The notes beneath the pieces were generated by a model. The model was not told where the DNA came from, made no database searches, and was given only the letters and a program-made list of their open reading frames with translations. The translations under genes and the position numbers were made by a program. From IMG/VR virus record IMGVR_UViG_3300020577_002776, positions 4,697 through 68,696 of that record: DNA of 64,000 nt, one strand, 5' to 3'. Shown here piece by piece: positions 1 to 64,000 of this stretch. Within the stretch, counting starts at the first letter, position 1, and the number at the start of each line of letters is the position of its first letter. The DNA comes from a virus (Duplodnaviria; Caudoviricetes).

Positions 1-205
1 TGTCCTGTTGGTTTCATGATATTTATCCAAATGCATTGTTGGTCTACGTATCTCTTACTGGCGATGCTGCTATCTATTTATGAGCAGACATTGGTGATGG
101 CTATTGCTACGGGGCTAAATGAGTTAGTGATTGGCACTTAGCCAACTACGGTAATTGCTTAGATAGCGTAGCCATCACCGATACCGGCTTGGGTATTGGT
201 CTTCC

Positions 206-430
206 TTACGATTCCTTGCGATTGTTGATTGCTTGCTTGAGCGACTCGACTACCATCCAATGCTCCGTAGTGCCAATGACTCTTACTACCTCACGAGCAG
301 CACGGACGATTGCTTCGGTCTGGTCTACGTGATCACGTAGCATCCTGAATGAGGTAGTCACGTCAAAGCAGGCTTTTAGATCAGTTGCGTATTCCTGGGC
401 AAGTGTGATCGTCTTTGGCACTGGCGTCAT
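206..430 (-). CDS. Hypothetical protein, 74 aa
   Basis: ORF overlaps the upstream gene stop by 4 nt (translational coupling); no motif recognised. Confidence 0.6.
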   Translation of the reverse strand: MTPVPKTITLAQEYATDLKACFDVTTSFRMLRDHVDQTEAIVRAAREVVRVIGTTEHWMVVESLKQAINNRKES

Positions 431-1002
431 AGCTGCTCCGTTAAGGCTGCGTTGCTAGGATGGTTGGCGTTCTCTGGCTTTGCTAGGCTATTCCAAAGAC
501 GGAGGCTAGTAAGCCTTGCTAAGTCGATTGCATCTACTGCGGTGATCGGCTTGGCATCCGTATTGGGCTTGGCCTTGCGGATTACGTTGATTGATACCCC
601 GGCGCTTCTGACCATCCGTGAGTCATGGCACAGCAGGATGATTCCGGAGTTGCTAGGCAGTTTCTCTGCTAGCTCGGGCTTCCATATGGCCTCTGGGAGC
701 GCGTAGTAATGCTTCCAGACCTTATCGGGCCACTCTCGCTTTTCGCGCGCTCCTGGGCCGTTTCTGCGGCTCCATGGCCTATGGTGATACCACTTGTCCT
801 TCTTCGGGTCCGCAAGCAAATCAGCCCGGCTAATCTTGACCTCTATGTCGGTGATCCGGAGATCAGGATTGACCACTAGCAGGTCGCATTCGTGGCCAGT
901 CCATCCGCAGTTGGGGACCACCAGCACGGAGCGGCTAGCAGTGAGTTGGTAGGCAAGAGCCCGGCTGATGCTGGCCTCTGTCCAGGGCTTCTCCGTGGCC
1001 AT
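427..1002 (-). CDS. MmcB-like PD-(D/E)XK nuclease-fold protein
   Basis: ECDLLVV...IEVKISRADL.AD..K.KW pattern typical of MmcB-related phage proteins. Confidence 0.65.
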   Translation of the reverse strand: MATEKPWTEASISRALAYQLTASRSVLVVPNCGWTGHECDLLVVNPDLRITDIEVKISRADLLADPKKDKWYHHRPWSRRNGPGAREKREWPDKVWKHYYALPEAIWKPELAEKLPSNSGIILLCHDSRMVRSAGVSINVIRKAKPNTDAKPITAVDAIDLARLTSLRLWNSLAKPENANHPSNAALTEQL

Positions 1003-1005
1003 TGC

Positions 1006-1347
1006 CTACACTGGCACAGGCATCGGTGCGCTTTGCAGGATAGTTTGGCTCGTAGGTCGGTATTCATCAGCCCGGACCTTGGTAGGAGTTTTAACGCAGG
1101 AAGCGCCACTATCTTCTGCTTTAGCTAACCGAGCATTGATCTCGTCCTTGAAGGCTTGCAGCTCCGCATCTAATTGCAGAATCAACGCCTTCGTCAAATC
1201 AGGCAACACTTCGCCAGGATTGGTGAATGCTAGGCGGGCTTCGACGTTTGAGAGCAGGGACATGGGGATGGCTCCGTAGAGTGGGGTGGGTTGATGGTCA
1301 GCAGGGGGCTTTGCTATCGAGTACTCGCATAGGGCAGCGTTGCTCAT
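1006..1347 (-). CDS. Hypothetical protein
   Basis: Co-oriented ORF ending 3 nt before the next start; ATG at 1347 preferred over TTG at 1353. Confidence 0.6.
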   Translation of the reverse strand: MSNAALCEYSIAKPPADHQPTPLYGAIPMSLLSNVEARLAFTNPGEVLPDLTKALILQLDAELQAFKDEINARLAKAEDSGASCVKTPTKVRADEYRPTSQTILQSAPMPVPV

Positions 1348-1871
1348 TTTCAAGAGGAGGCTTCTTGCAACCCGGCGCCAACCCGGGTGCTACTCGACAC
1401 GTTTAACGGCGTCACCGAAGCTGATGACCATCAACGGAGGGGCCTAACCGATCCCCCTTTGCCCAAACTGCCCCGTACATCCTAATCGGGTCCGGCCTAT
1501 CGGCCTTTAACGGGGCCGCAGGGCAGTTCGAAGGGCAGGCCCCTCCGTTGATGGTCCCGGGACTTTCACCCGGGTGCTTGTATGGGGGTCTGCAACCTTT
1601 GGTCGCAGACCCTGCTATCTACCATGATTAGTGGTAGTTTGATCTCGCCCCATCTGTAGGCAGTTTGGGAACTTTAGCCCCAGCATGAATGATGGAACCC
1701 CAAACTGCCTACAGATGGGTAAGGAAGGCGACCGCGGAGACCCCCTCCTTACTTTTCCCTCAGTAATGATCAAGGATCTACATATGACCTCCTGAACGCT
1801 CCCAGCTCTTTGACCTCGGCTAGCTGGGGGAAGCCTTCGGAATGTGCCGCACGATTCAAGGCGGACCCCCA

Positions 1872-1896
1872 TATATACGGCCCCGGCTAAAAATAC
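1872..1896 (-). promoter_or_regulatory. Phage-type promoter motif copy inside the structured region
   Basis: GTATT-14 nt ending in G-TATATA, the same geometry as nine other copies. Confidence 0.6.
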
Positions 1897-2108
1897 CCGG
1901 GTGAGCCGCCTGCCAGAACCCACCCGGGACCACGAAAGGGAGCCCCTGTGGGCAATCCATGAGAAACGAATGGATTGTTCGCAGCCTAGTTCTGCGAATC
2001 AAGGCCTATGCCAAGCTGGAGACTACACTGGAGATAGGCCATGCTGTGGCCCGCAGGAGCCCCCATCTACGCTGCTGGTCGGCGTAAATTCTTGCAGGGG
2101 AGCCAATG

Positions 2109-2135
2109 AAAAACGGGCTTGTTAGGCCCGTTTTT
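2109..2135. terminator. Bidirectional intrinsic terminator
   Basis: AAAAACGGGC/GCCCGTTTTT perfect 10-bp inverted repeat, giving a U5 tail on both strands. Confidence 0.75.
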
Positions 2136-2177
2136 GAGGGGTCAGTGTCAATTCTGACCATTACTATATGGGGAGCG

Positions 2178-2205
2178 ATACTATCATACTTTTTGGTATC
2201 TGCAA
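2178..2205 (-). promoter_or_regulatory. Possible sigma70 promoter
   Basis: TTGCAG-16 nt-TAGTAT with a TGn extended -10. Confidence 0.4.
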
Positions 2206-2210
2206 TCCCC

Positions 2211-2912
2211 CTAGTCCAAAAAGCCGGTCACCCCCTCCTGATCGAATAGGGCTGCTATCTGCATCAGGGCTTCCGTCAGCTCTCGCTCCAGGTATTCCCG
2301 AATCCATCCATCATGCTTGGCGGCGGTGATCGGGCTGACCTTGGCCTGCTTGGCTAGGCGTGAGATCGGGGTGGCCTCATTCAGGAAGTATCGCTCTACC
2401 AAGAGCCGACGCAAGACCGGCTCTGTGGATAGCCCCTTCTTGCCCGGCTGGCGCAACACGTCGGCCGTCTCCTTCAGGATCTCACACAGAGCCCCGATTG
2501 CTTGGCCCCACCGCTGGGTCTGGCGGAAGCCTTGGCAGCAGGGCGACTGGCAGTAGCAGGGGGCCGTAGGCTCAATATAACGGGCCTCCAAGATGCGAGC
2601 ATGGTGTGGGTCTAGCCTCCCCACTATCTGGAGGATAAACCCCGCCTGCATCGCTTTATTGAGGCCACGGAGCCGCTCCCCCGGCTGGCTGATGATGGTG
2701 GGCCGGGGTCTGCTTTCTGGCTCCTCTAGCGGATCAGGCCCCTGTAGGTGAAGGACCTTCTTCTTTTTCTTGGCCTTGGGCTTCGCAATAGGGACCGCCG
2801 CCATAGCCTTATTCATCACTGGTGAGGCAATGTGATAGGCTTCGGCGGCGTTCATTGCAAAGACCAGAGCCTTGTCCACGTGATCAAACGCGGGGGGCTC
2901 TGGGGTCGTCAT
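2211..2912 (-). CDS. Putative transcriptional regulator (antiterminator Q-like, Cys cluster plus C-terminal HTH)
   Basis: PCYCQSPCCQG cluster and an HTH-like ISRLAKQAKVSPITAAKH; ATG at 2912 overlaps the upstream TGA. Confidence 0.5.
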   Translation of the reverse strand: MTTPEPPAFDHVDKALVFAMNAAEAYHIASPVMNKAMAAVPIAKPKAKKKKKVLHLQGPDPLEEPESRPRPTIISQPGERLRGLNKAMQAGFILQIVGRLDPHHARILEARYIEPTAPCYCQSPCCQGFRQTQRWGQAIGALCEILKETADVLRQPGKKGLSTEPVLRRLLVERYFLNEATPISRLAKQAKVSPITAAKHDGWIREYLERELTEALMQIAALFDQEGVTGFLD

Positions 2913-3586
2913 ACTGCGTTGGTGGAGTAGTGATGACGGAGCAGGGCGTCCAGGTCTGGCTCCTGATAGTTCGGCCCCTTGATCCATTTGCCACTGGGGT
3001 CCTTGTCAATCATGCCGGTCTGCGGGTTGGCCTTGCTCAAGTTAGAGGTAGCCACTTCATCGTGCGCAGCCTGACCGGGGAGCCCGCAAGCCAGGCCCAT
3101 ACCGGCAACGACCACATGCAAATCAGTGCAGCCATCCAGTATTTCCTTGGCGACCTCCAGGGTCATTTGCTGATTAGCAGGAATCTCGACGCACTGGGCA
3201 ATACGCTCACGGATCACCTTAGACGTTGCCGCCATTACCCGGGCAATATGGGCGAAGTCCACGGCAATCCTGTACAGATCACTTCCCCGGCCCCTGGATA
3301 CGTCCTCGACCCCACCAGCAACCCCGGTCATGGTCTCTGCTGCTTCTTCAAGGATCAAGGCCGCGTAGAGCATGCCGGTCTTGGTCATCTGTGGGGAAGG
3401 CATCAGCACCTGCTGGCTGCGGGTCATCAGCTCTTGTTGACTGCGCCAAGGATTGGTGGTGCATGTTCGCTGCAATTGATTCCGTAGCCCCTTAATCTGG
3501 TGGCGTTGCACCAGGAGCTGAAGGAGCATAAAGCCCAGGATAAACAGAGCTGCCAGCAGGATAGAGTAGAAGGCAATGGGGTCCAT
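2909..3586 (-). CDS. MazG-like/PRA-PH all-alpha NTP pyrophosphohydrolase with N-terminal transmembrane helix
   Basis: LILEEAAE...EILDGCTDL.VV...EV..SNLSK...GK..KGPNY..PDL signature. Confidence 0.75.
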   Translation of the reverse strand: MDPIAFYSILLAALFILGFMLLQLLVQRHQIKGLRNQLQRTCTTNPWRSQQELMTRSQQVLMPSPQMTKTGMLYAALILEEAAETMTGVAGGVEDVSRGRGSDLYRIAVDFAHIARVMAATSKVIRERIAQCVEIPANQQMTLEVAKEILDGCTDLHVVVAGMGLACGLPGQAAHDEVATSNLSKANPQTGMIDKDPSGKWIKGPNYQEPDLDALLRHHYSTNAV

Positions 3587-3591
3587 GATCC

Positions 3592-4056
3592 TTATACCCC
3601 CATCGTAATAGCTTTGCCCATGAACACCGCGCTATTGGCGCCATGCTCTTTGACTTCCACGGACTGCAAGGTTACGCGGGGCGAGTAGCCGTTATCTTTG
3701 AGCCAGATTTCCGTGGCACCAAAGATCAGTTCTGCGAAGGCTTCGCAGCCTGTGTGCTCGACCATCACCACCCGGGCCAAACCTTTGGCTTGCAGGTCCA
3801 TAAAGGTTTCTACGTGGGGGTCATCCTCGGCCACCAGCAAGGTATGGTCAAAGGTGTCTTCCAGCCAGCCCTTAAGGCTTTTGAGCGAACCAAAGTCCAC
3901 CACCCAGTGGCGCACATCCAGCTCTTGAGCGGAGAAAACGAACTGAATGGCCAGCGCATAGCCGTGGAGCAGATTGCAATGGCTTTCCGCACGATGCTGA
4001 CGGAAGCAGGCAGACAGGCCCAACTCGTGGCCATAGGTTTTGGTACTCAAATGCAT
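3592..4056 (-). CDS. queD: 6-carboxy-5,6,7,8-tetrahydropterin synthase
   Basis: SHCNLLHGY...VVDFGSLK.LK..L...FDH..L...EAFAE...V.E...N.A T-fold motifs. Confidence 0.92.
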   Translation of the reverse strand: MHLSTKTYGHELGLSACFRQHRAESHCNLLHGYALAIQFVFSAQELDVRHWVVDFGSLKSLKGWLEDTFDHTLLVAEDDPHVETFMDLQAKGLARVVMVEHTGCEAFAELIFGATEIWLKDNGYSPRVTLQSVEVKEHGANSAVFMGKAITMGV

Positions 4057-4075
4057 AATAAATCCTCGATGAAGT

Positions 4076-4099
4076 AAAAAGAAAGGGACCGAAGTCCCC
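4076..4099 (-). terminator. Intrinsic terminator after the DUF932 gene
   Basis: GGGAC-TTCG-GTCCC followed by a T-rich tract on the minus strand. Confidence 0.75.
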
Positions 4100-4101
4100 T
4101 A

Positions 4102-4126
4102 GATATACCGAGCCCCAAGTGTTTAG
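4102..4126 (-). promoter_or_regulatory. Phage-type promoter motif upstream of queD
   Basis: CTAAA-14 nt ending in G-TATATC. Confidence 0.65.
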
Positions 4127-4140
4127 AGCTCAGTGGGAAA

Positions 4141-5190
4141 TCACAGGTCAGAGATTAACTCCAGGGCCTGCTGCTTGATGGCGTCACCTCGGCCGAACCA
4201 AGCCGCATCCAGCCGGGTATCCTGAGCACGGCCCATATCATGGTCCACGTGTTGGGTGACTGCGTTGAGCAGGCCCCACGCCGTGCCCTTAGCCGTCTTG
4301 AGCCCGGCACCCATGCCCTCACCTTGGTACAGATCGAGGATGCTGGTAACCGACCAGGGATCCTTGGCCTCCGGCTCTACGTCGACCTGGGACAGGTCCC
4401 CGAGCCATGCGAGCTTAGGAGCGAGTTTCTGCGCTTCCTTGACCCGGAACAGATCGTGGAGAATATCGCGCGCCTGCGCCACGGATACGGGGGTCTCCGC
4501 AAGTTCCTGAGCGTGGGCAAGGAACTGGGCGAAGCTATCTTGTTTGATCCCCAGTGCGTTTTTGACCAAGTTGGGATCAAAAGCAGAGCGGTGGCTGGTG
4601 GCCACAAACCGGGCGCCCCGTTCGTTGCGCAGAGCCAGGCTCAGTGTATTGGCACAGACCACGCGGACTGCCGTCTCTTTGGCAATGGTCTTCATGCTCC
4701 CGTCAAGGCTGGTAGCCAGCAGCAGGTTGCGCTTGATCTTGTCCCCTTTACCCACGTTGCCGGCATCCCCATTGGTGGCCATGGCCCAGAGCTTGCGGCC
4801 ACCACGGAGCACGCCAGCAGTGTGAATCCACCAGCCCCCGGTCTCGGTCATATCGCGGAAGAACTCCAGAATGTCGAGGGGCTGAACCACTTGGTAATCC
4901 TCCCCCACGATAGCGAGTTGAGCTTTGGTGTCGGAGCGATAAAGCATCTTGTAGCCTTCTGCTTGCTGCTCGTACTCCTCCAGGTCTCCTGGGGCGCCAC
5001 CTTTGAAGGGCCGATCTACTGTGAAGGTCAGGCCAGCCTCTCCGGCGCTCCAATCCATCCCGGCTTCCTTGGCCCAGACCCCAATGCTGGCGCCTTTGGT
5101 TACGGACTTGCCAAGACCATGCCATGGGGTTTCACCAACAAAAGCCATTTCGGCCGTGCCGTCAGTGCGTAAAGATAATTCGTGGCTCAT
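4141..5190 (-). CDS. DUF932 family phage/plasmid protein
   Basis: MAFVGETPWHGLG start, YQVVQP, AG.LRGGRKLW, S.DGS...T.VRVVCANT, TAWGLLNAVT..DH. Confidence 0.88.
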   Translation of the reverse strand: MSHELSLRTDGTAEMAFVGETPWHGLGKSVTKGASIGVWAKEAGMDWSAGEAGLTFTVDRPFKGGAPGDLEEYEQQAEGYKMLYRSDTKAQLAIVGEDYQVVQPLDILEFFRDMTETGGWWIHTAGVLRGGRKLWAMATNGDAGNVGKGDKIKRNLLLATSLDGSMKTIAKETAVRVVCANTLSLALRNERGARFVATSHRSAFDPNLVKNALGIKQDSFAQFLAHAQELAETPVSVAQARDILHDLFRVKEAQKLAPKLAWLGDLSQVDVEPEAKDPWSVTSILDLYQGEGMGAGLKTAKGTAWGLLNAVTQHVDHDMGRAQDTRLDAAWFGRGDAIKQQALELISDL

Positions 5191-5621
5191 TTGCGGACTC
5201 CTTTAACTGATTGAATTGCTTGGGAAACGCTCTGACCGGCTTTAATCCGTCGATATAAACGCAAATATGGAATCCCCAGAAGATTGGAAGTTTCCCGAAG
5301 ACTTAGCCCCCGAAATCGAATAGTGCTACTTTTATTGTTATTCTGCTGCGCTGCTGTAGCCCACCGACAGTTGCTTTTGCAATAACCACCAGCATTATCT
5401 TTGCGGTCTAATGAATGTTGATCCGTAGGCGGATGCCCCATGTCCTCGAAGAAATTCAAAAAATCTGCCCATCTAGGGTCTATTGAAATAGGTTTATCCG
5501 CATAAGCTCCGCAATTAGATAAACGTCCCTTCATTGCCTTCCATATCCGATAAGTTCGATGCTCCTGTAAATTGACACCAGAGGCCAATCCCAAAATTTT
5601 GATCGTATCACCATAAGCCAT
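5187..5621 (-). CDS. HNH-type homing-endonuclease-like protein
   Basis: W..MK.R...IDPRWADF..F.EDMG.PP...SLDRKDNAGGYCKSNCRWAT..QNNN. Confidence 0.82.
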   Translation of the reverse strand: MAYGDTIKILGLASGVNLQEHRTYRIWKAMKGRLSNCGAYADKPISIDPRWADFLNFFEDMGHPPTDQHSLDRKDNAGGYCKSNCRWATAAQQNNNKSSTIRFRGLSLRETSNLLGIPYLRLYRRIKAGQSVSQAIQSVKGVRK

Positions 5622-5771
5622 TTGTGTTTCCTCTTGATTAGGTGGAATGCCCACCGGGGGAGGCCCTCGTTAGAAGACCCAGCCCGTTGAGTTATTGCAA
5701 CGCCGTGCCTAGCAGAATAACGATGGCCAGAGCAACTGCCCAGAGCCAATCAACCAGCGTGGGGTTCATGC

Positions 5772-6785
5772 TCACAGCACCAAGTTATCAGTGCTACCAG
5801 CAGCCACTTTGAGGGCTTCAAGAGCACCAAACGTGTAGGCCAGCGCCAACTCCGGATCCTTAGCCACCCAAGCACGCAAATCATCCTTAGCCTTCATGCC
5901 TGCTGGCTCCAGCAAGGTTAGGAGGGCCGCTGCCATCTTGGCGCCTATCTCAGACAGGGCCACGTCATCCAGAGCGCGAATCTTCAAGGTCTTGCCCTTC
6001 TTGGCTGCTTTGGCTGCGCGGGTCTTTTCCACTTCCTTGAGCACGGCCCGGCGCTTGGTCGAATCTTTGCCCACGGCTTTGGCCTGCTTGACCAGCTCTT
6101 GCTGCTTGGCCTTGTCGCCCTTGGCAACCTTGGCAATCTGCTTGGCGATGGTCTTGCCAATAGAGCCATCAGTCACAGCTTCCTTCACGGATTCGTCAGC
6201 ATTGAGTAAGCCCATGATCTCAATCACGTGAACGTGCTTGCGCCCCACGGCGGCGCAAATCTCTTTGATGGTCATGCCGGCTTCCTGCATTTTCTTGTAG
6301 GCCATGGCTTCTTCCAAGGGAAGGAACGCCTTGCCCTCATTGGCAATGAACATCTTCAGCAGGCCGTCAATCTCGGTTTGATCTTTACCGTCGATCTTGG
6401 CAGGGATCCCGAACTCAAAGACTTCGCCCCGCTTGATCAGCAATTCAATGGCAGTCAAGCGGCGATCTCCGTCGACCAGCTCAAAAATGGGGCCGTCACC
6501 GGCAGCAAGGCGCTTCACCCGAATGTCATTCAAGAGGCCGTGTCCGTCCTGGGCTTTCTGGGTTTTGATTTGAGCAGCAAGGCGCTCAATGTCCCCAAAG
6601 TCGAAACGTGGGTTGTGGCCCTCTTTGCGAACGATCTTGGTGGGGTCAATAAAGAACTGGTTGGTGCGCTTCAGCACGCCGGCTGGGTTACTGGAAGACG
6701 AAGCAGCCGGGGCTTGCTTGCTATCTTTGGCTACCTTGGCAATGACTGCGGAGGCAGCGGCTTGGGCTTTTTTAGAATCAGACAT
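5772..6785 (-). CDS. ParB-like protein (ParB/Srx N-domain plus HTH)
   Basis: NPRFDFGDIE.LA.QIK...LL..I.V...ELVDGDRRL.A, followed by EEA.AYKKM...IKEICAAVGRK HTH. Confidence 0.82.
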   Translation of the reverse strand: MSDSKKAQAAASAVIAKVAKDSKQAPAASSSSNPAGVLKRTNQFFIDPTKIVRKEGHNPRFDFGDIERLAAQIKTQKAQDGHGLLNDIRVKRLAAGDGPIFELVDGDRRLTAIELLIKRGEVFEFGIPAKIDGKDQTEIDGLLKMFIANEGKAFLPLEEAMAYKKMQEAGMTIKEICAAVGRKHVHVIEIMGLLNADESVKEAVTDGSIGKTIAKQIAKVAKGDKAKQQELVKQAKAVGKDSTKRRAVLKEVEKTRAAKAAKKGKTLKIRALDDVALSEIGAKMAAALLTLLEPAGMKAKDDLRAWVAKDPELALAYTFGALEALKVAAGSTDNLVL

Positions 6786-6860
6786 TTGAAATCTCCTTAA
6801 GTTAAGGGTGAGCGGGATGCCAACCAGAAGGCCCAGCACGCTAGGCCGTCGGTTTGGTTA

Positions 6861-7076
6861 TCAGGCTACCACGTGGAACTTGAAGTGGACCATCGCCTGA
6901 ATAGCGCGCTCACCGATAAACACTGGGAAGAAGCGACCATCTTGTGTAGGCATGATGAAGTAGGTCAAATGGCTGGCCCATGCTGCGTCGGCTGGGAAGT
7001 GTTTCTCCACTGCCTTGACGGCATTGGCTTCTGTTGCGTACGTCTTGGTGGGCTGGAGTTTGATTTGCTTGGCCAT
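6861..7076 (-). CDS. Small early hypothetical protein
   Basis: ATG at 7076 preceded by AAGAGGA; KTYATEANAVKAV pattern. Confidence 0.7.
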   Translation of the reverse strand: MAKQIKLQPTKTYATEANAVKAVEKHFPADAAWASHLTYFIMPTQDGRFFPVFIGERAIQAMVHFKFHVVA

Positions 7077-7137
7077 GATTGGTTCCTCTTGAAGTTTGCT
7101 GATTTGAATTAAATCCGCATGTTGAGATTTTAATCCC

Positions 7138-7153
7138 AATCTTTACCAAGATT
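7138..7153. promoter_or_regulatory. Operator-like near-palindrome, copy 1 of TCTTNGTAAAGAT
   Basis: Reverse complement reads TCTTGGTAAAGAT; other copies at 9126-9138 and 14777-14789. Confidence 0.5.
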
Positions 7154-7200
7154 CCCACTTTTTTCAATTCTGCCCCACAAAAAGTGAAAAAAGACGAGAA

Positions 7201-7232
7201 AAAAGCCCCAAGGCTCACACCGAGGGGCTTTT
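7201..7232. terminator. Bidirectional terminator
   Basis: AAAAGCCCC/GGGGCTTTT inverted repeat. Confidence 0.65.
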
Positions 7233-7247
7233 CAGAGGATCAGGGCT

Positions 7248-7586
7248 CTATATAGAGGCTTGAGCCCGTGCTAGGGCCTCCTCGGCTGATCGGCGCTGCT
7301 CGGGGTCCCAGGTGACGGCCGGGCTCTTAATCAATGTATCCAGCCAGCGCAGGGCCAAGACCAAGGCATCCTTCTGAGCATTGGGGACCACCTCTTGTTT
7401 AACGGCAAGTTCAATCAAATGATGGTGCCATGGGGGTGATGCCTTCTCACCATGGTGCGTAATGAACGCCCCGCCGTCCCAGCAAAGGGGCTGGGCATCG
7501 CGGGCAGTATCCATTACGTACTGGCCCCCTACCGTGGGTTCGCGGAGGCAAGTTGTCCCATTAGCTTCTTGAATCAAATATGGCAT
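7248..7586 (-). CDS. Hypothetical protein
   Basis: ORF preceded by AGAGGAG Shine-Dalgarno. Confidence 0.65.
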   Translation of the reverse strand: MPYLIQEANGTTCLREPTVGGQYVMDTARDAQPLCWDGGAFITHHGEKASPPWHHHLIELAVKQEVVPNAQKDALVLALRWLDTLIKSPAVTWDPEQRRSAEEALARAQASI

Positions 7587-7641
7587 AAAACTCCTCTTGT
7601 GATTACGTAGGAAAATCTACGTAAAGCAATCATAACGCAAA

Positions 7642-8232
7642 TCACCGCGCTTCCCGGCTGGTCCAGCGCTTGGCAACCAGCAAGGCTAATCCTGACTCCA
7701 GATAGCCGGGGAAAGATTGGTCAAAGATGCTGGCCACGTTCGTGGCGCAGTTGGCCACCAGCTTGCCACTCAGCGGGATCCTGGCCTTCCTAGCCACGGA
7801 GCGTGCGGAGCCAACCACGAGGCTTGCTAGCATTACGTAGATGGATTGCCGCTCCGTCACGGTAAGCTGATCAAGCCGGCTGGTCTTCATGAAAGTAGCC
7901 ACGGAGGACCAACTCGCAGGAACGGCCAAGGATCGTTTTATTTGAGCCGGGCCTACCAGCCCCCCATCCTCGCCCCCGTTCGCGGCTACTATCGCGTCGT
8001 AAACGGCTCCTGCCCACATGTCGACGTCGCGGGTCTCGCCGCTTGGCAAGGTTTGAGCATTCAGAGCCAGCCTAGCAAGGAATTCTTTACGTAGCTCCGG
8101 AGCCAACTTAGCAGCTTGGTCAAGGAGTTGATCTACCGGACTTCCTACTGGCTTACGGACTTCGGTGCTTGGTGTTTCTTTTACGTAGCTTTTTATGCTC
8201 CGTGATGGGCGGACAAGATTTACTCGTTTCAT
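7642..8232 (-). CDS. Hypothetical protein, 196 aa
   Basis: ORF with GGAGGTGAGG Shine-Dalgarno; no motif recognised. Confidence 0.7.
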   Translation of the reverse strand: MKRVNLVRPSRSIKSYVKETPSTEVRKPVGSPVDQLLDQAAKLAPELRKEFLARLALNAQTLPSGETRDVDMWAGAVYDAIVAANGGEDGGLVGPAQIKRSLAVPASWSSVATFMKTSRLDQLTVTERQSIYVMLASLVVGSARSVARKARIPLSGKLVANCATNVASIFDQSFPGYLESGLALLVAKRWTSREAR

Positions 8233-8258
8233 ACCTCACCTCCGTTCGGGGTCGGAAG

Positions 8259-8304
8259 CAGGGGGGTAAGTATAAATATATTTATATATATTTTTACCCC
8301 CCTG
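8259..8304. other. AT-rich palindrome (candidate origin or unwinding element)
   Basis: 11-bp inverted repeat CAGGGGGGTAA/TTACCCCCCTG enclosing 26 consecutive A/T (8271-8296), including the perfect palindrome TATAAATATATTTATA. Confidence 0.5.
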
Positions 8305-8350
8305 ACCTTTCCCCCATGCAATTTACTAACTAAATTGAGAATTACGGTAA

Positions 8351-8692
8351 TCATTTTTCGCCCCTACGTGGCTTGTCCGTAGTTAAGTTGTGCCAGCGCA
8401 CGTTGAAGCAATCACCGTCGTGGTAGTAGACCTTGCGTGCGAATTTACCGGTCATCCAAAACCAAACTAGTTTACCCGCTTCGACAGCGTGATAAGCCAC
8501 TTTGACCTTGTAGTAAGGCTCCCTGCCAAACTTGCGGTAAGCCAGCCCACCAGCAATCGAGTGGGCCAAGGCACTGCCTATGTCGTAGACCCAAACCAGC
8601 TCACCAGATGCTGGATTGTAATCCAGCACTTGCCGCACGTATTCAAACAGGAGCGGGTCGTCACTGGTGAGCTTGATTTGGTCGACGAGCAT
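8351..8692 (-). CDS. Degenerate HNH endonuclease-like protein
   Basis: LDYNPASGELVW start and YHDGDCFNVRWHNL resembling the H..GD..N...NL motif. Confidence 0.6.
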   Translation of the reverse strand: MLVDQIKLTSDDPLLFEYVRQVLDYNPASGELVWVYDIGSALAHSIAGGLAYRKFGREPYYKVKVAYHAVEAGKLVWFWMTGKFARKVYYHDGDCFNVRWHNLTTDKPRRGEK

Positions 8693-8697
8693 GGTGC

Positions 8698-9081
8698 TTA
8701 CGTAGCCTTCTTAGCGGGTGCTTTTGCCTTGGCCACAGGATCCTTGGCCACGGCCTTACGTGCTGTCTTTGCTGGGGCCTTCGTGGTCTTTGCAGCGGGT
8801 TTGGCTTCCGCCACGACTTTGGGGCCGGGCTTGACAGGCTCGGCCGTGCTAGCCGTGATGCCGGCCAACGTAGTAGCATCCACGGCCACGGCTACTTTGT
8901 GCTTTTTGGCCCAAGCCAACACCTTGCCACTGTCAAAAAAGATGCTGCGAGGAGAAGCACCCTTGGGGGGCTTGGCCACGGGCAGGGCGGCGCGCGTGGC
9001 ACTGCCTTTGCGCCAGTTCGACACGGCTACGTGGCTCACGCCAAAGATTTGGCAGACTTGGGGGGTGGTGATAGTGGTCAT
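8698..9081 (-). CDS. HTH DNA-binding protein with Ala/Lys-rich tail
   Basis: ITTPQVCQIFGVSHVAVSNWRK (Xis/MerR-like HTH) plus histone-H1-like AK repeats. Confidence 0.7.
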   Translation of the reverse strand: MTTITTPQVCQIFGVSHVAVSNWRKGSATRAALPVAKPPKGASPRSIFFDSGKVLAWAKKHKVAVAVDATTLAGITASTAEPVKPGPKVVAEAKPAAKTTKAPAKTARKAVAKDPVAKAKAPAKKAT

Positions 9082-9130
9082 AATGATTTCCTTTCGGTGG
9101 GTTGAAAGCCTACATTATAGGGACTTCTTA

Positions 9131-9155
9131 GTAAAGATTGACCCCTCCGTATAAT
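9131..9155 (+). promoter_or_regulatory. Phage-type promoter motif upstream of queE, overlapping operator copy 2 (9126-9138)
   Basis: GTAAA-14 nt ending in G-TATAAT. Confidence 0.65.
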
Positions 9156-9198
9156 TGCTTGGTATATCCCCACCACCCTACCTCAAAAAGGAACCGCA

Positions 9199-9936
9199 AT
9201 GTTTGGCAAAAATCCTATCCGCTCGATCAACACTGACCCCAAGAATCTGGCAGTTGAGGGCCACTTCTACACCATCCAAGGTGAGGGCCCATACAGTGGT
9301 CTGCCTGCTCTTTTCATTCGCCTTGCCGGCTGCAATCTGGCTTGCCATTTCTGCGACACTCAGTTTGAAGAGCAAGCCGAAAAGCCCCAATCCGTGAAGG
9401 ACCTGATTACTGACCTTGGCCGGATGTATCCCACGGCCCAGCGCAGCTTTGTGGTGATCACAGGTGGTGAGCCCCTGCGGCAGAATTTTGTGACGCTGGT
9501 TGACTGGCTCCTGGCCTCCGGGACTTCCTTGATCCAGATCGAAACTGCGGGCACGCTTTGGCAACCTGATCTTGAGCCAGCTATCCAAGCAGGGGAGATT
9601 GTGCTGGTGGTCAGCCCCAAGACGCCGAAGATCCATCCGAAGATTGCCCAATACTGTCACCACTGGAAATACATCGTGACGGCCGGGGAGATCAGCTTGG
9701 AGGATGGCCTACCCAATCGAGGGACTCAGGTCAACACCAAGGATCAAGAAATGATCTTAGCCCGACCTCCGCAGCGTTCTCCTTTGAGCCAGCAGACCGA
9801 TACCATCTACGTATCCCCCTGTGACTCCTATGACCCCGTCCAAAACAAACACAATCTTGTGGCAGTCAAGGCTTCAGCCCTGATCTATGGCCACCGCGTT
9901 AGCTTGCAAATCCACAAACTGCTGGGCGTGGAATGA
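9199..9936 (+). CDS. queE: 7-carboxy-7-deazaguanine synthase (radical SAM)
   Basis: FYTIQGEG...ALFIRLAGCNLACHFCDT, VVITGGEP, IETAG, VVSPK, SLQIHK. Confidence 0.95.
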   Translation: MFGKNPIRSINTDPKNLAVEGHFYTIQGEGPYSGLPALFIRLAGCNLACHFCDTQFEEQAEKPQSVKDLITDLGRMYPTAQRSFVVITGGEPLRQNFVTLVDWLLASGTSLIQIETAGTLWQPDLEPAIQAGEIVLVVSPKTPKIHPKIAQYCHHWKYIVTAGEISLEDGLPNRGTQVNTKDQEMILARPPQRSPLSQQTDTIYVSPCDSYDPVQNKHNLVAVKASALIYGHRVSLQIHKLLGVE

Positions 9937-10631
9937 GTTCAGAGCCCAAAAATGGGTGCTTATACGTAATAGATTTCCCCAACGGAAAAGCCTATTACGG
10001 AATCACTAGCAGGCCATTCAAGCAGCGACTTCAGGAGCACCTTGCGTTAGCGCGCAAAGGAGCGCCATATGCCATTTCTAAGGCTTTAGCAACTTATGAC
10101 GACTGGTTCATCGCTCAGGTCTTGGTAATCGCTCCTATGAGCTACCTGGAGGAACTGGAAGTCAAAATCATTGAGCAGTTCCGATCTCAAATCCCACATG
10201 GATATAACCAGGCCCCAGGAGGTAAGCTGGCCCCATCTACGACCTTTGAAGCAAGGTTAGCTCTTAGCAATCACAAACTAGGCACGAGACTTTCAGAGGA
10301 AACCAAAGCCAAACTGAAGGCTGCGTGGGTGACTAGACCTAGGGACTATAAATGGTCAGAGGCCGAAAGGATTAGGCGCATGGAAAAGCAACACCCAAGA
10401 GCAATGCTTGGGAGAAAGCACACCCCTGAAGCCCTCCAAAAAATAGCTGAAGCGAGCCAGCGCCGTGCCCACAGACCGGAGGTAGCTGGTGATTTAAGTC
10501 CTATGAGGCGACCAGAAATAGCTGCCAAGGTGGCAGCAGCCAACAGAGGAAAACGCAGGTCCCCGGGGGCTATCCAGCGTATGAAGGATGCTTGGGTGCG
10601 GCGAAAACAGAAGCAAGGTGTCTATGCATAA
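9933..10631 (+). CDS. GIY-YIG/NUMOD3 free-standing homing endonuclease
   Basis: CLYVI...KAYYGIT...R.QEH, GYN...GG, NUMOD3 repeats (LSEETKAKL, HTPEALQKI). Confidence 0.85.
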   Translation: MSSEPKNGCLYVIDFPNGKAYYGITSRPFKQRLQEHLALARKGAPYAISKALATYDDWFIAQVLVIAPMSYLEELEVKIIEQFRSQIPHGYNQAPGGKLAPSTTFEARLALSNHKLGTRLSEETKAKLKAAWVTRPRDYKWSEAERIRRMEKQHPRAMLGRKHTPEALQKIAEASQRRAHRPEVAGDLSPMRRPEIAAKVAAANRGKRRSPGAIQRMKDAWVRRKQKQGVYA

Positions 10632-11469
10632 TCGAACTCTTTTGGCAGTGGATCTTTCGTACCAAGTCTACCGGGCCACCGCGGCCCACCCAATGCTAAC
10701 CAGCCGCAGGACCTTCACTGGGGGTCTGTTCGGCTTTATGGCCACTTTTGCCAAGATGGTGAGGGAGACCCGTGCCACGGACGTAGTCTTTTGCCAGGAT
10801 CGGAAACCCTACCTCCGGAGCCTGATCTACCCGGAGTACAAGCAGATCAGGAAGAAGAATAAGGACGACGAGCTGCTCAAGATGTTCAATCAATCCATGG
10901 TCCTCGTGCTGGAAATCCTCGGGGTTGCTGGCTTTGAGCCATGGGGGGTGCCGGGCTTCGAGAGTGACGACCTGATTGCCCACTGCGCCCATAAGTACCG
11001 CGGCCGCTTTGACCATATCTACGCGGGCAGCAATGACTCAGACCTGTTCCAGCTCTTGGTCTACCCGAACGTATCCATCTACTCCAAGAGCATCACGGAT
11101 TGCACTACGCGGGCCAGCCTGCTTGAGAAGAGTGGATTGACCCCGCACCAGTTCATGGTCCTGACTGCTTTAACGGGCACGCACAACGACATTGCCGGGA
11201 TTGCCGGGGTAGGGCCCATCACCGCGAAAAAAGCCGTAATGGATCCGGCTTTGATGCGCATCCAGCGGGACAAGCACGCAGAGCTGATTGACCGCAATCT
11301 GAAGCTGATCAAACTCCCACATGATGACTTCCCGTGGTCTGAGCCTTTGCCAATCTACCAAGGTATATATAACGCACGAGACTTGTACCGGAGTCTCGGG
11401 TTCTATGACATAGATGTCACCAATTCTATGGCCAACGCTTTCGAGCAAATCACAAGAGGAGAATCATGA
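10624..11469 (+). CDS. 5'-3' exonuclease/flap endonuclease (Pol I N-domain-like)
   Basis: LAVD, YKQ.R, GFESDDLI, SNDSDLFQL, H3TH ALTG..NDIAGIAGVGPITA. Confidence 0.92.
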   Translation: MHNRTLLAVDLSYQVYRATAAHPMLTSRRTFTGGLFGFMATFAKMVRETRATDVVFCQDRKPYLRSLIYPEYKQIRKKNKDDELLKMFNQSMVLVLEILGVAGFEPWGVPGFESDDLIAHCAHKYRGRFDHIYAGSNDSDLFQLLVYPNVSIYSKSITDCTTRASLLEKSGLTPHQFMVLTALTGTHNDIAGIAGVGPITAKKAVMDPALMRIQRDKHAELIDRNLKLIKLPHDDFPWSEPLPIYQGIYNARDLYRSLGFYDIDVTNSMANAFEQITRGES

Positions 11470-11759
11470 GCCACTGCATTATCACGCACCCTACCTTGGG
11501 GGTTTTTATTGGGACTGGCTTCGGTCTGGGTTTCTGGTCAAAACTGGAGCCCATGGGTCAAGATGCCGCCTGCGTGTTCAAATCTCAGGAAGAAGCCCAG
11601 ACGTTTGCCGACTCTTGGGGTTCCCCGATTTCCGGGCTGACTTTTCTGCCCGTCGTGCCAGATAGGCCAGGTGGGTTTGCTTCTATCGCCGCGTGCGTGG
11701 CTGCTGGCGCGGAAGGCTGGCTGTTTGACGAGATTGATACCGTAGGGGGCGTCCAGTGA
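11466..11759 (+). CDS. Hypothetical protein
   Basis: Translationally coupled on both sides; GAGGAG Shine-Dalgarno. Confidence 0.7.
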   Translation: MSHCIITHPTLGVFIGTGFGLGFWSKLEPMGQDAACVFKSQEEAQTFADSWGSPISGLTFLPVVPDRPGGFASIAACVAAGAEGWLFDEIDTVGGVQ

Positions 11760-13210
11760 AAAACGACGAACGCTTATCCGGAGCACTCCAAGAAAATATT
11801 CTCACCCTCCTCGTATTTGATGACGTCAACGCCAAGATAGCCCGCGCGGCCCTCACCCCCCAGCTCTTTGAATCCTCGGTCTTCCGTGAGGTGGCCGGGC
11901 ACGCAATCGACTTCATTGACCAGTTTGGCGAGACCATCAAGGATCATCTTCCTGATCACCTGGAATCCATCCTGAATGGTGATGACGCACGGAAGGCCAG
12001 CACGTATAAAAAGCTGGTAGATAACCTATTCATGGCGCGGGCCTCCGTGAATGGGGACTACGTCATCAGCCAACTCCACAAGTTCGTTCGTCAGCAGAAG
12101 CTGAAGGATGCCGTTATAAAGGCCGTGGAGGCCATAGAGGATGGTCGTATAGACCAAGCCGAGTCCGAGCTGCTCCTGGGCCTTAATAGCCAATCCGTTG
12201 CCTTCAGTGGGGGCCTCAATCTCTCCAGCGCCGAAGACGTCATGGCCGTGCTGGACCAGCCAGAGTCCGAAGGCTTTTACCTTGGCATCAAGGAGCTGGA
12301 TGACCAAGGTATCATCCCCCGGCGCAAAGAAGCCTACGCCTTGCTGGCCCCCCGCGGTAAGGGCAAGTCTTGGTTCCTGACCCACTGCGCGAAGCAGGCC
12401 CTGCTTCAACGATGGTCGGTGGTCATCGTCACGCTTGAAATGTCAGAGCAAAGCTACGCGGCCCGCATGTTGCAATCCTTCTTCTCAATCTCACGCCGTG
12501 AGGCTTCAGTGCGGGTCACCCGGCTGGTCACTGGCAGTGATGGGAAGCTGCAAGACCTGATCCAAGAAAAGATAGAGCGCATGACCATGCGTGACTCCGA
12601 TATTCGCGGGGTCATTGGCAAGCGAGCAAAGCGGGAGTTCGCACGCCGCCCACCATTTCGCATCAAGCAGTTCCCTACAGGCACTCTGGATATTGCTGGC
12701 CTTGAAGCCTACCTGGATGGCCTTGAGCGCTTTGAGAAATTCACTCCCGACGTGATCATGGTTGACTACCCCAAGCTGATGAAAATCAATGCTACGAATC
12801 TGCGCGTAGAGTTGGGGGCGGTCGTTGAGCATTTGCGTGGTATCGCCGTCAAGCGCAACGCAGCCATGGTGATCGTGGCGCAAGGTAATCGGGAGTCAGA
12901 ATCCGCCTCCTTGGTCACCGGCGCCCAGATCAGTGAAGACATTAGCATGCTGGCCACGGTTGATAATCTGATCACCTACAGCCAGACCCCGGCGGAGTAT
13001 CAACTGGGGCTAGCCAGGCTCTTTGTAGAGAAGGCCCGTAACGAGGAGGCCAAGTCCCAGACCTTGATTACCCAAGCCTATGGCATTGGTCAGTTCTGTC
13101 TGGACTCGGTACCCATTCGCAGTGATTACTGGGAGTTCATGGGTGAGCGTGAGGACCGCACCCAAGCCCGTGATAAACGCCGCCGTGATCGCAATGACGA
13201 GAGGGATTGA
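11756..13210 (+). CDS. Replicative DnaB-like (SF4) helicase
   Basis: Walker A APRGKGKS, VTLEMSE, IMVDY, VAQGNR, EKARN. Confidence 0.88.
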   Translation: MKNDERLSGALQENILTLLVFDDVNAKIARAALTPQLFESSVFREVAGHAIDFIDQFGETIKDHLPDHLESILNGDDARKASTYKKLVDNLFMARASVNGDYVISQLHKFVRQQKLKDAVIKAVEAIEDGRIDQAESELLLGLNSQSVAFSGGLNLSSAEDVMAVLDQPESEGFYLGIKELDDQGIIPRRKEAYALLAPRGKGKSWFLTHCAKQALLQRWSVVIVTLEMSEQSYAARMLQSFFSISRREASVRVTRLVTGSDGKLQDLIQEKIERMTMRDSDIRGVIGKRAKREFARRPPFRIKQFPTGTLDIAGLEAYLDGLERFEKFTPDVIMVDYPKLMKINATNLRVELGAVVEHLRGIAVKRNAAMVIVAQGNRESESASLVTGAQISEDISMLATVDNLITYSQTPAEYQLGLARLFVEKARNEEAKSQTLITQAYGIGQFCLDSVPIRSDYWEFMGEREDRTQARDKRRRDRNDERD

Positions 13211-14775
13211 CCATGATCCTGTCACGCAGAGCCATTGCCGACTTCATGGACCGGGAGCTTGATGACTACCGGTGGATGAAAAAGCTGACCCGCGAAGCCA
13301 TCATGCGGGAGCTAAACCAACTCAAGGTCAAGCCCAAGTTCAAGACCGAGCCCTGGCTGCACCAACTGGTGTGCTTCTATATTGGCCTGTGCCGCCCTGA
13401 GTTCCTATTCCTCCTCGACATGGGGCTGGGCAAGTCCAAGATACTGGCCGACCTGATCACCCAGATTCAACGGGAGCGCAAACTAGAAGGGGCGTTGATC
13501 ACGGTCCCCCGCGTGATCAACATTGATTCGTGGAAGGATGACCTATCCCGGCACTCTGATCTTGAGCCATGGGGCTGCGATATATCGGACACCGAGGAGA
13601 AGTGGGAGCGGCTGGCCTACCCCAAAGGGGACGTGACCATCATTGACTACGCCGGGCTCCACCTTGCTGCTTGCAAAAAGGAAAAGGTCACCGGTAAGAA
13701 ATCACGCCTCGTCCGCGATGATAAAAAGATCCGTCACTTGCAGAAGACCTACAACTTCATCGGTATTGACGAAAGCCACAAGTTGAGCAACAAGGATAAC
13801 CTGTGGTATGGGATCATGAACCAGCTTTGCAAGACTGCAGAGTTTCGCTACGCCACCACCGGCACCCTGTTTGGTAAGGATCCGGAGGCCCTGTGGGCTC
13901 AGTTCTATCTGATAGACAGGGGGGAGACCTTTGGGGAGAATCTGGGGCTATTCCGTGGCGGCTTCTTCACCACCAAAATGAATCCCTGGAAGGGCACAGT
14001 CTATACCTTCGACCAGAAGCTGGATCGGAATCTGCATACCATGCTCCAGCACCGGAGCATCCGCTATGACGAGGACGAAGTGCTTGACCTTCCTAGCCGG
14101 ATCAACTTGACCCACTCCTTTGATATGGGTGAGGAGCAGCGTGAGCATTACCTGCGGGCTGCTGAAGGCTTGATTAACGCTGACGGCCAGTTGTCAGAGC
14201 TGGACGCCAACTGGCTGCGGATGCGCCAGATTGTCAGCGGCTACCTTGCTTGGGAGGATGGCCTAGGTAAGCACGTATTGCCCTTCAAGCACAATCCCAA
14301 ACTCGATGGCCTGGAGCGGCTGATTGATGAAATGGGGGATAGCAAGATCATCGTGTGCTATGACTACACGGAGACGGGCAAGCTGATCACTGAGCGCGTC
14401 AAAAGCATGGGCATTGACTTTGAGTGGTATTACGGAGGCACCAAGGATAAGAGCGGGAGCCGACGCCGCTTCCTTGATGATCCCAAGTGCCGCATCTTCG
14501 TAATGAATAGCGAGGCCGGGGGGACCGGTAATGATGGCCTCCAGAAGGTGGCACGCTATATGGTCTTCTATGAGACCCCAACGCCGCCCACTACCCGCAA
14601 GCAAACCATCAAGCGGATTCACCGGCCCGGCCAGACTCAACGCAGTTTCATATATGACCTCGTGATGCGGAAGACCATTGACAAAGGTATTCTGGCTGGC
14701 ATTGCGGAGAACATCGACGTCTATGACAAAGTGGTCAACGGAAAAGCGAAGCGGGACCTGCTCTTGGGGCTCTAA
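13207..14775 (+). CDS. SNF2-like SF2 helicase
   Basis: DMGLGKS, IDESH, TGT, GGTGNDGLQ, Q..KRIHRPGQ. Confidence 0.9.
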   Translation: MTMILSRRAIADFMDRELDDYRWMKKLTREAIMRELNQLKVKPKFKTEPWLHQLVCFYIGLCRPEFLFLLDMGLGKSKILADLITQIQRERKLEGALITVPRVINIDSWKDDLSRHSDLEPWGCDISDTEEKWERLAYPKGDVTIIDYAGLHLAACKKEKVTGKKSRLVRDDKKIRHLQKTYNFIGIDESHKLSNKDNLWYGIMNQLCKTAEFRYATTGTLFGKDPEALWAQFYLIDRGETFGENLGLFRGGFFTTKMNPWKGTVYTFDQKLDRNLHTMLQHRSIRYDEDEVLDLPSRINLTHSFDMGEEQREHYLRAAEGLINADGQLSELDANWLRMRQIVSGYLAWEDGLGKHVLPFKHNPKLDGLERLIDEMGDSKIIVCYDYTETGKLITERVKSMGIDFEWYYGGTKDKSGSRRRFLDDPKCRIFVMNSEAGGTGNDGLQKVARYMVFYETPTPPTTRKQTIKRIHRPGQTQRSFIYDLVMRKTIDKGILAGIAENIDVYDKVVNGKAKRDLLLGL

Positions 14776-14776
14776 A

Positions 14777-14789
14777 TCTTTGTAAAGAT
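14777..14789 (+). promoter_or_regulatory. Operator-like motif copy 3, upstream of primase
   Basis: TCTTTGTAAAGAT in the intergenic gap. Confidence 0.5.
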
Positions 14790-14825
14790 GTGATAAGATA
14801 AAGACTCATTTTAAGAGGAGAGTCC

Positions 14826-15833
14826 ATGAAACCATTTGATTGGGAGCGGCTGCTGAAAGAGCAGCATGTGCCTTATGTCGAGAGTGGCCCCAACGTCAAG
14901 CGGGGGGAATACGCAATCCAGTGTCCGTTCTGCGGGTCAGCCGATCCCAGCAAGCACATGGGGATCAGCCCCGAAACTGGCTGGTGGTCATGCTGGCGGA
15001 ACCGAGCCCAGCACTCCGGGAAGTCCCCACTCCGTCTGATCATGAAACTCCTTGGCGTGCCATACGCCAAGGCTCGGGAGATCGCCGGTCTGGACGCCTC
15101 CTATATTGATCCGGAGGGCTTTGACGCGGTGGCTGCTCGCGTGATGGGCAGGGACAAGACGGTGGTCAATCCTACGGCTGATCGTCGATTCCTGGCCTTC
15201 GACCCCGGCTTCGTTGAGATTGAGCCCCGCGGGCGAACCCGGCGCGTATTTGAATACCTGTTCCACACTCGTGGCTTTGATCTTGATGCCGACGTAGACA
15301 AGCTATGCCTTGACTACCAACTGAAGGCTGGCACTGGGCGCTGGGCTGATCGCATCATTCTGCCGTACTTCATGGATGGCAAGCTGGTCACCTGGACTGG
15401 CCGGGCTATCGCAGAATCCACAGTGCGCTACCGTGACCTGAGCATTGATGAATCCCTGCTGGCCCCGAAAGAGACTCTGTACAACCACGACGCAATGCTG
15501 ACGCCAGGCAAAGCCCTCGTGGTGGTGGAAGGCCCATTTGATGTGCTCAAACTGGACTTCTATGGCAAGCAATTCGGTGTGCGGGCCGTGGGGCTATCTA
15601 CCAACTCCATCAAGGAGGTGCAGGCCTTCCTTCTGCAATCAGCGGCCGGCAACTTCCCTCGGGTGATAATCATGCTGGATACTAAATCCCGGCTCGGCAT
15701 TGTTGACTCCATGCGCATGAAGCAGGATTTGTATTTCATCGACAACCTCACGATTGAGCCAGTGCCCTTTGGCGCCGGCGACGCTGGGGAACTCCACCCG
15801 GAGCAGGTCATTGCTTGGGCTGAATCACTCTAG
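14826..15833 (+). CDS. DNA primase (zinc finger plus TOPRIM)
   Basis: CPFC...CWRN..H zinc domain, IILP...GR, LYN, VVEGPFD, MLD. Confidence 0.88.
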   Translation: MKPFDWERLLKEQHVPYVESGPNVKRGEYAIQCPFCGSADPSKHMGISPETGWWSCWRNRAQHSGKSPLRLIMKLLGVPYAKAREIAGLDASYIDPEGFDAVAARVMGRDKTVVNPTADRRFLAFDPGFVEIEPRGRTRRVFEYLFHTRGFDLDADVDKLCLDYQLKAGTGRWADRIILPYFMDGKLVTWTGRAIAESTVRYRDLSIDESLLAPKETLYNHDAMLTPGKALVVVEGPFDVLKLDFYGKQFGVRAVGLSTNSIKEVQAFLLQSAAGNFPRVIIMLDTKSRLGIVDSMRMKQDLYFIDNLTIEPVPFGAGDAGELHPEQVIAWAESL

Positions 15834-15842
15834 GAAAACACC

Positions 15843-16223
15843 ATGGCTAATTTCTCTCACTACTTCAACAGCCGCTTCGCAGGATGCCGACTCCTGGCTG
15901 AAGCTTTCGACCAGCACCGTAATCGTGATGTGCGTATCTATCAGATACCCGGCCAGATGGATTGCGTCGGGGTCTGTGATCAGGTGGACCGTTGGATTGC
16001 CCCGGTCACTCCTGACATCTTTAGCGTCAACATTCACCAGCTGATCCGTGACTTGCATGATGGTAAGGATATTAAACTCCCGGTCCGTGCCGGCAAAGCC
16101 AGTGAGCCCAGCAAATCACCACGGAGACGCCTGATTCTGGAGACTGAGGCCAGCCCCCCACCCGAGGACCCAGAGCCTGTCCGGCGCCGTCCTACCACCA
16201 AACGTCGAACCCTGATCAACTAA
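15843..16223 (+). CDS. Hypothetical protein
   Basis: ORF with AGGA Shine-Dalgarno; basic Pro/Arg C-terminus. Confidence 0.7.
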   Translation: MANFSHYFNSRFAGCRLLAEAFDQHRNRDVRIYQIPGQMDCVGVCDQVDRWIAPVTPDIFSVNIHQLIRDLHDGKDIKLPVRAGKASEPSKSPRRRLILETEASPPPEDPEPVRRRPTTKRRTLIN

Positions 16224-16236
16224 GAGGAGCACCCGC

Positions 16237-16782
16237 ATGGCATACGTACCAACTTTTACCGGACCAATCGAAGGCTGGACCGTCAACTACAGCAAACTCA
16301 ACTTCTGGCGGGTCAACGGATCCATGGAATGGTCCGACGTGATGCAAGAGGCTTACTTGGTCTTCCTCCGCTGCGTGGGTAAATACCCAGACCTGGAGAC
16401 TCCGCAGCAATTCATGGCCCTGTACAAAATGGCTTGGTTCAATGCCTTCACGGACTTCGCCCATGCGGACACCCGGCTCCGTTTGATGGTCTCCGAAACC
16501 ACCTTGACCCAGGAAGGTGAGGAGATCAACTACGAACCAATCGGTGATCTCAACCATGACGGGAGTTTGGCTACCTTGATTCGTCAGGCCCCGAAGGAAG
16601 TCCTGATGGTCCTGAACCTTTTTTTAAGTGCCCCCACGGAGATACTGGACCTTGCCTTGACCGGCTGGAAGGTCCGCGACGCACGCCGCACTACCGGTGG
16701 GAGCAAAAGAATTTGTCAGATGTTGGGGCTCCCTCCGGACCTCAATGTGCTGCAAATGGTGGAGGATCACTTCCAATCCTGA
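16237..16782 (+). CDS. Phage sigma70/ECF-like factor
   Basis: Region-2-like SDVMQEAYLVFL...KY...FMALYKMAWFNAFTD; HTH-like ICQMLGLP at the C-terminus. Confidence 0.65.
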   Translation: MAYVPTFTGPIEGWTVNYSKLNFWRVNGSMEWSDVMQEAYLVFLRCVGKYPDLETPQQFMALYKMAWFNAFTDFAHADTRLRLMVSETTLTQEGEEINYEPIGDLNHDGSLATLIRQAPKEVLMVLNLFLSAPTEILDLALTGWKVRDARRTTGGSKRICQMLGLPPDLNVLQMVEDHFQS

Positions 16783-16807
16783 GTATCTGCGGCTAGCGCC
16801 GTATAAT
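16783..16807 (+). promoter_or_regulatory. Phage-type promoter motif
   Basis: GTATC-14 nt ending in G-TATAAT, directly followed by TTACGTAG (16807-16814). Confidence 0.6.
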
Positions 16808-16854
16808 TACGTAGCCGCTTTTGGCTATCCTTTAACTGTTACTGGAGTTATTAC

Positions 16855-17823
16855 ATGAGCAAAATCCAAGCCGAGCTGTTGAAAGCCACGGACCTGAGCA
16901 CCAAACGTGGCGAGGATCGCCAAGACTTCCTGGCCCGCTTGATGAAAGGCGTGGCCGAGTTGAGCGACAAAAGCTGGGAAGGTCTGAGCCAAAAAGCACA
17001 GGACTGGTTCAACGACGCCGCTGATGCCAAGAATGCCAAGGCGAAGACCTTGCCCGACTTCCCGGATATGGAAGCCGAAGCCGAAGAAGAAGCACCGGCT
17101 AAATCCAGCCGCCGTGGTGCTGCCAAAGAAGAAGCCCCGGCCAAACCCAAAGTGGGCGTCGTGGCCAAAATCACAACCAAGCGTGGCAAGTCATCGACCG
17201 GCACTATTGTTGAGATTGATGACGACGTGGTGGTGATCAAGCACGGCGATGGCACGGAAGAAGAGTTTGACCGCACCCGCGTCGAATCTATTGAAGTGGC
17301 CGGTGATGGCAAAGAAGAAGCCCAGGACGAACCAGAAGGCCCCAGCTTCAAAGTGGGCAGTGAAGTTACTGTGCTGACCAAGCGTGGCAAATCGGTCACC
17401 GGCAAGATCGTCGAAATGGATGACGAGCTGCTGGTCCTCGACGTTGATGGCAAGGACGAAGAGTTCAACCGCGATCGCATCGAGTCCATCACCATCGTGG
17501 GCGGCAAGGTCAAGGGCACCAAGATCGAGAAGGAAGAAGCACCAGCTAAGTCCAGCCGCCGCAGTGCTGCTAAAGACGACGCCGGTGATGACAAGGGCGA
17601 TGACGCCGGTGAAAAGAAACGCTCCTCCAATGCCCCCGGCGTCAGTGTTGGTACCCGCATCAAGGAAATCATTGCTGATGACCTCGAAGCAACCGAAGCC
17701 GACATTGCCAAGATCCTGAAGAAGGAAGGTATTGAGTTCCGCGAGAATACGCTGAAACTGAACTACGTCGATTGCCACAAGTTCCTCGACATCCTGAAGA
17801 AAAAGAAACTGATCAAGGGTTAA
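16855..17823 (+). CDS. Highly charged protein with two tandem beta-barrel-like repeats
   Basis: Two copies of KVG..V...TKRGKS.TG.IVE.DD.....DG..EEF.R.R.ESI and two of EEAPAKSSRR.AAK. Confidence 0.75.
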   Translation: MSKIQAELLKATDLSTKRGEDRQDFLARLMKGVAELSDKSWEGLSQKAQDWFNDAADAKNAKAKTLPDFPDMEAEAEEEAPAKSSRRGAAKEEAPAKPKVGVVAKITTKRGKSSTGTIVEIDDDVVVIKHGDGTEEEFDRTRVESIEVAGDGKEEAQDEPEGPSFKVGSEVTVLTKRGKSVTGKIVEMDDELLVLDVDGKDEEFNRDRIESITIVGGKVKGTKIEKEEAPAKSSRRSAAKDDAGDDKGDDAGEKKRSSNAPGVSVGTRIKEIIADDLEATEADIAKILKKEGIEFRENTLKLNYVDCHKFLDILKKKKLIKG

Positions 17824-17842
17824 GCGGCCAAGGGCCGGTCCC

Positions 17843-17867
17843 ATAACCAAGAAAGCCCCGGTATATC
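17843..17867 (+). promoter_or_regulatory. Phage-type promoter motif upstream of queC
   Basis: ATAAC-14 nt ending in G-TATATC; the -10-like part lies in the terminator loop. Confidence 0.65.
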
Positions 17868-17885
17868 TATGCAGGGGCTTTTTTC
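17852..17885 (+). terminator. Intrinsic terminator
   Basis: AAAGCCCC/GGGGCTTT stem followed by a T-tract. Confidence 0.7.
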
Positions 17886-17917
17886 TTGTCCCTCTATTTC
17901 TCAACTACGGAGTTCCT

Positions 17918-18760
17918 ATGAGCAAACCAAAAGCACTGGTCATCCTGAGTGGTGGTCAAGATTCCACGACCTGCCTTGCTTGGGCGGTCAAAGCCGGCTA
18001 CGACGTCAGCGCCGTTACCTTCAACTACAACCAACGTCACTCCCTGGAGTTACAGGCCGCACGGGCCGTCGCAAAGCTCGCAGGAGTCGTTAATCACGAG
18101 GTGGTGAGCCTTGGCCCCATCTTGCAGGGAACGAGCCCCCTGACTGATCCTAGCCAAGCCCTGGAGACTTATAAAGACTTCGAGAGCATGGAGGGCATCA
18201 TTGGTGATCGCGTTGAGAAGACCTTTGTGCCTATGCGCAATGCCTTGTTCCTCACCATCGCTGCCAATCGTGCTGTGGTGGCCGGGGCCAAGATCATGAT
18301 CACCGGTGTCTGTGAAGCCGACAATGCCAACTATCCGGACTGCCGTGGCTCCTTCATCAAAGCCCAACAGTGGGCCATCAACGAAGCTCTAGGCTACAAC
18401 GATGGGCCAGCTAATCCGGATCAAATCCAAATCCAAACTCCGCTGCTGCACCAGACCAAAGCCCAATCCATCGCCATGATGACGAACCTGGGTTGCTTGG
18501 AATGGCTGGCCTTCACCCACACCGCCTACGATGGCAGCTATCCCCCAGTGAGCAAGGATCATGCCAACGTGCTCCGTGCTCAAGGCTTCATTGAAGTGGG
18601 CATGCCTGATCCTCTGGTGCTCCGTGCCAATATGGAAGGCTTGATGGCCCTGCCGGTGCAGGACAACTACCGCAACGACGAACTCAACACCTCAATCAAG
18701 CACCGCATTGAAAAGCTGGTCGCAACCCTCAACTCTAAGGACTCTACCAATGCTCTCTGA
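17918..18760 (+). CDS. queC: 7-cyano-7-deazaguanine synthase with zinc cysteines absent
   Basis: [32 protein letters not shown]...KA. Confidence 0.9.
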
Positions 18761-19331
18761 AATGATAACCCGCGCCCCTATTGGGGAAGACCTGATTCGT
18801 GGGCTTCTGGTAGAGTTGGGGGAAGACCCCAATCGGGAAGGTCTGCTGGAAACCCCCAAGCGCGTGATGAAGGCTTGGATGCACTGGACCAATGGCTATG
18901 CCATGGAAGCTAAGGACGTGCTCAAGACCTTTGAAGACGGCGCCGAAGGCACGGACGAAATGGTGGTGGTCCGTGATATTCAGCTCTACAGCCACTGCGA
19001 GCACCACATGGCCCCCTTCTTCGGTAAAGCCCACGTGGCCTACATCCCGAACAAGCGGATTGTGGGCCTGTCGAAGCTGGCCCGGGTGGTGGACATTTTT
19101 GCCCATCGCTTGCAGGTACAATAGCGCCTGACCAATCAGGTGGCCAACGCCATCCAGGAGGTCTTGGATCCGGTTGGCGTGGGCGTCATCATCGAAGCCA
19201 CCCACTTCTGCATGTGCTCTCGTGGGGTCAACAAGCAGGGCTCTACCACGGTCACGTCGGCGCTCCGTGGGGCCCTGAAGGACAATGCGTCTGCTCGTGC
19301 TGAGTTCATGGCATTGGCAGGTGTGAAGTGA
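18750..19331 (+). pseudogene. folE: GTP cyclohydrolase I interrupted by an in-frame TAG at 19122-19124 (nonsense allele, readthrough or sequence error)
   Basis: [21 protein letters not shown]...YIP...GLSKLAR, LQVQ*RLT, then in frame IEATHFCMCSRGV...TSALRG to TGA at 19329-19331. Confidence 0.85.
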
Positions 19332-19759
19332 TGCACTACGTTTACTACCTGCATGATAGTGCTGGCTCCCTCCTTTATATTGGAAGGACCACTGACCCTA
19401 AAAGGAGGTGGCGATCCTTTCAAATGCGCACGAAACTAACCGTTCATCTAGGGATCAGTCAAAGGCATAGTGACTTTAACTTAGCCTGCGCTGCCGAGTT
19501 AAAAGCAATATCCAAGCATTGGCCCCCCTACAACAAAAAGTTAGTTTCCGTGTCCGGAATGCTGGGCAAGAAGCATTCCGAAAGAGCAAAGCAGAGGACG
19601 GAGGAATTCCGAGCCTATTGCAAAACTATCAACCTTGGTAGGATTTGCACTGAAGAGCACCGGAGGAAACTCAGCGCAGCCACCAAGGGCCGGCCAAAAA
19701 GTGAAGAGACGAGGCAGAACATGCGGGAAGCATGGCAACGAAGAAAGGGACTAGCATGA
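19331..19759 (+). CDS. GIY-YIG/NUMOD3 free-standing homing endonuclease
   Basis: YVYYL...LLYIGRT..PK.R, NUMOD3-like EEHRRKLS and SEETRQNM. Confidence 0.8.
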   Translation: MHYVYYLHDSAGSLLYIGRTTDPKRRWRSFQMRTKLTVHLGISQRHSDFNLACAAELKAISKHWPPYNKKLVSVSGMLGKKHSERAKQRTEEFRAYCKTINLGRICTEEHRRKLSAATKGRPKSEETRQNMREAWQRRKGLA

Positions 19760-20583
19760 TTTCACCGGAACAGTTCACCTTTTTTTTGGACAGTGGAGCG
19801 TATTCTGCTTGGTCGAAAGGATCAACCATTGACATAGACGAGCTGATTGCGTTCATCAAGGCCAACATTGATGTGATCGAAGTCTACGCCTGCTTGGATT
19901 GCATCCCAGGAGTGCCGGGCCGATCCGCCACCAGCAAGGAGCGCGAGGAGGCCGCAGAACTCACCTGGAAGAACTATCTTTACATGAAGAGTGAAGGGCT
20001 AGACCCACTGCCCGTTTTCCACTACGGTGAAGATTTCCGCTTCCTTGAGCGCATGCTTGACTATGGCTGTGAGTACATCGGTATTGGTGGGCTGGTGGGC
20101 ATCCCCAGTGACAAGCGCAGAGCCTGGCTTGACCGCCTGTTCGTTCGCATCACGGATGATGCTGGGATGCCCACGGTCAAGACTCACGGCTTTGGCATGA
20201 CCTCAGTGCCGTTGATCTTTCGCTACCCTTGGTATTCGGTCGACTCGACGACCTGGATCAAGATAACCGCCAACGGGGCGGTATATCTGCCTGCCATGGT
20301 CAATGACGAGTTCGTGTTTGATCGGGTACCCAGCACAGTCACAGTCTCTACCCGTAACCCGAAGCAATCGGCAGGGGGCAAAGCAGCCAACACCATGAGT
20401 GTCGGTATGCGTGCCATCCTTGACCGGTGGTTGACGGAGTGCGGGAAGACCTATGACGAGGTGGCAAGCGACTACTACCACCGTGCCGTTTGTAATGTAA
20501 TTTATTTCAAGAAGGTCAGCGAGGCGAAAGCCGTGCATCCCTTCCAGCGTGATCGTATAACCAATACCCCGTTCTGGGGCTAA
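19756..20583 (+). CDS. dpdA: DpdA-like DNA 7-deazaguanine transglycosylase (TGT fold)
   Basis: FLDSGAYS, LD.IPG, PVFHYGE, IGIGG, HGFGMT, SVDSTTW; context with folE, queC, queD and queE. Confidence 0.85.
   Translation: MISPEQFTFFLDSGAYSAWSKGSTIDIDELIAFIKANIDVIEVYACLDCIPGVPGRSATSKEREEAAELTWKNYLYMKSEGLDPLPVFHYGEDFRFLERMLDYGCEYIGIGGLVGIPSDKRRAWLDRLFVRITDDAGMPTVKTHGFGMTSVPLIFRYPWYSVDSTTWIKITANGAVYLPAMVNDEFVFDRVPSTVTVSTRNPKQSAGGKAANTMSVGMRAILDRWLTECGKTYDEVASDYYHRAVCNVIYFKKVSEAKAVHPFQRDRITNTPFWG
20263..20287 (+). promoter_or_regulatory. Phage-type promoter motif inside dpdA
   Basis: ATAAC-14 nt ending in G-TATATC. Confidence 0.55.
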
Positions 20584-20599
20584 CCTAGGAGAGAAGCAA

Positions 20600-21010
20600 A
20601 TGCCTACAAAAGCAGATTTCATTGAGCAGGGTCGCCAGCGTTTCAAGCTGGGCGGGGCCCGCCCTGTAGCTACCAAGCATTGGAGCAGCACCGCCATGCA
20701 GGAAGGATGGGACGAGGCTTTCTTTGCAAAGAAGGAACCCGAAGGGGAACCCCAACCAGCAAGCATTGTGGGGCTCACGTCACCAACTGGTCGGATTGTT
20801 AGCAATCAGCCCAATCTGCAGACCCTCCCAGTTAATAGCCCAGAGGTGAAGCGTGTTCGTGAGGCCTTCCAGACTCCGAAGCTAACTGCCCGGCAAGAGC
20901 ATATCCGCTGCCTTCGTGGTGAGACCCACCGCAAGAGCATAACTGCTAATCGCCTCCTTCGCCTGAACCACAAGATTCAGGTCCTGGAGGCCCGCGAGGC
21001 TCTGAGCTGA
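20600..21010 (+). CDS. Hypothetical protein containing a Pol I motif-2-like peptide
   Basis: PTGRIVSNQPNLQTLPVNSPEVKRVREAF; AGGAGAG Shine-Dalgarno. Confidence 0.7.
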   Translation: MPTKADFIEQGRQRFKLGGARPVATKHWSSTAMQEGWDEAFFAKKEPEGEPQPASIVGLTSPTGRIVSNQPNLQTLPVNSPEVKRVREAFQTPKLTARQEHIRCLRGETHRKSITANRLLRLNHKIQVLEAREALS

Positions 21011-21013
21011 CCC

Positions 21014-21220
21014 ATGCGCATTTACCTCGTCCAATCTGGGGGGAGCCTGAACGGCAGCGATGGCTACTCCTACGGGCTCTTGCGTGGTGATCAGACCCGG
21101 CTGCTGGTCAGCTTCGTGGATTTCATGAAGACCGGCAAGCAGAAGATCAACCCTGGCGCGGAGAGCAATCGGCGCAAGCTGATCGTCCGTGCTGAGGATC
21201 GCAAGGGGAAGCCCCCATGA
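21014..21220 (+). CDS. Hypothetical protein
   Basis: Tightly packed ORF in the operon. Confidence 0.55.
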   Translation: MRIYLVQSGGSLNGSDGYSYGLLRGDQTRLLVSFVDFMKTGKQKINPGAESNRRKLIVRAEDRKGKPP

Positions 21221-21402
21221 TCGTCTACGCAGTATTGGGCTCTGCCCCCAAGCATATGGGACAGCCAATCGTAGAAGCTAAGGTGACTGCCGGTCTGGTC
21301 AGCTTCTACGATTTCCCTAAAGCCTTCACCTCTCTCTCTCTGCTGAATCAAGCTGTTCAGGAAAAGTTGAAAGCCCGCCATGAAAATCTACCCAGTAATT
21401 AG
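21217..21402 (+). CDS. Hypothetical protein
   Basis: ATGA overlap with the upstream ORF. Confidence 0.5.
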   Translation: MIVYAVLGSAPKHMGQPIVEAKVTAGLVSFYDFPKAFTSLSLLNQAVQEKLKARHENLPSN

Positions 21403-21518
21403 TGGGACCGATTACGGTAGTGCTTGCCTTCAAGCCCAAGAATACCGAGTTCTTATCAGTTTTGTCAAAGTATCTGAATCCTCTCTCTCTCTCCTAACCC
21501 AATCAACAAGAAAATACC

Positions 21519-22619
21519 ATGAGCGAAAAAACAAGCACCAACCGGGAAGCCCTGTCCAAGATCGTAGCCCTCGTGCGCCCGGCTCTCGCCACCCAGGCTT
21601 ACATCCCAGCCCTGACCCACATCCGCTTTGACGATGGCATGGCCACGGCTTACAACGACATTTCGGCCATCATGGTGAAGGCCCCCATTGATGCTGAAGT
21701 GTGCCTGCCCGGCGAACTCCTGATTAAGACTCTTGGGAGCTTCAGTGCTGATTCGATTGCCATCCAGGAAAGCGCGAAGGATAAGGCCGTGGTGCTCAGT
21801 AGCGGCCGCTCTAAACTCAAGCTGCCTACCCTGCCTGTGGATGCCTTCCCCTTCGCTCTGCCTGATCTCAAAAAGGCCGAGGAGGTTCCACTGGATGCCA
21901 GTATCCTGAAGGGCATTGACCGTTGCCTGCTCTCCGTAGGCAATGATCCTACCCACCCGGCACAGATGGGGGTCACCTTGGATGCTGACTCCAAGGGCAA
22001 AGCCGTGCTGTTCTCCACCGACAACTTCACCATCAGCCGCTACCAGACCAAGAGCGAGGTGTCCCTGCCCGGCGACTCCCCAGTGATCCTGCCTACTTTC
22101 TTCTGCCAGCAACTGGTGGCCATGAGTAAGGCTTTTCCGGACGAAGAAGTGACCCTCTTTCTGGTGGCTGGTGCTTTGGTCGTTGAGTTCGGTCGCTCTG
22201 CCAAGCTGTTCAATAAAACGCTGGTGGACCTTGAGCCCCTGGACTTCCCACGCATCTTCGACAAGCATTGCCAAGTGGCTGGTTTGAAGGATCGGCTTGC
22301 AGTGATCCCTGATTCCTGGGATGCTTCCTTCAGTCGTGCCTTGCTGGTGCTCAGTGGCGAAGCCGACAAGGTGGCAAAGGTGATGGTGACTGACGACGCT
22401 ATCAAGCTGAATGCCTCCTCGTCGATGGGCGAGAGCGACGAGTCCATGAGCTATGAGGGGGAATTCGTTGACGCCCCGCAGGAGCCGTTCTACCTTGATC
22501 CTGGGCTTGTTTCTCGCGCATCCAAGGCCTGTGGTATGTTGGCCTTCAATTCCAAGGCACTGGCCCTTGCTGACAATGATGGGCAGTTTGTCCACCTCAT
22601 TGCGTACTGCAGCAAGTAA
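21519..22619 (+). CDS. dnaN: DNA polymerase III beta-like sliding clamp
   Basis: 366 aa; P.LTHI...ATAYNDI...PGELL.K.L...SGRSKLKLPTLP..FP, VLFSTDNF.IS. Confidence 0.8.
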   Translation: MSEKTSTNREALSKIVALVRPALATQAYIPALTHIRFDDGMATAYNDISAIMVKAPIDAEVCLPGELLIKTLGSFSADSIAIQESAKDKAVVLSSGRSKLKLPTLPVDAFPFALPDLKKAEEVPLDASILKGIDRCLLSVGNDPTHPAQMGVTLDADSKGKAVLFSTDNFTISRYQTKSEVSLPGDSPVILPTFFCQQLVAMSKAFPDEEVTLFLVAGALVVEFGRSAKLFNKTLVDLEPLDFPRIFDKHCQVAGLKDRLAVIPDSWDASFSRALLVLSGEADKVAKVMVTDDAIKLNASSSMGESDESMSYEGEFVDAPQEPFYLDPGLVSRASKACGMLAFNSKALALADNDGQFVHLIAYCSK

Positions 22620-22622
22620 GCG

Positions 22623-25223
22623 ATGGGCTTCTTCTTTCATGGGGCCAAGACGGAGGCCCTGACCAAGAAGGTAACGAAGCCCAAGTCCGCAGGTAAGCGT
22701 GGCGATATTCCGATTGCCAGCCTGCGGAGCCTTGGTTGCTCCGTTTGCCCCCGTAATGATGACCCCACTCCGCAGACCCCAAAGATGCGGCCCAGTGGGA
22801 CCAAGAACCCGACCGTCTACCTACTCGGGGCCAGCCCCAGCAGCGAAGACGATCGCGATGACAACCACTGGCTGGATAAAGCTGGCCGGGTGATCTACGA
22901 CAAGTTCGGCAAGCGATTCATGACCGAGCATGTTCGCTCCAACTACATCACTCAATGCTTTGGTGACCAGGATGTGACCAGCATTGAGTGCTGCCGCAAT
23001 CGCATTGTGGCCGATATTGAGGAGACTAAGCCCTTTATGATCGTTGGCATTGGTGATGCCCCGCTAGCTTGGGCTACTGGGATCACCGGCCAGCCAATGA
23101 GTCACCGTGGCACCCGCATGGTGGTCAAGATCGGCAACCACGTCTGCTGGTATTTCCCGATCCTCTATCCCAACTTCGTCCATAAGAAAAGCTACAACAA
23201 AAGCGAGTATGAGTTCGCCCTTGAGCATGACGTTGTGGCCATCAAATCACTGGTTGATAGCGGCTTGGTTCCGGTCTACTTCGGCGGACCCTACGATGGG
23301 GGTATTGAACTGATCACCGGTAGTGAGCCGGGGGACATGCAACGGCTTGAGCAAGCCTTGCACGAGCTGGGCCAGGAGCCCAAGTCCTCTGTCGATATTG
23401 AGACCAACGGGCTTCGTCCGTTCATGATGAAGGATCCGCATATTTGGACAGCCGCGGTGGGCACCTACAAACGCACGGTGGCCTTCGCAGTAGATCATCC
23501 AGAGGGGTGGGGCACAGATGCCCGCAGATCGCGCGTCCGTGGCCTCCTAAACGAGTACCTGCTCTACTCTGGGCGCAAGGCAGCACATAACCTTGCCATG
23601 GAGCTGGAGTGGTTCGCTTATTTCTTCGGCGTTGATGTGCTGCGCCGCACGGAGTGGGATGACACCATGGCCATTGCCCATACCATCGACGAGCGCAGTG
23701 GCACCAAGAGCCTGGACTACCAGACTCGGATTACCTTCGGCTTCAGCATCAAGAGCTTGAGCAATCTGGATGTGACCCGGCTGCTGGAATACCCAATCAA
23801 GCAGGTGCTCAAATACAACGGCCTGGACACCAAGTGGACCGATAAGCTCCGTGATGCCCGGATGCCGTTGATTCAGGCCGACCCCAAGTACGTCCGCGAA
23901 TACGAGCGCAAGGTCCGGCTGGCTTCTACTTTGGTGGCCACCGAGGTGAAGGGCATGCCAGTTGATCGGAAGTATGCTCTTGCCCAACAGGAGCAACTTG
24001 AGACCACTGCCAAGACCCTGGAGGCAAAGATTGCCCGGACCCGTGAGGTGAAGGACTACCAATCTCGCCTTGGCAGTTTCAGCCCCACCAATCCGGACCA
24101 CGTGCTTAAACTCATGAAGGAGATTTGCAAGCGGGACGAGATTCGCGTGGAGGATCAGCGGAGCGGCGCCGTGCGCTGGACCACTGACGAAGAAGCCATG
24201 TCCAAGATACCGGCCAAAGAAGTGCCCAGTGCCCCGTTGATCTTGGAGCATCGCGGTGTATCTAAGCTCCTGAGCACCTACGTCTTGCCAGTGACGAGCG
24301 GGAAGATCGTTTGTCCTGATGGCATGGTGCGTTCTAAGTACAGCTCCATGACCGCGGTCACTGGGCGCCTGGCTGCTGAGGATCCCAATATCCAGAACTG
24401 GCCTAAGCGGAAGTTCCGGGAGATTCGGGGCATGATTGCCGCCCTTCGTGGTCAGTTGATGCTAGCCTGCGATTACGGGCAGATCGAGTTTCGCGTGGTG
24501 GGCATGGCCAGCGAAGACCCCAATCTGGTTCGAGCCTGCTGGACCGGCTATGACGTCCATAAGTTCTGGGCAGAGCGCATGGTTGATCTCTATCCGCCCA
24601 TCAAGGATTACGTGGTAGAGACTTTCCACGTAGACTGGGACGAAAAGGGGATAAAGACCCTGCGCCAGGAAGCAAAAAATGGCTGGGTCTTCCCCCAACT
24701 CTTCGGCTCCTCGGTTCGGTCCTGCGCAGAGCAGCTACACCTACCTGACTGGGTAGCTGAGGACCTTGCTGCTGAGTTCTGGGATGAATTCCAAGGGGTC
24801 AAGCGTTGGCAGGAACGGCTGCTCAAGAGCTACGAGAAAAACCTATACGTGGAAACTCTTGGTGGTCGCAAGCGCCGTGGGGCCATGACCAAGAATGAAA
24901 TCATCAACATGCCCATCCAAGGGACGGCCGGTGATATTGTTCTGGAGGCCATGTGCGCAATCTCAGAGCGATCCTACTTGGAGGAGAATCCGGAAATCCA
25001 CCCGTCCCTCAATGTGCACGATGATCTGTCATTCTTCATGGATGAACAGAACGTCACCACCAACATGGATGTGATCGCCACCGAAATGTGCAGGCACCGG
25101 TTTGACTATATCAACGTCCCCCTGATCGTTGAAGCCTCCGTAGGCAAGCAGTGGCATACCTTGCAAGAGGTCAAGGTCTATCGTAGTAACGAACTTTTTA
25201 ACCTGAGGAATCCATATGCATGA
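22623..25223 (+). CDS. Family A DNA polymerase with N-terminal uracil-DNA-glycosylase-like domain and 3'-5' exonuclease
   Basis: UDG-like C..CP, LLGASP, IVGIG..P; Exo DIETNG, HN, Y...D; Pol TGRL...PNIQN, DYGQIE, HDD. Confidence 0.92.
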   Translation: MGFFFHGAKTEALTKKVTKPKSAGKRGDIPIASLRSLGCSVCPRNDDPTPQTPKMRPSGTKNPTVYLLGASPSSEDDRDDNHWLDKAGRVIYDKFGKRFMTEHVRSNYITQCFGDQDVTSIECCRNRIVADIEETKPFMIVGIGDAPLAWATGITGQPMSHRGTRMVVKIGNHVCWYFPILYPNFVHKKSYNKSEYEFALEHDVVAIKSLVDSGLVPVYFGGPYDGGIELITGSEPGDMQRLEQALHELGQEPKSSVDIETNGLRPFMMKDPHIWTAAVGTYKRTVAFAVDHPEGWGTDARRSRVRGLLNEYLLYSGRKAAHNLAMELEWFAYFFGVDVLRRTEWDDTMAIAHTIDERSGTKSLDYQTRITFGFSIKSLSNLDVTRLLEYPIKQVLKYNGLDTKWTDKLRDARMPLIQADPKYVREYERKVRLASTLVATEVKGMPVDRKYALAQQEQLETTAKTLEAKIARTREVKDYQSRLGSFSPTNPDHVLKLMKEICKRDEIRVEDQRSGAVRWTTDEEAMSKIPAKEVPSAPLILEHRGVSKLLSTYVLPVTSGKIVCPDGMVRSKYSSMTAVTGRLAAEDPNIQNWPKRKFREIRGMIAALRGQLMLACDYGQIEFRVVGMASEDPNLVRACWTGYDVHKFWAERMVDLYPPIKDYVVETFHVDWDEKGIKTLRQEAKNGWVFPQLFGSSVRSCAEQLHLPDWVAEDLAAEFWDEFQGVKRWQERLLKSYEKNLYVETLGGRKRRGAMTKNEIINMPIQGTAGDIVLEAMCAISERSYLEENPEIHPSLNVHDDLSFFMDEQNVTTNMDVIATEMCRHRFDYINVPLIVEASVGKQWHTLQEVKVYRSNELFNLRNPYA

Positions 25224-25455
25224 ACCAACGGGAATCGAAGCACTTGTCTGTGCTGATATTGCCAAGCGCCAAGAGTTTGGAATCAAAAAGTATGGTGTGA
25301 CCGTCGCTGATAACCCACTGCAATTGTTGCAGTGGCTGCAGCACGCCTACGAAGAAGCCATGGATCAGACCGTATATCTTCGTCGCACTATCGAAGAAGT
25401 GAAAGCAAAGTTTAACCTAACAGGAGCCGATAATGGCACGCAAACAAATAGCTGA
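25216..25455 (+). CDS. Small all-alpha NTP-PPase-like phage protein
   Basis: RQ.FG.KKYG.T...WLQHAYEE.MD...YL pattern. Confidence 0.55.
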   Translation: MHEPTGIEALVCADIAKRQEFGIKKYGVTVADNPLQLLQWLQHAYEEAMDQTVYLRRTIEEVKAKFNLTGADNGTQTNS

Positions 25456-26407
25456 AGTAGCCCCAGTAGAGATCACCGAGCCCCTGCACACCAAGTATCG
25501 TCCCAAGATGTTCAGCGACGTCGTGGGCCAGGATCCGGTAGTTAAGAGCCTCCAAAAGATGCTCCAGGATAAAGCCCGGCCCCACGCTTTCCTATTTACC
25601 GGGGATCCTGGTACGGGGAAGACCACCCTTGCCCGGATCCTGACCGCAGAGTTCAACGTAGACCCGAGCAACGTCATTGAAGTCGATGCAGCCACGAACA
25701 ACGGTATTGACGTGATGCGCGACATTATGGCCCCGCTTCGCTACCACGGCTTTGGTGATACCCCGAACAAAGCTGTCATCCTTGATGAGGCCCACATGTT
25801 GAGTAAGCAAGCATGGGCCAGCCTCTTGAAGACGGTCGAGGAGCCCCCAGCACACGTGTTCTTTTTCTTCTGCACCACTGATGCAGGGAAGGTCCCCGAT
25901 AACATCGCCACGCGCTGCCAACGCTATGCACTCAAGCTACTCCGCAATGACGATTTGCTAGACCTACTGGACGACGTGGTGGCCCGTGAAAGGTTGGATG
26001 TGACAGACGAGCTGGTTGCTCTGGTTGCCCGCTCCTGTGGGGGCTCTCCACGTCAAGCTCTGGTCATGCTGGCCATGGTCCACGGATGTGAAAGCATTGA
26101 CGAGGCCAAGGACCTGCTGGCCTCCCCACTTGATAACAAGGAAGTGATTGACCTATGCCGGGCGCTGGTCAAGGGGGATCTCACTTGGTCGACTTTGACG
26201 ACTACCTTAAAATCAATCGGAGACGTCCCGGCCGAGAGCATCCGCATCATCATCGTCAACTATCTGAATGCTTGCTTGATGGGGGCTCGGAGTGACAAAG
26301 ACGCTATGCGCCTTCTGGACATGCTGGAATGCTTCACCAAGCCAGGCCAGCCATCCGATAAAATGGCCCCCCTCCTGATTGCTTTTGGGCGTTTTATATT
26401 CCCCTAA
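25433..26407 (+). CDS. dnaX: Clamp loader ATPase (DnaX/gamma-like)
   Basis: KYRPK.F.DVVGQ, LFTGDPGTGKTT, E.DAA, ILDEAHML, LLKTVEEPP, TRCQ, GSPRQAL. Confidence 0.9.
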   Translation: MARKQIAEVAPVEITEPLHTKYRPKMFSDVVGQDPVVKSLQKMLQDKARPHAFLFTGDPGTGKTTLARILTAEFNVDPSNVIEVDAATNNGIDVMRDIMAPLRYHGFGDTPNKAVILDEAHMLSKQAWASLLKTVEEPPAHVFFFFCTTDAGKVPDNIATRCQRYALKLLRNDDLLDLLDDVVARERLDVTDELVALVARSCGGSPRQALVMLAMVHGCESIDEAKDLLASPLDNKEVIDLCRALVKGDLTWSTLTTTLKSIGDVPAESIRIIIVNYLNACLMGARSDKDAMRLLDMLECFTKPGQPSDKMAPLLIAFGRFIFP

Positions 26408-26420
26408 TTCCCGGTATATC
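26396..26420 (+). promoter_or_regulatory. Phage-type promoter motif
   Basis: ATATT-14 nt ending in G-TATATC. Confidence 0.6.
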
Positions 26421-26443
26421 TAAGACTCGATAAAGGAGAATGC

Positions 26444-26998
26444 ATGCCCACTTATGACCAATACCGAACTATGCTCCCGGTGCTCAAACACCGGCTGGAT
26501 GACGAGCTGGAAATTCAAGCCCAGATCATGGAGCAAATCAGTTCCGAGACCGTGCGCCTCAATATCCGCACCCTGGAATGCAAACTCGCCCTGGACAAGG
26601 TTGAAGCCCGTCTAACGGCTGAACTCAAAGATGACGACCCCAAAATGACGGTGGCCGTGATCGAGGGTAAGGTCAAACGTGATCCTGAGCGTGAGAACGC
26701 GTGGAAAGCCTACATCAATGCGCTGGGCGAGCATGGGCGCTGGGTGGGGCTCCAGGAGGCTTGGAGGGCCAAAGGATTCAGCATCAAGGGACTTGGTGAT
26801 CTCTACGCCGCCCAATACTTCCAGTTGAGCAGCCACCAAGTCCGTGACCGTGGTTTGGGCAATATCAGTTCAGACCCAGCCCGCCAGGAAGAAGCCCGCA
26901 CTGCTATCCGCCGGGCTGGGCTCCCACAAGGTGAGCCAAAGCCAATCAAGGAGCCAGAAGTCATCCGCCCACGTCGAAGGACCATGACTGATGACTGA
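26444..26998 (+). CDS. UvsY-like recombination mediator (helical protein)
   Basis: LDDEL..Q...T...IE..V...W....L.EA.RAKG.SIK.L..LY pattern; lies directly upstream of SSB and RecA. Confidence 0.5.
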   Translation: MPTYDQYRTMLPVLKHRLDDELEIQAQIMEQISSETVRLNIRTLECKLALDKVEARLTAELKDDDPKMTVAVIEGKVKRDPERENAWKAYINALGEHGRWVGLQEAWRAKGFSIKGLGDLYAAQYFQLSSHQVRDRGLGNISSDPARQEEARTAIRRAGLPQGEPKPIKEPEVIRPRRRTMTDD

Positions 26999-27137
26999 AT
27001 CCTACCTCCCCGAATACTTGACGATGGCCCTAGTAGTGGGGCCTATCTCTGTATATCTAGTTGCTCGCCTAATAACAGCAGCTTATTTCAAATCCAAGCA
27101 ACAGTACGAAAGGCAATCCAATGTCAGATCGAAATGA
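26991..27137 (+). CDS. 48-aa single-pass membrane protein (missing from the ORF track)
   Basis: MTESYLPEYLTMALVVGPISVYLVARLITAAYFKSKQQYERQSNVRSK; overlaps both neighbours. Confidence 0.5.
   Translation: MTESYLPEYLTMALVVGPISVYLVARLITAAYFKSKQQYERQSNVRSK
27033..27057 (+). promoter_or_regulatory. Phage-type promoter motif upstream of SSB
   Basis: GTAGT-14 nt ending in G-TATATC. Confidence 0.55.
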
Positions 27138-28362
27138 AACCCGTGGTCGTGGTCGCGATGAGGAGCGTGGCAGTCGCAGCAGCCGTGACTCTGAATCATC
27201 CAGCCGGGGCCGTGACCGCGAAAGCAGCCGCCGCGAATCTTACCGTGATGATGACCGTGGCAGTAGCCGTGAGCGTGGTGGCCGTGATTCTGGTCGTAGC
27301 TCTAGCCGCTCCGGCTATGAATACCACCAGCGTGATGCCGCTGATACCCGCAAGCGCAGCAGTCAGGGGGCCAATGACTTCGACAAGATTCTGGTGGACA
27401 GCGTCAAGATGTGGAAGCCCAATGATGGCGACAACCGCATCCGCATTTTGCCCCCCACGTGGGAAGGTGCCAAACACTTCGGGCTCGACATCTACGTGCA
27501 CTATGGCGTAGGTCCTGATCGGCAATCCTATCTCTGCTTGCAGAAAATGAAGGGCGAGGCCGACCCCATTGCGGAGGAGCGCGAGATCGCCCGCCGTGAC
27601 GAGGACGAGAAGTATGCCAAAGAGCTGGAAGCGAAGCGCCGGGTGCTGGTCTATCTGATTGACCGTGACCACGAAAAAGAAGGCGTGCAAGCGTGGGCCA
27701 TGCCCTGGACGGTAGACCGCGACATCGTCAAGGTCAGCGTGGACAAGAGCAATGGCGAAGTCTTGCCTATTGACCACCCTGATGATGGCTACGACGTTGA
27801 GTTTGAAAAGAAGGGGGCCAAGGATCGCACGGAATACCTGGGTGTGGCCATCGCCCGCCGCTCGTCTCCTTTGGGCAAGGATGAATGGCTGGACTACGCC
27901 ATTGATAACCCACTGCCTGAGCAACTGAACTACTTTGACTATGACCACATCGCAAAAGTCTTCAACGGCGGCGGAGCCCACAAAGAAAAAGATCGTGGTG
28001 ATTCCGGCCGGGATCGTGACAGCCGCGATGATCGCTCAGAACGCAGCCGCTCTGAGGGCCGAGGTTCTGAGCGCGAGGAATCCCGCTCCGAGCGTGGCCG
28101 CAGCCGTAGTGAGCCAAAGCCTTCGGACGATCCTACCTGGGAATCTATCCATGAAATGACCGGTGATGAACTGGAAGATTTCATTGACCAAGAAAAGCTG
28201 GACATTGATCCCCATGCGGCCAAGGATGACGAGGACCTTGCTGATTGGATTTGCGATGAAATGAAGATCACCAAAGCCCCGGCCAGGTCTAGCCGCCGCG
28301 CCGTCAGCAATGACGATGATGATTCTGGTAGCCGCTTGCGCCGTATGCGGGAAGGTCGCTAA
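27121..28362 (+). CDS. gp32-like single-stranded DNA-binding protein with RS/RD low-complexity regions
   Basis: WKP..G.N.IRILPP, HY.VG...C...DPI.E, R.L.Y.IDR, G.D..F.K core; located next to RecA. Confidence 0.7.
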   Translation: MSDRNETRGRGRDEERGSRSSRDSESSSRGRDRESSRRESYRDDDRGSSRERGGRDSGRSSSRSGYEYHQRDAADTRKRSSQGANDFDKILVDSVKMWKPNDGDNRIRILPPTWEGAKHFGLDIYVHYGVGPDRQSYLCLQKMKGEADPIAEEREIARRDEDEKYAKELEAKRRVLVYLIDRDHEKEGVQAWAMPWTVDRDIVKVSVDKSNGEVLPIDHPDDGYDVEFEKKGAKDRTEYLGVAIARRSSPLGKDEWLDYAIDNPLPEQLNYFDYDHIAKVFNGGGAHKEKDRGDSGRDRDSRDDRSERSRSEGRGSEREESRSERGRSRSEPKPSDDPTWESIHEMTGDELEDFIDQEKLDIDPHAAKDDEDLADWICDEMKITKAPARSSRRAVSNDDDDSGSRLRRMREGR

Positions 28363-28364
28363 AC

Positions 28365-29504
28365 ATGGCCACGACTAAACGCAAAGTCGTGGCTTCTGAG
28401 ACCCCGGTGGTAGCTCGCCGGGATCGAGTCAAAGAAGCAGCCCCAGAGACGACGAAAACCAAACCCCGAGCCAGGCTCCGCGTCAGTGATGATGAAGTGC
28501 AGCCAGCAAGTTCCTACTTCGCTGACGTGAGTCAGAAGTCGGGCCTTAGCTTCGTGCGCTCAGGATCCGCAGTGATGGATGCTGCTCTGGGTGGTGGCTG
28601 GGTACTGGGCCGGGTAGCGAACATCGTTGGTGATCGCTCCTCGGGTAAGACCCTCCTTGCTATTGAAGCCTGCGCCAACTTCCACTCAGGCTACCCCAAG
28701 GGCAAGATTCGTTACGCTGAATCGGAATCGGCCTTTGACGAGAGCTACGCTGAAGCACTGGGTATGCCAACAAACGTGGTGGATTTCGGCAAAGATGTCC
28801 CCATGCGCACGGTCGAGGACTGGTACAACGATGTGGTGGCCTTCCTGGATGCTCGTGAGAAGGACAAATGTCCAGGCCTCTACATCCTCGATTCCTTCGA
28901 CGCGCTCAGTGATGACGCTGAAATGGGCCGGGAGATCGACAAAGGCTCTTTCGGTGCTGCCAAAGCCAAGAAGTCCGGGGAGCTGTTCCGCAAGCTGGTT
29001 GATCGGATTGAGAAGCTGGACGTGCTCTTGATCGTGGTCAGCCAGATTCGTGACAAACTCAACGTGACGTTTGGTGAGACCAAGACCCGTAGCGGTGGCA
29101 AGGCTCTCGACTTCTACGCATCCCACATCGTTTGGTTAGCCGAGATTGGCAAGATCAAAAAGGTGATGGGTGGGGTAGAGCGCGTGATCGGTGTCAACGT
29201 CAAGGTCAACGTCAAGAAAAACAAGGTGGGCCTGCCTTTTCGCACCTGCGCCTACCCGATCATTTTTGGCTACGGCGTTGATGACCTTACCGCCAACGTG
29301 GAGTGGCTCTTGGAAGTGGGCCGGGATGAAATGCTGAAGGAAGCCGTGGGCATGAGTAAGGCGGGCTACAAGGTCCGCATCGCTAATCTGCGTGACAAGG
29401 GGGGTGATGAGGTTCGTGAGATCCGGGCCAAGCTCAACGAGTTGGTCAAACGTGAGTGGCAAATCATTGAGCAGGGCTTCCTCCCACGTAGCCGGAAATA
29501 CTGA
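28365..29504 (+). CDS. recA: RecA/UvsX recombinase
   Basis: SGS..MDAALGGG..LGR..NIVG..SSGKT, LDS..AL, SQIRDK...FG...SGG.ALDFYAS, KNKV..P. Confidence 0.93.
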   Translation: MATTKRKVVASETPVVARRDRVKEAAPETTKTKPRARLRVSDDEVQPASSYFADVSQKSGLSFVRSGSAVMDAALGGGWVLGRVANIVGDRSSGKTLLAIEACANFHSGYPKGKIRYAESESAFDESYAEALGMPTNVVDFGKDVPMRTVEDWYNDVVAFLDAREKDKCPGLYILDSFDALSDDAEMGREIDKGSFGAAKAKKSGELFRKLVDRIEKLDVLLIVVSQIRDKLNVTFGETKTRSGGKALDFYASHIVWLAEIGKIKKVMGGVERVIGVNVKVNVKKNKVGLPFRTCAYPIIFGYGVDDLTANVEWLLEVGRDEMLKEAVGMSKAGYKVRIANLRDKGGDEVREIRAKLNELVKREWQIIEQGFLPRSRKY

Positions 29505-29506
29505 CC

Positions 29507-29695
29507 ATGAGAAAGGACTTACCCCGTATCCGCTTCATTAACGGATACTGGCGGGTAAGCCCCTTTCCTGGGAGCTACTCCGCTACAAAGGGCCGGGAAC
29601 TCCTGGCCCTGTATATCAAAGCTGGCACGTTCGCTAACCGGCTCAATCTCAAACTCCCACTACCTGCCCATAGGAGAAAGCATGACCAAGTATGA
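29507..29695 (+). CDS. Small hypothetical protein
   Basis: Fills the gap between recA and ruvC. Confidence 0.45.
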   Translation: MRKDLPRIRFINGYWRVSPFPGSYSATKGRELLALYIKAGTFANRLNLKLPLPAHRRKHDQV

Positions 29696-30296
29696 AGTGA
29701 TCGGCATAGACGCCGCCTTCGCCAATATGGGGCTTGCCCGTGCGGAGATCATCATTGACAAGGGTCAACTGGTCATCGTAGGCAAAGACCTGCGTTTGGT
29801 CTCTACCGAGCGGAGGGACAAAAAGGTGGTCCGTAAAAGCAGCGATGATCTTCGCCGGGCTAAGACCTTGGTAGAACAGATGCAGTACTTCACCCAGACC
29901 GCGACCATAGCCTTTGCTGAAGTTCCTAGCGGCTCGCAATCAGCATCAGCAGCCCGAGCCCTTGGCATTGCCGTTGGCGTTTTAGGAGCCTGCACAGTGC
30001 CCTTGATTGAGGTCTCACCGATGGAGGTCAAGCGACTGTTCAGCCCTGACGGGAAGCGCAAAGTGCCAAAGACCGAAATCATCGCGTGGGCCATGAAGCA
30101 GTGGCCCCATTTACCGTGGTGCCAGCACCGTGGTAAGCCTACCCTGGATAACGAACACTTGGCCGACGCGCTGGCTACCATCGTTGCCGGAACCAGAACC
30201 CCAGAATTCAAACAAGCAATGGCCTTCAATCATGCAATACCCGATACTCTTGGCGACCGACCTGCATCTAACCGCCGCGCCGTCTACGGACTATAG
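29682..30296 (+). CDS. ruvC: RuvC-like Holliday junction resolvase
   Basis: IGID.A..N.G, AFAE, SP.EVK, K.E, HLADA. Confidence 0.85.
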   Translation: MTKYEVIGIDAAFANMGLARAEIIIDKGQLVIVGKDLRLVSTERRDKKVVRKSSDDLRRAKTLVEQMQYFTQTATIAFAEVPSGSQSASAARALGIAVGVLGACTVPLIEVSPMEVKRLFSPDGKRKVPKTEIIAWAMKQWPHLPWCQHRGKPTLDNEHLADALATIVAGTRTPEFKQAMAFNHAIPDTLGDRPASNRRAVYGL

Positions 30297-31230
30297 GTGG
30301 GGCCTGTTTCCCTGGCTCAACGCCCAGATCAAGGAGCACCGGGTCCGCACCCTGGCTTTCCTCGGTGACCTGACCGACGCCAAAGATGGCCACAGCGCAG
30401 AGCTGGTCAATCGAATCGTTAGCAGTATTGCTTCACTGAAGATTGACGACATCCTGATCCTTACGGGCAACCACGACTGGCTCAAGCAAGGGCAGGAATA
30501 CTTCAAGTTCTTGAACCTGCTTCCTAACGTGACGTTCATCACCAAGCCCACAGAGGTCTGCGCCCCCAACGGGCCCTTAGCCTACTTCCTGCCCTACTCC
30601 AAGAATCCCACCAAAGACTGGGCCGGGATGGACTTCAGCCATTACGACCTGCTGTTCATGCACCAGACCATTAAGGGGGCTATTGCCAGCAATGGTCAGG
30701 AAATGGAAGGCGAGGAACTCCCCAGTTTTGAAGGCCCCCGGGTATACAGTGGCGATATTCACGTGCCGCAGGTGATTGGTGGGCTTACGTATATCGGCAG
30801 TCCATACCATGTGCACTTTGGCGACAACTTCAAACCCCGCTGCCTCCTCCTTGATAAGCGGGGGCAAGAGCATGACCTGTATTTTGAGACCGTCAGCAGA
30901 ATGGTGGTCAAGGTATCCAGTCTCCGCGAATTGCAGCGCAAACGATTCCGTGCTGGGGATCAGGTCAAACTGCGGGTAGAGCTGCCGGAAGCCGAAGCCC
31001 ACGGATGGTCCAAGATTCGCCGCGAAGCAATCGCCATCCTGACGGAAGCCGGCGTAGAGATTCACGGGGTTGAGTTAATCGTCGTTAAATCGACGAAACG
31101 GGTGACCATAGGGGGTAGGCAGGCTCGGATCTCGTTTTCGCCTCAGGAGTCGGTCCTACGCTTCGTAGAGCGTGAGGAACTGGGGGGCAATGCCCTGGAT
31201 GCCGCTTTAACCGTGCTGGAGGCTAAATGA
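30232..31230 (+). CDS. sbcD: SbcD/Mre11-like nuclease
   Basis: TDLH, GDLTD, GNHD, FMHQT, SGDIH, GSP; ATG at 30232 overlaps the ruvC end. Confidence 0.9.
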   Translation: MQYPILLATDLHLTAAPSTDYRWGLFPWLNAQIKEHRVRTLAFLGDLTDAKDGHSAELVNRIVSSIASLKIDDILILTGNHDWLKQGQEYFKFLNLLPNVTFITKPTEVCAPNGPLAYFLPYSKNPTKDWAGMDFSHYDLLFMHQTIKGAIASNGQEMEGEELPSFEGPRVYSGDIHVPQVIGGLTYIGSPYHVHFGDNFKPRCLLLDKRGQEHDLYFETVSRMVVKVSSLRELQRKRFRAGDQVKLRVELPEAEAHGWSKIRREAIAILTEAGVEIHGVELIVVKSTKRVTIGGRQARISFSPQESVLRFVEREELGGNALDAALTVLEAK

Positions 31231-33095
31231 AGCTGCACCGAATCACCATGACCAACTTCAGGTCCTTCAAAGGTGAGCAGACATTTCACTTCCCGGAGAA
31301 GCCGGGCTTGTACTTCATGCAGGGGGTTAACGAGTTCGAACCCCGGCTAGGGGCCAACGGGGCAGGCAAGTCCACCATCTGGGAAGCCTTGCTGTGGGTC
31401 TGCTTTGGGAAGACCAGCCGGGGGCTCAAGGCAGGCGACGTCTGCAATTGGGATTATGACCGGGGGACCGTAGTCGAGATTGCCTACGAAACCCAGGAAG
31501 GAGCCGTCAGCCTGAAAGTGATGCGCCGCGCGTGGAAGCCCAACTCCTGGACCATCATTGATCTGTTTGGCAATGTGACTGACCTGACCAAGGATGCGGA
31601 AAACCAAGCCCTTGCTGACTTTCGCTTAGAGTTCACGCCCTTCCTGCATTGCCTGCTGATGGCCCAGAGCCACCCCATGTTCTTGGACTTGAAGCATGAC
31701 CAGCAGGCAAGCCTGTTCAGTGAGGTGCTGGGCTTGGATCACTGGCTTGATTACAGCGCCAAGGCCAGTAAGCAGGCATCAGCCCAGGATATGGAGACCC
31801 GGAGGCTTGAGCGTCGTCTGTCTGAGATCACCGGCCGCATTGATGGTCAGCAGGACTTCAGTGGCTCGGTCGAGCAATGGGAGGCTGATCGCAAGCGGAA
31901 GCTGGCAAAGCTGGAAGATGACTACCAACCCCTGCTTGCTAAATACACTCAGGCAAAAGCCAAGCTGCCAGGGATGGAGAAGGCCGACCAGGAGACTCAA
32001 TTCAAGTATGTGCAGCTCAAAGAAGAATGCCAGCAGTTGGATGATAAGCAGGTGCGCCCGGCCCTGAAGCTCTACGAGGAAGCCCGCAGGGAGCGGGACC
32101 GTACTGCTGACCAACTTGATAATGCCAAGAGGATGTTGGAGCGCACCAAGAGCCATCCGGCTTGTCCTACCTGCCATCGTGACCTTGATGCCAAAGATCA
32201 CCGTAAGCATGTTGAGCAAGAGAAGGCGGAGGTGGGGGCTCTTTCCCATGCCTTCGAGCGTCGGTATGAAGATTGCCAAGCAGCCGAAAAGGCTTGGGCA
32301 AAAGCTGTAGCCCAACTGGATGACAAATTTCACTTCCTTGACGAAATAAAAGAGAAGGCAGACAGCAATAGCCAGGCCCTCCGCACCCTGAAGCAGAACA
32401 TCCAAATGATGGAGCGTGAGCTTGATGCTATGGAGGATGACGACGAACGAATCCGGGCCGAGGTCAATCCCTTCAAAGATGTGCAGACCAAAGCCCGGGA
32501 GGAGGGCAAACGCCTGCGTGCTGATCGTGACGAGACCCAGCGCCTACTGGACCACTCCTCTGAGCAATACCAACTCTTTTCGTACTGGGTACGGGGCTTC
32601 AAGGAATTACGTCTCCAGTTGATCGCTGAAGCCCTCACCGAGCTAGAGATTGAAGTCAATAGCTGCGTCACAGCATTGGGCTTGGTTGATTGGGAGTTAC
32701 GCTTCCAGGTAGATCGGGAGACCAAAGGCGGATCAATCCAACGAGGATTCTCCGTGCAGGTCCTGAGCCCGGCCAGTGAGAAGCCCACCCCATGGGAGGC
32801 GTGGTCCGGTGGTGAGAGCCAGCGCCTACGCCTAGCGGCCACCATGGGGCTTTCTAACCTGATCCGCTCTCGGCTAGGGGTAGAGGTCGACCTGGAGGTT
32901 TGGGACGAGCCTAGCACGGCCCTGAGCCCCCAAGGCGTGCAGGATTTGCTGGAGGCACTGGAGCATCGTGCTATTCAGGAGCAACGCATAATTTTTGCAG
33001 TAGATCACACCGCTCACGCCTTTGGTGGATTTGCCGGCAACTGCACGATAATTAAGACGGCAAAAGCAGGAAGCATTATTGAAACAAGTTGGTAA
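31227..33095 (+). CDS. sbcC: SbcC/Rad50-like SMC ATPase
   Basis: NF.SF, GANGAGKS, Q-loop, CPTC zinc hook, SGGE signature, VWDEP, DH. Confidence 0.93.
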   Translation: MKLHRITMTNFRSFKGEQTFHFPEKPGLYFMQGVNEFEPRLGANGAGKSTIWEALLWVCFGKTSRGLKAGDVCNWDYDRGTVVEIAYETQEGAVSLKVMRRAWKPNSWTIIDLFGNVTDLTKDAENQALADFRLEFTPFLHCLLMAQSHPMFLDLKHDQQASLFSEVLGLDHWLDYSAKASKQASAQDMETRRLERRLSEITGRIDGQQDFSGSVEQWEADRKRKLAKLEDDYQPLLAKYTQAKAKLPGMEKADQETQFKYVQLKEECQQLDDKQVRPALKLYEEARRERDRTADQLDNAKRMLERTKSHPACPTCHRDLDAKDHRKHVEQEKAEVGALSHAFERRYEDCQAAEKAWAKAVAQLDDKFHFLDEIKEKADSNSQALRTLKQNIQMMERELDAMEDDDERIRAEVNPFKDVQTKAREEGKRLRADRDETQRLLDHSSEQYQLFSYWVRGFKELRLQLIAEALTELEIEVNSCVTALGLVDWELRFQVDRETKGGSIQRGFSVQVLSPASEKPTPWEAWSGGESQRLRLAATMGLSNLIRSRLGVEVDLEVWDEPSTALSPQGVQDLLEALEHRAIQEQRIIFAVDHTAHAFGGFAGNCTIIKTAKAGSIIETSW

Positions 33096-33096
33096 T

Positions 33097-33666
33097 ATGC
33101 ACTACGTTTACTATTTACTGGACCCTGATACTTTGGAGCTGCTCTACATAGGGCGCAGCAACAACCCGAAGCATCGTCTGTTTGCCTTCAGAAAGAAAAA
33201 GCAAAGGGACGCCATCCTTGGCGTTTGTCAACGTTATAGTGACTTCGAACGGGCTTGTAAGGCGGAGTTGCGCGCTATAGCGAAGCACTGGCCTCCGTAT
33301 AACAAGTCTCTGATTTCGAGCTTGGGTAAACTGGGTCAAAGCACTGGCGTAGGTTACAAATTAAGTGAAGAGCATAAAGCCAAGATAGCTAGAGCCGGAA
33401 TGGGCAGGGCTTTAAGTGAAGAAGCGAAAGAGTCCATTCGCAGAAAGCTAAAAGGCCACGTAGTTTCGGAAGCTACCAGGAAAAAGATAGGTGACGCGAA
33501 TCGTGGTCGGAAGATGCCACCGAAAAGTCCAGAACTTAGGAAGCGTTTAAGCATAGCTACCACTGAGCACTATCAGCGATTAAAAGAAGCCCACGCCTTC
33601 GGTGGCTTCACGGGCGGCGCCACAATCACCAAAACCCGTAAGGGTTCATCCATAAGTCAGTATTAG
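33097..33666 (+). CDS. GIY-YIG/NUMOD3 homing endonuclease fused to a duplicated SbcC C-terminus
   Basis: Paralog of 19331..19759; ends HAFGGFTGGATITKTRKGSSI, mirroring SbcC HAFGGFAGNCTIIKTAKAGSI. Confidence 0.85.
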   Translation: MHYVYYLLDPDTLELLYIGRSNNPKHRLFAFRKKKQRDAILGVCQRYSDFERACKAELRAIAKHWPPYNKSLISSLGKLGQSTGVGYKLSEEHKAKIARAGMGRALSEEAKESIRRKLKGHVVSEATRKKIGDANRGRKMPPKSPELRKRLSIATTEHYQRLKEAHAFGGFTGGATITKTRKGSSISQY

Positions 33667-33676
33667 CCTGTATAGA
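33652..33676 (+). promoter_or_regulatory. Phage-type promoter motif
   Basis: ATAAG-14 nt ending in G-TATAGA. Confidence 0.55.
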
Positions 33677-33697
33677 TAGGGAAGAAAGGAGAAAACT

Positions 33698-34078
33698 GTG
33701 GCAACTATCTGCTCAATTACTGGACGGGGCAAAACAGAGGAGCTGTTTGAATACCTGCGTGATCTTGGCCCTATGAGTGCACGGGAGCTTACTCAAGTGA
33801 CCGGCCGCACCCGGCGTGCTATCTGGGATAGCTTGACGCTCCTGCGCGATGCTAAGCGCATCTACATCTGCCGATACGAACACCAGGAGGACGGGGTGGC
33901 CGGCCGCTGCTCACCTATCTACAAAATAGGCAATCTCCCAGACTGCAAAATGCCGCAGCGGAAATCTACGCTTGAGCGGGACCGCAAGTATCGTCTGCGC
34001 AATAAGGCCGTCCTCCAAGCCAGGCAGCGTGCTCGCAGGTCTGGTGAGCCGGCCAATGTATGGAGTGGGCTGTTGTGA
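33698..34078 (+). CDS. Winged-HTH DNA-binding protein
   Basis: LFEYL...GPMSARELTQVTG.T...I...L..L...RIYI. Confidence 0.65.
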   Translation: MATICSITGRGKTEELFEYLRDLGPMSARELTQVTGRTRRAIWDSLTLLRDAKRIYICRYEHQEDGVAGRCSPIYKIGNLPDCKMPQRKSTLERDRKYRLRNKAVLQARQRARRSGEPANVWSGLL

Positions 34079-34278
34079 CCTACAAACCAACACCCCCAGT
34101 GCCACCCCGTGCCCTATCTGACGAGGAAGTGGCCATCGTGGACGGCATGATCAAGATCGGGATCCTCCAAACTCGGATTGCTGAACACCTGGGGAAGAAT
34201 CCCAGGACAATTATGGCTGCTGTAAATCGCAAAGGGGCTTACGCCCGGATACCTAAACCACCAAAGGAAGAAGCATGA
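34075..34278 (+). CDS. Small HTH protein
   Basis: LSDEE...QTRIAEHLGKNPRTI. Confidence 0.6.
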   Translation: MTYKPTPPVPPRALSDEEVAIVDGMIKIGILQTRIAEHLGKNPRTIMAAVNRKGAYARIPKPPKEEA

Positions 34279-34967
34279 ACTCCAAAATTATTGCTATTGA
34301 TTTCGACGGCACCTGCGTCACCCATGAATACCCAGCAGTGGGCCAAGACATTGGGGCCGCTTCAGTGATTCGTGAGTTAGCCCGGCGCGGCAATAGAATC
34401 ATTCTGTTCACCATGCGTTCAGGGCAGCACTTGCAAGAGGCCGTCAAGTGGTTCACTGCTCACGGCATAGAACTGTTCGGCGTCAATGAGAATCCAGAAC
34501 AGCACACGTGGACCAAGAGCCCCAAGCCTTACGCCCACATCTACATCGACGATGCGGCTTTAGGCATTCCCTTGATCTATCCTGAAGGCCAACGCCCCTA
34601 TGTGGATTGGAGCAAGGTAGCCGAACTCTTGGGGGTAAAGCAGGAAGCAACTACGCGTGACTGCCGGTGGGTCGGAGATAAACAAACTCAGCAATGCAAA
34701 CTCCATCAAGCCCACGTAGATGCAATTCACGAATGGGCAGAGCGCGCCAAGTCAGCCGAAGCGAAGTTGACGGCAATAATGAACCAAGAGCCCTGTGGCT
34801 GGCTCAGTCCTGTGGATCGCTTCTACAAAACGAGGGCAATGGCCGTCACTAACTTTGAGCAGCTCATTACCCCAGTCTTTTTCCTTCCGACAATCTTGAC
34901 TCTTGGTCCGGTTAAGGATCCCGATGACTCTGACTGGAACCAGGTCCATGCGGGGTCGATAGAATGA
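34275..34967 (+). CDS. HAD-superfamily hydrolase with C-terminal extension
   Basis: IAIDFDGT, LFTMR, K....YIDD. Confidence 0.8.
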   Translation: MNSKIIAIDFDGTCVTHEYPAVGQDIGAASVIRELARRGNRIILFTMRSGQHLQEAVKWFTAHGIELFGVNENPEQHTWTKSPKPYAHIYIDDAALGIPLIYPEGQRPYVDWSKVAELLGVKQEATTRDCRWVGDKQTQQCKLHQAHVDAIHEWAERAKSAEAKLTAIMNQEPCGWLSPVDRFYKTRAMAVTNFEQLITPVFFLPTILTLGPVKDPDDSDWNQVHAGSIE

Positions 34968-35194
34968 GCTACGGTTGCTACAACCGTAAGCCGTTCAAAT
35001 CGGCGCAGGTGCTACACGGTATGAGTAGCAAGACTGGTGGTCACGTCAAAATCCTGATCCCCTTCCGGATGGCCACGGATTGCCAATACACGAAAACAGA
35101 ACTCGGCCAAAAAGATCCTGGCTGCGTCGATTGCCGCTGGAAAGAAGACAGCAAACCACAACCTGAAAGTAACGAGAATGTCAAACCACTATGA
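34964..35194 (+). CDS. Small Cys-containing hypothetical protein
   Basis: ATGA overlap; YGCYNR...CQYT...DPGC.DC. Confidence 0.6.
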   Translation: MSYGCYNRKPFKSAQVLHGMSSKTGGHVKILIPFRMATDCQYTKTELGQKDPGCVDCRWKEDSKPQPESNENVKPL

Positions 35195-35786
35195 AGTGCT
35201 GGGCGTGACGGAAGAAGCCACGCAAGACGAGATCAAGCAAGCTTATCGCAAGAAGGCCAGCGATGCCCATCCGGACCGCGATGGTGGTGACGCCGAAGCC
35301 ATGGCCCTAATCAATCAAGCTTACGAGGTCCTGGGCGATCCTAAGCGGCGCCAGGATTACGATGATGGGGGCTCAGGCCGCGCGTCTATGGATTTGGATT
35401 CCATGATTGCCAAAAGTCTGGTGGCCCTGATTGGCCGAGTTCTCGATATGTCCGGCAATCTGGTAGTCAATGCAACCAAGATACTCAACTCTGAAAAGAA
35501 GATTGCGAAAGAACGGATTGCCGAAAGCAAAATCCTGATCGCCCGTGCGGAAGCCCGCAAAGCCTTGATCACGGCGAAGGAAGCCCCATCCGGGAACGTA
35601 GCCCACTTGCTGCTGGACCGACAGATTGAGGACCATGGCAAAACGATTGCTCAAATGGAGGCCCATCTGTTGGTGCTGGCCGGGGTGGAATCAGAGCTGA
35701 ATCACTACGAAGATGCCCAACCCGATCCCAACCAAGGGCAGTTCCAGTGGGGTGGCACCGGGGCAGCTTATATGAGGACTTTCTAG
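35178..35786 (+). CDS. J-domain (DnaJ-like) protein
   Basis: HYEVLGV..AT.DEIK.AYRK.A...HPDR...INQAYEVL.DP.RR..YD. Confidence 0.9.
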   Translation: MSNHYEVLGVTEEATQDEIKQAYRKKASDAHPDRDGGDAEAMALINQAYEVLGDPKRRQDYDDGGSGRASMDLDSMIAKSLVALIGRVLDMSGNLVVNATKILNSEKKIAKERIAESKILIARAEARKALITAKEAPSGNVAHLLLDRQIEDHGKTIAQMEAHLLVLAGVESELNHYEDAQPDPNQGQFQWGGTGAAYMRTF

Positions 35787-36295
35787 TGATCACGCAATAC
35801 CATATCGGCCTCGTATTGCCCCAAGGTGGCATGTCAGATAAACAGTGGACTTGGTTTATGGCCGAGCTGAAACACCGGGTGAGCTGTTTAACTCCCGATC
35901 CGGATGGGCGCCCATCTGGGGTCAATCTGCACCTGCCTAGTTTTAACGTGCTGAAGCCCGATGATAGCGGGGGATTGGTCCGTATTTACAATCGACCCCT
36001 CCCGGCCCAGTGCAAGATACAGATCGTCTCTTGTCCTGATACCTCGAAAGCTGCCCACCAGTTCATCATGGCTATGATGGTGAATATGGACGAGGTCTGG
36101 TGTATGCCAACTTACGGTCAGATTCACGCCCTAAGTCGGGGACGGCCCGCGGTGATCTACCGAGCATCACAACGCCTGGAGCCACAGGTGGCCTGTAAAT
36201 TCAAATGGATACCACCTTGGGTAGAAGTTTATCAACCTGCGGAGAAGCAGAAGAAAGGAAAGAGAAATGGAAAACCAACTATCTTTAGAACTTGA
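35786..36295 (+). CDS. Hypothetical protein, possibly a degenerate SLOG/Rossmann fold
   Basis: GTG overlapping the upstream stop; HIG...GMSDKQ start weakly resembles SLOG proteins. Confidence 0.45.
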   Translation: MITQYHIGLVLPQGGMSDKQWTWFMAELKHRVSCLTPDPDGRPSGVNLHLPSFNVLKPDDSGGLVRIYNRPLPAQCKIQIVSCPDTSKAAHQFIMAMMVNMDEVWCMPTYGQIHALSRGRPAVIYRASQRLEPQVACKFKWIPPWVEVYQPAEKQKKGKRNGKPTIFRT

Positions 36296-36584
36296 CGCGA
36301 AGGCCCCGAGGGTTCGGGTGCGCTTGCTGAGTGACGATGAACTGGAAATGGAGGACCGGTTCAAGGAGATTGGATATTCGCCGTGGGTGGCGTTTAAGGA
36401 TCAGATTCCCCCGGAGTCAGGGGGATGGGAAGTCCGGATCCCACCTGCTCTGGTAGGACGGAAAACTCACCTGGATGATTTTGCCCGCATACAGCTGGGG
36501 CTGGACAACTCTCCGTGGGAATGGCGGGGGCTTGCTGCTCCATACAGCGAAGCCCCACCGCGTCGGCGTGTTATTCTGGCGTAA
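36267..36584 (+). CDS. Hypothetical protein with N-terminal QLSLEL
   Basis: Last plus-strand ORF, convergent with the lysis cassette. Confidence 0.55.
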   Translation: MENQLSLELDAKAPRVRVRLLSDDELEMEDRFKEIGYSPWVAFKDQIPPESGGWEVRIPPALVGRKTHLDDFARIQLGLDNSPWEWRGLAAPYSEAPPRRRVILA

Positions 36585-37077
36585 CGTCGTTCAGGGCTTT
36601 GGCGGCCGCGTTGTACTTGGCTTGGCAGTCGACGAGGTTAATTCGGAGTTTCTCGGCTCGGGCAGATTCCCTTGTAAGAAACTCTCCATCCTCCCGGTAA
36701 AGCCCGGCTCCTGTTCCGCTGACTCCTGGCCCAGTGGGGGCAGCACTGGGCACCCCATCCGTGCTGGTGCGCGTGGGGCGGTTCCGCAAGCTGATAAGAG
36801 CATTGCCAAGATTAGACTGAAGGCTAGCAAGCTGGCCGTTCGTGCTGGTTTGCTGGGTTTGAAAAGCATTGGTTAATCCTCTGGTGGTGGTTAATGCCTG
36901 CTCTGCTGTGGTAGCCCGATCTTGGGCCATTTGCAGCCGCTCTGCGGCCATCTTTGCTTGCTCGTGGGTAACCCCACGATTGAAGCTCCAGTTATAGGCA
37001 AACCAGAGCAGGGCTGCTGCAGCAACCCACCCGGCGATAGCAAGCCAGGCTTTCATAGTGGGGAGGGCGAAATTCAT
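36571..37077 (-). CDS. Rz: i-spanin
   Basis: N-terminal TM helix, coiled coil, C-terminal A..LR..L..CQ..Y; follows the endolysin. Confidence 0.85.
   Translation of the reverse strand: MNFALPTMKAWLAIAGWVAAAALLWFAYNWSFNRGVTHEQAKMAAERLQMAQDRATTAEQALTTTRGLTNAFQTQQTSTNGQLASLQSNLGNALISLRNRPTRTSTDGVPSAAPTGPGVSGTGAGLYREDGEFLTRESARAEKLRINLVDCQAKYNAAAKALNDVTPE
36591..36869 (-). CDS. Rz1: o-spanin lipoprotein embedded in Rz
   Basis: Lipobox LLSAC, Pro-rich, C-terminal CP.LPP; wholly nested in another frame of Rz. Confidence 0.85.
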   Translation of the reverse strand: MLFKPSKPARTASLLAFSLILAMLLSACGTAPRAPARMGCPVLPPLGQESAEQEPGFTGRMESFLQGNLPEPRNSELTSSTAKPSTTRPPKP

Positions 37078-37562
37078 GGAAGATCCTTCAGGCAATAGGA
37101 GAGTTCAAGATTCCGGCGCTTCGTGAGGCCCGGCAGTTCGACCATCATCCCAGCTACCTTTGCCTTATTCCAACGGAGCAACTGATGGCAGGCCCCAGAC
37201 CAATCCCCGGCCTTGAGCATGCGGGCCGCGGTGCTCTTCTGGGGATCACAGGCAATCATTGGTCCCAGGTTGTAGGCAGCGTCGCCAAAAGCGATTAGGA
37301 CCCCCTCCGGGGCTTCGGGAACGCAGCGGTCAACCTGATCCACGGCTTTGAGCATATCGCGCGTCAGGAGCCCTTTGCATTCATCTACGGAGTAGGTCTT
37401 TCCTTTGACCACGTCGGGGCCGGTGGTGCCATAGCAAACAGTTAGCACGCCGGGGGGATCGTAATAGGCGACCTGCCGGAGTCCCTCACTAGGAATCGCA
37501 ATCAAAGCGGCGATCGTGGCGGCGGTCCCTACCTTGCGGGCACGATTACTTGGGGGCATCAT
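37074..37562 (-). CDS. GH24 lysozyme, probable SAR endolysin
   Basis: EG...Y.D...LT.CYG.T (E-x8-D-x5-T), hydrophobic N-terminus, C-terminal LPGLTKRR. Confidence 0.92.
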   Translation of the reverse strand: MMPPSNRARKVGTAATIAALIAIPSEGLRQVAYYDPPGVLTVCYGTTGPDVVKGKTYSVDECKGLLTRDMLKAVDQVDRCVPEAPEGVLIAFGDAAYNLGPMIACDPQKSTAARMLKAGDWSGACHQLLRWNKAKVAGMMVELPGLTKRRNLELSYCLKDLP

Positions 37563-37764
37563 GCAACTCCTTTTGAACGACGAGGCGGGAGATCACGGTG
37601 GCAAGGCTGGTGATTACTGCCAGCAGGGCAAAGAGCCCCCGTGGTATCGCATCACTGAATAAGGGCAGGAAGGCTTCAACCCCTCCGAACATTCCGGAGA
37701 AGACTGCCCAGCGAATGGACCAGGCTCTTTTGAGCACCCGCTTGTAGTCTGGAATCAGTTTCAT
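37546..37764 (-). CDS. Holin
   Basis: Two TM segments, KLIPD.KRVLKRAWSIR start, directly upstream of the endolysin. Confidence 0.75.
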   Translation of the reverse strand: MKLIPDYKRVLKRAWSIRWAVFSGMFGGVEAFLPLFSDAIPRGLFALLAVITSLATVISRLVVQKELHDAPK

Positions 37765-37788
37765 AACCACTCCTGTAAAAATGACAAC

Positions 37789-37821
37789 AAAAAGCCGCTA
37801 CCCCAGTTAAAGAGTAGCGGC
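37789..37821 (-). terminator. Intrinsic terminator upstream of the lysis cassette
   Basis: GCCGCTAC/GTAGCGGC stem followed by T5. Confidence 0.7.
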
Positions 37822-37857
37822 GAGATTGACCAAGGCCCGGAGGGGCCTGTCAGGGAA

Positions 37858-38169
37858 TCAGGCCCAAGGGACCGGAGCAGTCACCGGAGCCTGATTGAGA
37901 CGGAGTTTATATGCCGCGAGTTCAGCATCAGCTTGGCGCTCAAACTGATTGTCATCACCGGCATCACGTTTGATCCATTCGACAACTTTGGCTTCCGTCA
38001 AGTCTTCGAATGGGATGGGAGTCACGGGTTGATTGGCAAAGCCAGTATGGTAGTTGTGCTTGAAGGAGTGCGTACCGTCATTGGCCGTGATGCTGAAAGA
38101 AGCCCCCAGCACGATTCCAGCTGGGTTTTTGGTCAAGTTGGTGACTGCGTATGCGTAGGTAGTAGGCAT
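37858..38169 (-). CDS. Tail-fibre-associated small protein
   Basis: PIPFEDLTEA.V..W.K motif; lies downstream of a tail fibre. Confidence 0.55.
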   Translation of the reverse strand: MPTTYAYAVTNLTKNPAGIVLGASFSITANDGTHSFKHNYHTGFANQPVTPIPFEDLTEAKVVEWIKRDAGDDNQFERQADAELAAYKLRLNQAPVTAPVPWA

Positions 38170-38197
38170 GATGATTCCTTATAGAGTTGAAACAGAC

Positions 38198-38404
38198 TTA
38201 CTCAGAGGCCGGGGCTTCAGAAGGAGGCGGAGCGGTGGGGCCAGAGTCTTCGGTGGTCTGGGCCTTGAACTGATTGGTCAAGTCAACCAGCAGGGGGTAG
38301 GACCCTGATTTGTTGGGCAAGTCCCCTAGGATGTTGAGGATAGCCCCGGCTGCTTGGGGATGCATGGTAAAAGTGATTGGTTTGATTTGCATAGGAACTT
38401 TCAT
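38198..38404 (-). CDS. Tail-fibre-associated small protein
   Basis: IL..LG.LP.KSG.YPL...L..Q pattern; position after the fibre gene. Confidence 0.5.
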   Translation of the reverse strand: MKVPMQIKPITFTMHPQAAGAILNILGDLPNKSGSYPLLVDLTNQFKAQTTEDSGPTAPPPSEAPASE

Positions 38405-38434
38405 GAAAAGAAGGTCAAATAACTTGACCCTCAA

Positions 38435-38459
38435 TATATACAGCCATAGGGCTAGTTAG
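38435..38459 (-). promoter_or_regulatory. Phage-type promoter motif
   Basis: CTAAC-14 nt ending in G-TATATA. Confidence 0.6.
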
Positions 38460-40317
38460 CCGCAATGATTACCCAGTTTGTGCCATTCGATTGCAAGGTG
38501 GCATACTTACCTGCAGTAGCAGCAAGAATGGCGGTCCCCGCTGCTCCCCCGGCTAAGGGGACCACGTTGGATGAAGCTGAAGTCACGGTGCCAGCGAATT
38601 GCGTTACCAAATTGAGTATCCGGTTAGGATAGCTAGCAGCAGCAGGCAAGGTGTAAACCGAGGCCTGCGTCGTCTGGATGATGGTGCAATCCGTAGCCCC
38701 CACTGAGCAGGTAGCCCCGCTGTTCGTGGCAAAACCAAGAGCAATGGAGTTAGTATCTACCGCGGCAATTGGGGCCGTTACCTTCCCGAAGGATGAATTC
38801 CCAGCGTAGGCATTATTCGCGCTGCCTGCCGCATAAAAATTCCACCGATTGGCCCCCGCCGCCATATTGCCATGGAAGCTATAGTTATTGGTACCTCCGG
38901 TCAGATTCGAGGAGACGTAATACCCATATTGCCGGGTCACGGTCCCAGCAATAGTTCCCTGAGCCACATAGAAGTGCTCCATGTCAGGTAGGGTGAACCC
39001 AGCGGCCTGACCCATAAACGAACTAATACCGATTGCTTCAGTGGTGACATCCGACTGCACAACGCCCGCCTGGCGAATGCCGAAAGAAGTCACGGCGCCT
39101 GTTATGTTTTTGCCGACGTGCAGCGAGTATCCGGTCAGGGTTGTGGTGCCGACGCCGACGCTTCCCGCAAAGTAGTTATCCGCAGTCCCCGCTGCGTAGA
39201 AGTTGTAGGTGTTCGACGCAGCAGCAAGCCCGCAATATGCCCCGTAATTCGTCGTCCCTACGGTATGGGGTTGGATGTTCAGTCCGAATACCGTGCTTAT
39301 CGTTGCGCTGCCAGAGTTGGCGATGCTTGTTGCGAAACCGCTGAAGCTGGTCAGCGTACCTGCGGCGCTGGTTGTGAGCTTGCTACGAACACCATAGGTT
39401 GCTGACGCGGTAACTGCATCTTGCAGGATGACATCACCTTGAGTACCGATGATATTGCCTGTCCCGCCATACCCAGTCACTATGTATGTTATCCCCTGGA
39501 CCCCGAGTTTTTGAGTGGAGCCGGAAGCCGCATTTGTGTTTACCTGGAAAACAGCATTTGTGTCCGCAGCAGACGTGGACGAGCCGGTCAAGTAGCTGTA
39601 TATCTTGCTCGTTGCTGCTGGCGCGATACCAATCCCCAAACTACCAGCAAAATAGTTGTCCGCGGTGCCTGCTGCATAGAAGTTGTAGCGATTAGCTCCG
39701 GCCGGGATGTTCCCATAAAAGCCGTAGTTAGTAGTGGCCCCGGTCAGGCCTGCTATTACGTAGAAGCCATATTGCCGATTCACCGTCCCCGTGAAAACGC
39801 CGGCACTGGCTACGTAGTGTTCAAAATCCGGAAGGGTGCCAGCACTCACTGCCGGGTTAGAAACAAATGAGGAAAATTCGGACGTCACAACCGAGGGATC
39901 AATCGTCCCGGCTAATCTGGATCCGATGGATGCCGCCGCGTAGTTATGCGTCCCAGAAGCATACATCCGAGTGTTCGTAAGAGGAACAGCGCCGAGCCCC
40001 ATACGCCCGGCGCTGTCTATCCGGATACGCTCAACCCCACTAGTGCTTACGGCCCAAGTATCAGCGGCAGGAAACCACAGCCCAGTGTTCGGGTCACCAA
40101 TTGATGTGATTGAGGGCAGAGCCGCAGTCCCGGCAGCAAAAGAGGAAACCCCAGACACGGCCAGAGTGCTTGCCAAACTCACTGGCACTGGCAAGTTAGT
40201 AAAAAGATTATCCAGCGTAATCTTTTTCAAATCAAACCCGTCACGGCTAAATGGCAAGAAATCCCCCGCCAATAGCGCCGTGACTGTCGGCAGTTGATTC
40301 ATGTATAAAGCCGTCAT
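38452..40317 (-). CDS. Long tail fibre/receptor-binding protein with three internal repeats
   Basis: AAGT.ALPSI..GD.NTG.WFP.AD, ER.RIDSAG, three copies of [YW]NFYAAG.A.N..AG. Confidence 0.8.
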   Translation of the reverse strand: MTALYMNQLPTVTALLAGDFLPFSRDGFDLKKITLDNLFTNLPVPVSLASTLAVSGVSSFAAGTAALPSITSIGDPNTGLWFPAADTWAVSTSGVERIRIDSAGRMGLGAVPLTNTRMYASGTHNYAAASIGSRLAGTIDPSVVTSEFSSFVSNPAVSAGTLPDFEHYVASAGVFTGTVNRQYGFYVIAGLTGATTNYGFYGNIPAGANRYNFYAAGTADNYFAGSLGIGIAPAATSKIYSYLTGSSTSAADTNAVFQVNTNAASGSTQKLGVQGITYIVTGYGGTGNIIGTQGDVILQDAVTASATYGVRSKLTTSAAGTLTSFSGFATSIANSGSATISTVFGLNIQPHTVGTTNYGAYCGLAAASNTYNFYAAGTADNYFAGSVGVGTTTLTGYSLHVGKNITGAVTSFGIRQAGVVQSDVTTEAIGISSFMGQAAGFTLPDMEHFYVAQGTIAGTVTRQYGYYVSSNLTGGTNNYSFHGNMAAGANRWNFYAAGSANNAYAGNSSFGKVTAPIAAVDTNSIALGFATNSGATCSVGATDCTIIQTTQASVYTLPAAASYPNRILNLVTQFAGTVTSASSNVVPLAGGAAGTAILAATAGKYATLQSNGTNWVIIAAN

Positions 40318-40336
40318 TGCTTAACTCCTTAGGAGG

Positions 40337-40726
40337 TCACTTCGCAGTGCCACCAAAAATTGATTTAACCGCCCCGACTAGGGCTCCAAAGCCCCCGACG
40401 GAGTAGATCAGGGACATGATGAAAGCGATAGTTATCCCTTTTTTAACCAGCCCCCAAAGACTACCCAGGACAAAACTCCCTGCTTTTTGGGAGGCGTGCT
40501 TTTGGAGGGTGGAGAATCCCACGAACCAAAACTGCTGCACTGAATCTTCTTTCAGCGCCTCCTTAATAGCATCCTTGATGCCCAGTGCGACCGCCTCCGC
40601 TATTTGCTGGCGGAGGTAGTGGATGGTCTCGTTAGTCAAGCGCACCTCTTGCGGAGAGCGCCGGTCCTTTTCAGGGGGCACTGGCCCTTCTGCGCTCTCC
40701 AGATCAATCTCAGGACGATCACTCAT
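40337..40726 (-). CDS. Membrane-anchored hypothetical protein
   Basis: C-terminal hydrophobic helices. Confidence 0.65.
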   Translation of the reverse strand: MSDRPEIDLESAEGPVPPEKDRRSPQEVRLTNETIHYLRQQIAEAVALGIKDAIKEALKEDSVQQFWFVGFSTLQKHASQKAGSFVLGSLWGLVKKGITIAFIMSLIYSVGGFGALVGAVKSIFGGTAK

Positions 40727-40738
40727 GCTGATGACCCT

Positions 40739-41449
40739 TTATGGCAAAGTGGGGGCGGGGGGCAAGGAGGCAATAAACGCATCACCTTCGGGGATGGTTT
40801 CCGTCTCGGCCAGCATAGCCGCGTACCGGGGCTTCGTAGCGGCTCGGCATTGGTCCCGGTAGGCCGACAAGGCTTGCGCTCGTTGTCGGCTCTCAGGATC
40901 ATCACTGAAGGCATAGCTAACGGCGTCCAAGATACTGTCAAAGCCCCAGTCCTCGGCCAGATCGTCAAGATGTGCAGTTACCGCCCGGCGCAAGTGCTTG
41001 AGCCCTTTAGCATTGGGCTTCACCTTTGGTTTCTTCTTCAGGATCGGATGGCCATCCTGATCGGCGTCAATAATTTGCCCGGCTTGCTCCCCCACCAGCA
41101 TGGCTACGTGCTGCTCTGGGGTAATCTCCACTGCATCAGCGGGAATCTTGCAATCAGGATTCGGGATCGTGACAATTGGCCCCACGGCGTCGAAGTCCGG
41201 AACCTCAATCTCTGGGCGGACGGCGTCAGAATCAATCACTTCAATTTCTGGTGCGATGGCGTCCGGCTGATCGTCCGGAGCAACCCACGCGGGATCGGGG
41301 ATCATCTTGGTAGGAGGCTCCCAGGCAGGATCAGGCACCAGCTTCATGGGGGGCGTCCATGAAGGATCAACTGTGGTCAAAGTACGGACCCCACTTACCA
41401 GGGAGGAATAGAAGCCCTTGGTAGAGCGTGAAAAATAAAATCGTGACAT
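40739..41449 (-). CDS. Tail fibre assembly chaperone-like protein with Pro/Trp repeats
   Basis: YFS....GFY...IP.DAVEIT.E.H..ML..G..I.AD.DG.P; three DP.W.(P)P repeats. Confidence 0.75.
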   Translation of the reverse strand: MSRFYFSRSTKGFYSSLVSGVRTLTTVDPSWTPPMKLVPDPAWEPPTKMIPDPAWVAPDDQPDAIAPEIEVIDSDAVRPEIEVPDFDAVGPIVTIPNPDCKIPADAVEITPEQHVAMLVGEQAGQIIDADQDGHPILKKKPKVKPNAKGLKHLRRAVTAHLDDLAEDWGFDSILDAVSYAFSDDPESRQRAQALSAYRDQCRAATKPRYAAMLAETETIPEGDAFIASLPPAPTLP

Positions 41450-41461
41450 TACCGTTTCTCC

Positions 41462-42721
41462 TTAAATACCGAGGGCCATCCAGACATAAATAGAGCTGAA
41501 TCCGCTTCCGTTGTAGATTTGAATAGCCGAAGTCGACGTACTCACAATCCCGATGGGATTCCCTTGGGCCGTGCTCGCCCCTAAAGTAAAGTAGTTAGCC
41601 GAAGCCGAAATGATGGAACTCGGGAAGGTCACCGGATAGCTCGTGGTCCCAACGGCCCCCGGAGCAATAGCAGCCGTGGCGCCGCCCTGGATAATCATCC
41701 CGGACGGGAGTTTCTGCCACGAAGCACTGCCGGTCGCGCCAAAGGCGAAAACCCCGTCCTGGCGAGTTAGGAGGGGCGTGCCATCGACGATTTCCCAAAT
41801 GCCAGGGGCTACCTTGACCACCCGGCAATAATCCGAGCCTGTCATGGTCACGGAGGTCAAGCCAGTAGAGGACCCGGTGCTGATTACGTCGGTGCTCTGG
41901 CGGGTCAGGGTGCAGGTGCCTCCTTTGACCACAAAGCTGATCGAAGCCCCAATAGGAGCAGCAGACGTCAAGGGCAGGGTCATCGTTCCCCCGGCCCCGG
42001 TCACCTCTATGATCTTGCCACAATCAGCAGCAGCCGTGAGTACCTGGCTGGCAGAGTAGCTGTTCTTGCCGCTAAAGGCCAGTCCGTTCTGTTGAACGAA
42101 GGCGGTGGTAGCCAGCAAGGTGCTGTTGTCAAATTGAGCAGCGGTGGTGCCTGTGCTGCCCGCGGTGCCTCCCGTGCTGCCCAGCAGAACCCACGCCCCG
42201 TTGCCGGCGTTGATGGTCGAGTTCCAGACCACCTCTACCTCACCACCAGCGATGATTGCGCCAGCAGTCAGGGCTACGTAGTTTGAACTCCAGATCGGGG
42301 AAGCAGCAAGACCGTTCGGGGAGAAGGTCGAAGCCCCCGTATTGGCGTACTGCGCTTTGAAGCGCAAGCGACGGCCATCATCTTTGGTCGTGACCGGGAC
42401 CGCGTAGGAGACCGCGTAAGCGTTGGCCGTACCTGTATCAATGCCGTAGCTGATCAGGTTCATGGCCAGGCTTAGGGTACGCTCAAACCCCAAGATCACA
42501 CCATCGTCGTTAATATCCAGCCCCGTGACATCAGCCATCATTTGTGCGATGGCGGAAGCTACGAATGCTGATTGCCGCCATACACTGTTGAGCTGCTGAC
42601 TCTGGGCTACCCCAGCAGCAAAGCCGGTCGGCCGAGCAGCAAGGGCAGAGTATTGGGCGGGAGTCAGGATGTTGGCCCCACCGCCAGTAGCGAAGGGGAG
42701 GAATTGATTGATGCCGGGCAT
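41462..42721 (-). CDS. Baseplate-attached tail fibre
   Basis: NQFLPFATG.GAN...S.QLN.VWRQ N-terminus, DTG.ANAY, TTAAQFDNST.LATTAFV, WQKLPSG.IIQ.G C-terminus. Confidence 0.85.
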   Translation of the reverse strand: MPGINQFLPFATGGGANILTPAQYSALAARPTGFAAGVAQSQQLNSVWRQSAFVASAIAQMMADVTGLDINDDGVILGFERTLSLAMNLISYGIDTGTANAYAVSYAVPVTTKDDGRRLRFKAQYANTGASTFSPNGLAASPIWSSNYVALTAGAIIAGGEVEVVWNSTINAGNGAWVLLGSTGGTAGSTGTTAAQFDNSTLLATTAFVQQNGLAFSGKNSYSASQVLTAAADCGKIIEVTGAGGTMTLPLTSAAPIGASISFVVKGGTCTLTRQSTDVISTGSSTGLTSVTMTGSDYCRVVKVAPGIWEIVDGTPLLTRQDGVFAFGATGSASWQKLPSGMIIQGGATAAIAPGAVGTTSYPVTFPSSIISASANYFTLGASTAQGNPIGIVSTSTSAIQIYNGSGFSSIYVWMALGI

Positions 42722-42730
42722 GTTAAATCC

Positions 42731-43474
42731 TTATGCGTGGGTGGGCCAGGAGCCGAGATCAAAACCTTGGATTGCTCCATTGTCGAGATCAAAGCCAAAA
42801 TAAGTGGAGCCGGACGAAGGCTTCCAATAGTCCATATGCACGCCCTCCGGTTTGATGGGCATGTATCCGTTTTCAAACAAGGAGAGCAGAGTCACCGAGG
42901 GCAGCGTGCCTAAGAAGAACACGCCCGCCGTCATATCCTGATTGTCAACTACGAAGAAGGCCGGAGGGCCAGCAGCAATCAGTGGGTCACGGGGGACGGT
43001 AGTGGCCAGTTCGTCATAGCTGACATTGACTGCCAGATTCTGAATGGCCCCCGGCGTGCTGAAGACCGCGGCAAGAATGGCCTGCATCTGGGCTAGTGAA
43101 CCATCCCAGGAGTTAGCGCCAATCTTGATCCGCAGCATAGTGCGGTAGGTATCGTCATCAAGGACGACTAGCCCTGATAGTGGGTTGCCCGGTCCCTGCC
43201 AAGTACCCTCGTCAAAGCCAGAGCCAACCACATCAAGCTGGAACAGGTTGGGGGGCAGCGGGATAGGCACATTGCGGGAGAAGCCTACCCACAGTCCAAC
43301 TTGATCAAGCTGGACCCCCACTGCCAAGTCCAGGCTGAAATCATCAGGGAGCGCATTGAGCACGTTGATGCCGTCTACGAACCCCATAACTAAAGCCTCA
43401 ACCGTGGCCATGAAGTTAGGCTGCTGGTTATGCTCCGAGGTGATCAGAGCGGTATAGTCAGTAGCTGCTGCCAT
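42731..43474 (-). CDS. Baseplate wedge protein (DUF2612-like)
   Basis: LI.SEH..P.F, F.LD.AVG.QLD.VG.WVG, LDDDTYR..L..KI.AN.WDG. Confidence 0.85.
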   Translation of the reverse strand: MAAATDYTALITSEHNQQPNFMATVEALVMGFVDGINVLNALPDDFSLDLAVGVQLDQVGLWVGFSRNVPIPLPPNLFQLDVVGSGFDEGTWQGPGNPLSGLVVLDDDTYRTMLRIKIGANSWDGSLAQMQAILAAVFSTPGAIQNLAVNVSYDELATTVPRDPLIAAGPPAFFVVDNQDMTAGVFFLGTLPSVTLLSLFENGYMPIKPEGVHMDYWKPSSGSTYFGFDLDNGAIQGFDLGSWPTHA

Positions 43475-43475
43475 G

Positions 43476-44666
43476 CTACACCGTCACAATCGTCACATCA
43501 GCCGCCAAGCAGGTGGCAATCTCATTGAACGCAATGCTCAAGTCCGCCGGGGTCTGGGCAGCAGGCTGAATAGCCGTCGTGATTCCGGCGACCTCATAGG
43601 TCAGGGAATCAGGGGCTCCATTCAACTGAGCAGGCAGATAGAGCCGAGACAGCATCACATCACCGCCGATACCCAAGCCATTCACGTAAGCCGCCACCGC
43701 ATCCTTGATCGCCGTCCCAATCACCGTGGTGTAGTTGTTGATCGGGTGGATGGTCACGGTGATGGCCACCGCTTTCGGAGTGGGCACGAAGTAGCGAATA
43801 GTTTGCGCAGCCCCGGTGACGTCGGTCAAGGGAATAGCCGTCGTGCCATGCGTGTAGGTGCCCGGCGTCTTCTTGTTCATGATGGCCGTAGCAATCTCCA
43901 GGGAGTCACCACCTTGCACCACCAGCGCAATCGAGTGCGGGGGTAATCCGTTGAAGTCCGTAGCCCCGGTATCATTCTCGTAAGCCGCGACCAGTGATAC
44001 CCCGGCCACGCTTTCTACAGCCCCTACTGTGCCCGCCAGGACCGTGAGGGATGGCAGGGCAACGGATGTCTTCTGGCGCTGGCGCAGGGCCGCATCCGTT
44101 TCAACTGGGTTGCCGGGGCTTGCTGCTGACGGATTGGTGACCGATTGCCAGCCCAGTATCGGGGTCATGATATTGGTGATGGTCCCGGCGCTGGCAGCAA
44201 TGGCCCCCAACTCTTGAGCAGTGGCAGTGACCGTGATAGCCCCGGCCAGTGGGATGGTCACGCTAGCGGGGAGGTCCCACAGATTCTGATTGCCATCCCG
44301 CACTACCCCGTTGTTGATCACGGTGCCAACGGTCCCGGTGATCGTCAGGTTGACCTGTGAGGCCGAGGCCACCAAGCGCGCAATGCCGTTTATTTTGACC
44401 TGATTACTCAGGGCTACCCCTTGGGCAGTCTGCGGCGAGTAGGCGTTATAAACGCTGATCGTTGCTTGATTGGCGTCATGGACGGCCCGCGCAAAGACAG
44501 CAAGCAGTTGCCCGTCCTGGCTATCCGCTTCCAGGTAGGCGTCCGAGCCGTAGATACTCCGGAAGCTCGCTTGCAAGGATAGCAGAATGTCGTTGTAGCT
44601 GGGGGCACTAATCCCCGTGCTGGTGATCGTAGCAGCCAGCGTTGCCAGTGGGTATGAAAGTGGCAT
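43476..44666 (-). CDS. Baseplate J-like protein
   Basis: TGI.AP.Y.DIL..L, DSQDGQ, TA.G..L...VKING, ETDAALR.R, EN.TG.TD.NGLP.HSI. Confidence 0.9.
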   Translation of the reverse strand: MPLSYPLATLAATITSTGISAPSYNDILLSLQASFRSIYGSDAYLEADSQDGQLLAVFARAVHDANQATISVYNAYSPQTAQGVALSNQVKINGIARLVASASQVNLTITGTVGTVINNGVVRDGNQNLWDLPASVTIPLAGAITVTATAQELGAIAASAGTITNIMTPILGWQSVTNPSAASPGNPVETDAALRQRQKTSVALPSLTVLAGTVGAVESVAGVSLVAAYENDTGATDFNGLPPHSIALVVQGGDSLEIATAIMNKKTPGTYTHGTTAIPLTDVTGAAQTIRYFVPTPKAVAITVTIHPINNYTTVIGTAIKDAVAAYVNGLGIGGDVMLSRLYLPAQLNGAPDSLTYEVAGITTAIQPAAQTPADLSIAFNEIATCLAADVTIVTV

Positions 44667-45007
44667 TAGAAGATCCCCGTTATAGTGGTGGCACCGTAAA
44701 TGGTGTCAATCGTGGCGGTCACTGAGAAGCTGCGGCTGTCAACCGTGCTGCTGTATTGCGTGATGGCCTTCACTCCCGGCGTGCCCAAGATGCGTTCCTG
44801 CACTTCAGCATCCCGGGTCGCCACCGTATTCACCCCCAAAATGTTGTGCAGGTTTAAGCCTTCCGCCGAGTTCAAGAACCACTCACCGGCAAAGAGTTTG
44901 AGCCGGGTCAGAGCAGCCTGTGCCACGGCCACCGGGGAATCCTGCAAGAAGGCTTCCCGCTTGCCAAAGACGTAGTCCCCGGTCGGGGATAGAGCACGGT
45001 AACGCAT
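44666..45007 (-). CDS. Baseplate wedge/sheath initiator (gp25/W-like)
   Basis: MRYRAL...GDY.FG...AVAQA..TRL.L..GEWFL. Confidence 0.85.
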   Translation of the reverse strand: MRYRALSPTGDYVFGKREAFLQDSPVAVAQAALTRLKLFAGEWFLNSAEGLNLHNILGVNTVATRDAEVQERILGTPGVKAITQYSSTVDSRSFSVTATIDTIYGATTITGIF

Positions 45008-45016
45008 GGGGCCTCC

Positions 45017-45568
45017 TTAGCCGCGGAACAGCTTGACGTCAGTGATTGCGAATTCCCAAGGGCCAGAGCCTGGCTCGTCAAAGACGTGCCCAGTGAAGAT
45101 GCTATTCTTCGCCGGATCAAACAGAATGTTGGGGTCTGAGACGATACCACTGTCATAAATCAGACCGTCAGCCTCCGTGCTAACGCGGAACTGGACGGTC
45201 TGCTGGCTTCGGTCCTGGGGCACGGTTGAGATAAACTCAATGTCGTATGTCACGCCATCCAGCATTTCAGGCACGCCGGGCGCCCCATCCAGCAGGTAGT
45301 TACCGGGGGGCACGCCATTGAACCAGGTCTCTATCCGGATGGATGGCACGGTTTGTTGCGTGTAGGTGCGGCCAAAGATCAGACCAACTCCCCACACGGC
45401 TGTTTCCCAAGCATCAATATCACCCCGCATGACAAGGGCGAAATGCCCAGACATAGGGGGCACTGAATTCTGCTGGAAGTAGTCGGTGCTTTTGAGCTTG
45501 AAAGTCACCCGGTAGTTCTCGTACCAGTGATCAGGCAAGCGGAGGATTTCAAGGCGTGGTGGTGTCAT
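45017..45568 (-). CDS. Beta-rich hypothetical protein inserted in the baseplate operon
   Basis: ATG at 45568, just after the spike gene stop; aromatic beta-strand pattern. Confidence 0.6.
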   Translation of the reverse strand: MTPPRLEILRLPDHWYENYRVTFKLKSTDYFQQNSVPPMSGHFALVMRGDIDAWETAVWGVGLIFGRTYTQQTVPSIRIETWFNGVPPGNYLLDGAPGVPEMLDGVTYDIEFISTVPQDRSQQTVQFRVSTEADGLIYDSGIVSDPNILFDPAKNSIFTGHVFDEPGSGPWEFAITDVKLFRG

Positions 45569-45572
45569 GGTG

Positions 45573-46274
45573 TTAGTTATATGAAAAGACAGCGTCTTGG
45601 CCGGAGATACTTGGGACCGGCGTACCTGAAACGCCAGGACCAGGAGACACATTAAGATGCTGATGCTCCATGTAGGGAATTCCATTGATGACCAACTTTC
45701 CGTAAATGTTGATGGTAGGGGCAGTGATGTCTACGGACAGGGCCTGGATATTGGCTTTGGCCGGGGTCATCACATCGACGTCATGACTGCTGGGGTCAAT
45801 CCGCAGATAGGCCTCACCGTCATCTGTTCGCAGCTCAACGCAACTCGTGTTGATGTTGCTCTGCACCTTGGGCTGGCTGGTAATTCCCGGCAAGCAGAAG
45901 CCATCACTCAGGTCCATCATGCGGAATTCAGCCTGAATGGATACCTGCCCAGATTGCCACCACTGATCAATGCAGCGGTTAGCGAAAACCACCAAGCATT
46001 CGTCCCCAGCCTGGAGGGGGAAGGTCAATACGCAGCCACCCCCACCTGGGAAGAATACCGGACAATCGACCAGCAAGGGCAGGTCCGTCCACTCCTTCGA
46101 GCCATCCGGCTTTTGCCACTGCATTTGAATGGCTGGCTGAATGGTGCAGGTCCGGTCCGAGGGATTGAACTCTTTGATGATGCCGGGCGTGGCCGTCCAC
46201 AGCTCTGACTTCAATCCCTGCATCGCCGCAAGTAGGGCAGTTACCGGGGAGGCCCCCCGTTCTCGTCGATCCAT
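45573..46274 (-). CDS. Baseplate central spike
   Basis: PGII..F...TCT.QPA, P.L.D.PV.FP.GGG, GDECL.VF..RCID.WW, HQH tip motif. Confidence 0.88.
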   Translation of the reverse strand: MDRRERGASPVTALLAAMQGLKSELWTATPGIIKEFNPSDRTCTIQPAIQMQWQKPDGSKEWTDLPLLVDCPVFFPGGGGCVLTFPLQAGDECLVVFANRCIDQWWQSGQVSIQAEFRMMDLSDGFCLPGITSQPKVQSNINTSCVELRTDDGEAYLRIDPSSHDVDVMTPAKANIQALSVDITAPTINIYGKLVINGIPYMEHQHLNVSPGPGVSGTPVPSISGQDAVFSYN

Positions 46275-46285
46275 TTTTATTTCTC

Positions 46286-47230
46286 CTATCCGTATGCCTT
46301 GCAGGTCATGGTCACAGGATCAATACTGAGCAGCGTCAATTCTGCATAGTAAGGCTGGCCCCGCGTATCACCTTCATATTCAATCACGTAGACCCGGTAA
46401 AGGCCGTCCGCTTGCAGGTCTGCCATCATCTGGAGCCCGGCCCATTGGTTGTAGGGCACCATGGCTCCCCACGGATCCTGATTCAAGGTCTGATTGATTG
46501 AGCGGTTGTCAATTTGCACCAGCCCGCCAACCTGAATCCGTGGGTTGATCAGGCATTTTGCTTGGATGCCGTTCTGGGTCTGCTCTGGGCGTCCCACAAG
46601 CCCTGTCTGGCCGTTTAGGACGACCGCTTCGCCGGGAAGGTAGCCGGTGAGTGGGGTGACCTGAACTTTGCCGTCCTGAATGCTCCAGGTGGCCCCAATG
46701 CTCTGCGCCGTCATCCGGATGGAAGCACGAGCCAGGCCGAACAAGACCTTACCCCGCGGCAGGATCCCCCCAGTGGATGGAATCTGCAAATCCCCCGGCG
46801 TCACCCCATAGGCCCCCATGGCTGCAATCGCCGCACGAACTCGCTGCTCGTTGCTACTGCCCCGGCCCAAGGTATCGTGCATCATGGCGAAGTTGTAAGC
46901 CTCGTCGCCATCAGCGCAGAGCAAATCCAGGTAGGTATCGGTGGTGCCTTCTCGGCCGATCCGGAATTGCCGGATGTTGCCTTTGAAGATCACCCCGAAG
47001 TTATCACCATAGCCCGCTTGCAGAATGACCTGATCAAACTCCTTGCGGACATTGGTCACCGTAGCCGGGTTCAAGTTATAGACCCGGATCATCGCGTTGT
47101 TAGGGCTCTCCTCGTCATCAGATTCCACCCGGAAGCGGAAGCGAAGCTCAGACAGGTCCAGCACGTTATCTGCGCTGGTCAGCATCAAGGAGGCCCGGCG
47201 CCCAAACAGGTAATCGTTGGTTTCTGTCAT
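46286..47230 (-). CDS. Baseplate hub
   Basis: I..YNL...T...L.AGY..N.G.IF.G.I...D.DEAY, RGKV.FG, WSIQDG, G.PEQT. Confidence 0.85.
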   Translation of the reverse strand: MTETNDYLFGRRASLMLTSADNVLDLSELRFRFRVESDDEESPNNAMIRVYNLNPATVTNVRKEFDQVILQAGYGDNFGVIFKGNIRQFRIGREGTTDTYLDLLCADGDEAYNFAMMHDTLGRGSSNEQRVRAAIAAMGAYGVTPGDLQIPSTGGILPRGKVLFGLARASIRMTAQSIGATWSIQDGKVQVTPLTGYLPGEAVVLNGQTGLVGRPEQTQNGIQAKCLINPRIQVGGLVQIDNRSINQTLNQDPWGAMVPYNQWAGLQMMADLQADGLYRVYVIEYEGDTRGQPYYAELTLLSIDPVTMTCKAYG

Positions 47231-47541
47231 TACGTCACCACGAAGAAAACGTGCCCAGTGGTGCCCAGATTGGCATACGTAGGCACGGCATCAGGATCGG
47301 TATCAGTCTGAACCACCAAGGCCCCGGTGAACCCCAGGTAGTCGTATGGGGCCAGCAGGTTGAGCCCCGTGATGACCGGGATACCCTGCACTATTGGGCT
47401 TCCAGCAGAATCAGCAACATCAAGCATCCAGGAGCTGGATTGCTTATTCCAGTAGAAGTTAAGCCGGTAGGTCACGCCACCGAGTTCGATGGACATGACC
47501 TGGGCCTTGCTGCTCAAGGGAATTTCATAAACCGTTGGCAT
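47230..47541 (-). CDS. Baseplate protein
   Basis: EIPLS...I.LGG..Y.L...WN...W.LD...P...GIP..TG..LL. Confidence 0.75.
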   Translation of the reverse strand: MPTVYEIPLSSKAQVMSIELGGVTYRLNFYWNKQSSSWMLDVADSAGSPIVQGIPVITGLNLLAPYDYLGFTGALVVQTDTDPDAVPTYANLGTTGHVFFVVT

Positions 47542-47550
47542 GGTGCCTCC

Positions 47551-48177
47551 TTAGGCGAGAGCAGAATCCATCGCCCCCGCGTTGTAGTATGGGTTGCCCG
47601 ACAATTGCTGGGTCCCCTGATTGGTCGTTGGATTGGTCAAGTCCGGGCTGGCTTGCTGGGAGGCTGGCACCGTGTTCTGGATAATGCGGGTTGCCACCAG
47701 AATCACCTGCTTGAACGTGGCGGTCACGACCAAGGTGTTTTCATTCTGGCGGTTGGTCGCAGTCACCAGCTTTTTAATCAGCATGTTAGTGTACGACCGC
47801 TTGCCAGTGTTGATGGTCAGAAGCTCCCGATTCGATTGCATTTCCAGCAACTGGTCGTAAATCTTCTTGACCTGCTCAACCCCGCTACCTGCCAAGAGTG
47901 ACGGCGGGATGATGGTGACGAGACCCAGCAACCCATCCTGGCTCCGGCTATTACTGAGACCAAAATTCAACACCACTTCAGCGGGCTTCTTGAAGGCGTG
48001 ATCCGTGATGCTGGCCCCCTGCTCAATCGGATGCTCCGTGATCTCCAAGTCATCCGTGTGGGTTTCCTCGAAGGTCGCGTAGCCGGTGATGGAGCCGATA
48101 TTGCGATTGGGCTTTACGGACACCAAGCCAGACCCAAGGTTGCTGTTCGTTAAAAATCCAACTGGTATATTCATCAC
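47551..48177 (-). CDS. Tail tube initiator/Dit-like protein
   Basis: EE.H.D.LEITEHP.EQGA.I.DHA.K.P, TGKR.Y.NML. Confidence 0.8.
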   Translation of the reverse strand: MMNIPVGFLTNSNLGSGLVSVKPNRNIGSITGYATFEETHTDDLEITEHPIEQGASITDHAFKKPAEVVLNFGLSNSRSQDGLLGLVTIIPPSLLAGSGVEQVKKIYDQLLEMQSNRELLTINTGKRSYTNMLIKKLVTATNRQNENTLVVTATFKQVILVATRIIQNTVPASQQASPDLTNPTTNQGTQQLSGNPYYNAGAMDSALA

Positions 48178-49958
48178 TGCACCCTTGTAGTCATTTGCCG
48201 AACAATATCCTTGTTGCTGACGGCCATGGCATCAGCCACCATCCGGCTGGCCTCCTCAGGCTGCTGGACCCCGGTGATGGTGATGTTGTTGGTCTGATTC
48301 AAGCTGGTAGCGGCGCCCCCCGTCGTCTTGGCAACGTACCCTTGGGTTTCTTGCGGCAAGACTCCCAGTGGCAGCTCGGAGACGCCGACCCCGGCCCGCT
48401 TCGCCGCTTTGTCAAGGTTGCCCTGTCCAAAGTTATAAGCAGCAGCAGCCAAACCAATATCACCACCGTACTGCTTCAAGAGCCCGGCATACTTGCGAGC
48501 GGCCGCGTCAGCCGATTTCTCGAAGTCGTCAGGATCATCCAGACCAAACTCCTTGGCCGTCTTAGGCATGAACTGGAAATGACCGCGGGCGCCAGCTTTG
48601 GAGAGCATGTTCCTCCCCCGCCCGGATTCCGCGTGCCAGACCCGATCCAAAAGCCCGGCAGGCAATCCGTACTTCTTCTCCAGTGCTGCCAGCTTGGTAG
48701 CTGCATTTGCCGGGGCTCCTACGGGGCTAGGAGCGCTTGAAGCCGGTGGGGTGGGGGCAGTGGTAGGGCTTGGGGCGTTTTGGCCCCCCAGATGCTCAGG
48801 AGCCATGGCCCGGCGCTTGGCCAGTTCCGCCTCCTCGTTGGCATTCAATTCCCCAGAGTGGAAAAGCAACCCGGTCCCCACGCTCCCTTTCAGGAACTTG
48901 GCACCAAACCCAATAGCACGAGCCAGTAATCCGCCCCCTGCTGCCGCTCCCCCGGCTGCGGCTGCTCCAGCCCCGGCAGCAGCACCGCCCGCAGCGGCCC
49001 CACCACCAGCAGCCAGTGCAGCCCCGGCCCCTACGAGCTGAATGACCGCAGCGGCCAGACTCAGGACCCCACCAATGATGCCAGACAAGGAGATTGCTGC
49101 AATACCTACCAGGATGCCTTTGAAGCCCCCCAAAGCCGATACAACGGAATCCACCTTTTTACCTACGTTGGCCCAATCGACGGAGGCCAACCACTTGGCC
49201 ATGGATTCGATACCATCCGCAATCGCTTTGACAATCTCGTCAGCATGAAGCAGCAACCACTGCTCAAAGCGCTCAATCATGGGCAGGAGCACTGGCATCA
49301 GCTTAACGCCGATACTCGTGGCAAGCAGACTGAACTCTGCCTGTAGGTCACGAATCTTGTTGGCGAACTGGACAGATTGCTCCGCCGCTTCGTCCGGGCT
49401 CAGTCCGAACTTCTTCAGCAGCGTTGCGTATTTCTCCTGGGCTGCTTTCAGCTTGGGCAGGCCCTGTTCCAACATCAACAAGGTATCAGGATCAATACCA
49501 AAGATTTGCGCGTACTTGGCCGCTACGAAGGGGGCCATCGCTGACAAGCGACCGATCAGCTCTTCGAACATCTTGGCCGGGTCAGTGGCCGTGACCCCCA
49601 AGCTCCGCAGCAGGCCATGGGTGCCGGGGTTCAGGCGCAAGGTCCGGGTGAAGTTTTCCAGAGCCCCCTGTGCCTGCTCCGCAGTCAGGCCAATCTGCCC
49701 GGCTGCGTAGCGGAGACTCATGAGGCTTTTGACCGTGGTCCCCGTGCGCTGGCTGGCGTAATACAGCTTCTCCATCTGGACCGCTACCAGCTCGGTGCCA
49801 GTCACGATCGCAGTGGCGGTTCCAACCACGGCCATGCCCAGAGTTTTGACGCCCTTGCTAATCGTGCCTAGGGCTTTCTCCATCTTCTTGTAGCCAGCGG
49901 TATCAATCTGAAAACCTAGGGCTACCAGGTATTCCCGCAGGATAGATGCGTCAGCCAT
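48174..49958 (-). CDS. Tape measure protein with C-terminal lytic transglycosylase
   Basis: LREYLV.LGF start, helical body; YGLP...AESG...S.AGA.G.FQFMP, AAAYN.G. Confidence 0.88.
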   Translation of the reverse strand: MADASILREYLVALGFQIDTAGYKKMEKALGTISKGVKTLGMAVVGTATAIVTGTELVAVQMEKLYYASQRTGTTVKSLMSLRYAAGQIGLTAEQAQGALENFTRTLRLNPGTHGLLRSLGVTATDPAKMFEELIGRLSAMAPFVAAKYAQIFGIDPDTLLMLEQGLPKLKAAQEKYATLLKKFGLSPDEAAEQSVQFANKIRDLQAEFSLLATSIGVKLMPVLLPMIERFEQWLLLHADEIVKAIADGIESMAKWLASVDWANVGKKVDSVVSALGGFKGILVGIAAISLSGIIGGVLSLAAAVIQLVGAGAALAAGGGAAAGGAAAGAGAAAAGGAAAGGGLLARAIGFGAKFLKGSVGTGLLFHSGELNANEEAELAKRRAMAPEHLGGQNAPSPTTAPTPPASSAPSPVGAPANAATKLAALEKKYGLPAGLLDRVWHAESGRGRNMLSKAGARGHFQFMPKTAKEFGLDDPDDFEKSADAAARKYAGLLKQYGGDIGLAAAAYNFGQGNLDKAAKRAGVGVSELPLGVLPQETQGYVAKTTGGAATSLNQTNNITITGVQQPEEASRMVADAMAVSNKDIVRQMTTRVQ

Positions 49959-50121
49959 GTTTTACCTCTTTCTGCTGTCGGGCTTGGTTCTCTTGCTCTA
50001 CGTCGATGGCCTCGTTTAGCAAAGCAATGAACTCCAAATCAACGCTGCCATCAATCAGACTCTCCCCACTGATCAGCTTGCGGAGGACTGGGCGAAATAC
50101 CCAGTCCTCCTGCTCACACAT
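49951..50121 (-). CDS. Tail assembly chaperone T segment (reached by -1 frameshift or from its own ATG)
   Basis: MCEQEDWVFRPV...DL..IALLNEAIDV; in the -1 frame of the upstream chaperone. Confidence 0.7.
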   Translation of the reverse strand: MCEQEDWVFRPVLRKLISGESLIDGSVDLEFIALLNEAIDVEQENQARQQKEVKHG

Positions 50122-50153
50122 GGCAACGTAATTGCCTGACGCTGTCGAGTTCG

Positions 50154-50570
50154 TTAGGAGCTTGGCAATTGCGTGCCGTCGCCAAGCCCCGCGAAAAAAC
50201 CCTGGAGATTCAAACGGACGACCTCAACCACCAAACGAATCATGGCCATCATGTCAATGTCCTCAAAGGCGAGGGCCTGACCTTGACTGATCTTGGCATA
50301 CCCAGAACCGGAGAGCCGGGTGACGGCGCCCAAGCACGTGAAGATCACGTAGTTGGAATCCTCGTCACTCATTTTCGCAAGCACTTCGCTTGCCTTCTCC
50401 ACGGCTTCCATAATACTCCCAGTACCACCCCCGTTTGCCGCGTCTTTCAACGATGCATAGGAGAGCCCCACCGCAGCCAGGGCTGGCATCAAGCGCCGGG
50501 TGATGTGGAATTGCTGGAGGGCATTGAGTTTGCCAATGCGATACTTCTGGTTGTTGATTTCGAGTTCCAT
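50154..50570 (-). CDS. Tail assembly chaperone G
   Basis: YRIGKLNA.QQFHI.RRL.P; between tube and tape measure genes; slippery G GGT TTT at 50202-50196. Confidence 0.8.
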   Translation of the reverse strand: MELEINNQKYRIGKLNALQQFHITRRLMPALAAVGLSYASLKDAANGGGTGSIMEAVEKASEVLAKMSDEDSNYVIFTCLGAVTRLSGSGYAKISQGQALAFEDIDMMAMIRLVVEVVRLNLQGFFAGLGDGTQLPSS

Positions 50571-50601
50571 TTTGTTTCTCCGAGAGTTTCAGGGTCGGCT
50601 A

Positions 50602-51057
50602 TTAGTTGGAGCCGGATCCAAAGGTGCGCTCAATCCGAATCGAATCAAACGCCCATTCCACTGTGCCACCATCCGTGGCGTAGGTCATGTCCGGGGCTTT
50701 GCTGAACGCCGTCTGGAAGCAGGTGATGACATCGCCACGATGCACGTCCGTGCCCACCAGTGTGTTCTGGCCATGGTTGGCAGAGTTGGCGGTCTGGAAG
50801 GCATACATAGCCGAGAGCAACGCATTGGTAGGCGAGGTCTTCAGCAGGCGCACTGTCACCTTGCCGGATTTGTCGGCGTGAAGCGAGTGCATGCCGGAGC
50901 CATCAGCACCGATCGTCATGGTATTGATTTCGCCGGTGGGGGCGAAGGTAATACCTTCTTCAGCAGCGCCAGCGCCATTGCCCAGACTGAAAGCCCCACC
51001 GGGGCCAACGATGGAGCAGTTGAAGTCAAGAAAGCTATAAGTTTGGGGGGAAGACAT
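50602..51057 (-). CDS. Tail tube protein (DUF3277-like)
   Basis: TYSF.D...I.GPGG...GAAEEGIT, GADG..MHSL, LLKTSP.N. Confidence 0.88.
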   Translation of the reverse strand: MSSPQTYSFLDFNCSIVGPGGAFSLGNGAGAAEEGITFAPTGEINTMTIGADGSGMHSLHADKSGKVTVRLLKTSPTNALLSAMYAFQTANSANHGQNTLVGTDVHRGDVITCFQTAFSKAPDMTYATDGGTVEWAFDSIRIERTFGSGSN

Positions 51058-51087
51058 GAATGCTTACTCCTTGATGGTTGGGTTGAA

Positions 51088-52575
51088 TTACTGGTTGACG
51101 TTCAGGAGCACGGCACTGTCGTGGATCGCGCCGGCCAGCTTGAGTGCCACTTGGATGGGCATTGCATGACGGGCGGTGCGGTCAGCCGGGTTCTGGACGT
51201 TGTAGCTGTTGCTGAAGACGTAGTAGCCTTTCTGCAAGAAATCACCCTGCTTCAGTTGACCAAAGCCTTGCGAGTTCCAAACGCCGGGCGCCACCATTCC
51301 GTTGGTCACGGCCTGGATACAGACGGCTTCCACTGTGGTGAGCAAGAGCTGCTGTCCTTGATCCGTTTGGGGGATCTTGGTCGGGCTAGTATAGAGCAGG
51401 TTGTAGAGCGAGTTCTGGATGGTGACCGCGGCCCAGTCAGTGCCCGTCACCACGTCAGTCCAGATACCGCTGGCGTTGATGCCTGGCTCCAGGATCGCAG
51501 TGCCATTGTCGTACTGCACGAAGATGTTGACGTTCTTGGCTTCGGCCGCTTGGGCTTGGCTCAGGGTCAAGTTCTCGTAGACCACGCCTGGCTCTTGCTT
51601 GAACTTCAACGTGATCACCGTATTGTTGGCGTTGTAGTTCGTGGTCAGGATCCGGGCCATGGCCGACAAGCACGCATAGGGATTCTGCGAGCTGTATTGC
51701 GTGAAGCTGCGGTTGTAGCCCAGAGCCTTGAGCAGGTAGCCCACGTCAGTGGTGGCGTTGGCACTCAGGGTATTGGCGTCACTGGTGGTCAATGCATACA
51801 TGTGCTTGTTGCCAGAACCTTCAATGAAGCCGGCCACTGCGGTGTGATCCGAGGATGCCGAAATTCCTGGGATGCACAAGCCATACCACTTCTGACCAAT
51901 CAGATTGTCGAAGATCGCCACTGCATCCAACGGAGTCTCCAGGGCCTGACCAGTGAACAGGTAGGCGCCGCCGGAGGTCGAGCGGCCAGCCAGCATAGCC
52001 GAAATGTCCGTGCCTGAACCAGCAGCCGTAAGGAAGCTGATACTGGAGGTAGCCCCAGTCGTGTTGCTGGTGATCTCGAAGCGGCTCAAGGTGGAATTCC
52101 AGATCACCGTGGTGCCGGCCAGAGCCGTCTGGATGATCGACGCCACTCCGTTCAAGCTCAAGGCGGCACTGAAGTTCAACGCACTCACTGTGGTCACTGC
52201 AGCACCGTCAATCGACACTTTGAACGAACCAGTGGTGATGGCAGTCCAAGTACTCAGGAGTTGCTGTGCGGTGGTCAGGAGGCCACAACGCAGGCCACCC
52301 TTGGAAGCAGCATTGACCCAGCGGCCAATCAGCAAAGCAGTGGGCTGTGGGGTCTGGCCGAACCAGACCTGCGCACCCAGATACTCAGCAGCAGAGGTGC
52401 CGAAGTCCAGGGCTACAGAAGCCAGGCTCCCGTAGCTGCGGTAACGCTCCGTGGTGTCGATGATTTCACTGGAGCCCAGCAGGAGCAGGTTGCTCAAGGA
52501 TTGGGCCTGGGCGCCGGAAGGGGTCAGGTTGACCGCTACGCTGACGATGCGGCTGGAGGGCAAAACATTGGTCAT
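51088..52575 (-). CDS. Contractile tail sheath (DUF3383-like)
   Basis: LP.SRIV.V.V..TP, FG....EY..A..WF.Q.P.P, TLKFKQ.PG, KIPQTD.G, ARH..PIQVA.KLAGAIH. Confidence 0.93.
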   Translation of the reverse strand: MTNVLPSSRIVSVAVNLTPSGAQAQSLSNLLLLGSSEIIDTTERYRSYGSLASVALDFGTSAAEYLGAQVWFGQTPQPTALLIGRWVNAASKGGLRCGLLTTAQQLLSTWTAITTGSFKVSIDGAAVTTVSALNFSAALSLNGVASIIQTALAGTTVIWNSTLSRFEITSNTTGATSSISFLTAAGSGTDISAMLAGRSTSGGAYLFTGQALETPLDAVAIFDNLIGQKWYGLCIPGISASSDHTAVAGFIEGSGNKHMYALTTSDANTLSANATTDVGYLLKALGYNRSFTQYSSQNPYACLSAMARILTTNYNANNTVITLKFKQEPGVVYENLTLSQAQAAEAKNVNIFVQYDNGTAILEPGINASGIWTDVVTGTDWAAVTIQNSLYNLLYTSPTKIPQTDQGQQLLLTTVEAVCIQAVTNGMVAPGVWNSQGFGQLKQGDFLQKGYYVFSNSYNVQNPADRTARHAMPIQVALKLAGAIHDSAVLLNVNQ

Positions 52576-52584
52576 GATGATTCC

Positions 52585-53178
52585 TTATGGAGAAACGGTG
52601 ATAGTGGTGGTAAAGGGATCGTCCGTGTTGACGATGACGGTGGCATCCGCAACGCTACGGATTGGGTAGGTGATAGTGTTCCGTCGAGCCCACCGACTTT
52701 TAATGTCGATGCGTTTGACGTACTTCTCCTTGAGCAAGGCGGGCAGATAAACGTACTTGCCCGGGTCAATCAGCTTGATGCCATATGACTGGAGAACTAC
52801 GCGATTCTGCTGGAGACTGATACCGGCACAAAACTGGCCCAGCACTGCTGCGCAGCCTGGGCCGTATGCCGATAGGTAGAGTTCCAGGAATTCATCCCGC
52901 TGGACTTCGTCAGAGCCATCAGTATCCACCAAGGGTTTGTGTGGTTCGTAGGTGAAGGTATCCTGAGCAATCGGGGCCACACTGAAGCTGATCCACGTCA
53001 CCATGAAATCCGGGTGGTTAGGTGGCTCCGGTTGGAAGCGAGGTCGGACCAGATCACCAGCAAGGCCCGTGATGCCCACGATAGCCCCTTGGAAAATATC
53101 CTCCAGGGCATCGTCGTAATTCGGCATAGTGCCAGTAGTGGGGACTAGGTAGCCCCCGGTGCTTGAGCTGTTCGGCAT
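52585..53178 (-). CDS. Tail terminator/completion protein
   Basis: N.S.TGGYL, VG.TGL.G.LVRPR.Q. Confidence 0.75.
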   Translation of the reverse strand: MPNSSSTGGYLVPTTGTMPNYDDALEDIFQGAIVGITGLAGDLVRPRFQPEPPNHPDFMVTWISFSVAPIAQDTFTYEPHKPLVDTDGSDEVQRDEFLELYLSAYGPGCAAVLGQFCAGISLQQNRVVLQSYGIKLIDPGKYVYLPALLKEKYVKRIDIKSRWARRNTITYPIRSVADATVIVNTDDPFTTTITVSP

Positions 53179-53187
53179 GGGTCCTCC

Positions 53188-53568
53188 TTATTGAGCGGCG
53201 TCAATGGCCGTCATGGATTCAGCAACCACTTCGTAGAAGCCAGCACCGAAGCGACTGTAGGGCAGCACGTGCGTGACGAGGTAAGCCGTACCGTTCCAAG
53301 TGATCAGGTCCGGCTGGGCCCCAGTCACAGCACCTTGGATCGGGGTCTGCGTGGCCACAAAGATGCGGCGGGGGACCATCTGTCCGCTCTCCAGGCGCAT
53401 CAAGCCAGCAGGCTCGTCCTGGGTCACCACCCCGTAGGCGGGGACCGGGGTTCCTGATCCTGGGGTGGTACGCCCATTGGTCCCGATGGTGTCGGCGCGC
53501 CGGGTGATGGTGAAGGTATCGCTTAGCTGGAAATCAGCAAGCAAAAAGGATACGTCAAGTTCAGGCAT
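53188..53568 (-). CDS. Head closure/stopper protein
   Basis: P.LDVS.LL...D.FT..R, PD.I.W.G..Y.V. Confidence 0.75.
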   Translation of the reverse strand: MPELDVSFLLADFQLSDTFTITRRADTIGTNGRTTPGSGTPVPAYGVVTQDEPAGLMRLESGQMVPRRIFVATQTPIQGAVTGAQPDLITWNGTAYLVTHVLPYSRFGAGFYEVVAESMTAIDAAQ

Positions 53569-53571
53569 TCA

Positions 53572-54132
53572 TTACCTCCTGCGTTTGCGTGCGCGTATCA
53601 CGTAGTTGATGGCATTGCGAAGCTCGCCAGTCACGATTAGGGGCTTCGCAAGCGCAGAGCTGGGGGCTTCCCCTGCCTTTCGCCTGGCTCGCTCCTCCTG
53701 GGCCGATTTGGTGCGTCCTCGGCCCCTTGATCGGAGGGTGCTGTCCGCAAGAGCTGGGCTTAGCCCGCTATTGATCTCGTTCTGGATAGCGAGCTTCGCA
53801 ATCAGGCCGGCCTGTGTCATTCCTTTTTCCACGGTTTGGGCACTGCCTCCGTTCAAGGCAGCTTGCAAAGTCTGGCCCAGCTTGGCAGCAATCTCTAGCC
53901 GGGCCTTTTCGATCCCAGGACGGAGGAAAGGCCGTGGTGGGATGTTGGCTTCGGGAGCGCCATTGTCGTGGATGTATCCAAGAGCAGCATTCGTTATGCC
54001 CCCGTTATCTGTCCGGTCACTGGTATCCTCGGGGAAACCCACCAGCACCTCATTCTGAGTGATCAGCTTGAGGGCTTCGGAGATACCAGCTAAGCCCGGC
54101 CCAGTCATCCTGATCCCGGGCTTCATCGCCAT
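53572..54132 (-). CDS. Neck/tail completion protein
   Basis: VLVG.PE, ITNA.LGYIH..G.P..NIP.RPFL, KPLI.TG.LRN.I.YV. Confidence 0.82.
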   Translation of the reverse strand: MAMKPGIRMTGPGLAGISEALKLITQNEVLVGFPEDTSDRTDNGGITNAALGYIHDNGAPEANIPPRPFLRPGIEKARLEIAAKLGQTLQAALNGGSAQTVEKGMTQAGLIAKLAIQNEINSGLSPALADSTLRSRGRGRTKSAQEERARRKAGEAPSSALAKPLIVTGELRNAINYVIRARKRRR

Positions 54133-54134
54133 GA

Positions 54135-54584
54135 TCAGGGCCCTGGATACGGACCGGGCCAGGCACTGGCCGCAGTGGTGGGGACTTCACCTACGCCCAC
54201 TTGGACGGGGCCGGCGCCAATCATCCGAATCAAACGCACCAAGCGAATGCCGTAGGTGCTCAGATTCAATTCCCCGTTCTTGGGGTCAACGGCAAGAGCC
54301 GGGTTACGCGCGTAGCTCACCTTGTCTACGCTGGCATTGGTCAGTGGGCCTTCAATCGCGCCGGGGTTCTGCCCGCGCGATGCGGCTTTTGTGGCTTGCT
54401 GACTCAGGGTCAGATTGTGGGCAACGTAGAGTTGAACCCCATAATCGTACAGGTTGCCCCAGCGACCTACGTCAAACTGGAGGCCCGCAATGCTGATCCA
54501 GAAGTCAATCTGCGGCACCGGGTAGTTGGTGGCGTTAGCGAACTCCGGAAAGTTCGTCACAAAGGTGGTGGCGTTCACAGACAT
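54135..54584 (-). CDS. Head-tail adaptor (DUF4054-like)
   Basis: F..FPEF, RWG.L...G..L..AH.L, SVDKVS..Y, N...YG. Confidence 0.85.
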   Translation of the reverse strand: MSVNATTFVTNFPEFANATNYPVPQIDFWISIAGLQFDVGRWGNLYDYGVQLYVAHNLTLSQQATKAASRGQNPGAIEGPLTNASVDKVSYARNPALAVDPKNGELNLSTYGIRLVRLIRMIGAGPVQVGVGEVPTTAASAWPGPYPGP

Positions 54585-54599
54585 TGCGGGGGTCCTTTC

Positions 54600-54893
54600 T
54601 TATCCGCCGTAAATCTCGACCCCGTGCGCTTTTGCGAACCAGTGCTCGGCGTGATCGCGCGGCATATCCTGGGTGCCCGGCTCATAGGTCACGCTGCGGT
54701 GGTGATCCAAGGTGAGGTGGAAGGCTTTGGGGACGATGGCCGTCACCATTTCGACCTCGTCAGAGGTCTCCGGCGCTTGCTCTGGCGCTTCGTCAGCCTT
54801 GGGCTCAGCAGGGACCGCTACGCGGCCACGGCGGGTAATAGGGGCTTCGGCATCTTGCGTGCGAGCACGACGCACTGTTTTGTTATCAGACAT
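54600..54893 (-). CDS. Small head-associated protein
   Basis: Y.PG.QDMP..HA.HW..KAH C-terminus; directly follows the major capsid gene. Confidence 0.7.
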   Translation of the reverse strand: MSDNKTVRRARTQDAEAPITRRGRVAVPAEPKADEAPEQAPETSDEVEMVTAIVPKAFHLTLDHHRSVTYEPGTQDMPRDHAEHWFAKAHGVEIYGG

Positions 54894-54910
54894 TGGAATA
54901 CTCCGTAAAG

Positions 54911-54945
54911 AAATGAAGGAGGGGAGGGGCCGAAGCTCCTCCCCC
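54911..54945 (-). terminator. Possible terminator or stabilising hairpin after the major capsid gene
   Basis: GC-rich stem with cUUCGg loop; weak U-tract. Confidence 0.5.
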
Positions 54946-54966
54946 AATCAATCCAACCCGTGAGGG

Positions 54967-56124
54967 TTAGATGCCGTCGCGGTAGCCCAGCGTTTCGGGA
55001 TAGACCACTTCAGTGACGCCCAAGCGGCAGTAGTAGGTGGTCTTGTGGAAAATGCTGTCGTACTGGATCGGGGTCTTCTGCAGCATGGTCATGGGGTAGC
55101 GCACGAAGTTCTTGGACTTCGTGTAAGCCACCATACGATCCACGGTGCCGGAAGTGCCCAAGGTGCCGCCAGCGCCGCAACCCACCAGCCATTTGGCGGG
55201 GGCAATGCGAATCTCACCAGCGCCCGAGGACTTGACCACGTTGTTATCCAGCAGGTAGCGCAGGATAGACACGTTACCGGCAGTGCTGACCACGCGGGTC
55301 GAGATCATGCCGAACTGAACCGGGGGGATCCGGATTTCGGTAGGCATTTGCGCGTAGCCGGAAGCAGCCCACACGGAGTTGATCATGGCGTTGACGTCAT
55401 CCAAGATTTCTTGGGGAGTCTTCAATGCCCAGGTCACGCCACCGACGCCTGCAGGAACGTTGCTCACGTTGGTCACCAGCGAGCTGTTGAACAAGCCGGT
55501 CACGCCCACGGAGGTATCACCCACGTAAACCATTTCGTCAATGTCCATCTGGTGCTTCAAGCGCAGGCCTTCCAGCTTCTGGGCATCAATGGGGCGCCCC
55601 ATCTTGGCAGCGCTTTCCAGTTCCAAGATAGTGAACTTCAACTCCATACCCCAAGGGGTCAGGGGGTTGGGCACCTTGCCAGTGTCGACACCAATGCCGG
55701 TCACTTGGTTCGATTGCTTGCCGATCCAGGCTTTACCGTTGCGGATGCCTTGGCCGGTACCAGCACCACCAGCAGAACCGAAGGTGGTCAAGGTGAAGGA
55801 GCTTGCTTCATCAGCAACGCTCACGTCTTCACGCAAGTCAATGTCCCGCTGCCAGCTAACTGCAGCCAGGGGCATGTGCAGTTCGGGATCCAAGCGCTCC
55901 AACTCACCGATCAGGAAAGCACCAGTGGAGTCGACTGTGCGCACGCCATCATGGGTGCGGTAGGCGTGGTCCAGGGTTTTACCACGGTGATCACCGTTGG
56001 CATTGATGGGGGAAGTCATCAACGCACCTGCGGTGTCGAAGGTCATGTTGTCAGTAGTGCGGCTGCGCACAGCCAGGCCACCGACCGCGGCCATGCAGGC
56101 CAAGGAAACGAGAGATTTTTTCAT
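54967..56124 (-). CDS. Major capsid protein (DUF2184-like) with N-terminal propeptide
   Basis: GAFL..ELERLD, W.RDI, ELE.A...GRP.D.QK, D.M.Y.GD...G..GL.N. Confidence 0.9.
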   Translation of the reverse strand: MKKSLVSLACMAAVGGLAVRSRTTDNMTFDTAGALMTSPINANGDHRGKTLDHAYRTHDGVRTVDSTGAFLIGELERLDPELHMPLAAVSWQRDIDLREDVSVADEASSFTLTTFGSAGGAGTGQGIRNGKAWIGKQSNQVTGIGVDTGKVPNPLTPWGMELKFTILELESAAKMGRPIDAQKLEGLRLKHQMDIDEMVYVGDTSVGVTGLFNSSLVTNVSNVPAGVGGVTWALKTPQEILDDVNAMINSVWAASGYAQMPTEIRIPPVQFGMISTRVVSTAGNVSILRYLLDNNVVKSSGAGEIRIAPAKWLVGCGAGGTLGTSGTVDRMVAYTKSKNFVRYPMTMLQKTPIQYDSIFHKTTYYCRLGVTEVVYPETLGYRDGI

Positions 56125-56782
56125 TTCAGATTGCTTTCAAAGAGTTTCGGAATGACGACCAGTGGCTTAGTTGCCTGCCCAGATTTCCAGCTCAGCAACG
56201 CCGGCGGAATCGGGAGGAGATTGCCATTTAGCGTTGGTCAGCAGGATCGTGCTACCACCAGTGGCTGCGGCCTCGAAGCCCCCCAGCACGTGTTGGCCAG
56301 AGGATGCTGCGCACCACACGTAGACGCGACCACCTTTGACGGGAGGATTGGCTGCGAAGTTGTTGCAGGTAGCCATGCAAAAGCCTTGGGTCAGATAGTC
56401 ATGGATACCAGTCGTGCCAGGAGTTGCAGCACCGATGCTGGATGTCATACCACCGCTTTGTTGTTGGGCGGGGAATGGGCGGATCAGGATGGCATCAATG
56501 CGGGTCAGTGTTGCTTGATCAGCAGCCAGCAAACCACGCATGGTGTTGGAGCCCGAGTTCAGCGCCGGGAAGCCATAAGCTGCCACGGGGTTGGTCGAAT
56601 CCATCTGGCCGGGCAGGATCGACGCAGGATGCGTGCGATTGACGTCACCAGGGAATCCGGCGCCCATGCGGTAGCCGAAGGAAATGTCACGGGTCTTAGC
56701 GCGCACAGCGCCCATACCCACCACGGCCAGAACGGCCAGAGCAACGAGAGATTTTTTCATTTCAAATACTTTCAAGAGTTAA
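56110..56782 (-). repeat. Duplicated ~40-nt translation initiation region of the capsid and decoration genes
   Basis: AACTCT(T)TGAAAG-4/5 nt-TGAAATGAAAAAATCTCTCGTT occurs at both starts (ATG 56124 and ATG 56760). Confidence 0.8.
56167..56760 (-). CDS. Head decoration/minor capsid protein
   Basis: YRM.AG.PGDV.R after the leader; G..RPFP; C-terminal W..P.D..G.AELE. Confidence 0.8.
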   Translation of the reverse strand: MKKSLVALAVLAVVGMGAVRAKTRDISFGYRMGAGFPGDVNRTHPASILPGQMDSTNPVAAYGFPALNSGSNTMRGLLAADQATLTRIDAILIRPFPAQQQSGGMTSSIGAATPGTTGIHDYLTQGFCMATCNNFAANPPVKGGRVYVWCAASSGQHVLGGFEAAATGGSTILLTNAKWQSPPDSAGVAELEIWAGN

Positions 56783-56797
56783 ACGAGGGGGACGGGC

Positions 56798-58393
56798 TTA
56801 GCCTTTGGCCACGCGACCAGCCCAGAACTTGGCGTTAGCTTCGTTCAGTTGGGCAATCGTCATGGGGCCACGGGCTTGGGCTTGCTGGGTTTGTTTACCA
56901 GGCGTTCCGGAATCGCCAGTTGCCTGGCGATTGTTCAGGAGGCCCTTAGCGCCGGCAGCAGCACGGAACAAGGTGGCAGTCTCTTGGCAGTTCATCTTCG
57001 CCATGTCCAGGGTCTTGACCCCACTGACGCTGTCGATGATTTGCTTGCCTTGAGCCGTGCTGTAGGCCATGTCGAGCACCTTGCGGCGCAGTGCGCACAT
57101 GCTGTCAATGGTCTTGGTCCGTGTTTGCTTGCTGTCGAAGGTGGGGGCACGGAAACCGGGCACCAGGATTTCAGCCTGGGCCAGCAGGGCTTGGTAGCCG
57201 GTGGCAAGAGCTGCACTGTCACCAGTGCGGCTGGCACCTGCTGGGTTGTTGTTCATGCCCGTGGGTTCAGCACCTTCGTCTTCGGTGAAGTTCTGGGATC
57301 CGTTCTTTTCCAGATTGGGATCTTCGTCCAGGCCTTCGCCTTCCATGGTTTCAGGATCAGCCTCGTCCTGGGCGCCCCCGTTGGCACCGACCAGTTTCTG
57401 CACTGCAGCAGCCAAGGTAGACAATCCGTTTTCCAGGGCAGCGAAGCGAGCCTCGTAAGGATCATTGCCACCTTCACCTTCGTCGCTGGTCACCTTCTCC
57501 ATGCCTTCGTGGGTGCCGGGGGTGTTCCCGCTACCACCAGCATGGATGTGGATGTGAGTAGCACCACCAGGGCCTTTAGTCCCCACGTTGCTCTCGTCTT
57601 CGGTTTCGCCGGAGGCCGCGCCTTCACCTTCTTCAGGATCAGCGTTGTTGCCCATAAGCATTTCTGCGTCACGGGTGGCTTTTTCAAACAGGGCACGGAC
57701 TTGGGCGCGCTTGTCGCCGGTACGAGCACTGGCGGGTTTCCCCGTCTTCGCAGATGTTGCCATCTTGGTTTCCTTTCGGTTTGGGTCAATAAATGCTTGG
57801 TCGCCTATAGCACATCGCGGGCCGCAGCGACCTTTTTCGACCAGCGCGATATGGTTGCCGGTGATGTTGGATTGAGTTCCCTCACCATCAGCTGTTGCCG
57901 TATAGTCGGCGTCATAGCCACAGGAGACTTCCCGTTTGCCATTCAACACCGCTTCAATCAGTTTTTCGTCCGTGATGATCAGGTCAGCAAGGAGCACGTC
58001 AGCATCCTCACCTTCACCACGTCGCACGTTATCAAGGCTGAACCCCTGTGCCAACTGCTTCCAGTTCTTGGGGCTCACGTCTTCGTCAGGATGCTCGTCA
58101 ACGACCGCGGCGCCCATAAAGCTACCAATGGTCTCAGGCTTGAAGAGTTCCTCTGCGGAGCGGTAGACCCGGGCAATCCCGTCAGGCCCCGCTTGGATCG
58201 GAGTTTCATCTGGGCCGTAGGCCATCCAACCCACGCGGGCAATGGGAACGTTGCGGCAAAGCAGGTTCCCATGTCGCGTGCGGCTCATGTTGGGGCCAAT
58301 CTGCTCGGTGATTGGAATTTCAATCCGTTGATCAGGTGGGCCACGATCGCCGGTGGTAGCCCGGCGGACAATTTGACGTGTGGTCATGGTCAA
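56798..58393 (-). CDS. DUF2213-like prohead protease/scaffold
   Basis: RT.HG.L....PIAR.G, HP...V.P.NW..L..G, LADL.ITD...I..V..GKRE.SCGY.A, NHIALV..GRCG..C.I.D. Confidence 0.88.
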   Translation of the reverse strand: MTMTTRQIVRRATTGDRGPPDQRIEIPITEQIGPNMSRTRHGNLLCRNVPIARVGWMAYGPDETPIQAGPDGIARVYRSAEELFKPETIGSFMGAAVVDEHPDEDVSPKNWKQLAQGFSLDNVRRGEGEDADVLLADLIITDEKLIEAVLNGKREVSCGYDADYTATADGEGTQSNITGNHIALVEKGRCGPRCAIGDQAFIDPNRKETKMATSAKTGKPASARTGDKRAQVRALFEKATRDAEMLMGNNADPEEGEGAASGETEDESNVGTKGPGGATHIHIHAGGSGNTPGTHEGMEKVTSDEGEGGNDPYEARFAALENGLSTLAAAVQKLVGANGGAQDEADPETMEGEGLDEDPNLEKNGSQNFTEDEGAEPTGMNNNPAGASRTGDSAALATGYQALLAQAEILVPGFRAPTFDSKQTRTKTIDSMCALRRKVLDMAYSTAQGKQIIDSVSGVKTLDMAKMNCQETATLFRAAAGAKGLLNNRQATGDSGTPGKQTQQAQARGPMTIAQLNEANAKFWAGRVAKG

Positions 58394-58418
58394 TCCCTCC
58401 TAGTAGGGTTAGGGTGGG

Positions 58419-59162
58419 TTAAAGGTCGGCAAGGACGGGTTCCGGAAAGCAGCGGCAATTCGGCCCGCACCCTGCGTGGTAGGGGGCCAGATTGGCGTCG
58501 GTCTTCGGAGGATCGTCCCAACGTATGAATTTACCGTTGAGCGCCCGGTGGGTGTCTCGCACATCAAGATCACCACTGGTGCGCCATATGTAGCCCTCAC
58601 TGCCTGCGAACTCGGCTCGTGCACGTGTAAGCGTGGAGGCCGTGCGTGCTACCTCTGTGCGAGCGATCAGCTTGGCCCTGCTAGCACTGACTTCACCGGT
58701 GCGCAGTATCTCGGCAGCGATGGTGCTGCTCCGTTGGCTGGTCATCAGTGCTTCAGTCGTGAGTTTGTGAACGCGCTCTGCTGATTCAATGGGCAAGGAG
58801 GTGATCAGACCCACCTGCTCCTCCATCAATGCCGCATAGATGCTTCCCGTTGGAGCCTGGAGGATTTCAGCACGCAGGGCTTTGCTCATTTCCTCGCTGT
58901 GTGTCTTCCAGGCTCTTTCGTTGCGTCGTCCTACGTCAGCCAGCATAGCAGCCGCTACAGTGCGTGCCCACGGCATGATCAGGTCAGAGTAGCCCCGTAG
59001 GGTTCGCACCACCGAATCATCACGGACGATGCCATCTGGGGCCAATCCCCGAACGATGGCATCAATCTGCTTCGCTACTTGACGGAGCCTACTGTTGTAG
59101 CTTGACTCTGCGGCTCGGGCCATTAGGCGCTGGGCCCTTTGCCCCGTTCGGTCGAGTTTCAT
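58419..59162 (-). CDS. Mu gpF/SPP1 gp7-like head morphogenesis protein
   Basis: RA.LIARTE.AR, Y.WRTS.D..VRD.H..LNG....WDDPP...HAG..PNCRC.PEP. Confidence 0.9.
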   Translation of the reverse strand: MKLDRTGQRAQRLMARAAESSYNSRLRQVAKQIDAIVRGLAPDGIVRDDSVVRTLRGYSDLIMPWARTVAAAMLADVGRRNERAWKTHSEEMSKALRAEILQAPTGSIYAALMEEQVGLITSLPIESAERVHKLTTEALMTSQRSSTIAAEILRTGEVSASRAKLIARTEVARTASTLTRARAEFAGSEGYIWRTSGDLDVRDTHRALNGKFIRWDDPPKTDANLAPYHAGCGPNCRCFPEPVLADL

Positions 59163-60687
59163 CGTCTGGCTCCTTCTTTGCTGGCGGGAATCCCGGCTTG
59201 TCTGGCTTGGGCAATCCTGCCTCAGGTGGGGCGCCCAATCCAAGGCCAAGAGGATCATCCAGGAGCCCTTCAGCGCCGGGTGGGGCTATCTCGTCATCAG
59301 CTTGAGCGATTAACTCCTCCGTGATGTTCGTGAAGACCCCAGTGGTGCGGCTCGATTGACGTAGTTCCTTCAAGGCTGTCTGTCGACCAATCAGGCCATC
59401 ATCGACCGCCTTGCTCACAGTCTCGCCGTTGCTCTTGGCAATGCTGGCCTTATCAAGGTCTGTCAGTTGCCACAGGCTCACGAAGTCAATAGCGAAGTTC
59501 TTAGGGAGTTGGATCCCCAAGCTCTGGGCAATCAGCTTGTATATAGTTGTGGCGCCACCATGAAGCCCTTTGCGTTGCTGCTGACGGATACCGTCGTAAT
59601 ACGTGCGCAGGTCCGATTCCCCGCTGGCATTCATGCCGCCAGGCGATTGCCCGAACAAACGCACCAATGGGATTTGCAGAGCACCGCTCAACTGCTGGCC
59701 GAACTGCTGCAGGGCACTATCCAAGCCACTGAAGGCCGAGTGCTGTTGCGTTTCAAACTCGTCTTCCTTGTCAAGGAGGGTGATCCCTTCCTGACCTTGA
59801 TAGCGCCGCATCGTATCGACGTAGGTCATCAGACCTTGCATCGGTTGCCCGCCTGCTGAAACAATGTCACGGAAGCCGTCGATCTTGAGCGTGCGCAGGT
59901 AGCTTTTGAAAACCAACTGAGCAGCGCCAGTGGATGCGCTATCGAAGGCCACCATCCGATCGTAGAGCCGCTCCAGCACTGAGATGCCCCACAGGTTCTC
60001 CGTGAGCCGCTGGTTGTAAGGGAGGCGGATGCCCTCACCACGGAACATGATCCGGCTATGGTGCACGGACATTCCCCGCAATGCTGGGCTGTTGGGGCCG
60101 ACCCGGTAATACTTGGGCAGACCCAGGTGGGGACCGAAGTCTGTCACCAAGTCTTCAAGAGCCGGTTCTACCTGCCAGCGATCCAGCGTTAGGAGGCCCT
60201 TGAATGCGCCAGGCCCTACAGTCTCTAGGCGCAGGGGCGTTCGCAGGTCCTGGCCATCAATAAGGGCGATGACAAGGCTTCCTCCGTAAAGTCGGCTCCA
60301 CTGAATGCCCTCGTTGAGTTGCTCCCATATCTGCAAGCGGGTGGCTTCATACTGAAGGGCCTCCGAATCATCAGGGGGCATTTCGGTCAGGAACTCTACC
60401 CCGGCCCGGGTCATGTCGTCTGCCACCAGATCGACGGCCACCCCACCTAACCAGGAGCCGCGGTGGATCCACTCCAGCATGATCCGCATGCGGGTGATGG
60501 GATTGAATCCGTAGGTGCTGCTCGTCAGTGCGTTGTCAGCGCCGATACCAAGCTTGTGGGCGAAGTTGACAAAGCTATCAAACGTCGCCGCTTTGCTCTG
60601 CGTGCCATCTGGCAGGACTTTGCCCCGTAGCTTGGTATCCTCGCGCTGGGCGTCACGCACCGCCGCTTTGATTGATTGCTTTGCCAT
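59089..60687 (-). CDS. Portal protein (DUF1073-like)
   Basis: W...SWL....VD.VA.DMTR.G, W.RLYGG, G.FKGL..LDRW, IPL.RLFG.SP.G.NA.GESDLR.YYD. Confidence 0.92.
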   Translation of the reverse strand: MAKQSIKAAVRDAQREDTKLRGKVLPDGTQSKAATFDSFVNFAHKLGIGADNALTSSTYGFNPITRMRIMLEWIHRGSWLGGVAVDLVADDMTRAGVEFLTEMPPDDSEALQYEATRLQIWEQLNEGIQWSRLYGGSLVIALIDGQDLRTPLRLETVGPGAFKGLLTLDRWQVEPALEDLVTDFGPHLGLPKYYRVGPNSPALRGMSVHHSRIMFRGEGIRLPYNQRLTENLWGISVLERLYDRMVAFDSASTGAAQLVFKSYLRTLKIDGFRDIVSAGGQPMQGLMTYVDTMRRYQGQEGITLLDKEDEFETQQHSAFSGLDSALQQFGQQLSGALQIPLVRLFGQSPGGMNASGESDLRTYYDGIRQQQRKGLHGGATTIYKLIAQSLGIQLPKNFAIDFVSLWQLTDLDKASIAKSNGETVSKAVDDGLIGRQTALKELRQSSRTTGVFTNITEELIAQADDEIAPPGAEGLLDDPLGLGLGAPPEAGLPKPDKPGFPPAKKEPDDETRPNGAKGPAPNGPSRRVKLQQ

Positions 60688-60696
60688 CGTGGCTCC

Positions 60697-61020
60697 TTAC
60701 TTTTGAACTGGCTTCTTTTTCGCAGCAATTCGTTTCTTGGCTTCCTCCACGTCAGACTTGGCCTGCATCTGGCGGACGCCAGGATTGACGCCGGGGCTCA
60801 CTGGCTGCTTGGCAATCTTGCGTGACTCCTTCAACTGCTTGGCTTCCAAGTTGCGATTCTCTTGACGCATTGGGGTGTACTTGGGCTCCTTCTTAGAAGC
60901 CCCAGCACCTGAACCCCCGCCCTTGCTTACGAACTGACCTCCTTTCGAGGAGCCAGCAGGGGCATGCTCGGGACCAGCATCACGGGTGCGGTGAATGTGG
61001 ATATGTATATGCTTGTCCAT
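60697..61020 (-). CDS. Small basic internal head protein
   Basis: HIHIHIHRTRD leader, then H.P.G...GGQF motif. Confidence 0.7.
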   Translation of the reverse strand: MDKHIHIHIHRTRDAGPEHAPAGSSKGGQFVSKGGGSGAGASKKEPKYTPMRQENRNLEAKQLKESRKIAKQPVSPGVNPGVRQMQAKSDVEEAKKRIAAKKKPVQK

Positions 61021-61080
61021 AATAATCCTTCAGAATAAATATAACGCGGTTTGAAACCCCACTAAGCCCCATCGCTGGGG

Positions 61081-61356
61081 CTATCGTTTGGTGCAGAGGG
61101 CTACAAGTCCCGTGGAGTCATACGACGCCCACAGGTCTTTGCCGCTGGCCCTGGTGGGCTTGTACTTTGTATCACAAGTGGCACCAACTGGAGCGCGCTC
61201 CTTTGACTTTCTCAGCACGCCATCAGTCAGGGTGTAGGCTGGGCGGGTTTGGTACTTGCCGTTGGGCTTGACTGCGTACCAGTCTGCGCCACGTGGGCAC
61301 TGTGCTTGCGCCACCATCGGGATACACAGCGCAAGCACGCAGGCCAATCTACGCAA
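61081..61356 (-). CDS. Small secreted protein
   Basis: Sec-type signal MRRLACVLALCIPMVAQA; three Cys in the mature part. Confidence 0.6.
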   Translation of the reverse strand: MRRLACVLALCIPMVAQAQCPRGADWYAVKPNGKYQTRPAYTLTDGVLRKSKERAPVGATCDTKYKPTRASGKDLWASYDSTGLVALCTKR

Positions 61357-61552
61357 GGACTTCCTCTACCCGCGTGGCGTCCACATGATCTTCGCTGCCG
61401 ATCTTTCCCCCATCGACATCGTAATAAGTGATGGAGTACACATCCTCGCTGCGGCGCAGACCGACTACACGGCCATCGTCTAGCGTGACCGTGGCGGCTT
61501 CGTGGTGGCCGCAGCAGTCCTCAGTTTTGAAAACAACGTCTGAAAGTTTCAT
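61349..61552 (-). CDS. Small acidic hypothetical protein
   Basis: Coupled ORF with GAAGGA Shine-Dalgarno. Confidence 0.55.
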   Translation of the reverse strand: MKLSDVVFKTEDCCGHHEAATVTLDDGRVVGLRRSEDVYSITYYDVDGGKIGSEDHVDATRVEEVLA

Positions 61553-61558
61553 GATTTT

Positions 61559-64000
61559 TTATCCTTCGATTTTTCGGCAGAAAGGCGCAGACAAGATCAT
61601 TGTTTGCTGCGCCGATGTGGACGATGGGACGACCGTCATTCGGTAGCCGATCATTGTTGTGTCAATGTCGGCATGGGCATGGCTGACGGCACGCACTGTG
61701 GTTACGCCAGTGCCAAATAGTGTTGCCAGCGGAGTGCCGACACTATTGGCAAGCTGCATGATTGACCCCGAATCATTGGGAAAGCTGTTGCTGTGTGGTG
61801 CCTCAATAATCAAGCGGTTGTCCTCGGCCCGTGCACAGTTGTGGTACTGGGCCAAGGATGCGTAGGCCGCATCTGCCGCGATTGCGGTGTTGATGGCAGC
61901 AGCAACCGCCTTGGCCGTGGTCAGGCCATTGACTGCAATCGCCGCGCTGGTTCCTCGGTTGTCGATGTTGAGCGTGATGGAGTCCGTTCCGCCAAAGCTG
62001 AACGGGCCAGCAATACCGCGCGCATATGCGGGCGCGGGGTTTTTACGTGGGGGAACTGTAAACAGCATCTTGGCAACGCCAACCGTGCCGCCGTAGGCCG
62101 GATGCGACGATACAAAGGTTTGGCCGATGTTGTTGCCGTCACCCATGCCGTTATGAATGGCGTACAGATTGAGACGCACGCTGTTGGCGCTGCCCCAGTT
62201 CGACAAGTCCATAAACATACCGAGCGAGTACGTTTTACCCGGCTCCAAGGTCAGCATGCAGCCAATAGGCGTTTTGTTGGATCCAAGCGCGCCCACTGTT
62301 TGCAGGGTCAGCGCACCGTCTGCGATCGCGGCCTGTGCCCAGTCGGATGACGATGTACTGACCGCCCAGCCGGGCATTGCCATGCCGCCGTTACCTTGCA
62401 GCACGGTAGTGATGCCAAGGATGTTGTTGGAGCGGCCATTGCGGAACTTGGGGTTGAACACCAAATTGCTCGGGGCACGTTTTTTGAGCCGGTAGTATTC
62501 CGCTTCGGTGGGCGCAAGGATCTCAATCCGTCCAGCATCGCGCAGTGCAGCGGCATATTTGACTTCGCGCACGTAGGGGCCTTCGTCTTGATCGGCGCTG
62601 CTGGTGTAGAGCGATGGGCTTTGTACGTTGAGCGTATAGCCTGATGCATCGTTTGGCGTGGGGGTACACAAGTGGTTAAGCCAGTTGACCACCCAGCCGT
62701 CCCCATCACCCAGCGCATCAATGACCGCCAAAACATCGGACTCTGTGTAAGGAGTGGACGACGCCGACGCAGAGATAGACGTAAAGTGCCCGGTGAACTT
62801 GCCCGCATGATTGGCGGGCATGGCGTGGGGAGAAATGCCCGAATACAACTCGGCGTAAGACCGGTTGCCGCGCCACGATACATGCTCGTCCGCAATTTCT
62901 TCGGTGTGCCATGGCCAGAAACGCCCACCAGATTGCGCAAAAGAATTGAGAGTGAGGCCGTAGAGCGAAGCCGCACGTTCTTTTGTCGCTTTGATCTGCC
63001 GCAGGAAGGTGTAGTTGTGGCCGATACCACCAGAGCATTGAATGCCGTAGTGGTTGATAGAGCGCGCCTGCCCGATGCGGTGCAAGCCAGTGCCCAGTTC
63101 GTCACCAAAGCAGTACGTTTCTCGCTGCTTTTGTCCGGGGTTGAGGGCCGACGAACCAGCCACTGTTTGGGCGGCGTAGCCGTTGTCCATCACCAAAGCA
63201 GTCAGTCCGGTGACGTTGAGAGCGTTGATGGCTGTGACAATAGCAGTAAGCGTTGTCGATGTAGATTGAGCAATCAGGCGTGCGCCGTCCGCGAAGATGC
63301 TGAAGAAGTTTGATCCATCGTTAACGCTGATGGAAACATCCTTGTAGGCCGTCCCAGAATAGCGGATCATGATGCCGCCAGACAGAGCAAATCGCTGGTT
63401 GCTGTTTGTGGTATCACTACCACCAAGCGAAACGACGCTACGCGCTGCGTTCAGAGGCATCATAGATGTAGATGGCTCTGTCCCTAGTAGCTCGGTTGCA
63501 ATCTCGCAATTCCACCCAGCCAGCGCGGCGATGGCAGCACTCAAAGTTGCAAGCGTTGTGTAGGTTGCGAACGCGAAGTTTGTAGCGCCCGTAGTGGCTG
63601 TGCTTGTAGTTAGTTGCGTTGTGCTGACATTGACTGTTGGTGTAGCCTCGGCGCCTGTGTACCAGACACGGATACCTGTATTTGCCAACTCCCAAAAGTG
63701 CGCGTGTCGGGCGCCATGGCTGACAAACTCCACGCCTTGCGACTGCAATGTTTGCGCCTGCGCCACTGTCATCATTTCGGTCTTGCCCAGCGTTGCACCG
63801 TAGCCACTTGTATGCTCGGCAGACTCATCTGCGCAGATTGCCAGGTATGGGCGGATTCCAAGATCGGAAAACATCTTGCCAAGACCGTTATTCTCTGTGC
63901 CCCACCACTGCTTATACGGATGGTCGCCTCCCATAGTCAGTACAGACTTATTTACGGATGCAGGGGCTGTCGAGGGCATAACTCTACCCCCCGGCCCCAC
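61559..64000 (-). CDS. 5'-truncated large protein with a split, degenerate NodB/polysaccharide deacetylase-like domain and CBM-like beta-sandwich
   Basis: LTMGGD, MT..QAQ.LQSQG.EFVSHG.RH, later QIK.TKE...G..LNSFA; SNLVFNP...LEPGKTYSL (CBM-like); frame open to the window edge. Confidence 0.6.
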   Translation of the reverse strand: MGPGGRVMPSTAPASVNKSVLTMGGDHPYKQWWGTENNGLGKMFSDLGIRPYLAICADESAEHTSGYGATLGKTEMMTVAQAQTLQSQGVEFVSHGARHAHFWELANTGIRVWYTGAEATPTVNVSTTQLTTSTATTGATNFAFATYTTLATLSAAIAALAGWNCEIATELLGTEPSTSMMPLNAARSVVSLGGSDTTNSNQRFALSGGIMIRYSGTAYKDVSISVNDGSNFFSIFADGARLIAQSTSTTLTAIVTAINALNVTGLTALVMDNGYAAQTVAGSSALNPGQKQRETYCFGDELGTGLHRIGQARSINHYGIQCSGGIGHNYTFLRQIKATKERAASLYGLTLNSFAQSGGRFWPWHTEEIADEHVSWRGNRSYAELYSGISPHAMPANHAGKFTGHFTSISASASSTPYTESDVLAVIDALGDGDGWVVNWLNHLCTPTPNDASGYTLNVQSPSLYTSSADQDEGPYVREVKYAAALRDAGRIEILAPTEAEYYRLKKRAPSNLVFNPKFRNGRSNNILGITTVLQGNGGMAMPGWAVSTSSSDWAQAAIADGALTLQTVGALGSNKTPIGCMLTLEPGKTYSLGMFMDLSNWGSANSVRLNLYAIHNGMGDGNNIGQTFVSSHPAYGGTVGVAKMLFTVPPRKNPAPAYARGIAGPFSFGGTDSITLNIDNRGTSAAIAVNGLTTAKAVAAAINTAIAADAAYASLAQYHNCARAEDNRLIIEAPHSNSFPNDSGSIMQLANSVGTPLATLFGTGVTTVRAVSHAHADIDTTMIGYRMTVVPSSTSAQQTMILSAPFCRKIEG

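Follow-up and report, generated by a model that had tools for sequence, protein, structure and literature searches.

The minus-strand stretch 1264-2210 was found to be best explained as the untranslated, structured, cis-acting leader of a late (packaging and morphogenesis) operon under antitermination control, an explanation which we hold with moderate confidence. The gap between the flanking genes is conserved among relatives, its helices covary, the RNA is read on one definite strand, the protein encoded upstream has an antiterminator-like fold and the stretch lacks coding capacity. The leader is taken as a part of the mRNA because no terminator separates it from the first gene, two terminators lie upstream and a start-stop site is conserved within it. 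A preliminary description had placed a candidate novel large structured non-coding RNA at 1351-1877; the RNA was indeed conserved, covarying, non-coding and without a match in Rfam, but it is most likely not free-standing, and the unit was found to extend from 1264 to 2210.

The window, which is the whole stretch of 64,000 nucleotides analysed, comprises bases 4697-68696 of a 68.7-kb IMG/VR phage record (about 99% complete), and its own sequence is called WIN in the lineage comparisons. The genes from 427 to about 7000 were all found on the minus strand, with the following features in the order of transcription:

5772-6839, minus strand: ParB-like gene, the first in transcription order
5187-5654, minus strand: HNH endonuclease-like gene, after the ParB-like gene
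4141-5190, minus strand: DUF932 gene, after the HNH endonuclease-like gene
3592-4056, minus strand: QueD gene, after the DUF932 gene
2909-3586, minus strand: pyrophosphohydrolase-like gene, between QueD and the 233-aa gene
2211-2912, minus strand: gene of the 233-aa antiterminator-like protein, directly before the non-coding gap
1264-2210, minus strand: non-coding gap of 947 nt, between the 233-aa gene and the 85-aa gene
1263 (ATG) to 1006, minus strand: first late gene, 85 aa, with the Shine-Dalgarno sequence GGAG at 1275-1272
427-1002, minus strand: MmcB-like nuclease gene, after the 85-aa gene
L082 3018-4406: large terminase gene (TerL), beyond the small genes that follow the MmcB-like nuclease

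This gene order places the gap ahead of the packaging operon, and the gap was found 2.5 kb upstream of TerL. The proteins of relatives that correspond to the 85-aa gene begin at the homologous Met with GGAG ahead of it, and upstream of 1263 the nucleotides were kept as RNA structure and not as codons. Since the relatives' proteins start at that Met, the mechanically called ORF 1006-1353 (115 aa) is over-extended and the gap measures 947 nt. The same ORF overlaps the conserved RNA that is called the E-domain below.

A search with the 233-aa protein returned 24 relatives with 38-87% identity, and the comparative set comprised about 12 lineages. As a query in viral contigs the protein found a single relative (L005/L084), and the relatives compared here were taken from the protein database and its contigs. 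The synteny in 12 lineages was found to run ParB, DUF932, QueD, pyrophosphohydrolase-like, antiterminator-like, gap, small genes with the MmcB-like nuclease, and TerL, the gap being 440-1200 nt long and in the same gene position. The gene order and the gap were kept in the IMG/VR contigs L005 and L006 as well. The cultured relative Edwardsiella phage vB_EpM_ZHS, which infects Edwardsiella piscicida, was found to contain a TerL of 65% identity and a 233-aa protein homologue of 43% identity. The phages vB_EpM_ZHS and L211 contained the same elements, but with 3-4 extra genes ahead of the gap, and the part that this clade has in common with the family is the 5′ part of the leader. In vB_EpM_ZHS (L212, OM621816.1) the leader with its promoter, T1, domain B, T2 and mini-ORF was located at 8070-8677 before an MmcB-family gene, the gap itself lying at about 66306-66913 by the numbering of the record, and four small genes separate it from the antiterminator-like gene, which is annotated as 'DNA-binding protein'.

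A second non-coding gap of 480-770 nt was observed directly upstream of the large terminase gene in relatives, at the following positions:

L085, 6746-7233: second gap
L087, 6524-7006: second gap
L089, 4803-5404: second gap
L092, 2844-3611: second gap
L094, 6149-6912: second gap

The second gap of the window's phage is expected at about L082 4407-4670, and a pac site or another RNA could be located there.

The preliminary description had found no credible ORF in the region, and the comparison agreed with it. The frame of ORF 1615-1923 (102 aa) was shortened to 43 aa in L085 and L087, the nearest two of the relatives, and the indels of that region in both were not multiples of three. No tRNA was found in the window. 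The Rfam cmscan returned no match at gathering scores in the window, two chance-level matches at E up to 10 on 1000-2400 and no match in eight relatives at E up to 0.1; the preliminary description had not matched the RNA by eye either.

The true start of the 233-aa protein was found by alignment with L005 to be Met26 of ORF 2211-2987, 25 codons into the listed ORF. No Pfam or PHROG family was matched by the protein, and in the same search no sequence similarity to Q or AlpA was detectable. An AlphaFold (AF2) model built with 24 sequences had a pLDDT of 76.5. Compared by VIA, the model matched Pseudomonas AlpA (7xyb_G) with Z 12.6 and 155 of 168 residues aligned, followed by the next entry at Z 6.1, and 21Q (6jnx_P) was matched with Z 4.6. 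Foldseek ranked the AlpA entries 7xyb_G and 7xya_G first with probability 1.00, yet with E of only 0.07-0.09. On this modelled fold, the protein is likely to be an AlpA/Q21-like antiterminator. A conserved cluster of four Cys and a C-terminal helix-turn-helix were also observed in it.

The adjacency and conservation of the two elements suggest that the antiterminator-like protein would act on the promoter at 2205-2178; the 3-4 genes between gene and promoter in the ZHS/L211 clade weaken the argument from adjacency. AlpA and Q join RNA polymerase where it pauses at a -10-like element beside a promoter-proximal binding site, and the loaded polymerase then ignores downstream terminator hairpins (PMC9371919). 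Both systems depend on three elements, namely a promoter, a -10-like element early in the transcript and a terminator further on (PMC9371919), and candidates for all three are conserved in the leader. The first 320 nt of the leader are read as the putative target of the 233-aa protein because their layout is that of the lambdoid Q systems and of AlpA.

The anatomy of the leader, taken from the alignment of 12 lineages and read on the minus strand, was found to be as follows:

2178-2205, minus strand: putative extended -10 promoter of sigma-70 type (TTGCAG, 16-nt spacer, TG-n-TAGTAT), a block kept in 12 lineages
2140-2168, minus strand: initially transcribed region, identical in WIN, L085 and L087 and kept in the other lineages
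2109-2135, minus strand: intrinsic terminator T1, a GC hairpin with a T-run, in the same place in all lineages with differing stem sequences
1941-2108, minus strand: structured domain B between T1 and T2, with blocks such as GTCTCC conserved in all lineages
1889-1928, minus strand: terminator-like hairpin T2, with a conserved GGCGG loop and a U-run on the gene strand only
1871-1878, minus strand: GTATATAT block, directly after T2 and conserved in all lineages
1778-1828, minus strand: hairpin (1828-1822/1807-1801) and start-stop mini-ORF
1649-1752, minus strand: sub-clade hairpins at 1752-1719 and hp2 at 1719-1649, in WIN, L085/86 and L087/88 only
1557-1637, minus strand: small hairpins at 1637-1619, 1612-1586 and 1575-1557, poorly conserved, present in WIN and L085 and altered or deleted in L087
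1426-1556, minus strand: hp1, a long hairpin present across the family
1290-1435, minus strand: long-range helix P-LR (1435-1421 with 1304-1290; 15 nt at 93%), which encloses the E-domain
1317-1397, minus strand: E-domain, 81 nt with three helices, consisting of the closing helix P_E, hairpin E1, single-stranded CTCCTCTTG and hairpin E2

The promoter was found to contain a conserved AAAA block between its -35 and -10 elements, followed in the initially transcribed region by the -10-like TATAGT at 2168-2163 (about +3 to +8) and a conserved hairpin at 2159-2154/2145-2140. By analogy with AlpA and Q (PMC9371919), the -10-like element may serve sigma-dependent pausing and loading of the antiterminator. 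The scan called neither promoter nor T1 nor T2 in the window itself; promoter and T1 were called at the homologous sites of relatives, the promoter in L089 (TTGACC-16-TAGTAT with TG) and T1 on the gene strand in L089, L092 and L209. The failure of the scan at T1 in the window is attributed to the A and T runs which flank the stem on both sides. A phage-type promoter had been proposed earlier at about 1877 on the minus strand, at the 5′ end of the supposed RNA. No promoter was called by the scan at the GTATATAT block in the window, L089, L092 or L209, and the conserved promoter was located instead at about 2205-2178.

In T2, RNAalifold on 11 lineages predicted 13 pairs; eight of these had changed in a compensatory way, and four G-U pairs were kept when read on the gene strand. 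The stem near 1799-1830, which had been noticed before, was read from the sequence as 1801-1807/1822-1828 and covaries across lineages. It is followed by the mini-ORF, in which the Shine-Dalgarno sequence AGGAGG (1793-1788), a 4-nt space, ATG (1783-1781) and TAG (1780-1778) were found. The mini-ORF was kept in seven lineages (WIN, L085, L087, L089, L209, L211 and Edwardsiella phage ZHS) with 0-1 sense codon, the ZHS version being ATG CTG TAA.

The direction of the RNA was found to be that of the genes. The U-runs of T1 and T2 are present on the gene strand only, the G-U pairs of T2, P_E and hp1 would be A-C mismatches on the opposite strand, and in 11 of 12 lineages the gene direction gave the more stable fold, with a mean difference of about 20 kcal/mol. 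These features, together with the start-stop element, indicate that the leader RNA is read on the minus strand. One change was of the other kind, a G-U to A-C change in the hairpin 1612-1586 of L085, which would suit the opposite strand. Against dinucleotide shuffles the plus strand of 1354-2210 folded with z -10.9 and its minus strand with z -9.2, and the minus strand of 1240-1900 folded with z -7.7, no shuffle having folded as well.

The stems that had been listed from the sequence of the window were all recovered. The 20-bp stem 1426-1445/1537-1556, which is the base of hp1, and the 21-bp stem 1649-1669/1699-1719, which is that of hp2, were present with 20 and 21 nt, respectively, and 100% complementarity. 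The nested stem was present at 1466-1473/1521-1528 (8 nt), the hairpin near 1586-1612 at 1586-1597/1601-1612 (12 nt, 92%) and the stem near 1719-1752 at 1719-1728/1743-1752 (10 nt, 90%). A long-range pair reported at 1581-1590/1864-1873 was found as 1581-1593/1861-1873 (13 nt, 92%), but it was weakened in L085 and lost one side by deletion in L087. The supposed closing helix 1381-1389/1567-1575 was likewise present in the sequence with 9 nt but was not conserved; it competes with E1, which covaries in 13 sequences, and its partner was absent outside WIN and L085. Compensatory changes in homologues, which had been named as a check on the structure, were found in 10 pairs of hp2, 8 of T2 and 14 of 16 of the E-domain.

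Of the 32 pairs predicted for hairpin hp2, 10 showed compensation in the comparison of three sequences; the 19 core pairs were all kept and the loop motif GGGGCTAAAGT was unchanged. WIN and L085 alone differed by four double changes. Since the 19 core pairs were kept through 10 double changes with a fixed loop, hp2 is considered to be under selection for pairing. An alternative fold based on an 11-mer that hp2 has in common with the hp1 interior was rejected: the arms of hp2 changed with compensation in L085, the interior of hp1 did not follow them, and the cross-pairing is thus not maintained.

Hairpin hp1 was found in nine lineages as an uninterrupted helix of 13-22 bp in the same relative place, with differing arm sequences and an interior of 4 to 89 nt. 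It was interrupted in L089 and absent from L091, where a 22-bp long-range helix takes its place. The helix was longer than that of every shuffle in seven of the eight lineages tested, and its L085 version showed one pair with compensation and, on the gene strand, two G-U pairs. Downstream of 1878, uninterrupted pairing reached 22 bp in the window and at most 15 bp in 40 dinucleotide shuffles. P-LR was found in 11 lineages with a mean of 12.9 bp within the same lineage, against 7.7 bp in the cross-lineage control. Its 5′ strand always overlaps the five bases, GATGG or a covarying counterpart, with which the 3′ arm of hp1 ends, so that hp1 and P-LR cannot both form fully. Uninterrupted helices of 16-22 bp were present at the position of hp1 or P-LR in nine of 11 lineages, and they fit the two-turn size of an RNase III site.

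The base motif CCATC/GATGG was found to be common to hp1, hp2, a third hairpin of L085 and the 3′ strand of P-LR. The third hairpin (16 bp) is located in an extra insertion of 260 nt after hp1, at L085 5000-5260 and also in L086, and contains the same CCATCA...TGATGG base; from this hairpin the long hairpins look like duplicated units.

The loop of E1 in the E-domain was found to contain GTTGGCG in WIN and GTTAGCG elsewhere, and the loop of E2 contained 8 nt. The covariance model R1, which was built from 10 lineages, gave 13 instances with 33-78 bits, of which L209, L006 and L081 were newly found. In the 13 sequences 94.7% of cells were paired and 14 of 16 pairs were compensated, counts which are inflated by an alignment that was fitted to R1. 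The covariation score on the same R1-fitted alignment was 0.82, against 0.21 for the shuffled and at most 0.21 for the slid controls. In a model-free cross-lineage test, P_E formed 7-10 bp within nine of 10 lineages, while pairing between lineages averaged 4.8 bp. With the filters off, R1 found no E-domain in Edwardsiella phage ZHS or L211.

In the more distant phage L081 (6390-7333) an E-domain of 42 bits was observed about 280 nt after the gene of a Cys-rich 196-aa protein and 2.7 kb downstream of an MmcB-like gene. BLASTP gave no significant match between the 196-aa and the 233-aa proteins (E 0.88). As a candidate partner of the RNA, the MmcB-like nuclease was rejected, since the E-domain was found upstream of the gene in L005 and L006 only among 77 viral loci with the gene, and in L081 it lies 2.7 kb downstream, after another gene. 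A hammerhead-like ribozyme was also rejected, since the core motifs were absent by eye and Rfam gave no match. The loops of E1 and E2 could kiss by AGCG with TGCT, the pairing of GGCG with TGCC, present in WIN alone, being a compensated A-U to G-C change; L092 breaks one pair, and the kissing rests on this single event and is a lead only.

The sequence contained no terminator between the E-domain and the Shine-Dalgarno sequence of the first gene. The hairpin domain is located beyond the terminators and is continuous with the first gene, and the simplest reading of it is that of a part of the late mRNA which acts in cis. In the proposed mechanism, transcription would start at the extended -10 promoter (2205-2178) directly behind the AlpA/Q21-like gene, and in the absence of the antiterminator the polymerase would stop at T1 (2135-2109) or T2 (1928-1889). 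A polymerase loaded with the antiterminator at the -10-like element would read into a chain of hairpins of about 600 nt, which would hold the ribosome-binding start-stop mini-ORF (1793-1778) and perfect helices of 19-22 bp, with hp2 limited to the sub-clade and hp1 family-wide. The chain would end in hp1, P-LR and the E-domain just before the Shine-Dalgarno sequence of the first late gene (ATG 1263). The hairpin domain would work after transcription. The perfect two-turn helices could be processing or stabilising sites of RNase III type, and hp1 and P-LR, in competing for GAUGG, could gate the access to the first ribosome-binding site. Both roles are suggested by the helix length of about two turns, the competition of hp1 with P-LR and the position before the Shine-Dalgarno sequence; they are conjectures, given less than even weight even within the leader model.

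It is also possible, at a tentative level, that hp1, P-LR and the E-domain, which are family-wide, form a regulatory phage RNA of a new class that has its own specific partner, such as a sensor-like switch or a protein- or ribosome-binding element which times the translation of the packaging operon, or that RNase III releases them as a trans-acting RNA. If true, either would be a second, RNA-based checkpoint behind Q-type antitermination.

We regard as unlikely a stable non-coding RNA that acts in trans, e.g. a protein-binding or packaging-associated one, formed by excision of hp1 with P-LR and the E-domain or by termination of the transcript from the promoter to T1 or T2. The invariant loops and three-helix architecture of the E-domain are typical of RNAs that have a specific partner, excision could take place at the long perfect helices, the E-domain of L081 follows a different Cys-rich gene away from the MmcB-like gene, and the RNA from the promoter to T1 resembles lambda 6S RNA in layout. 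The hairpin domain, however, was found without a flanking terminator or a promoter of its own, abuts the Shine-Dalgarno sequence of the next gene in every lineage, contains the conserved, putatively ribosome-binding start-stop site and is present in a single copy per genome. A free-standing RNA of the GOLLD or ROOL kind, which the preliminary description had brought up, is not supported: the structure lies downstream of two terminators after the AlpA/Q-like gene, holds the conserved, putatively ribosome-binding start-stop site and runs without a terminator into the Shine-Dalgarno sequence of the next gene.

It is quite unlikely that the promoter, T1, T2 and the E-domain are the only functional elements, with hp2 and the enlarged hp1 interior arising from recent duplications of hairpins that are selfish or neutral. 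Most lineages were found to lack hp2 and its neighbouring small hairpins, which are present in the WIN, L085 and L087 sub-clade only, and L085 adds the 260-nt insertion, in which a third such hairpin is located; but hp2 keeps its 19 core pairs through 10 double changes with the loop motif fixed, and neither the genome of the phage nor the scanned public collections contained a second copy. In the own-genome search the leader sequence occurred once. The stem sequences were found neither in viral contigs by exact-stem search nor in cultured phages by blastn. A degenerate T2 pattern gave 68 matches in the JGI metagenome and 46 in the GTDB genome collections, all taken as chance since the nhmmer leader profile matched none of them, and over the JGI metagenome, GTDB genome and IMG/VR collections the pattern gave chance matches or none. 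A MITE-like or dispersed repeat was rejected, the phage's own genome containing this locus only and the stems being absent from the viral contigs and the phage collection.

An element that acts as DNA (a pac or cos site, an origin or a cruciform), with proteins recognising inverted repeats by their CCATCA...TGATGG bases, is very improbable. The location just upstream of the packaging genes, 2.5 kb from TerL, would suit recognition by the terminase, the CCATC/GATGG base is common to hp1, hp2, the third hairpin of L085 and the 3′ strand of P-LR, and perfect repeats of 20-22 bp are unusual for RNA. The half-sites, however, are spaced 4 to 111 nt apart, unlike those of a dimer on duplex DNA, and the arm sequences covary and are not conserved; variable spacing and covarying arms together disfavour a protein-binding duplex site as well as a cruciform. 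The G-U pairs on one strand only and the greater stability of the gene-direction fold in 11 of 12 lineages are also against it, and the contig ends of near-complete relatives do not fall at the gap. The DNA cruciform that had been mentioned as an alternative at the outset is opposed by the strand-specific G-U pairs and the unidirectional terminators.

A protein family without a Pfam or PHROG match and without annotation is now given a likely AlpA/Q21-like antiterminator function, and the E-domain is defined as an 81-nt motif for which a covariance model works. The textbook switch of Q-type antitermination is usually drawn with a promoter, a short leader, a terminator and the genes. The switch in this phage family is trailed by hundreds of bases of conserved, covarying RNA absent from RNA databases, which suggests a second check on the late genes at the RNA level. 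The cultured vB_EpM_ZHS shares the promoter, T1, T2 and the mini-ORF, without the hairpin and E-domain part, and the shared part can be tested at the bench.

The late control region of lambdoid phages (Q gene, pR', qut, 6S RNA and tR') and the Pseudomonas AlpA/alpB leader contain, as is predicted here, an antiterminator gene directly upstream of a sigma-70 promoter, followed by a -10-like element in the initial transcript, an intrinsic terminator some tens of nucleotides on and the late genes beyond. The present leader differs from them in two terminator-like hairpins that lie 170 nt apart with a structured domain between them, and in 150-850 nt more of conserved folded RNA before the first gene; the antitermination itself is predicted here, and the protein of this leader matches AlpA by fold without detectable sequence similarity to AlpA or Q. 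The RNase III hairpins of phage mRNAs (T7 early and late, the lambda N leader and sib) lie in untranslated parts of the operon transcripts, and as here they are helices of about two turns (19-22 bp) near translation starts. The sites of T7 carry internal loops whereas the helices found here are perfect, so that the likeness is one of size and position only. GOLLD and ROOL are, as here, large, highly structured, phage-encoded and non-coding; the present RNA differs in its architecture, its continuity with the mRNA, the absence of flanking tRNAs and the lack of an Rfam match even at E up to 10. Start-stop mini-ORFs are known in bacterial 5′ leaders (bioRxiv 10.1101/520783), where a Shine-Dalgarno sequence, an ATG and an immediate stop are conserved as they are here; the context here is a phage late leader. 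No similarity to the HK022 put, EAR or LoaP elements was found by Rfam on 1000-2400. The HK022 put sites, the EAR element and the LoaP leader hairpins are, as here, conserved structured RNAs in the terminator-containing leader of a long operon, but they are located upstream of the terminators which they suppress, whereas the E-domain is located downstream of both T1 and T2.
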